32,200 nucleotides of DNA from an uncultured bacterium (GTDB lineage: Bacteria > CAYJRR01). The position numbers and the translations under genes were made by a program. Location: contig CAYJRR010000046.1 of assembly GCA_964372275.1 (NCBI GenBank), forward strand, positions 1 through 32,200. Reading direction: 5' to 3'. This document shows positions 1 to 32,200 of this stretch, piece after piece. Under the pieces are notes generated by a model that searched no databases, had not been told where the DNA came from, and saw nothing but the letters and a program-made list of their open reading frames with translations. Position 1 is the first letter of the stretch. Each line of letters begins with the position of its first letter.

Positions 1-383
1 GTCACCGTCGAGTTCGGGGCGCTGACGCCGTTGCACTCCTCGTCCTCCGCGTGCGACCGCAGGAAGGAGACCTTGAACAGGGTGTCCTCCTCGTCGACCG
101 GAAAGTCCGCGTGGTAGGAGATGTAGTCGAACGAGTCGGACTCGGCCATCGTCTCCGAGAACTCTCCGGCGTAGGCGACCAGCGCGTCGTTCTCGGTCAG
201 CTCGAGGTAGGTGTTCGAGTCGATCCCTCCGGCCTTGAGCACCGCGGCCACGCGGCTGGTGCCCTCGACGGCGGTGATGACGAAGTTGGCGTAGATGCCG
301 TCCGTCGCCACCTCGTCCGAATCGATGTCCTCCGCGCATCCGGCGGCGGCCACGGCGAGAAAGGCCAGTGTGATCTTGCGCAT
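1..383 (-). CDS. Putative lipoprotein, 3' end truncated by the window edge (not in the ORF track)
   Basis: ATG at 383 preceded by GAGGAG. Translation MRKITLAFLAVAAAGC-AEDIDSDEVATDGIYANF... has a signal peptide with lipobox AAGC; the frame stays open to position 1. Confidence 0.8.
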   Translation of the reverse strand, partial: MRKITLAFLAVAAAGCAEDIDSDEVATDGIYANFVITAVEGTSRVAAVLKAGGIDSNTYLELTENDALVAYAGEFSETMAESDSFDYISYHADFPVDEEDTLFKVSFLRSHAEDEECNGVSAPNSTV

Positions 384-465
384 ACGCTCCTCGTTGGAGT
401 GCCCGCCCCCGAGCATACAGGAGACGTGCCACCCGACGGCACCTCGTCGCGCGAGCCGACGAGAC

Positions 466-1353
466 CTACGGCGAGGCGCGGAACCCGTCGAGGGCGCGGC
501 GGAAGTCGTCGGGGAGCGCCGCTTCGACGGTCACCGGCACGCGTCGTGCGGGGGTCGAGAAGGCGATCGACGCGGCGTGCAACGACAACCGTGTCAGACT
601 TGCAATCGGCGCGCGATTCTCTCCACCGTAGAGCGGATCGACGGCGAGCGGATGGCCGATCGACGCCAGGTGCACGCGGATCTGGTGCGTGCGGCCGGTG
701 ATCGGACGGGCCTCGATCAACGAGAAGGCACCGCCGCGGAAACGCTCGACGACGCGGAAGCGGGTGCGCGCCTCCTTGGCGTCGAGCCCGTCCACCTGGC
801 GCAACGACCGCTTCACCGTGTGGCGGCCGATCGGCCTGTCGATGATCCCCGACTCGGGGTCCGGCGTGCCGCGGACGATCGCCAAGTAGACCTTTTCCAC
901 GCGTGCCGCGGCGAGGTCGCCGGCGAGATGCGCCTGGGCACGCGGGCTCTTCGCGAACAGCACGACGCCGCTCGTGTCGCGGTCGAGGCGATGGACGAGG
1001 CGCGCGCGCGGACCGATCAGCGACGTGCCTTCCCCCTTCCGCGCCAGGTGGGCGCTCACCAGCGTCTGCAACGACGGCGTCGCCTCGGTTTCGTTCTCCT
1101 GTGCGACGGGAACCCCCGCCGGCTTCGACACCGCCACGAGGTCGGCGTCCTCGTAGAGGATCGCGCGCTCGATCGACGGGAGCGGCGCTCTCCGGGGGGG
1201 CGTCGAATTCCGCCCCCGTGGCGGCCGTCGAGTCGATTGCGGTCGCGGCCCCCTCGCCGGCGGCGTCGGGCGCGGTCGCTCTCCGGGCGCCGGTTCGTAG
1301 CCGATCGGCGTTCGGGCGAGGCTCGGGCGTCGGGTCGGCGGCTTGGGCGGCAC
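466..1353 (-). CDS. RluA/RluD-family RNA pseudouridine synthase
   Basis: Motifs SKPAG, HRLDRDTSG (catalytic Asp), GRTHQIRVH, DPLYG, LHA. Start at GTG 1353 is tentative; the upstream part of the 466..1878 ORF is antisense to the DUF547 gene. Confidence 0.92.
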   Translation of the reverse strand: MPPKPPTRRPSLARTPIGYEPAPGERPRPTPPARGPRPQSTRRPPRGRNSTPPRRAPLPSIERAILYEDADLVAVSKPAGVPVAQENETEATPSLQTLVSAHLARKGEGTSLIGPRARLVHRLDRDTSGVVLFAKSPRAQAHLAGDLAAARVEKVYLAIVRGTPDPESGIIDRPIGRHTVKRSLRQVDGLDAKEARTRFRVVERFRGGAFSLIEARPITGRTHQIRVHLASIGHPLAVDPLYGGENRAPIASLTRLSLHAASIAFSTPARRVPVTVEAALPDDFRRALDGFRASP

Positions 1354-1425
1354 GGGCGCGGAGTCAACCCTGTCGCCCGGGGGGCGGCAAGTAGTATCGT
1401 TGCTCTTCAGTCGGGGGGATTTTCG

Positions 1426-2208
1426 ATGAGCGCATCGGCGGCGTTGGCGGCGGTGGCGATCCTGGCGGCGGGGCCGCAGGCAAACCTGGTCGACGAGACC
1501 GGCTACGGGGAGGTGCTCACCGCCTACGTGCGCGCGGGGAAGGTCGACTACGCCGGTCTGAAGAAGGACCGCGCCAGGCTCGACGCCTACGTGCGCGACG
1601 TGGGCGGCGTCTCGAAGGCGTCGTTCGACGCGGCGTCGAAGGAGGCGCGGATCGCCTACCTGGTGAACGCCTACAACGCCTTCACCCTGGTCACGATCCT
1701 CGACAACCATCCGATCAAGAGCGCCGGCGGGCTGTTCAACACCGCGCCCGCCAACTCGATCAAACAGATCAAAGGGGCGTGGGACGGGCGGAAGCACAAG
1801 ACGGCGCTCGGCGACCTGACGCTCGACGACATCGAGCACAAGAACCTGCGCAAGAGCTACGACACGCCGCTGGTGCACATGGCGCTGGTCTGCGCGTCGA
1901 AGGGATGCCCGCCGTTGCGCGCCGAGCCGTATCGCGCCGATCGCCTGCTGGAGCAGCTCGAGGACCAGGCGCGGACGTACCTCGCGGGCCCCTACGGCCT
2001 GGTGGTCGACGGGAACCGCATCCAGATCTCGATGATCTTCAAGTGGTTCAACGGCGACTTCAAAGCCGCCTACGGAAGCGGTCCGGGATTCGCGGCGCGG
2101 TACGCGCCTGCCGACAAGAGGCCGGCGGTGGAGGCGGCGGTGAAGTCGGGGGCCGTCTCCTACATCGACTACGACTGGTCGCTCAACGAGCTCCTGGGCA
2201 AGTCGTGA
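1426..2208 (+). CDS. DUF547 domain-containing exported protein
   Basis: Motifs AYLVNAYNAFTL, TLDDIEH, HMALVCASKGCPPL, SMIFKWF..DF, YDWSLNE. Hydrophobic N-terminus; ATG 1426 follows a G-rich RBS. Confidence 0.88.
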   Translation: MSASAALAAVAILAAGPQANLVDETGYGEVLTAYVRAGKVDYAGLKKDRARLDAYVRDVGGVSKASFDAASKEARIAYLVNAYNAFTLVTILDNHPIKSAGGLFNTAPANSIKQIKGAWDGRKHKTALGDLTLDDIEHKNLRKSYDTPLVHMALVCASKGCPPLRAEPYRADRLLEQLEDQARTYLAGPYGLVVDGNRIQISMIFKWFNGDFKAAYGSGPGFAARYAPADKRPAVEAAVKSGAVSYIDYDWSLNELLGKS

Positions 2209-2966
2209 GCGGCGCGAGCCCGAACGCGTCCCGGATCGTGCGGATCCTCGCGGCGCTCGCCATCGCGGGGCTGCTCTTCTACGTGCTGCGCGTCCTCCCG
2301 GTCCGGGACCTGCTCGAGCGGTTCCTCGCCTGGATCCAGGAGCTGGGCCCGACGGGGGTGGTCGTCTTCGTCCTCGGCTACGCCATCGCGGCGTTGCTGC
2401 TTCCGGCGTCGTTGCTCACGCTCGGCGCCGGCGCGGCGTTCGGTCCGGTCGTGGGGACGGCGGCCGTCTCGGTGGGGAGCACCACCACCGCGTGCCTCGC
2501 ATTCCTGATCGGCCGTCGATTCGCGCGCCGCTTCGTCGAGGCGAAGATGGCCTCGTTCCCCAAGTTCCAGGCCGTCGATCGCGCGGTCGCGGGCCAGGGG
2601 TTCAAGATCGTGCTGCTGACGCGGCTGTCGCCGGCGTTTCCGTTCACCTGGATGAACTACGCCTACGGACTGACCCAGGTCCGATTCCGCGACTACGCGC
2701 TCGCGTCGTGGCTCGGGATGCTCCCCGGCACCGCGATGTACGTCTACTTCGGGCACGCCGGGAAGCTGGCGTTGCAGGCCGCGTCCGGCGGGACGGCGGC
2801 GACCGGCGGCAACGCCAAGCTCGTGATGCAGATCATCGCGGGTCTGGCCACCGTCGCGGTGACGATCGTCGTCACCCGAGTCGCGCGCAAAGCGCTGGCG
2901 GAGGCCGTGCCGGGCGCGGCCGCGCCCGCCGGCGGCGCGCCGGCGAATCCGCAGCCGACCGCCTGA
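2205..2966 (+). CDS. TVP38/TMEM64 (VTT/DedA superfamily) membrane protein
   Basis: GTGA overlap with the DUF547 stop. Motifs LLPASLLTLGAGAAFG and LLTRLSPAFPF..MNYAYGLT..SWLGMLPGT; multiple TM segments. Confidence 0.9.
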   Translation: MSGASPNASRIVRILAALAIAGLLFYVLRVLPVRDLLERFLAWIQELGPTGVVVFVLGYAIAALLLPASLLTLGAGAAFGPVVGTAAVSVGSTTTACLAFLIGRRFARRFVEAKMASFPKFQAVDRAVAGQGFKIVLLTRLSPAFPFTWMNYAYGLTQVRFRDYALASWLGMLPGTAMYVYFGHAGKLALQAASGGTAATGGNAKLVMQIIAGLATVAVTIVVTRVARKALAEAVPGAAAPAGGAPANPQPTA

Positions 2967-2968
2967 TC

Positions 2969-3586
2969 CTAGTAGTACCGCTGGACGCCGATCACCTTTC
3001 CCTGGATCTGAAGCTCCTTGCCGGCGACCGGGATCGGCTTCAATCGTGCGTTCTCGGGGACGAGCAGCACCTTGCCGGCCGCGCGGTGAAGGCGCTTGAC
3101 GGTCGATTCGCCGTCGAGAAGCGCCACCACGATCTCGCCGTGTCCGGCCGAGCGCTGGGCGCGCGCGATCACGTAGTCGCCGTCGAGGATGCCGGCGTCG
3201 ATCATGCTGTCGCCGGTGACGCGCAGCGCGAACAGCGCGGGCTCGCCGACGGCCCGCGAGCGATCGGACGGGAAGGGGAGGGCGCCGAGCGGGAGCTGGC
3301 TCGCGTCCCGGGGCGAACCGGCGGCGATCTGACCGAGAACCGGCACGTTCAACGACGACGGGCGCGCCGCGCCGGGGCTCGCCAGGCGAAGGCCCCGCGC
3401 GATCCCCGGCCGGTGCTCGAGGTGGCCTTTCCGAACCAACGCCGCGACGTGGTCCTGCGCGGCGCGCGTCGACTTGTAACCGAACTGCGCCGCAATCGCG
3501 CGGAAGGTGGGGGGCGCGCCGTTCTCCTGGATCTCGCGCGCGACGAACCGGAGAACCTTGGCTTGGGCGTCGGTCAGCTCGTCCAT
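2969..3586 (-). CDS. lexA: SOS transcriptional repressor LexA
   Basis: N-terminal LTDAQ..PPTFRAIA..FG winged helix, Ala-Gly cleavage site (IAAG), GDSM catalytic Ser and TVKR Lys; 205 aa. Confidence 0.95.
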   Translation of the reverse strand: MDELTDAQAKVLRFVAREIQENGAPPTFRAIAAQFGYKSTRAAQDHVAALVRKGHLEHRPGIARGLRLASPGAARPSSLNVPVLGQIAAGSPRDASQLPLGALPFPSDRSRAVGEPALFALRVTGDSMIDAGILDGDYVIARAQRSAGHGEIVVALLDGESTVKRLHRAAGKVLLVPENARLKPIPVAGKELQIQGKVIGVQRYY

Positions 3587-3593
3587 CGACCGC

Positions 3594-3623
3594 AGGATGC
3601 CATACAAACGTCTGGTCCGCCAA
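3594..3623 (-). promoter_or_regulatory. Putative lexA promoter with an overlapping palindromic operator (candidate LexA box 3600-3615)
   Basis: Minus strand TTGGCG-N18-CATCCT-N7-ATG. The spacer contains the imperfect palindrome CCAGAC-GTTT-GTATGG. Confidence 0.55.
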
Positions 3624-3725
3624 GCCGCGGGGTCCGGCGACCGGCCCGACGTCGCCGAGGTCCCGGCGGACACGCGCTGTGGCTGGGGGGAGACGCGCGC
3701 CGGCCGAAATCGCAGCGATCTCGCC

Positions 3726-3741
3726 TGGCACGCCGGCTGCT
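3726..3741 (+). promoter_or_regulatory. Putative sigma54 (-24/-12) promoter of the DUF4230 gene
   Basis: TGGCAC-GCCGG-CTGCT versus consensus TGGCAC-N5-TTGCW; ATG 14 nt after the -12 C. Confidence 0.6.
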
Positions 3742-3753
3742 CCACCGAACGGC

Positions 3754-4380
3754 ATGGCGGCGAGGTTTCGAATCGGCGCGACCACCCGGACGCTGACGGT
3801 GGGATTCCTGGGGGGGCTCGCGGTGGCGGCATGGCTCTGGTCCTGGAGCGCGCCACCGGAGCGCCGCCGGCTGCCCGATCCCCCGGCGGTGGTGGAGAAG
3901 GTTCGCGAGGTGGCTCGGCTCGAGACGCTCTCGGTGCGGACCTACAAGAAGGTCACCTACGAAGTCGATCCGCCCGCCGCCGAGTCGCTGTGGACCGCGC
4001 TCCGGGCGTGGACGGCCCATGCCGTCGACCCGCCGGTCGGTTCGGCGATCGTCTTCGCCGACGCGCACCTCTCCCTCGACATGAACCGACTCGACGCCGG
4101 ATCCCTGCGCGTAGAGGGGGAGCGGGTGACGGTGGCCCTACCGCCGATCGTGACGCGCGTGGAACTTCGTCCGGGGGAGACGGAGGTGATCCGCTCCAAC
4201 CTCGACTCGGCGCAGACGGCGGAGCTGCTCGACCGCGCGAAGTTCGCCATCGAGGCCGACGTCGCCGCCGACAGCGTCCTCCACGCCCGCGCGCGTGCCG
4301 GCGCCGAAGCGGCGATCGAGCGGCTGCTGCGCGGGATGGGGTTCGAGCGCGTGCGCTTCGTCGGCGAACCCGGCGCCTAG
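3754..4380 (+). CDS. DUF4230 domain membrane-anchored protein
   Basis: N-terminal TM helix, then VVEKVREVARLET, ..VTVALPP.. and ARAGAEAAIERLLRGMGFERV, typical of DUF4230. Confidence 0.75.
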   Translation: MAARFRIGATTRTLTVGFLGGLAVAAWLWSWSAPPERRRLPDPPAVVEKVREVARLETLSVRTYKKVTYEVDPPAAESLWTALRAWTAHAVDPPVGSAIVFADAHLSLDMNRLDAGSLRVEGERVTVALPPIVTRVELRPGETEVIRSNLDSAQTAELLDRAKFAIEADVAADSVLHARARAGAEAAIERLLRGMGFERVRFVGEPGA

Positions 4381-4403
4381 CCGGCGCCGGGTCGCGGGAG
4401 CCG

Positions 4404-6011
4404 CTACCGGAGCGAGGCGATCTCGGTGAGGCGGTCGTGCGCGAGGTTCTTGATCAGGAGCTCGCGGGCATCGCCCGGCAGCGCGGCCGGTCCGGCGATG
4501 AACAGCACCTGCACGAAGGCGTCGATCGCCTCGTTCTCCCGGTCGGCGGCGAGGTGCTCGCGTCCTTGTTCGACCAGCCGCCCGATGCGTCGCGCGCGCG
4601 CGAGCTCGATCACCTTGGCGCCGGCGCCGAGCGTGGAGCCCAACTCCTCGACCAGCGCCTCGAACGCCGGCAGCAGCAGCGGATCGGCCTCGACCGACTG
4701 CGCGGCGTTGCCGGCGTGCTCGCGGTCGGTGCGGGCCACCCGCTCGGTGATCACAAGCGAGACCGGCTCGGCGAACTCGGGCTCCACGATCGCAAACGTC
4801 ACCCGCGCTTCGACCGACCTCGTCGTCTCCTTCCACGGGAGGGTCCAGGTGGGGGCGGGGGGCGGCGGGGGCACCTTGGCCGGAAGGCTGGCGAGCGTCG
4901 CGCGCGCCGCCTCGAGCTCCGCGCGCGCCTTGTCGACGGCGCGCGCCGCCTCGAGACCCGCGCGCTTCGCCTCCGCCCCATCGCGCGCACCGCGCTTGCG
5001 GGTCGCGGCGGCGAGCGCGGCCTTGAGGGCCGCCTGGCGGTCGGTCAACGCCCGGGTCCGCTCGGTGATGAGCGCGCGCGCCGCGGCGATCGCCGGATTG
5101 GGGATCGGTTGTTTGGAGGGGGGCGCGCGGTTCGGGAGCTCGTCGGTCCCTTCCCGCACCGTCTCGTCGCGCCGGAACTCTTCGATCGTGACGACGAGGC
5201 TCGCCTTCGAGGCCACCCCGGCGGCCCCCCGTCCGTAGGGCGGGAAGTCGTCGATCCGCGGGCCCAGCTTCGCGGCGAGAAGCGCGGCGAGCGCACGGAA
5301 GCCGCGGTCTTCGATCCGCGGTTCCGAGAGCGTCACGCCGCTCTTCGCCTGGAGCATCCGCTTGCGGGCCTCGCCGCTGACGAAGGCGGAGGGCTGCATC
5401 GGATCGGTGGCGAGCGCGCGGAGATCGACCACCAGCGCCGCGCCGATCAGGTTCCGGGCGGCGAGATCCTCGGCCTGCCGGTGCAGCTCGTCGGCGTAGG
5501 CCTGTTTCGCCTCCATCTGCTTCTGGACGATCTCCACCCGCTCGGGGGCCACGGCGAGGATCGCCTCGAAGGCGCGGAGCGAGTCGTCGAACCGCCGCTC
5601 CGCGAGCGCGAGATCCCCTTCGTACTCCAGGGCGGACAGGTTCTCGTCGATGGCGCGGAACGGCGCGCTCGCGGCGCGTTCGTCCTTGGGAATCAGGGCG
5701 ATCGCCTGCCGCCACCAATCGCCGGCCTCCGCGGGCCTTCCGTCGGCGTTCGCCTCGTGGCCCCTCCGGGTGAGCAGGCGCGCCACCTGGCGCTCGGCAC
5801 GCTCGAGACGCCGGTCGATCCGCGGGTCGTCGGGGTGTTTCACGGCGAGCTGGCGGTAATGGGCGAGCGCCGTCTCCCAATCGCCGGCGCGGGCGAGCAC
5901 GTCGCCGGTGTGGGTGAACTTCGGCGCGCAGGCGGCGACGGCGAAGGACGACGCCAATGCCAGCGCCCACGCCGTCGCGAGGCGGCCGAACTTGCGATCG
6001 GGCGCTCTCAT
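4404..6011 (-). CDS. TPR-containing lipoprotein, resembling myxobacterial TraC-type lipoproteins
   Basis: ATG 6011 overlaps the upstream stop (ATGA). Signal peptide with lipobox VAAC, helical TPR-like N-half, coiled-coil after IPNP; 535 aa. Confidence 0.75.
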   Translation of the reverse strand: MRAPDRKFGRLATAWALALASSFAVAACAPKFTHTGDVLARAGDWETALAHYRQLAVKHPDDPRIDRRLERAERQVARLLTRRGHEANADGRPAEAGDWWRQAIALIPKDERAASAPFRAIDENLSALEYEGDLALAERRFDDSLRAFEAILAVAPERVEIVQKQMEAKQAYADELHRQAEDLAARNLIGAALVVDLRALATDPMQPSAFVSGEARKRMLQAKSGVTLSEPRIEDRGFRALAALLAAKLGPRIDDFPPYGRGAAGVASKASLVVTIEEFRRDETVREGTDELPNRAPPSKQPIPNPAIAAARALITERTRALTDRQAALKAALAAATRKRGARDGAEAKRAGLEAARAVDKARAELEAARATLASLPAKVPPPPPAPTWTLPWKETTRSVEARVTFAIVEPEFAEPVSLVITERVARTDREHAGNAAQSVEADPLLLPAFEALVEELGSTLGAGAKVIELARARRIGRLVEQGREHLAADRENEAIDAFVQVLFIAGPAALPGDARELLIKNLAHDRLTEIASLR

Positions 6012-6868
6012 TCCCGTTCTCCGTTCTTGAAGTAGGCGATCGACAGCACCCGGCCGCGCTCGTCCCACTCGGTCCACGGTCCGTCGCGCCGCCCGTCCCG
6101 GAACTTCCCTTCGCTCTTCTTCGTTCCGGTCGGGTGCCAATAGGTCCAGGTCCCCTGCTCCTGTTCGAGCCGATCGGACGTACGAAGCTCGCCCGCCGCC
6201 TGCTTGCGTCCGTCCTCGCCGAAGTAGGTCCACCGTCCGTGCTTCACGCCGCCACGGTACGCGCCGACCGCGTTGCGCTGGCCGTTCTCCCACCAGAAGG
6301 TCCAGCCGCCGGAGCGCTTGGCGTCGACGTAGTGTCCCTCGGAGGCCTTGCGTCCGTTGGGGTGCCACTCGGTCCAGGGGCCGTCGGGGCCGCCGTCGGC
6401 GAACTGCCCGGAGAGCTTGCGCCGGCCGTTGGGGTAGTAGGCGAGGTAGGGCCCCTGGCGGAAGCCGATCCCCGCCCGGTCGGGACGCAGGCAGAACCGC
6501 TCGCGCCCGTTCGCGTCGGTGCGCCGCTCCTCGTGCGTGCCGGCGGGGCAGAAGGAGGAGCGGGGGGCCGGCGCTACCACCGACGCGGTTGCGGCAACGG
6601 TTTCGGTCGCGACCGCCCTCGCCGCCGCGCGCGGTTTCGCGACCGCGGAGGCGGTCGCGGCCGAGTCCGAGGCCGCGGCCGCGGCCGGGGCCGTGGACGA
6701 GGTCGTGACCGTGGCCGTGGATGCGGCGGTGGCGGTCAGGCGCTCGCCGGCGATCGAGGAATCCTCGGCCGCCGCCCGCGTGGGGGTCGCGGGGCGATGC
6801 ACCGCCAGGAGCGGGAACCCGGCCGACAGGAGCGCGGGAACGATCGCGAGGATGTACTTGCGGTCCAT
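6008..6868 (-). CDS. Exported MORN-variant repeat protein (YwqK-like family)
   Basis: Signal/TM segment, Ala/Thr-rich linker, CPAGT..C pair, then repeats of the form G.W..(W/Y)..NG.K..EG.Y..G. Confidence 0.88.
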   Translation of the reverse strand: MDRKYILAIVPALLSAGFPLLAVHRPATPTRAAAEDSSIAGERLTATAASTATVTTSSTAPAAAAASDSAATASAVAKPRAAARAVATETVAATASVVAPAPRSSFCPAGTHEERRTDANGRERFCLRPDRAGIGFRQGPYLAYYPNGRRKLSGQFADGGPDGPWTEWHPNGRKASEGHYVDAKRSGGWTFWWENGQRNAVGAYRGGVKHGRWTYFGEDGRKQAAGELRTSDRLEQEQGTWTYWHPTGTKKSEGKFRDGRRDGPWTEWDERGRVLSIAYFKNGERE

Positions 6869-6882
6869 GGGGCATCGGGTGG

Positions 6883-6898
6883 AGCAAGTACGATGCCC
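6883..6898 (-). promoter_or_regulatory. Putative sigma54 promoter of the MORN-TPR lipoprotein operon
   Basis: Minus strand GGGCAT-CGTAC-TTGCT (GG-N10-GC); ATG 16 nt after the -12 C. Confidence 0.62.
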
Positions 6899-7037
6899 TC
6901 TACACGCTCGACGCGCCGGCTCGTCTTAGGTCCCGCCTCGTGGCGCGGGTCACGCCGGCGGCGACGAAATCCGGGTACCGGCGGTGACGGAAAAATGTCG
7001 TCGGCGTGACGGCGATGACGGCCGTTTCACCGCGCGT

Positions 7038-7700
7038 TCACGCCGGGCCGGCGCCGAACGCGACGTCGAGGAGCCGCTTCAGGATCCGCGCGGTCAATCC
7101 CCAGATCTCCCGATCGGGGCCGCCGTCGAAGAAGTAGACCCGGTAGCGGCCGTGTTCGTCGAGCTCCTCGGCGCGCAGCCGGGTCATCGCCTCCACCGGC
7201 GCTCCGGGCGGCATCCGCGAGACGTCCCAGATCTCCTCCCGCAGGAACGATCGGTCGGAGAGGCGGGCGAGCGGGACCTCGAACGCCTCGCGCACCTCGG
7301 CGGCGTGCGGCGCGAAGAGTGCCGGCGGGCGGTGCACGATTCCGACCACGGGCGTCACCACGTATCGGCTCACCGACAGCTCGTCGTCGAGCCGGCCCGC
7401 CACCTCGACGCGCGACGGCTCCAGCCCCACCTCCTCGCTCGCCTCCCGCAACGCCGCCGACTCCGCGTCCTCGCCTTCGTCGGCGCGGCCGCCGGGGAAG
7501 GCGATCTGGCCCTTGTGCGAGCTCATCGTCTCGGTGCGGCGGGTGAAGAGAACGGTCGGTCCCGCCGGCCGATGCAGAATCGGGACGAGCACGGAGGCGC
7601 GCGCGAACTCCGGGAGCGCGAGCGTCCGTGGGGTCACGGCCGACAGGACGGCACGGATTCGGCCGAACGCGGCCGCGTTCGAATCGGCGCTCGTCGCCAC
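7038..7700 (-). CDS. Nudix hydrolase, CoA pyrophosphatase type (NudL/PCD1-like)
   Basis: ASVLVPI, LFTRR, HKGQIAFPGG, Nudix box GG..EGED..AALREASEEVG, IWGLTA. Confidence 0.92.
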   Translation of the reverse strand: MATSADSNAAAFGRIRAVLSAVTPRTLALPEFARASVLVPILHRPAGPTVLFTRRTETMSSHKGQIAFPGGRADEGEDAESAALREASEEVGLEPSRVEVAGRLDDELSVSRYVVTPVVGIVHRPPALFAPHAAEVREAFEVPLARLSDRSFLREEIWDVSRMPPGAPVEAMTRLRAEELDEHGRYRVYFFDGGPDREIWGLTARILKRLLDVAFGAGPA

Positions 7701-7774
7701 GTGGAAACGTTCGCCGATCCGAAGGTCTTTGGCTATCCTTCGGGGCCGTTCTTCGGCCCGTTGGCCCGTTTCCG

Positions 7775-10108
7775 ATGGACCTTCACGCCCACCTCAATCC
7801 CGAACAGGTCGATGCGGTCACGTGGCTCGGGGGCCCGCTCCTGATCCTGGCCGGGGCCGGCAGCGGAAAGACCCGCGTCCTCGTCTATCGGGTGTTGTGG
7901 CTCGCCGCCGAAGCGGGGGTCGATCCGGGCGAGGTCCTGGCGGTCACCTTCACCAACAAGGCGGCGGGGGAGATGAAGTCGCGGCTGGCCGCCCAGCTCG
8001 GCGAGGAGCTCGCGCGCCACGCCTGGTTCCACACCTTCCACGGCGCCTGCCTGCGGATCCTGCGGCGGGAGATCGACGGGCGTCTCGATCGGTACACCTC
8101 GAGCTTCGGCATCTACGACGACGACGAGCAGGTGAAAGTGGTGAAGGCGGCGCTGGCGAAAGCGAACGTCAGCGAGACCTTCCATCCGCCCCGCTCGATG
8201 CTGGCGCGCATCCACGACTGCAAGAACCGGATGGTCTCGCCGGCGGAGTCGAAGCGCGACGCGGACGACTTCTTCACCCAGACGGTGGCGAAGGTCTACG
8301 CCCACTACCAGGAGCTGCTCGCCGCCAACAATGCGGTCGACTTCGACGACATCCTGCTCCTCACGGTTCGCCTGTTCGACGAACACCCGGCGGTGCTCCA
8401 GCGCTACCAGCGCCGTTTCCGACACGTGCTGGTCGACGAATACCAGGACACCAACAAGGCGCAGTACCGGCTCGTCTCGCAGCTCGCGGCCGGGTACCGC
8501 AATCTCGCCTGCGTCGGCGACGACGACCAGGGGATCTACGCCTGGCGCGGCGCCGACATCCAGAACATCCTCGATTTCCAGAAGGACTATCCCGACGCGA
8601 AGGTGGTGAAGCTGGAACGGAACTACCGCTCCACCAAGACGATCCTGCAGGCGGCGATGGCGGTGGTGTCGCGCAACCGGGGGCGTCTCGGAAAGCGCCT
8701 GTGGACCGAGAACCCGGTCGGTTCGAGGATCTCGCTGCTCGAGGCGAAGGACGAGCGCGACGAGGCGCGGTGGATCGCGGAGGAGATCCAGCGGCTCGCC
8801 GCGGCGGCGCCGGCCGGCGGGTCGGGCGCGGTGGACCGCCGGCGGCGCGACATCGCCGTCTTCTACCGGACCAACGCGCAGTCGCGCGCGCTGGAGGAGG
8901 CGCTGCGCGGGCGCGGGATCCCCTACCGTTTGATCGGCGCGCTCAAGTTCTACGAGCGAGCCGAGATCAAGGACGTGATCGCCTACCTGCGCGCCGCGAT
9001 CAACCCGTCGGATTCGATCGCCCTCGCGCGCATCCTCAACGTCCCGCCGCGCGGGATCGGCGATACCACCGTCGAGCGGATCGAGGCGTTCGCCGAGGCG
9101 GAGCGGATCGGCTTCGGCGAGGCGTTGGGCCGCGTCGAGGAGATCGCCGAGATCAAGTCGGGCACGCGAAAGAAGATCGCCGAGTTCCACGCGCTGCTCG
9201 CAGGGTTGCGGGAGGCGGTCGGTACCACGCCACCGGCCGCCTTCCTCCGGCGGATCTGCGACGAGACCGGCTACCTCGACTGGCTGGCGAAGAGCGGGAT
9301 GGCGGCGAGCGGCGACGACCCGGGCGGCCGGATCGAGAACGTCGGCCAGTTGATCGCCTCGGCCTCCGAGCTGGCGGCGGAGATCCCGGACGCGACCGCC
9401 GCCGACTTCCTCGACCGTGTGCAGCTCGTCGCCGACGTCGACGACTTCGATCCGACCGCCGACGCGGTGACGTTGATGACCTTCCACGCCGCGAAGGGGC
9501 TCGAGTTTCCGATCGTTTTCATGACCGGCTTCGAGGAGGGGATCTTCCCCCACAGCCGCACGCTCGACCCCGACGCAGGGCCGCGCGCCCTGGAGGAGGA
9601 GCGGCGTCTCTGCTACGTCGGGATGACGCGCGCGCGGGAACGCCTCTTCATCACCTATGCGAGCGAGCGGGCGACCTGGGGGCCGCGGCGGCCGATGGGG
9701 GCCTCCCGGTTCCTCGCCGAGATCCCGCCGGAGGCGATGACGCGGGTGGCGACGCCGTGGGCGCGGGGGTCGAGCGACGGCTTCTTCGCGGCCGCCGGAT
9801 CGTTCGTCCGGGCGCGGCGTTCGCCGGTCGAGGAGGACGGTCCGACGCCTGCGACCCACGACGAGTTCGACCAGCGAACCACGTGGGACGACGCCGACGA
9901 CCGTCCGGCCACGGGGCGACATGGCGGGGTCGGGCCTTCCGCGCGGTGGCGCCGTGGGATGCGCATCGTCCACGCGCAGTTCGGGGAAGGGGAGATCCAG
10001 GCGGTCGAAGGGGGGGGGGACCACGCCAAGATCTCGGTCGCCTTCGACCGGGGCGGCGTCCGCAAGCTCCTCCTCAAATACGCCGGCAAGGACCTCCGCC
10101 CGGGGTAG
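7775..10108 (+). CDS. uvrD: ATP-dependent DNA helicase PcrA/UvrD
   Basis: LNPEQ, AGAGSGKT, VTFTNKAA, VDEYQDTN, VGDDDQ, NYRS, YRTNAQSR, HAAKGLEF, EEERRLCYVGMTRA; C-terminal Tudor-like domain (VHAQFGEG). Confidence 0.95.
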   Translation: MDLHAHLNPEQVDAVTWLGGPLLILAGAGSGKTRVLVYRVLWLAAEAGVDPGEVLAVTFTNKAAGEMKSRLAAQLGEELARHAWFHTFHGACLRILRREIDGRLDRYTSSFGIYDDDEQVKVVKAALAKANVSETFHPPRSMLARIHDCKNRMVSPAESKRDADDFFTQTVAKVYAHYQELLAANNAVDFDDILLLTVRLFDEHPAVLQRYQRRFRHVLVDEYQDTNKAQYRLVSQLAAGYRNLACVGDDDQGIYAWRGADIQNILDFQKDYPDAKVVKLERNYRSTKTILQAAMAVVSRNRGRLGKRLWTENPVGSRISLLEAKDERDEARWIAEEIQRLAAAAPAGGSGAVDRRRRDIAVFYRTNAQSRALEEALRGRGIPYRLIGALKFYERAEIKDVIAYLRAAINPSDSIALARILNVPPRGIGDTTVERIEAFAEAERIGFGEALGRVEEIAEIKSGTRKKIAEFHALLAGLREAVGTTPPAAFLRRICDETGYLDWLAKSGMAASGDDPGGRIENVGQLIASASELAAEIPDATAADFLDRVQLVADVDDFDPTADAVTLMTFHAAKGLEFPIVFMTGFEEGIFPHSRTLDPDAGPRALEEERRLCYVGMTRARERLFITYASERATWGPRRPMGASRFLAEIPPEAMTRVATPWARGSSDGFFAAAGSFVRARRSPVEEDGPTPATHDEFDQRTTWDDADDRPATGRHGGVGPSARWRRGMRIVHAQFGEGEIQAVEGGGDHAKISVAFDRGGVRKLLLKYAGKDLRPG

Positions 10109-10148
10109 TCGCCCGTCGGGTGTGCCGTGGTAGCGTAGGGGGCGATCG

Positions 10149-11027
10149 ATGGTCGTCCAGTGCTTGCGTTGCGAGGCCCGCTATCGCCTCGACGAATCGA
10201 GGATCAAGGGTCGCGGCGCCAAGGTCACCTGCCCCGCCTGCAAGAACGTCTTCCGCGTGATGAAGCCGGTCTCCGAGGCGACCGCCTCGGAGGCCGAAGC
10301 GCCGGCCGCCCCGATCGTCGAACCGGAGCCGGTTCCGCCCGTCGCACCGACGTCGTCCGCCACCGCGACCGCGACCTCCCCCACCGCCACGGTCGAATCG
10401 GGCGGGTCGGACGGCCACGACCCGAGGACCCTTCCGACCGGCGTCGTTCCGGCCGAGCGCGCGGCGACCTCCACCGTCGCCAGTGTGATGGCGTCGTTCG
10501 AAGCGGCGGCGGCGAGACGGCGGGCGTTCGCGGCGATCACCACCCGTTTTCCGGTGGCGCTGCCGGCGATCGGGGTCGGTCTGCTCGGTCTGGTGCTCGC
10601 GATCGTCGGGATGCGACTCGCGGCCAGCCCCGTTCGCGGTCACGCCCGCGAGACGAGGCCGGTGCCGGCGCGCGCGTCCACCGCGACGCGCGCGGCCCCC
10701 GTGGCGACGACCACTTCCGCCGCGACGCCGTCGCCGGGAGGAACGCCGTCCGCGACCGAGCGCGCGCGGGTGCATCTCCTCGCCGGACAGTCGCTCCTCT
10801 CCAGTGGACTCACCGCGGAGGCGCTCGACGAGCTTCGGGCGGCGGTGGCGCTCGAGCCGGGGTTCGCCGAGGCCCATCGCCTCCTGGGCGGGATCCATGC
10901 CCGCGCAGGGAGGAGAGCGGAGGCGTGCCTTTCCTTCGACGCCTACCTGCGACTCGTCCCGGCCGCGCCGGAGACGGCGACGATCGTGGCGGAGCGCGAT
11001 CGGCTTTGCGTCGGAGGGGCGCGGTGA
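10149..11027 (+). CDS. MJ0042-type zinc-ribbon + TM + TPR protein (1)
   Basis: CLRC-x16-VTCPAC ribbon, Pro/Ala/Thr linker, one TM helix, C-terminal TPRs. Confidence 0.85.
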   Translation: MVVQCLRCEARYRLDESRIKGRGAKVTCPACKNVFRVMKPVSEATASEAEAPAAPIVEPEPVPPVAPTSSATATATSPTATVESGGSDGHDPRTLPTGVVPAERAATSTVASVMASFEAAAARRRAFAAITTRFPVALPAIGVGLLGLVLAIVGMRLAASPVRGHARETRPVPARASTATRAAPVATTTSAATPSPGGTPSATERARVHLLAGQSLLSSGLTAEALDELRAAVALEPGFAEAHRLLGGIHARAGRRAEACLSFDAYLRLVPAAPETATIVAERDRLCVGGAR

Positions 11028-12328
11028 AGGTCACCTGCGAGAAGTGCGGGACGGCGTACGACTTCGACGACGCCAAGATCACCGATACCGGCGTCAAGGT
11101 TCGGTGCACGCACTGCGAGCACGTCTTCCGCGTGAAGAAAGGGCCATCGGGCGACGCTCCGCGGAAGGAGGGGCCGATTCCCGAGGCGCCGCGCCGCGAC
11201 GAGTCGCCACCGCCGGAACTGCCGGAGGACAAGCCGCGCCGCTGGCAGATCCGTCCGCCGACGGGCGGGATGCTCGAGTTCACCGAGATGACCACCTTGC
11301 AGCGCTGGATCGTCGAGGGGCGGGTCGGCCGCGAGGACGAGATCAGCCACAACGGCAAGAAGTGGCGATGCCTCGGGGAGATCCGGGAGCTGGAGACCTT
11401 CTTCGTGGCGCAGGAGCGCGCGTCGAAGCCACCCGCGCCCCCGGCGCCGCCCCCCGCGCCACCGCCGCCCGTCTCGCCGATCTCGGTGACGATCACCCAG
11501 GCCGCCCCCGCACCGGCGCCGGTCGCGATGCCGCCGACTCCTGTCGTGGCCTCGCCTCCCGCCGCGACGGCGATGGCGAGCGCGCCGGCCGCGGCGATCC
11601 CCCCCCGCCGGCGATCGCTCGCGCTGCCGGCCTTCGCCGTCTTCATCCTCGCGGCGGCGGGCGGCACGTACTACCTTTGGAGGAGTCCGCTCGACGGGCC
11701 GTGGCGCGCGTGGCTTCCGCCGAAACCCCCCGCCTCCGATCCGGCGCCGGCCGCGTCGCCCGCGGAGACGGCGCCGGCCACGGTCGCCGCCACGGCGACT
11801 TCGACACCACCGGCCCTCGCCTCGACGACCGGCGCCGTCGCCGTCGCCGCCACGACCTCGAATCCCGCGTCCGACGTCCCCCGACCGCCCGCCGTGACGC
11901 CGTCGGCACCCCCGGCATCGGCGCCCCCCGCCGCGACGCCGACCGCGGTCGCCGCCGCGGTCGGTCCCGAGACGCTCCTCAAACAGGGCTACGAGGCCTT
12001 CACCCAGGGCCGCTACCCGGAGGCGATCGCGAAGTTCAAGGCGGCCGTCGACCTCGCACCCGACAGCTCGGAGGGCTACGCGCTGCTCGGGGCGGTCTAC
12101 CTGGAGTCCGGAAACGAGGAGCTCGCGGAGAGCAGCCTGGAGACGGCGATTCGACTCAATCCGCGCTACGCCGACGCCCATCGCAGCCTGGGTTTCCTCT
12201 ACGAGAAGCGGGGGGACAAGGAGCGCGCGATCAAGTCGCTGGGACAGTTCCTGGACCTTCGCCCCGACGGACCCCAGTCGGACGACGTCCGCCGCCGTCT
12301 CGAGGCGTTGCAAGGGGAGCCGCCGTGA
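11024..12328 (+). CDS. MJ0042-type zinc-ribbon + GYF-like + TM + TPR protein (2)
   Basis: GTG 11024 overlaps the previous stop. CEKC..VRCTHC ribbon, WQIR..TLQRWIVEGRV..DEIS..W..LGEI GYF_2-like domain, TM helix, Pro/Ala linker, about 3 TPRs. Confidence 0.85.
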   Translation: MKVTCEKCGTAYDFDDAKITDTGVKVRCTHCEHVFRVKKGPSGDAPRKEGPIPEAPRRDESPPPELPEDKPRRWQIRPPTGGMLEFTEMTTLQRWIVEGRVGREDEISHNGKKWRCLGEIRELETFFVAQERASKPPAPPAPPPAPPPPVSPISVTITQAAPAPAPVAMPPTPVVASPPAATAMASAPAAAIPPRRRSLALPAFAVFILAAAGGTYYLWRSPLDGPWRAWLPPKPPASDPAPAASPAETAPATVAATATSTPPALASTTGAVAVAATTSNPASDVPRPPAVTPSAPPASAPPAATPTAVAAAVGPETLLKQGYEAFTQGRYPEAIAKFKAAVDLAPDSSEGYALLGAVYLESGNEELAESSLETAIRLNPRYADAHRSLGFLYEKRGDKERAIKSLGQFLDLRPDGPQSDDVRRRLEALQGEPP

Positions 12329-13200
12329 AGGTCGTTTGCGACGCCTGCCAGACCGTCTACCACCTCGCCGACTCGAAGCTGACGGCGGAGGTCGCGCAGG
12401 CGAAGTGCAAGGTCTGTGGGAATCGCCTGATCGTCCGACGCGCCGAACCGACGGTCGACGAGCCTTCGGTGTACGAGCCGACGGTCGAATCGCCCCCCTC
12501 GCGGCGCGAAGAGCCCTCGATCCCTCCGGAGGTCGCGGCCGACAACGCGGCGCTCCTCGGCTCGCTCTTGTCCCCGCGGGTCGTCGAGCGTACCGCCCCC
12601 GCGCCGGAGCCGCCGGCGTGGCTCGCCGACGACGACCGGCCGGCGCCACACGCGCGTCCGGCACCGGTCGACCCAACCCCGGTCGAGGACCCGATGCCAC
12701 CGCCGGCGCCGCCGCCGGCCTCCGAAGCGCGGCCCCGTCCGCGCTCCGCCCCGGCGTCCCTTCCGGTGGAGGTCGCCGGCGAGGCCGTTCCCGCCGCCGT
12801 TCCCTCCGGCGTCATCCCCGAATCGGCTCCGCCGTTCGAGGAGGAGCCGATCGATCCGGTCGCGATCTCGGTGGCGATCGCCTCCGGGATCGCCGCCGGC
12901 GCCATCCTGGCGAGCGGGGCCTGGACGCAATCGACGACCGCCTGGATCGGACTGGGGGCGGCCCTCTTCGCCGCGACCTCGTCGGCGTTGAGCCTCCTCT
13001 CGCGCCGCGTCGGCGGGATCGCATGGCTGTCGATCCTCGGGGCGTCGATCGTCGCCGCCTGCGGCACGTTGCTGATCGCGCACCTCCTGCAGCCGGATCC
13101 GGGCCCGACGAGGCGTCCTCACCGGCCCACGCCCGCAGCCCGCCCCGGCTTGGGGGTTGATGGGGGAGCCCAATCCGAAGAAACTGCGTGGTCCCGTTGA
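12325..13200 (+). CDS. MJ0042-type zinc-ribbon membrane protein (3) with about 3 C-terminal TM helices
   Basis: GTG 12325 overlaps the previous stop. CDAC..AKCKVC ribbon, Pro/Glu-rich linker, three hydrophobic segments. Confidence 0.8.
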   Translation: MKVVCDACQTVYHLADSKLTAEVAQAKCKVCGNRLIVRRAEPTVDEPSVYEPTVESPPSRREEPSIPPEVAADNAALLGSLLSPRVVERTAPAPEPPAWLADDDRPAPHARPAPVDPTPVEDPMPPPAPPPASEARPRPRSAPASLPVEVAGEAVPAAVPSGVIPESAPPFEEEPIDPVAISVAIASGIAAGAILASGAWTQSTTAWIGLGAALFAATSSALSLLSRRVGGIAWLSILGASIVAACGTLLIAHLLQPDPGPTRRPHRPTPAARPGLGVDGGAQSEETAWSR

Positions 13201-13215
13201 CCCGGAGGGCTGCCC

Positions 13216-13683
13216 ATGCGTCACGTCACCTCGATCGCCTTCGTCTTTTCGCTCGTGCCCGCGTCCGCCCTGGCCGCGAAGGGTGAGCCGGCCGCCAAAG
13301 GGGTGCCGCCCGGCATCAGCCAGGCGAGCGTCTCCGCCGCGGTGTCGGAGTTCGTGCTGGCCTTGGGCTCCCACGACGAGGAGCGGGTGCTGGCGGCGAT
13401 TTCCCCCTCCGACCGGCTGGCGCTCCGGGGTCGCGAGAACCTGATCGGAACCGTCTACGAGCGCGCGTTGCAGTCGCCGAACGTCAAGTCGTTCGAGAAG
13501 GTGAGCGCCAAAGGGAAGGACGTCGGGGTCAAGGCGGTCGTCACCGTACAGGAGATCGACTCGATCGACGGAACGACCGCCCCCAAGGAGAAGACCTGGT
13601 ACCTCGTCCTCGACGGCAACACGTTGAAGGTGTCGATCGTCAGCGTCTGGCTCGACGGCGGCGGAGTCGGGGGATCGAAGTGA
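13216..13683 (+). CDS. Hypothetical secreted protein (possibly NTF2-like fold)
   Basis: Signal peptide ending ALA; GGAGGG RBS; stop overlaps the hemB start; helix-then-beta-strand pattern. Confidence 0.7.
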
Positions 13684-14687
13684 GGTTTCCGGCGGCGCGG
13701 CCGCGCCGTCTGCGGCGTACCGCCGCGCTTCGCCGTCTGTCGCGCGAGACCTCGCTCTCCGCCGACGACCTGATCCTGCCGCTCTTCGTCGCCCCGGGAT
13801 CGGGGGTGCGGGCAGAGGTGGCATCGATGCCCGGCGTCCACCGACTGTCGGTCGACCGGGTGGTGCAGGAGGCGCGCGAGGCGGCCGATGCGGGCGTCGG
13901 CGGCCTGATCCTGTTCGGCCTCCCGCCGTCGAAGGACGAAGCCGGATCCCAGGCGTGGGCCGACGACGGCGTGGTGCAGCGGGCGCTGCGCGCGCTCAAG
14001 GAGACGGATCTTCCGCTCGTCCTGTTCGCCGACACCTGCCTCTGCGAATACACCGCGCACGGACACTGCGGCGTCCTCGAGAAGAGGACCGAGAACGGGA
14101 GGGAGGTGGTCGACGTCCGCAACGACGAGACGCTTCCACTGCTGGCCCGCGCCGCCGTCTCGCAGGCCAAGGCCGGGGCCGACGTGATCGCCCCCTCCGA
14201 CATGATGGATGGCCGCGTGGCCGCCATCCGCGCCGCTCTCGACGAGGCGGGGTTCGACCACGTGCCGATCCTCTCCTACGCGGCGAAGTTCGCCTCGGCC
14301 TTCTACGGACCGTTCCGGGACGCCGCCGACTCCGCTCCCCAGAAAGGGGACCGGCGCGGATACCAGATGGACGGCGCGAACGGACGCGAGGCGATGCGCG
14401 AGATCGCGCTCGACCTCGAGGAGGGGGCCGACGCGGTGATGGTCAAGCCGGCGCTGCCGTACCTCGACGTGGTCGCCGAGGCCAGGGCGCGTTTCGACGT
14501 GCCGATCGCCGCCTATCACGTGAGCGGCGAATACGCCTCGATCGTGGCGGCCGCGCGCGCCGGTTGGCTCGACCGCGACCGGGCGATGATGGAGGCGCTG
14601 CTCTCGATCCGCCGCGCCGGCGCCGATTGGATCGTCACCTACTTCGCACGGGAGGCGGCACGCCTGCTCGCGGAGGGAACCGGGTGA
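13680..14687 (+). CDS. hemB: Porphobilinogen synthase (ALA dehydratase), Zn-binding type
   Basis: [57 protein letters not shown]. Confidence 0.97.
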
Positions 14688-15112
14688 GTCGCGCGGCGAA
14701 GAGGGTGCTGGTCGTCGACGACGACCCGCTGATGCTCCGGGTGGTGAAGGACCGGCTCGCCGCCGAGGGGTTCGAGGTCGCCACCACCTCGTCGGCGTTC
14801 GAGGCGACGCATCGGGTGGAGGAGACGGCGCCAGACGTGGTTCTGATCGACGTCGACCTGCCGGCGCTCTCCGGCGCCAGAGTCGCCGCGCTGATCCGCG
14901 ATCGGATCGGGGCGCGCGGGGTGAGGGTCCTCCTCTATTCCTCGACCGAGGAGTCGGAGCTGAAGGCGCTCGCCGACGAGGCGGGGGCCGACGGGTACCT
15001 GGTGAAGAGCGACGACTACGCCCTTCTCGTCCGGTCGGTCCGGCGGCTCGCGACCGGAAAGCCGCTCGCCGCGGCGAAACCGGCGGCGCGTCCCGCGAAG
15101 AAGAAGCGATGA
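14684..15112 (+). CDS. Single-domain response regulator
   Basis: GTGA overlap with hemB. VLVVDDD, VVLID (phospho-Asp), LYSS, YLVKS. Confidence 0.88.
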
Positions 15113-15330
15113 CCGCCGATCGCACCGGCTCCGCGACGTACAAGTTCGTCGAGACCAGCGTGGTGACCGACGAGACGTTGGAACGTCTGGTCAACGAGTG
15201 GGTCGGTCAAGGCTGGCAGCTCGACGGGATCCACTTCGTGACCGCGCCCAGCTCGAAGCGGCCGGTGATGGCCTTCCTCGCCTTCACCCGGACCGCCAGG
15301 TCCCGCGGAAAGGGTTCGAAGGCCCGATGA
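15109..15330 (+). CDS. Small DUF4177-like protein
   Basis: YKFVE...LERLVNEWVGQGWQL..; ATGA overlaps on both sides. Confidence 0.7.
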   Translation: MTADRTGSATYKFVETSVVTDETLERLVNEWVGQGWQLDGIHFVTAPSSKRPVMAFLAFTRTARSRGKGSKAR

Positions 15331-15788
15331 GCGCGCGGCGGCCGCCGGAGCTGTTCGACCGGGTGATGGCGAAGGCGATCGACGCCGGGATCTGGCTCCT
15401 GCTGGCGCTGCTCGTTCCGCCGGCCGGGACGCTGTTCGGGGTGCTGTTCTGGCTCTGCTCCGACCGGATCTTCGGCGGGCAGAGCCCCGGCAAGCGATTC
15501 GTCGGACTTCTCGTGCTCCACAAGGACCAGCGCCGGCCCTGCACGCTCAAGGAGAGCGCGCTCCGCAACCTTCCGTTCGCCGTACCAGCGTTGTTCCTGG
15601 TGATCCCCGTCGCCGGTCCGTTCCTGGCGGCGATCGTCGGACTGCCGATCCTCGCCATCGAAAGCTACTTTTTCGCCTCCGATCCGCAGCAGGCCCGCCT
15701 CGGCGACATCTTCGCCGACACCCGCGTGGTGAAGGGCCGTCCTCGCAAGAAAGAGAAGGCGTCCGCCGGCGAGCCACCGGCCGCGTGA
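15327..15788 (+). CDS. RDD family membrane protein
   Basis: RVMAKAID, GQSPGKR..GL.V, SALRN, RLGDIFADTRV. Confidence 0.88.
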   Translation: MSARRPPELFDRVMAKAIDAGIWLLLALLVPPAGTLFGVLFWLCSDRIFGGQSPGKRFVGLLVLHKDQRRPCTLKESALRNLPFAVPALFLVIPVAGPFLAAIVGLPILAIESYFFASDPQQARLGDIFADTRVVKGRPRKKEKASAGEPPAA

Positions 15789-15839
15789 CGCAGTATGTGC
15801 GCTTGACGCGCCGGGTACGAGACCCATGAATTCGCGGCC

Positions 15840-17351
15840 ATGGCCGCACCGAAGATCCTGGTCGTCGAAGACGAACAGCTGGTCGCCCTCGACGTCGAGC
15901 GCCGGCTGACCCGATTCGGCTACGACGCGCGGACCGCCGCCACCGGCGAGGAGGCGACCGAGCAGGCGTTCGCCTGGCGCCCCGATCTGGTGCTGATGGA
16001 CGTCCGACTGCGAGGGGGACTCGACGGGATCGAGGCCGCGCGGCGGATCCTGGCCTCGATCGACGTGCCGGTCATCTACCTGACCGCCTATGCCGACGAG
16101 GAGACGCTGGCGCGGGCGCGCGCGTCGGAGCCGTACGGCTACGTCCTGAAGCCGTTCGACGAGCGGGAGCTGCGAACCACGATCGAGGTCAGCCTGCAGC
16201 GCCACGGGATCGAACGTCACCACGCGGAGCAGGAGGCTCTCCAGCGGTTCCTCTCCGACTCGAGCCGCGCTCTGGCGGAGTCCCTCGATTTCCGCACCGT
16301 CCTCCGGCGCGCGGCGGACCTGTTGGCGCCGCGCTGCGCGGACTCCTGCCGCCTGTCGTTGAAGGCGACGAACCACGTCGTTCCGGTCCTCACGATCGAC
16401 TCGACCGGGGAGGAGCGCGAAGAGCCGCCGCCGCCGGGGAGTCTTCTCGCCACCGTCCTGTCCACCGGACGCTCGGCGGTCTCCGGGCCGACGCTCGCCG
16501 TCCCGGTCGCCACGCGACAGCGGATACTGGGCGGGATCCAACTCTCGTTCCACGACCCCGAGCGACGCTTTACGGCGGGCGACGTTTCCACCATCGAGGA
16601 CTTCGGCGCCCGGCTCGCGATGGCGCTCGAGAACGCGCTGCTCTATCGGCAGGCTCAACGGGCGATTTCGATGCGCGAGGAGGTGCTGGCCGTCGTCTCG
16701 CACGACCTCCGGAACCTGCTGAGCTCGGTCCTGCTCCGCGCGGCGTCGATCGCCCGGAATCGTCCCGACAACCAGGCCGCGCAGGCCGTCGTACGCACGG
16801 TGCACCGCATGAACCGCCTCATCGGCGACCTGCTCGACGCCGCGTCGATCGAGGCGGGGGCCGTGTCGCTCGACCGGCGGCCGTGCGCGGCCGGCGCCCT
16901 CGTCCACGAGGCGGTCGAAACGATTCGCCCCCTCGCCGAGGAGCACGGAATCATCCTCCGCGAGGAGGTCCCGGCGGAGTGGGTGTGCGTCTTCGGGGAT
17001 CGGGAGCGTCTGCAGCAGGTCTTGGGCAACCTCATCGACAACGCGATCAAGTTCACCCCGAGCGGCGGTTCGATCACCGTTCGCGCAGTACAGGTGGGGG
17101 ACCGCGTGCGATACGAGGTACGTGACAGCGGGGTGGGGATCCCGGACGAACAGCGCCCGCACCTCTTCGATCGTTTCTGGAGGGCCGCCGCGCGAAAGAA
17201 GGGGACGGGACTGGGCCTCTACATCGCGAAGGGGATCGTCGAGGCGCACGGCGGCGAGATTGGGGTCGAGAGCGTGATCGGCCGTGGCAGCGTCTTTCAC
17301 TTCACGATCCCCGCCGCCGTCCACGTTGCGGAGCATCCCGCGGCGCCGTGA
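15840..17351 (+). CDS. Hybrid sensor histidine kinase (REC-GAF-HisKA-HATPase)
   Basis: ILVVEDE..LVLMD..YLTA..KPF receiver; short GAF-like segment; SHDLRN H-box, NLIDNAIKF, DSGVG, GTGLGL. Confidence 0.92.
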   Translation: MAAPKILVVEDEQLVALDVERRLTRFGYDARTAATGEEATEQAFAWRPDLVLMDVRLRGGLDGIEAARRILASIDVPVIYLTAYADEETLARARASEPYGYVLKPFDERELRTTIEVSLQRHGIERHHAEQEALQRFLSDSSRALAESLDFRTVLRRAADLLAPRCADSCRLSLKATNHVVPVLTIDSTGEEREEPPPPGSLLATVLSTGRSAVSGPTLAVPVATRQRILGGIQLSFHDPERRFTAGDVSTIEDFGARLAMALENALLYRQAQRAISMREEVLAVVSHDLRNLLSSVLLRAASIARNRPDNQAAQAVVRTVHRMNRLIGDLLDAASIEAGAVSLDRRPCAAGALVHEAVETIRPLAEEHGIILREEVPAEWVCVFGDRERLQQVLGNLIDNAIKFTPSGGSITVRAVQVGDRVRYEVRDSGVGIPDEQRPHLFDRFWRAAARKKGTGLGLYIAKGIVEAHGGEIGVESVIGRGSVFHFTIPAAVHVAEHPAAP

Positions 17352-19339
17352 CGGAACGCGGCAGACCTCCTTTCGTAGGGACGCGGCTTGCGTTCGTCGG
17401 CCGGATCGGCTTGCTGGCATCGGTCTACGTGGCGACGGCATGGGTGGGACTTCACCTCGGCACGGTCGCCGGATTCGCGACGCTGGTCTGGCCTCCGACC
17501 GGGATCTCGCTCGCCGCGATGCTTCTGTGGGGGCGGCGCCTGTGGCCGGGCGTCGCGTTGGGTGCCTTCGTGGTCAACGTCTGCTTCGGGGCTCCACCGG
17601 CCGCCGCACTGGGGATCGCCGTCGGAAACACGCTCGAGGCGTACGTCGCCGCAATCGCCCTCGACCGCCTCGTGGGATTTCATTGCGCGCTCGACCGGAT
17701 CCGCGATGTCGCGGCGCTCGCCGGTCTGGCGGCGGTCCTGAGCACCGTCCTGAGCGCGACGATCGGCGTGACCAGCCTGTGGCTGGCGGGAAGGGTTCCC
17801 GACGGTCTGTTCGGCGAGAGCTGGATCGCCTGGTGGTCGGGCGATCTGGCGGCCGATCTGCTGGTGGCGCCGCTGCTGCTCACCGCCTTCTGCCCCGCTC
17901 CGACACGCGACGGGCATCGCGCCGTGCGTGCCGTCGAGTCGTTCGGGCTCGCCTTGACCCTGGCGTTGGCGGCGGTCGTGGTCTTGTTCGAATGGGCTCC
18001 GCAACTGCCGGAGCTTCTCCGCAAGACCTACTACTTCTTTCCGATCCTGACCTGGGCCGCCGTCCGATTCGGTCCTCGAGGTTCCGCCGCGGCCAGCTTC
18101 GCCCTCGCCTTCCTGACGACGTTCTCGACGGCGCGGGGCTGGGGTCCCTTCGCGATGCCCGTGCTTCACGAGGGGCTGACGGCGATGCAGACCTTCCTGA
18201 CGGCGTCGGCATTCACGGCGCTTCTGCTCGCCGCGAGCGTCCGGGAGCGGGAGGACCAGCGGCGCGCCGCCCGCGACTCGGAGGCCCGCAAGGGGGCGAT
18301 TCTCGAAGCGGCGATCGACGCCGTGATCACGATCGACCACAAGGGAATCATCCGCGAGTTCAACGCCGCGGCGGAACGGCTCTTCCGGTATCGCCGGACG
18401 GACGTCGAGGGATGCGAAATGGCGTCGCGGATCATTCCGGAACGGCTTCGCGAATCCCATCGCCGCGGTTTCGCGCGGTTCCTGGAAACCGGCGACGGCC
18501 CGGTATTGGGAACCCGCGTTCACTTCCCCGCGGCTCGCTCCGATGGAACCGAGTTCCCGGCGGAGATCGCGATCACGCGGGTGGGTGGGACCGTGCCGCC
18601 GCTCTTCACCGGCTTCGTCCGCGATCTGACCGCACAACAGGAGGCGGAGCGCGAGCTTCGCCAATCGCGCGAAGAGCTCGAGCGGAAGGTCGAGGAGCGG
18701 ACGGCGGCGCTCCAGGAGTCTCTCCACGAGAAGGAGGCTCTCCTCCGCGAGATCCATCACCGGGTGAAGAACAATCTGCAGGTGATCGCGAGCCTTCTCC
18801 ACTTGCAGGCGACGACCGGTGCGAGCGCGGCATCGCAGGCGGCGTTCCAGGAGAGTCAGCTCCGCATCCGGGCGATGGCCCTGGTCCACCAGCTCCTCTA
18901 CCAGTCGAAGGACTTGGCGCGGATCGACTTCGGCGACTACCTGCGCAGCCTGGTGGGGCAGATCTTCCAGGGGTACGGGATCGTGCCGAACCGGGTCTCC
19001 GCGCGGGTCGAGACGGGCGAGGGCACCCTTCACCTCGACGTCGACACCGCCGTCCCCTGCGGTCTGATCGTGACCGAGCTCGTCTCCAATTCACTTCGCC
19101 ACGCGTTTCCGGGTGGACGACGCGGCCGGGTGACCGTCTCGCTGCGGCGGGAGTCGGATCGTTCGTTCGAGCTCACGGTCCGCGACGACGGCGTCGGCAT
19201 CACCGGGGAGACCCCCTGGATCACGCGCCAAACGCTCGGGCTGCAGCTCGTTCGCAGCCTGACCAAGCAGATTCGCGGCACCATCGAGCACGTCCGCGAT
19301 GGCGGCACCTGTTTCCGGCTGGTGTTCGTCGTCGACTGA
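17348..19339 (+). CDS. MASE1-PAS-HisKA_2 sensor histidine kinase
   Basis: MASE1 (VWPPTG, GNTLEA, WWSGD), PAS (FNAAAERLF), EIHHRVKNNLQ H-box, ELVSNSLRHAF, DDGVG, LGLQLV. Confidence 0.92.
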   Translation: MTERGRPPFVGTRLAFVGRIGLLASVYVATAWVGLHLGTVAGFATLVWPPTGISLAAMLLWGRRLWPGVALGAFVVNVCFGAPPAAALGIAVGNTLEAYVAAIALDRLVGFHCALDRIRDVAALAGLAAVLSTVLSATIGVTSLWLAGRVPDGLFGESWIAWWSGDLAADLLVAPLLLTAFCPAPTRDGHRAVRAVESFGLALTLALAAVVVLFEWAPQLPELLRKTYYFFPILTWAAVRFGPRGSAAASFALAFLTTFSTARGWGPFAMPVLHEGLTAMQTFLTASAFTALLLAASVREREDQRRAARDSEARKGAILEAAIDAVITIDHKGIIREFNAAAERLFRYRRTDVEGCEMASRIIPERLRESHRRGFARFLETGDGPVLGTRVHFPAARSDGTEFPAEIAITRVGGTVPPLFTGFVRDLTAQQEAERELRQSREELERKVEERTAALQESLHEKEALLREIHHRVKNNLQVIASLLHLQATTGASAASQAAFQESQLRIRAMALVHQLLYQSKDLARIDFGDYLRSLVGQIFQGYGIVPNRVSARVETGEGTLHLDVDTAVPCGLIVTELVSNSLRHAFPGGRRGRVTVSLRRESDRSFELTVRDDGVGITGETPWITRQTLGLQLVRSLTKQIRGTIEHVRDGGTCFRLVFVVD

Positions 19340-19348
19340 CGGTTCCGG

Positions 19349-20167
19349 TCATTCTTTCGGGGGCCGGAGCGCCGCGTCCTTCTCCAGCGCGTCGGCGAGC
19401 GCTTCGACGGTGGCCCCGTCCGAAACGATCGTGGCCGGGATCCCGAGCGCCGCCGCGCGGGCGGCGGTGACGGCGCCCAGTGCGGCGATGCGCGCGCCGC
19501 GAAGCCGCTCGGCCGAGTCGCGCGGGCCGCCGAGCAGATCGACGAGATGCGATACGGCCGACCCGGAGGCGAAGGTGACGACGTCGACCCCGTCGTCCAG
19601 CGCCCTCTCGAGGGCTTCCCGCGCGCCCTCCGGGACCACCGTGCGGTAGACCGCGGCGACGTCGACGTTCGCGCCGGCGGCGCGCAGGCGATCGGGGAGT
19701 TGTTCGTTCGCCACCTCCGCGCGCGGCAACAGGATCCGCGCGGCGCGAACCGACCCCAACCGCCGCACGACCTCGCCGGCGAGCGCCACCCCGTGGTGTT
19801 CGTCGGGGATCGCGGCGGCGGAGATGCCGCGCGCGCGGAGTGCGTCGGCGGTGCGCGGCCCGACGGCGTAGATGGACGCCGACGCCGGAAAGGCCGGGAG
19901 GTCGCAACTCCCCACCCTCTCCTGCAGGCGGTCCCAGAAGCGCGCCACGCCGTTCGACGACGTGAAGAGGATCGCCGCGTACCGGGGGAGCGCCTCGATC
20001 GCCGCGTCGGCGGCCTCCCAGGAGGACGGTGGCGCGAAGGCGAGGAGCGGGACCGACGCGACCGTCGCGCCGCGCGCCCGGAGGGCCGCCGCCAGGCGCT
20101 CCTCGGGCTCCGCCGCCCGCGTCACCAGGATCCGCACCCCGGCCAGCGCCCCGGCGTCCGGTCTCAT
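19349..20167 (-). CDS. hemD: Uroporphyrinogen-III synthase
   Basis: ILVTRA, FTSSNGV, AVGPRTA, ILLPRA, VYRT, FASGSAV, ALGAVTA; ATG overlaps the hemC stop. Confidence 0.92.
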   Translation of the reverse strand: MRPDAGALAGVRILVTRAAEPEERLAAALRARGATVASVPLLAFAPPSSWEAADAAIEALPRYAAILFTSSNGVARFWDRLQERVGSCDLPAFPASASIYAVGPRTADALRARGISAAAIPDEHHGVALAGEVVRRLGSVRAARILLPRAEVANEQLPDRLRAAGANVDVAAVYRTVVPEGAREALERALDDGVDVVTFASGSAVSHLVDLLGGPRDSAERLRGARIAALGAVTAARAAALGIPATIVSDGATVEALADALEKDAALRPPKE

Positions 20168-21147
20168 GCGGGTCGTCCCGCGTGGACCGCGGCGAGGATC
20201 TCGGCGCCGCCGCGTGCGAGGAGCTCCTCGGCGAGCGAGCGACCGAGCGCCGTCGGCGCGTCGACCGGGCCGGATCGCGAGCCGCGCACGATCGCGGCCG
20301 CCGAGTCGCGCGCCTCGGCCGCGGACACCGGTGCGCCGGCGCCGTTCCACGGGGCGGCGATCAACGCGTCGAGCCGGAGGACGGCGCCGTCGACGCGCGC
20401 GTGCGCCGCGACCGGGAGTTGGCATCCGCCGTTGAGCGTCGCGAGGAAGCCTCGCTCGGCTTCGACGGCGGCGCGCGTCGGCGGATGGTCCATCGCCGCC
20501 GCGATCCTCCTCGCCAGAGGGTCGTCGGCGCGCGTCTCGACCGCCATCGCGCCCGGGCCGACCGCCGGCAGCATCGGTTCCAGGTCCAGGATCTCGCTCG
20601 CCCGCCCCGCCAACCCCATCCGCTTCAGACCCGCCAGCGCCAGCACGATTCCGTCGTAGCGCCCCTCGTCGAGCTTGCGCACGCGGGTGTCGACGTTTCC
20701 GCGCAGGTCGATCAGCGCCACGTCGGGCCGGCGAGACCGGACCTGCGCCATCCGGCGGAGGCTCGAGGTGCCGACCCGCGCGCCGCGAGGGAGGCCGGCG
20801 AGACCCGATCCGTCCCGGGTGAGGAAGGCATCGCGCGGATCCTCCCGCTCGAGGAACGCGGCGAGTCGCAGCCCGTCGGTTTCGACCGACGGCAGGTCCT
20901 TGGCGCTGTGCACGGCGATCGAGACCCGGCCGTCGAGCAGCGCCTCCTCGATCTCCTTGACGAACAGCCCCTTCCCGCCGGCCGCGCTGCCGATCTCCGG
21001 GAGCGGGCGGGAGCTCATGTCGCCGGCGGTGGCGATGATCGAAAGCTGGATCTCGATTCCGAGCGCGCGTTCGAGGCGCTCCTTCACGTGGTTCGCCTGC
21101 CACCTCGCCAACGCGCTCCCGCGGGTGCCGATCCGGACGCTAGGCAC
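20164..21147 (-). CDS. hemC: Hydroxymethylbilane synthase
   Basis: RIGTRGSALARWQ, GKGLFVKEIE, VHSAKD, GTSSLRR, RGNVDTR, GGC cofactor Cys; start GTG 21147. Confidence 0.96.
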   Translation of the reverse strand: MPSVRIGTRGSALARWQANHVKERLERALGIEIQLSIIATAGDMSSRPLPEIGSAAGGKGLFVKEIEEALLDGRVSIAVHSAKDLPSVETDGLRLAAFLEREDPRDAFLTRDGSGLAGLPRGARVGTSSLRRMAQVRSRRPDVALIDLRGNVDTRVRKLDEGRYDGIVLALAGLKRMGLAGRASEILDLEPMLPAVGPGAMAVETRADDPLARRIAAAMDHPPTRAAVEAERGFLATLNGGCQLPVAAHARVDGAVLRLDALIAAPWNGAGAPVSAAEARDSAAAIVRGSRSGPVDAPTALGRSLAEELLARGGAEILAAVHAGRPA

Positions 21148-22453
21148 CGCCTTCGCCCTCTTTCGGTGGGTCGTCGTCGATCTCGAGCATCCCCGGAACT
21201 TCGTCAACGGTACCCAGCGCGAAGGCCTCCAGGAGGGTCTCGGCGTCGAGCGCGCCCCGCTTCAGCGCCTGGATCGGCTCGTGCGCGATCTTCGCCGTCA
21301 GCTGCTGGGTCAGGCGCTCGACGGCGTCGCGTTGCACCGCGTCGAGTCCGCGCAGGCCCCCCGCCGCCCGGGCCAGCTCCGACTTGCGCAGCGCTTCGAG
21401 GCGGGCGGTGAACAGACCGATGGCGGGTCCCAGCTCGACCTGGCCGATCACCCCGACGAACGCCGCCGCCTCCTCCTCGACGATCGCCTCGGCCTTGGCC
21501 GACTCCCGCTTCCGCTCGGCGAGGTTGGCGTCGACCACGCCCCGCAGGTCGTCGACGCCGTAGAGGTAGACGTCGGCCAACTCGTTCACCGCCGGTTCGA
21601 CCGCGCGCGGCACCGCGATGTCGACCACGAAGGTCGGCCGGTGGCGCCGGGCCCGGCTCGCCTCCGCCATCATCGACCGGGTGATGACGTGTCCCTTGGC
21701 CGCCGCGGCGCAGATGACGACGTCGGCGGCCGCCAGCCAGCTACCGAGCTTTTCGAACTGCACCGGCGTGCCGTCGAAACGCTGCGCCAGCTCGACGGCG
21801 CGGTCGTAGGTCCGGTTCGCCACCAGGATCTCGGCGGCGCCGTTCTTCTGCAGGTGACGCGCGGCGAGCTCCCCCATCTCGCCGGCGCCGACCAGCAGAA
21901 CCGTCTTTCCGGAGAGCTCGCCGAAGATCTTCCGCGCCAGCTCCACGGCCGCGTAGGAGACCGACACGGCGTGCGCCGCAATCCCCGTCTCCGAGCGGAC
22001 GCGCTTGGCCACCGAGAACGCCTTGTGCAGCACCCGGTTGAGGATCCCGCCGGCGGCCCGCACCTCGAGGGCCGTCTGGTAGGCCTCCTTGATCTGGCCC
22101 AGGATCTGCGGCTCGCCGATCACCAGCGAATCGAGCGAACTCGCCACCCGGAAGACGTGTCGCAACGCCGCCTCGCCGGATCGCTCGTAGAGGTGACGCT
22201 CGAGTTCGGCGGGGCTGACACCGTGCGTCCGGGCGAGGAACTCGCGCAGCGACGACAGCGTGGCGGTCGGGTCGGCCGACGCGGCGTAGATCTCCACCCG
22301 GTTGCAGGTGGACAGGATCATCCCCTCGGGGACGCCGGCAAGCCGCGTCAGGCCGGCGAGACACTCCGGGAGACCGTCGGCCGGGAACGCGACCCGTTCC
22401 CGCACCTCGATCGGCGCGGAGTCGTGGTTCAAGCCCAGGACGACGATCTCCAT
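21140..22453 (-). CDS. hemA: Glutamyl-tRNA reductase
   Basis: GLNH..AP..VRE, STCNRVE (catalytic Cys), SLDSLVIGEPQILGQ, GAGEM, NRT, DIAVPR; ATG 22453 in a TGATG overlap. Confidence 0.97.
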   Translation of the reverse strand: MEIVVLGLNHDSAPIEVRERVAFPADGLPECLAGLTRLAGVPEGMILSTCNRVEIYAASADPTATLSSLREFLARTHGVSPAELERHLYERSGEAALRHVFRVASSLDSLVIGEPQILGQIKEAYQTALEVRAAGGILNRVLHKAFSVAKRVRSETGIAAHAVSVSYAAVELARKIFGELSGKTVLLVGAGEMGELAARHLQKNGAAEILVANRTYDRAVELAQRFDGTPVQFEKLGSWLAAADVVICAAAAKGHVITRSMMAEASRARRHRPTFVVDIAVPRAVEPAVNELADVYLYGVDDLRGVVDANLAERKRESAKAEAIVEEEAAAFVGVIGQVELGPAIGLFTARLEALRKSELARAAGGLRGLDAVQRDAVERLTQQLTAKIAHEPIQALKRGALDAETLLEAFALGTVDEVPGMLEIDDDPPKEGEGGA

Positions 22454-23265
22454 CAGCCGAAGAAGTGGACGCGGGTGGAGAGGCTGATCCCGACGATCGA
22501 GACCAGGAGCGCGGCGAAGCCGACGACGGAGAAGACCGCCGACTTCCGGCCACGCCAACCGGCGAACAGGTGCGATTGGACGGCGTAGGCGTACCAGAGC
22601 CAGAGGGCCGAGGTGAGGAGCACCAGAGGGTCCTCCCAAACGCGTTCGCCGGCCGTCGGCTTCACCGTCACCCAGGCCGCGCCGAGGAACAGGCCGATCG
22701 AGAGTAGGACGAACCCGGCGGCGGTGGCGAACCGGTTCAGCCGGTCGAGCGCTTCGAGCGACGGGAGGCGGCGGAACAGGCCGCCGAGCCGGCGGGACTT
22801 GAGGAACCGCTCCTGGATCAGGTAGATCGCCGCGAGGCAGAAGCTGACCGAGAAGGCGGCGTAGCCCAGGAGCAGCGACACCAGGTGGGCGGTCAACCAC
22901 CAGGTCGGCAGCGACCGCGAGGGGGCCGGAGACCCGGGCGCCAGCTCGGCGAGGACGGCGAAGACGGTCGCCACCGGCGCCACGAACGCGCCGACCACGG
23001 TGAGGCGCGAGCGAAGCAGCACGGCGAGGAAGATTCCGACGATCCCCCAGGCGATGAGCGAGAGGAGCAGCGCCGCGCTGCCGAAGGAGATGCCGCTTCC
23101 GAACGCCTGGACGGCGAAGCAGACGGTGTGCCCCGCGAAGCCGATCGCCAGGATCGACGTCGCGATCGCCCCGAGCCTCGGCGACGGACGCAGGAGGAAG
23201 GCGACGTAGGCGAGGGCCGCCGCCGCGTAGAACAGCCAGCCGCCGGAGTGGAGAAGCGCGGTCAA
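22453..23265 (-). CDS. Cytochrome c assembly protein (CcsA/HemX-like)
   Basis: About 8 TM helices, conserved His, YLIQER.LK, RLPSLEALD, GA.W...W.DP; directly upstream of hemA; TTG start after GGAGG. Confidence 0.88.
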   Translation of the reverse strand: MTALLHSGGWLFYAAAALAYVAFLLRPSPRLGAIATSILAIGFAGHTVCFAVQAFGSGISFGSAALLLSLIAWGIVGIFLAVLLRSRLTVVGAFVAPVATVFAVLAELAPGSPAPSRSLPTWWLTAHLVSLLLGYAAFSVSFCLAAIYLIQERFLKSRRLGGLFRRLPSLEALDRLNRFATAAGFVLLSIGLFLGAAWVTVKPTAGERVWEDPLVLLTSALWLWYAYAVQSHLFAGWRGRKSAVFSVVGFAALLVSIVGISLSTRVHFFG

Positions 23266-23276
23266 GGGCCTCCAGA

Positions 23277-23305
23277 AGGGTAGGCGACGGCCCGCTCACG
23301 GGCAA
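23277..23305 (-). promoter_or_regulatory. Putative sigma70-type promoter of the ccsA-hemA-hemC-hemD operon
   Basis: Minus strand TTGCCC-N17-TACCCT, followed by GGAGG and the TTG start. Confidence 0.5.
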
Positions 23306-23316
23306 GACCCGGAGCG

Positions 23317-24024
23317 CTAGTCGAACCGGGCGAAGGCGACGAACAGTTCGCCGGCGAGGGTCGGCTCGCCGCTTCGTTCGCGGCGACGGAACGGACCGTT
23401 CCGCGCCGCGTCCGACGGGTTCCGCAGGTCCATCGGATCGCGCCGGACGGCCCCCCCCATCCAATGAAGGAGCCGGACCTGGCCGTCGGGTTCGACCGTT
23501 TCGACGATCGCGACGTGCGTGATGCGGCCGGTGATCTCGCCCGACGTGTCGCGAAAGAAGGCGAGGTCGCCGACGGCGGGCGCGAGCCGGTCGACGACGC
23601 GCCGCGTGGCGCGGGCCCAGGCGAGGAGCATCCCCGAGACGGTCGGCTGCGTCCGGTGCTCGGGCGGGACGACGAGCGGGCGGCCGGCCGCTTCGAACCC
23701 GGCGCCGACGAATCCGGAGCAGTCGCGGCGGGCGTGTGGGGGGAGCGATCCCGCGGCGACCATCGCCAACATGTGCGCGACCGCCTGCCGCCCGCGGCGG
23801 CTCCCGTGCGCGAGCGGGCTCGCCGACGCCGGCCCGATGGAGGGGATGCCCGGAACCGCCGGCGGATCGAGAGCGTCAGGCGCCGTCGTCGGCACCGTGG
23901 CCGGGGGGCGCGCATCCCGGTCGACGGCGCGTCGCGCGGCGCAGCCCGCGATCGCGGTCAGGCCGGCGGCGGCGAGCGCCGCCGCGACCGGTCGTACGGA
24001 GGGTCGACGGGCCGTGCGTCCCAC
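23317..24024 (-). CDS. NlpC/P60 (CHAP-like) cell-wall peptidase lipoprotein
   Basis: Lipobox IAGC; DCSGFV catalytic Cys, GDLAFF, THVAIV His. Confidence 0.85.
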   Translation of the reverse strand: MGRTARRPSVRPVAAALAAAGLTAIAGCAARRAVDRDARPPATVPTTAPDALDPPAVPGIPSIGPASASPLAHGSRRGRQAVAHMLAMVAAGSLPPHARRDCSGFVGAGFEAAGRPLVVPPEHRTQPTVSGMLLAWARATRRVVDRLAPAVGDLAFFRDTSGEITGRITHVAIVETVEPDGQVRLLHWMGGAVRRDPMDLRNPSDAARNGPFRRRERSGEPTLAGELFVAFARFD

Positions 24025-24078
24025 TCGCCGGCGAGGATACCGCGGCGATCCCCGTGCCCCGTGTGACGGCGCGCGGGC

Positions 24079-24131
24079 AAAAAAAACGACCCGGATCCAG
24101 AGTGGGGCACATCACTCTGCATCCGAGTCGT
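24079..24131 (-). terminator. Rho-independent terminator
   Basis: ACGACTCGGATGCAGAGTG-ATGTGCCC-CACTCTGGATCCGGGTCGT, ending in a run of 8 T. Confidence 0.8.
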
Positions 24132-24183
24132 GTTTGCAAGTTTCCCCGGACTGGGAACGACTCCCAACCGGGTCTCGCAATGG
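24079..24183 (-). ncRNA. Candidate sigma54-dependent small RNA (~105 nt)
   Basis: Sigma54 promoter directly upstream; hairpin 24134-24180; terminator hairpin 24086-24131 ending in a T8 run; G-U pairs form only on the minus strand; no credible ORF. Confidence 0.65.
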
Positions 24184-24193
24184 CCTTCCTATC

Positions 24194-24210
24194 AGCAACC
24201 CGGATGCCAG
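24194..24210 (-). promoter_or_regulatory. Sigma54 (-24/-12) promoter
   Basis: Minus strand CTGGCAT-CCGGG-TTGCT, one mismatch to YTGGCAC-N5-TTGCW. Confidence 0.75.
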
Positions 24211-24371
24211 CACGAATCCTTTGTTCACAAGGAGTTCCGCGTTTTCGAGGCACGCGATTCGGCCGGCTATGACAGCGATGTCGTAGGCCCGATTTCGACG
24301 ATCCGGGCCCGATCCGTGGTATGCGTGCGCTGGGGTTCGGGGAGTCCCCGCCGAGCCCGAAGGGCGTAACG

Positions 24372-24797
24372 ATGGCCGAGCGGATCCAGGCATTGACGGC
24401 ACGCGTCGAGTTCTTCGACGGGAAGGAGGTCTTCACCCCCGACCTCCCCGGCCTGGTGTCGCTGCTGGCGAAGGCCTCCGACGACCATGTCACCGTCAAG
24501 GTGATCGAGGTCCTCGGGAAGGGGAACGACGGCACGGAGTACCGGGTACTGCTCGAGCCGGTCGGCGTGTTCAAGGAGAAGGCGCCGATCGGCTTCCACA
24601 ACCTGCTCTTCGACCGCGCGCTCGGAGACATCCTGATCCGCGCCGGCATCGCCACCCCCGAGCAGATCCAGCGCGCGCTCGCCGAGCAGAACGCCTCGGC
24701 GGTGAAGGAGCGCCTGGGCGAGGTGCTCGTCCGGCTCGGCATCGCGACCCCGCAGCAGGTCCGCGAGGCCCTCCTCCGCCAGCTCGGCGGCGTCTGA
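24372..24797 (+). CDS. Small protein with a C-terminal tandem MshEN (c-di-GMP-binding type) motif
   Basis: RALGDILIRAGIATPEQIQRALAEQ and RLGEVLVRLGIATPQQVREALLRQ match the MshEN repeat; unknown ~80-aa N-terminal domain; ATG 24372 after AAGGG. Confidence 0.8.
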   Translation: MAERIQALTARVEFFDGKEVFTPDLPGLVSLLAKASDDHVTVKVIEVLGKGNDGTEYRVLLEPVGVFKEKAPIGFHNLLFDRALGDILIRAGIATPEQIQRALAEQNASAVKERLGEVLVRLGIATPQQVREALLRQLGGV

Positions 24798-26228
24798 CTA
24801 CTTGAAGTCCTCTTTTCGGATCCGGTATTGCCGCATCTTCTCGAAGAAGCCGCGGCGGCTGATACCGGCGTGCTGGTAGGACTTCTTGATGTTGCCGCGG
24901 TACTCGTGGAGCAGGCGGGTGATGTACTCGGCCTCCAGCCGCTCGGTGAGCTGGTTGGTCAGCTCTTTCAGCGGCACGGCGATGTCGACCACCGTCGGCA
25001 CCGGGATCGGCGCGCTGCCGGCGGAGGAGAGCAGCGCGGCGCGGCCGTCGTTCTCCGGAAGGTCGACCTCCTCGATCGTCCGGTCCCGCGAGAGGATTAG
25101 CGCCCGCTCGACGAAGTTCTCCAGCTCGCGCACGTTACCGGGCCAGTGGTAGCGGGCCATCTTCGCCAGCGCGCCGTCGGAGAAGCCGACGACGTTCGAG
25201 TTCGCCTTTCCGCGATACTTCGCCACGAAGTGCTCGACCAGGAGCGGCAGGTCCTCGATGCGGTCGCGCAGCGCCGGGAGGTCGATCGGGACGACGTTGA
25301 CCCGGTAGAACAGGTCTTCGCGGAACGTCCCCTGGCGGACCATCTTCTCCAGGTCGCGGTTGGTCGCGAGCACGATCCGGATGTCGACGTCGACGGGCAT
25401 GTTCCCGCCCACGCGGCGGATCTGCCGCTCCTGCAGGACCCGCAACAGCTTGGCCTGCATCGACAGCGGCACCTCGCCGATCTCGTCGAGGAAGATCGTC
25501 CCGCCGTGCGCCTCCTCGAAGCGCCCCGCCTTGCGCTTGATTGCGCCGGTGAACGCCCCCTTCTCGTGGCCGAACAGTTCGCTCTCCAGGAGCGATTCCG
25601 GGATGGCGGCGCAGTTGACCGAGACGAACGGCTTCTCGACGCGCGGCGAGACCTCGTGCAGCGCGCGCGCCACCAGCTCCTTCCCGGTTCCGGTCTCCCC
25701 CAGCACCATCACCGTCGCGTCGCTGGGGGCGATGCTGTTGATCAGGGAGAAGACCTTCTTCATCCGCGGGGTGAGACCGATGATCCCGTGGAAGCGGCCC
25801 GATTCGACCATCTGCCCTCGAAGCCGCGAGATCTCCTGCTCGCGCATCCGTCGCTCGATCACCCGCTTCGCGCGCAGGATCAGCTCGGCCGGGTCGAACG
25901 GGCGGAGGATGAAGTCGGCGGCCCCGTCGCGCATCGCCTTGAGCGCGAGGTCGAGCATCCCGCGCTCGGCGACCCCGAGGATGTCGAGGTTGGGCGCCGA
26001 CTCACGCAGCGTCGGAACGGCCCCGGCGAGCGCGCGTTCCATCGCCATGAGCAGCAGCGCGCACGTCTTGAGCGTGGGATGGGTCAGCGCCTCTTCGACC
26101 GTGGCGACCGCCTCGGTGGTGAACCCTTCGATCTGCAGGACGTTCTTCAGGTACTCGCGCTTGGGCCGGTCGGGCTCGATCACCAGGATCGGTCGGTCGA
26201 TGCGAATCGGGGTCCCGGAGAAGGGCAC
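24798..26228 (-). CDS. Sigma54-dependent enhancer-binding protein with a degenerate (pseudo) receiver domain
   Basis: GETGTGKE, ESELFGHEKGAFTGA, FLDEIGE, FREDLFYR, WPGNVREL, C-terminal Fis-like HTH; N-terminal REC fold lacks canonical residues. Confidence 0.93.
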   Translation of the reverse strand: MPFSGTPIRIDRPILVIEPDRPKREYLKNVLQIEGFTTEAVATVEEALTHPTLKTCALLLMAMERALAGAVPTLRESAPNLDILGVAERGMLDLALKAMRDGAADFILRPFDPAELILRAKRVIERRMREQEISRLRGQMVESGRFHGIIGLTPRMKKVFSLINSIAPSDATVMVLGETGTGKELVARALHEVSPRVEKPFVSVNCAAIPESLLESELFGHEKGAFTGAIKRKAGRFEEAHGGTIFLDEIGEVPLSMQAKLLRVLQERQIRRVGGNMPVDVDIRIVLATNRDLEKMVRQGTFREDLFYRVNVVPIDLPALRDRIEDLPLLVEHFVAKYRGKANSNVVGFSDGALAKMARYHWPGNVRELENFVERALILSRDRTIEEVDLPENDGRAALLSSAGSAPIPVPTVVDIAVPLKELTNQLTERLEAEYITRLLHEYRGNIKKSYQHAGISRRGFFEKMRQYRIRKEDFK

Positions 26229-26234
26229 CCGTCC

Positions 26235-26264
26235 ACGCTATTCCCGGCGGCGGAGGTCCGTCAA
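26235..26264 (-). promoter_or_regulatory. Sigma70-type promoter implying a leaderless mRNA for the enhancer-binding protein
   Basis: TTGACG-N18-TAGCGT-N6-GTG. Confidence 0.6.
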
Positions 26265-26854
26265 GGAAAATGGGCAGAAAAAAGCACATCGACGATTCGC
26301 TCCCGGCGGAGACGTTCCGGTGATTGCCCACCGGCCCTCGCCTGTACGACGGCCAGCGCCGCGCCGAGCGTCTGCAGGTCGAGGACGTCCCCCGGATCGA
26401 GGTCGGCGAGCGCGACGTCGACGAAATTGAGTTCGCACACCGCGAGCGTGCCGCCGGCGTCCGCCGCACCGGACGGACGATCGAGGTCGGGCCCGTCGGA
26501 AAGGATCGGCAGCCGCGCGTCGCCCGGGAGCCGCATCGGCAGTCCGTGCGTCCGGCAGACGATGGGGCGGACGTCGTAGATCCCGCAGGTGCCGTCGGCG
26601 GCGAGCGCGGGGCAGGGACCGGGGCGGGTGCCGACCTCGGCGGCCCGTGCGGCGAGCGCCGCGCGTTCCTCCGGGGAGAGCGCCGCCAGGCCCTCGCGGA
26701 TCGCCTGGGCCTCCACCGCCGTGACCGAGAGTGAATGCCGGCAGCAGTCGCTGCATCCGGCGCGGCAGGCGAACCGCTCCGGGTGCGCCGCGCGCACGCG
26801 GGCGAAGAAGGCGTCGACCTTGGTCACCAGGGTGCGGTATTCGCGGAGATCCAT
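26261..26854 (-). CDS. YkgJ-family cysteine cluster (CxxxCxxCC) protein
   Basis: CRAGCSDCC, CPAL..GTCGIYDVRPIVCRTHGLP, CELNF. Confidence 0.88.
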   Translation of the reverse strand: MDLREYRTLVTKVDAFFARVRAAHPERFACRAGCSDCCRHSLSVTAVEAQAIREGLAALSPEERAALAARAAEVGTRPGPCPALAADGTCGIYDVRPIVCRTHGLPMRLPGDARLPILSDGPDLDRPSGAADAGGTLAVCELNFVDVALADLDPGDVLDLQTLGAALAVVQARAGGQSPERLRRERIVDVLFSAHFP

Positions 26855-26946
26855 GGGGTCTGTCGGGGTCGATCCTATTGAATCCGCTCCGGTCAAGACC
26901 ATCCTACTTTCGAGGAGGTCCTTTCGCTCCGGGAGGGGCGGCGTCG

Positions 26947-28908
<1,962 letters not shown>

Positions 28909-28914
28909 ACACCG

Positions 28915-29067
28915 AGAAAGGCGACGGCCGGAACCCCGTCGGGGATTCCGGCCGTCAAAACGCGGGCCGATCGAAGGAGCTGCCAGACGAGTGACACGAG
29001 GAGGGGCCTATCACTCGTCGTCGATCGGGTGGGGGATCCAAGGCAAGGGCCCCCGACCGACCCGCGC
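28915..29067 (-). ncRNA. Candidate structured small RNA (~150 nt) with an anti-SD loop
   Basis: Promoter upstream; 14-bp closing stem with 3 G-U pairs; 11-bp inner hairpin with loop GGCCCCUCCUCG; terminator hairpin downstream. Confidence 0.55.
28923..28956 (-). terminator. Terminator-like hairpin between ftsH and the candidate sRNA
   Basis: GACGGCCGGAA(T)CCCC-GAC-GGGGTTCCGGCCGTC, 15-bp stem. It is followed by GCCTTTCTC on the minus strand and by AAAA on the plus strand. Confidence 0.7.
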
Positions 29068-29071
29068 GGAC

Positions 29072-29120
29072 AACGTATCAACCGCCCCGCTCCTCCCAAG
29101 CACTTTCCGAAAATTCTTTT
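29072..29120 (-). promoter_or_regulatory. Putative sigma70-type promoter with an AT-rich UP-like element
   Basis: Minus strand AAAAGAATTTTCGGAAA...TTGGGA-N16-TACGTT, 4 nt before the structured segment. Confidence 0.45.
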
Positions 29121-29175
29121 CGAGCGGACCGGACCGAACCGAGGGGCCGCCTCCGGAATCCGGCTGGCAGGGCCG

Positions 29176-30171
29176 CTACTCGAGGGACGCGCCCGCTTCG
29201 CGCTCCATCTCCCGGGAGAGGGTCTCGAGGTCGACCTTCTTGATCTCCGCGGTCCGCTCGCCGACGGCGATCCCGTCGCGCTTGGCGATCTCGGTGGATC
29301 GCGTGAGGTTGACCTTTGCCTTGACGTAGCCCGGATCGCCCTGCAGCGCGGTGCGGTAGGCATCGACGGCGCGCACCAGCTCTCCCCGCTTCTCGTAGGC
29401 GAGCCCCAGGTTGTTCCAGATCCGCGGGCTCACCCCCGACTCGAAGCTGACCGCCTTCTCGAGCTCCCTCACGGCGTCGTCGTACCGGCCGAGCACCAGG
29501 TGCGCCAGACCCAGGTTGCTGTAGGTCCACGGAGAGTCCGAGCCGTGGGCGATCGCCTCCTCCGACGCCTCGATCGACTCCTTCCACATCTCCTTCCCCT
29601 GGTAGGCGCGGGCCATCAGCCGGTAGGTCTCCGGCCGCCCGCGGTCGATCCGCGTCACGCGGCGCAAGGCGGTCAGCGCGCCGTCGTAGTCGCGCTGCTC
29701 GAGCCGCGTCTCCGCGAGCAGCTCCCAGGTCTGCGGATCGCCCGCGCGCTCGGCGGCCCGCTCCAGATGCAGCACCGCGCTCTTGGCATCGCCGTTCGAA
29801 CGATAGACCTCGCCCAGGAGGCGTCGCGTTTCGACGTCGTCGGGGTCGTCGAACACACCCCGCTCGAGCTCCGCGATCGCTTCCTCGGTCCGGCCCCCTT
29901 CGAGCTGCGTGAAGGCGCGGCGCAGGTGATCCCCTTCGCACGTTTCGTGCGGCTGACCCGACCCGGGCGGCACCGCCGCCGTCACGTCGAGCCCCTCGAA
30001 CGGGTCGGAAAGCTTCGCGCCCGTGCCCTCGGGCGCGTTGGCGCCGACGACCGTCCCGGGCACTTCGGGGCGGATCGATCCGGTGGAGGGGGCGACGTTC
30101 GGCGGGCGCGAATCGCGGCATCCGGCGGCGGCGAGCACGAGCGGCAGCACGATCGAAACGGGGCGGTTCAT
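29176..30171 (-). CDS. Tetratricopeptide repeat lipoprotein
   Basis: AGGAG RBS; MNRPVSIVLPLVLAAAGC lipobox; about 6 TPRs (YSNLGLA, WNNLGLAYE). Confidence 0.88.
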   Translation of the reverse strand: MNRPVSIVLPLVLAAAGCRDSRPPNVAPSTGSIRPEVPGTVVGANAPEGTGAKLSDPFEGLDVTAAVPPGSGQPHETCEGDHLRRAFTQLEGGRTEEAIAELERGVFDDPDDVETRRLLGEVYRSNGDAKSAVLHLERAAERAGDPQTWELLAETRLEQRDYDGALTALRRVTRIDRGRPETYRLMARAYQGKEMWKESIEASEEAIAHGSDSPWTYSNLGLAHLVLGRYDDAVRELEKAVSFESGVSPRIWNNLGLAYEKRGELVRAVDAYRTALQGDPGYVKAKVNLTRSTEIAKRDGIAVGERTAEIKKVDLETLSREMEREAGASLE

Positions 30172-30321
30172 GGCGTCTCTCCTTCTCGGCCCGCGTGCGG
30201 GCGTCTCTGGAGGAGGACACTTCACCCGATGTGCCACGGCCGGACGGCCCCCGATCGATCCGCGCAACGTTCCGCCATCACATTGGATTCGCGCCAGGCG
30301 CGGGCGGTCGTCGGCCGGCCT

Positions 30322-31035
30322 CTAGTGCGTTTCTTCGGACACGATGCGGCAAGGGACCGTGCGGGAAGGGTCGAGGTCGACCCGAAACCGCGTCGTCGAT
30401 CCATCGTCGTGGCGGACCTCGGTGTAGTCGCCGTCGCGGTCGGTGATCGCCGACCAACCCGTGCCGTCGACGCAGAGATTCCGGTCGAGACGATCACCGA
30501 AGGTGTAGTGGAGCTCGTTTCGTCCGTGCTCGATGTAGAGCACCGACTCCTGCGCGAACAGGCGGCCGAGCGCGCGGACCTCGTCGCGCCGTGGGTCGGT
30601 GACCAGGAACGACAACTCCTCCCCGCCGTAATGACCAACGACCTGGAGGAATGCGTAGCCGTCCTCGACGAGGAGCCGGCGTAGGCGGTCGTTTCGCGCG
30701 GAAAGATCCGAGGCGGAAAAAGCGCGATCGGCTGGCAGGCTCGGGTTGGGGCCGGCGCTGACGATGGCGATGCGGCCGTGGTCGAGTAACGCGGCGAGCT
30801 CCTCGGGTGATAGCGACACCTCACCACCCAGTCCTGTACCGCGGCGCGCGATCCGTTCGTCGAGCGATCGGTCGATCGTCCGACCGGGGGCCGTCGCGTC
30901 GGCCACGTGGCGGCGGAGTGTGGCGACGGCGACCTCGGGGGCGGCGCAGTCGCTCGCGCGGGACCTCGCGGACCACGACGTCGCGAGAAGGAGGGCGGCG
31001 AGCAGAAAGGCGGTGCGGCGCGGCGGTCGGCGCAT
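30322..31035 (-). CDS. Exported hypothetical protein with a DUF3293-like core
   Basis: Signal peptide; IVSAGPNP...RNDRL..LL...GHYGGEELSFLV....LGRLFAQESVLY. Confidence 0.65.
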   Translation of the reverse strand: MRRPPRRTAFLLAALLLATSWSARSRASDCAAPEVAVATLRRHVADATAPGRTIDRSLDERIARRGTGLGGEVSLSPEELAALLDHGRIAIVSAGPNPSLPADRAFSASDLSARNDRLRRLLVEDGYAFLQVVGHYGGEELSFLVTDPRRDEVRALGRLFAQESVLYIEHGRNELHYTFGDRLDRNLCVDGTGWSAITDRDGDYTEVRHDDGSTTRFRVDLDPSRTVPCRIVSEETH

Positions 31036-31050
31036 CGTCCGGCCGGGGTT

Positions 31051-31066
31051 CGCAACGCGCGGGCCA
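31051..31066 (-). promoter_or_regulatory. Putative sigma54 promoter
   Basis: Minus strand TGGCCC-GCGCG-TTGCG; ATG 17 nt after the -12 C. Confidence 0.55.
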
Positions 31067-31150
31067 ACGGCAACCCTCGGGAATCACGTCGATCGCGTCG
31101 CGTCGATCGGGCCCAGCGATGTCCCAGAATGGAAAAAATCCTCGGTGGCG

Positions 31151-31753
31151 TCAGCCCTGCCGGCCTTCGATGGCGAGAAGGAGGATTACGGCGGCCAGAC
31201 CCAGGCGGCGGTCGAGACGCCCTTCGACGTCGGCGCCGAAGTCGACCCGGTGCTTGAGGACGAACGGGTTGAACGCCTGCTTGATCTCCCCCACCTTCGC
31301 GCCGCCGATCGTCACCTGGAACGTCTGGGGGATCAGGTTGGAGAGGAAGCGGCGGAGCATCGCCATCAGCGCGCTGTCCTCCTTGATCGATCCGATCTCA
31401 CGGTCGGTCGCGTCGAGGACCAGCCACTCGTCGATCAGGATCGACTTCCAGCCCTTCCGCTTCAGCGCGCCGATCTTCTGTCCGGTGGCCGGATCGACCA
31501 CGTCGTAGGCGGCGGCGAAGTCGATCACCTGCCGCGCGCGGATCAGCAAGAGTTCCCGCGACGCCTGCTCGTCGGTGTAGACGCGGATGTCCTCCTTCAG
31601 CTTGAACGCCTTCTGTCTCACGAAGGCGATCAGCGCCCCCGACTCGTCGTAGAGGTGGAACTTCGCCCCGAGGAAGCTGAACACCTTCCGGCGGGCGAGG
31701 AATCGGCTTGCGGCGAAGGGTGCGGGGGCGGGGAGCGGGGCGGGGGTGGCCAT
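31151..31753 (-). CDS. LURP-one/scramblase (Tubby-C-like) family protein
   Basis: RKVFSFLGAKFHLYD, QKAFKLKEDIRVY, IGALKRKGWKS, LDRRLGLAAVILL. Start is 31753 or 31768. Confidence 0.8.
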   Translation of the reverse strand: MATPAPLPAPAPFAASRFLARRKVFSFLGAKFHLYDESGALIAFVRQKAFKLKEDIRVYTDEQASRELLLIRARQVIDFAAAYDVVDPATGQKIGALKRKGWKSILIDEWLVLDATDREIGSIKEDSALMAMLRRFLSNLIPQTFQVTIGGAKVGEIKQAFNPFVLKHRVDFGADVEGRLDRRLGLAAVILLLAIEGRQG

Positions 31754-31773
31754 CGGGAGAGTGTACATCACGG

Positions 31774-32200
31774 TCAGCCCGCGTCGTCGCGGGCGATCCC
31801 GAGCGCGCGCATCTTCTTGTAGAGGTGCGACCGCTCCAACTCCAGCTCCTTGGCGGTGTTCGAGACGTGCCAGCGGTTGCGCTCCAGCGCGTGGACGATG
31901 ATCTCGCGCTCGGCGGCGGCGACCTGGTCCCGGAGCGGGCCGGTGCCCCAGGCGCCGCGGCCGGCGTCCGCGGCGCGGGCGCCGCCGGAGACGAGCGCGC
32001 GCACCGCGGCGGCATCGACGGTGGGACCCGGAGTGAGGATCGTGAGCCGCTCGATCGTGTTCTTGAGCTCCCGCACGTTCCCCGGCCAATCGTGCTCGGC
32101 GAGCAGCGACCTCGCGTCGGCCTCGAACGTCTTCGGCTTGACGGCGTTCTCGCGCGCGGCGAGCGCCACGAAGTGGTCGATCAGCGCCGGCAGGTCCTCC
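31774..32200 (-). CDS. C-terminal part of a sigma54-dependent Fis-family regulator (NtrC/NtrX-like), 5' truncated
   Basis: WPGNVRELKNTIERL and HTH ending TAKELELERSHLYKKM. Confidence 0.9.
   Translation of the reverse strand, partial: EDLPALIDHFVALAARENAVKPKTFEADARSLLAEHDWPGNVRELKNTIERLTILTPGPTVDAAAVRALVSGGARAADAGRGAWGTGPLRDQVAAAEREIIVHALERNRWHVSNTAKELELERSHLYKKMRALGIARDDAG

Follow-up and report, generated by a model that had tools for sequence, protein, structure and literature searches.

Small RNAs transcribed from sigma-54-dependent promoters are few but influential, being known from quorum sensing in Vibrio, development in Myxococcus and carbon control in Pseudomonas. Qrr with LuxO in Vibrio, GlmY with GlrR, and CrcZ with CbrB combine a sigma-54 promoter with a short terminated sRNA encoded beside the activator gene. 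Qrr, GlmY and CrcZ are Hfq- or protein-sequestering sRNAs of gammaproteobacteria; Myxococcus is not known to have Hfq. Structured RNAs are also found ahead of genes for cell-wall enzymes: the ydaO/c-di-AMP riboswitch precedes NlpC/P60-type genes, and leaders of cell-wall hydrolase genes are known.

In Myxococcus xanthus and its relatives, Pxr is an RNA of about 108 nt with multiple stem-loops and apparently a sigma-54 promoter, encoded just downstream of nla19, the gene of a sigma-54-dependent response regulator (as described in sections of PMC5568312). In Desulfovibrio vulgaris Hildenborough, four sigma-54-dependent ncRNAs lie beside genes of enhancer-binding proteins (EBPs). The regulome includes EBPs with an ncRNA as the sole predicted target; two of these EBP genes are directly followed by the ncRNA, whereas in the remaining cases the ncRNA precedes a different gene (Kazakov et al., 2015; portions of PMC4641369).

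Here we describe a candidate unit of this type in the window, that is, the whole 32.2-kb stretch of DNA that was analysed. As contig C46, the window belongs to a 4.6-Mb metagenome-assembled genome (G000; 70% GC, 225 contigs, completeness 94.6%), which is alone in its phylum according to genome search. The unit occupies the gap between the GTG start codon of an NlpC/P60 gene (24024) and the ATG of a gene encoding a small MshEN-like protein (24372), and the length of this gap, given as 347 bp in the preliminary description, is confirmed. The features of the locus are as follows, L087 being a related metagenome contig.

ends about 21143, minus strand: hemA (Pfam search; comparison with L087)
22456-23295, minus strand: ccsA-like cytochrome c assembly gene (Pfam Cytochrom_C_asm; matches L087 635-1459)
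23317-24024, minus strand: NlpC/P60-CHAP lipoprotein gene (Pfam CHAP, 1.3e-6; NLPC_P60, 1.7e-4)
24079-24183, minus strand: predicted non-coding RNA, ~104 nt, consisting of hairpin 1, linker, terminator hairpin and U-tract
24079-24086, minus strand: T8 tract of the terminator (sequence)
24086-24131, minus strand: terminator hairpin, 18 pairs, 8-nt C-rich loop (fold)
24134-24180, minus strand: hairpin 1, 47 nt, three helical segments (fold)
24194-24210, minus strand: predicted sigma-54 (-24/-12) promoter CTGGCATCCGGGTTGCT, with the predicted transcription start near 24183
24271-24282, no strand assigned: candidate upstream activator site, palindrome GACAT-N2-(C/A)TGTC (ungapped alignment of the window and L087)
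24372-24797, plus strand: gene of the small MshEN-like protein, 142 aa (motif pair; frame backed by the GC3 profile)
24798-26228, minus strand: gene of an NtrC-type sigma-54 activator with a receiver-like domain, AAA+ domain with GAFTGA, and HTH (Pfam Sigma54_activat, 6e-75)
26731-28908, plus strand: ftsH (Pfam search)

The profile of GC by codon position confirms the gene frames and gives no coding signal at about 24050-24350. On the strand of the RNA, 54 nt separate the U-tract from the start of the NlpC/P60 gene, whose translation shows a lipobox-type signal peptide. The MshEN-like gene points away from the RNA and converges with the activator gene; these two genes meet at abutting stop codons (24797/24798), with no terminator in between. 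The 774-aa open reading frame containing hemA (21140-23464, minus strand) is over-extended, as its GlutR domains begin at residue 343, and its upstream part overlaps the separate ccsA-like gene in another frame.

At gathering thresholds, cmscan with Rfam 15 yields no matches in the window, in line with the earlier statement that the RNA belongs to no recognised family; with E up to 10, both RNA copies (from the window and from L087) give only chance-level matches (E of at least 0.08), and none of the Rfam 15 models of Qrr, GlmY/GlmZ, CrcZ, riboswitches and leaders matches. The Pxr model (RF01812) was considered and rejected: its best score in the genome, 17.6 bits compared to the gathering score of 80, falls at another locus, with no match at the RNA locus at E up to 10.

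The resemblance to Pxr lies in the similar length, the multi-stem-loop fold, the apparent sigma-54 promoter, the activator gene close by and a host in which Hfq is not known (Myxococcus) or was not found (the studied genome). On the other hand, there is no match in sequence or structure, the studied RNA has two hairpins and Pxr three, and the studied RNA is separated from the activator gene by a convergent gene, with the NlpC/P60 gene next on the same strand. The EBP-linked ncRNAs of D. vulgaris, as presented in the cited portions of the regulome study, follow the same genomic logic in a different lineage, the likeness being one of gene arrangement and not of sequence; a difference is that the receiver domain of the activator at the studied locus lacks the acceptor Asp. 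With Qrr, GlmY and CrcZ the unit shares the sigma-54 promoter, the short terminated RNA and the nearby activator gene, but their Rfam models do not match it, and no Hfq has been found in its host. Finally, similar to ydaO-type leaders, it is a structured RNA with an intrinsic terminator directly upstream of an NlpC/P60 gene, but it has a sigma-54 promoter and neither an Rfam riboswitch match nor an antiterminator. The unit represents a new RNA family, with no match in Rfam, of a type already known from Pxr, Qrr and the Desulfovibrio EBP-linked ncRNAs. It adds such a family from an uncultured, poorly sampled lineage with no detected Hfq, and it overturns no principle.

Promoter, fold and terminator

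The box TGGCATCCGGGTTGCT (24209-24194) has zero mismatches to the consensus TGGCAY-N5-TTGCW, its GG and GC elements standing at a distance of 10 nt in TGGCAC-N5-TTGCW, and is the sole exact site in the 32.2-kb window. The sigma-54 box reported in the preliminary description on the minus strand at 24210-24194 is therefore an exact match and stands where it had been placed. When one mismatch is allowed, the window contains three matches compared to 0.23 expected, a number reached in none of 100 shuffles. Genome-wide, 20 exact matches are found versus approximately four expected by our own arithmetic from base composition, and most of them sit a few dozen bases ahead of a start codon. The genome encodes RpoN (Sigma54_DBD, 216 bits, contig C168) and has 39 matches to the Sigma54_activat domain; Hfq was not found in a search of the same genome.

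At many of the 20 exact boxes the next start codon is only 15-40 nt away, so that the leaders would be very short. A box at approximately 16525 of contig C85 (minus strand), CTGGCATCCGGATTGCT, coincides with the studied box in 16 of 17 positions and precedes, by about 28 nt, the gene of a lipoprotein that carries a papain-like Cys-peptidase motif; by our own reading of the sequence, it has no counterpart of the palindrome found near -93 at the studied promoter. One more sigma-54 box, in the related metagenome locus L086 (596-611, plus strand), is located before a gene of a Pro/Thr-rich lipoprotein co-directional with the MshEN-like gene, and the homologue of this lipoprotein gene in L087 has no recognisable sigma-54 box.

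The 107-nt minus-strand RNA folds into two hairpins with -57.7 kcal/mol (z = -6.5), and none of 200 shuffled sequences folds as well. These are exactly the hairpins proposed from inspection of the sequence, namely, an imperfect one of 47 nt followed by a terminator hairpin. The plus strand folds more weakly by 11 kcal/mol (-46.6 kcal/mol), an asymmetry that fits the presence of G-U pairs on the minus strand only, as had been pointed out. The terminator had been described as a 19-bp stem ending in T8; the T8 tract is indeed present at 24086-24079, but the stem consists of 11 + 7 = 18 pairs around a single G/G mismatch.

Both in the window and in L087 the structure has the composition of an intrinsic terminator, that is, a G+C-rich stem-loop directly followed by a U-tract, and a simple terminator scanner lists neither of the two. 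Runs of seven or more T are rare in the genome, with 44 on both strands of 4.6 Mb; 20 of these 44 are preceded by a hairpin of -20 kcal/mol or better, the studied terminator ranking seventh (-30.7). About a dozen of the 44 runs are textbook intrinsic terminators. Again by our own arithmetic, chance would bring a box and a terminator of this quality together within 200 nt about 0.01 times per genome.

Conservation in a related metagenome contig

An alignment of the query and 18 relatives of the MshEN-like protein, with family members drawn from ENA, Logan, NCBI and JGI/IMG sources, led to four metagenome loci (JGI metagenome contigs L085-L088). Only L087 covers the RNA site; L085, L086 and L088 do not include the stretch ahead of the NlpC/P60 gene. 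L087 and the window are syntenic, with protein identity of 73% for hemA, 58% for the ccsA-like gene, 51% for NlpC/P60, 64% for the MshEN-like protein and 75% for the activator. One of its genes, at 2347-3051 (plus strand), encodes a protein rich in Cys that has several zinc-ribbon-like CxxC repeats; this gene lies between the RNA and the lipoprotein and MshEN-like genes and is absent from the window.

L087 also carries the unit formed by promoter, hairpins and terminator, immediately ahead of its NlpC/P60 gene and co-directional with it, as in the window. Its box is TGGCAT-N5-GTGCT, with spacing equal to that of the window box, and the RNA has the same fold and the same predicted length, with two hairpins and T7 (-52.8 kcal/mol, z = -5.7). 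The preliminary description had named lack of conservation of promoter plus structure in relatives as a ground for rejecting the RNA; both are conserved in the one relative covering the site, so that the unit recurs in 1/1 informative relatives.

Between the two genomes, 97 of 132 aligned columns are identical. Two blocks are invariant: 12 nt at the apex of hairpin 1 (24155-24166) and 24 nt at the apex of the terminator (24098-24121), comprising the apical stem and the 8-nt C-rich loop. Among the 36 pairs, five have changed on both sides with pairing kept, the lower terminator stem accounting for three, and four more have changed on one side through G-U, these counts being small and coming from two sequences with the structure derived from one of them, the window. 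Paired cells amount to 95.8%, and the three unpaired ones fall at the base of hairpin 1 and in an internal loop. In the control, where pairing partners were slid by 1-3 columns, 0-1 double changes and at most 51% paired cells are obtained. The compensatory changes thus support the RNA structure in a suggestive, not a statistical, manner, and the G-U pairs of both copies pair on the minus strand only.

The DNA identity of the RNA is 80.8% compared to 64-77% for the flanking genes, i.e. modestly above the neighbours. Of the 54-nt spacer that separates the U-tract from the start codon of NlpC/P60, just 16 nt align, and hence conservation ends at the terminator. A 1-nt indel between the window and L087 shifts the conserved blocks into different reading frames; as it breaks any common reading frame, the unit is non-coding.

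Beyond this pair, the covariance model R1 finds one copy in the source genome, the matches in the window and in L087 being expected by construction, and no match in L085, L086 and L088. In 80 unrelated activator loci it retrieves only a generic terminator (L009) with neither promoter nor hairpin 1, and a DNA search of 60 sampled genomes gives only a chance 22-nt match.

Free small RNA, leader and other readings

The match to the sigma-54 promoter, the fold, and the conservation of both with compensatory changes in a second genome are established computationally. Since the unit recurs in one related uncultured bacterium, it is probably real, and we consider it likely that the locus carries a genuine, conserved, sigma-54-driven terminated RNA unit. 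Judging from the sequences, there is roughly an even chance that this unit is the gene for a small non-coding RNA of ~104 nt acting as a regulator in trans; that action as a free trans-acting sRNA is its main role we would put at, or just short of, the same level.

In the proposed mechanism, RNA polymerase with sigma-54 would bind the -24/-12 box at 24209-24194, and an enhancer-binding protein, likeliest the neighbouring NtrC-type activator at the palindrome near -93, would open the promoter complex. Transcription would start near 24183, pass through the 47-nt hairpin and stop at the 18-bp hairpin with U8. The released RNA would then probably regulate in trans, using one or both of its invariant apices, namely, the C-rich terminator loop and the tip of hairpin 1, and presumably would act with no involvement of Hfq, which was not found in the genome. 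Transcription is likely to continue to some extent into the NlpC/P60 gene, and therefore the unit may also set the expression of this gene.

The free sRNA is favoured by the very strong terminator, by the lack of a conserved competing structure, and by the fact that the apical stem-loop of the terminator is the most conserved part. By analogy, the genomic logic, which resembles that of Pxr and nla19 and of the EBP-linked ncRNAs of D. vulgaris, would point in the same direction. A scan for target duplexes with the two invariant apices against 7,079 candidate start regions performs no better than shuffled queries, and hence no RNA target is proposed; duplex folding of the full-length RNA with the neighbouring 5' regions gives meaningless long duplexes only.

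A possible, if somewhat unlikely, alternative is that the sigma-54 promoter serves the NlpC/P60 gene and the hairpins are a cis attenuator in a terminator-gated 5' leader, with a protein, a ligand or a further RNA allowing passage through the terminator, and the ~104-nt RNA being mainly a by-product of premature termination. In both genomes the RNA has the orientation of the NlpC/P60 gene and ends 54-65 nt before it, and the two extra genes inserted on the other side in L087 did not part them. Moreover, the promoter scan finds no sigma-70-type promoter between the terminator and the NlpC/P60 start codon in either genome. The TATCCT element (24039-24034), previously proposed to be the gene's own promoter, is weak: it matches TATAAT in three of six positions, is unlisted by the promoter scan and is not conserved. 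The boxes at C85:16525 and L086:596 directly precede genes of secreted lipoproteins or hydrolases, which also agrees with a leader. Given the co-orientation at 54-65 nt and the lack of a detected sigma-70-type promoter, a role in cis fits equally well. Of the earlier claim of an independent RNA of ~105 nt, a discrete structured non-coding unit of ~104 nt stands, but, as no NlpC/P60 promoter is conserved or listed, the word "independent" is inseparable from a terminator-gated leader.

The terminator itself speaks against the leader. It is very strong (18 bp, U8), and its apical stem and loop are conserved in 24 of 24 nt, which is unusual for an expression platform. When the terminator 3' arm was withheld in folding, no conserved alternative pairing that could serve as an antiterminator was seen in the window and L087, which makes it more likely that termination is constitutive and a short RNA is set free, although antitermination mediated by a protein may be compatible with the lack of a shared antiterminator fold. 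In addition, no Rfam riboswitch or leader family matches, and the downstream spacer is not conserved. The free trans-acting sRNA and the terminator-gated leader are not mutually exclusive.

It is improbable that the box and the hairpins are unrelated, with the hairpins forming a terminator or insulator against stray minus-strand transcription and the box being silent or acting at the DNA level only. As the back-to-back activator and MshEN-like genes have no terminator between them, minus-strand read-through could indeed reach the site, but L087 keeps the box, the spacing and both hairpins despite three plus-strand genes (~2.2 kb) between the activator gene and the unit, and the sequences of hairpin 1 and of the terminator loop, needless for a mere terminator, are conserved. 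Least probable is a small protein gene or a palindromic protein-binding site in DNA instead of an RNA: the overlapping open reading frames of 69 aa (23958-24167 in the window) and 78 aa (2129-2365 in L087) are contradicted by the 1-nt indel, which places the conserved blocks in different frames, and by the absence of the GC3 signal at 24050-24350, while the G-U pairs and the strand asymmetry of 11 kcal/mol point to RNA.

Whether it acts as a free sRNA or as a leader, the unit is physically tied to the gene of a peptidoglycan hydrolase and comes with a predicted promoter, a candidate activator and a candidate input, that is, a c-di-GMP-type receptor encoded beside a phosphorylation-blind activator. 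If expressed, it would be a compact system for studying the RNA outputs of sigma-54 circuits outside Proteobacteria, and could tell if RNAs of this type operate in trans, in cis or in both ways.

The neighbouring activator and the MshEN-like protein

The nearby activator gene expected from the preliminary description is present: the gene of an NtrC-type sigma-54 activator lies upstream on the same strand at 0.6 kb from the RNA in the window, the distance in L087 being 2.2 kb. In both genomes the palindrome has its centre approximately 93.5 nt before the predicted start (24282-24271 in the window; 2351-2340 in L087). Sites of enhancer-binding proteins usually lie in this area, and we infer from the two sequences that the palindrome is a putative upstream activator site. 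The L087 copy of the palindrome shares bases with the start codon of the divergent zinc-ribbon gene, and therefore may be a coincidence. From its proximity and the palindrome shared by the two sequences, the neighbouring NtrC-type protein is the likeliest activator of the promoter.

The orthologues of the activator in L085-L088 are 71-80% identical. The family members compared (24798-26228 in the window, 4523-6010 in L087 and 462-1898 in L085, all on the minus strand) have a receiver domain with no phospho-acceptor Asp, this position being occupied by Ala or Gly in 3/3 of them, whereas three canonical regulators have Asp. In the same three proteins the acidic DD pair of the pseudo-receiver reads E-P-D, and GAFTGA is intact. 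A search of genome contigs with the activator yields nothing but NtrC-family proteins, spread over many phyla and 37-50% identical.

The MshEN-like protein contains two copies of a 24-residue motif of the c-di-GMP-binding type (compared to the motif definition given for MshEN in sections of PMC5013675). Copy 2 is near-perfect, copy 1 has Ala at the first Arg position, and the spacer is 7 residues, not 5. The protein has no Pfam match above threshold. In public protein collections it has 19 relatives with 61-72% identity, and the full-length family was not found in 400 domain-wide sampled genomes, 401 sampled Myxococcota and 10 genomes reached through loci.

The MshEN-like and activator genes are convergent in 5/5 loci (the window and L085-L088). 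This arrangement and the receiver with no acceptor Asp would fit an undescribed chain from c-di-GMP through the small, stand-alone MshEN-like receptor, the NtrC-type activator and sigma-54 to the RNA as its output; we regard this chain as unlikely but worth stating. If it existed, the RNA would couple the level of the second messenger to remodelling of the cell wall, and could do so either in trans or in the form of a novel type of terminator-gated NlpC/P60 leader. As judged from the sequences compared, the pairing of the activator with the MshEN-like protein appears a more unusual feature of the locus than the RNA unit.
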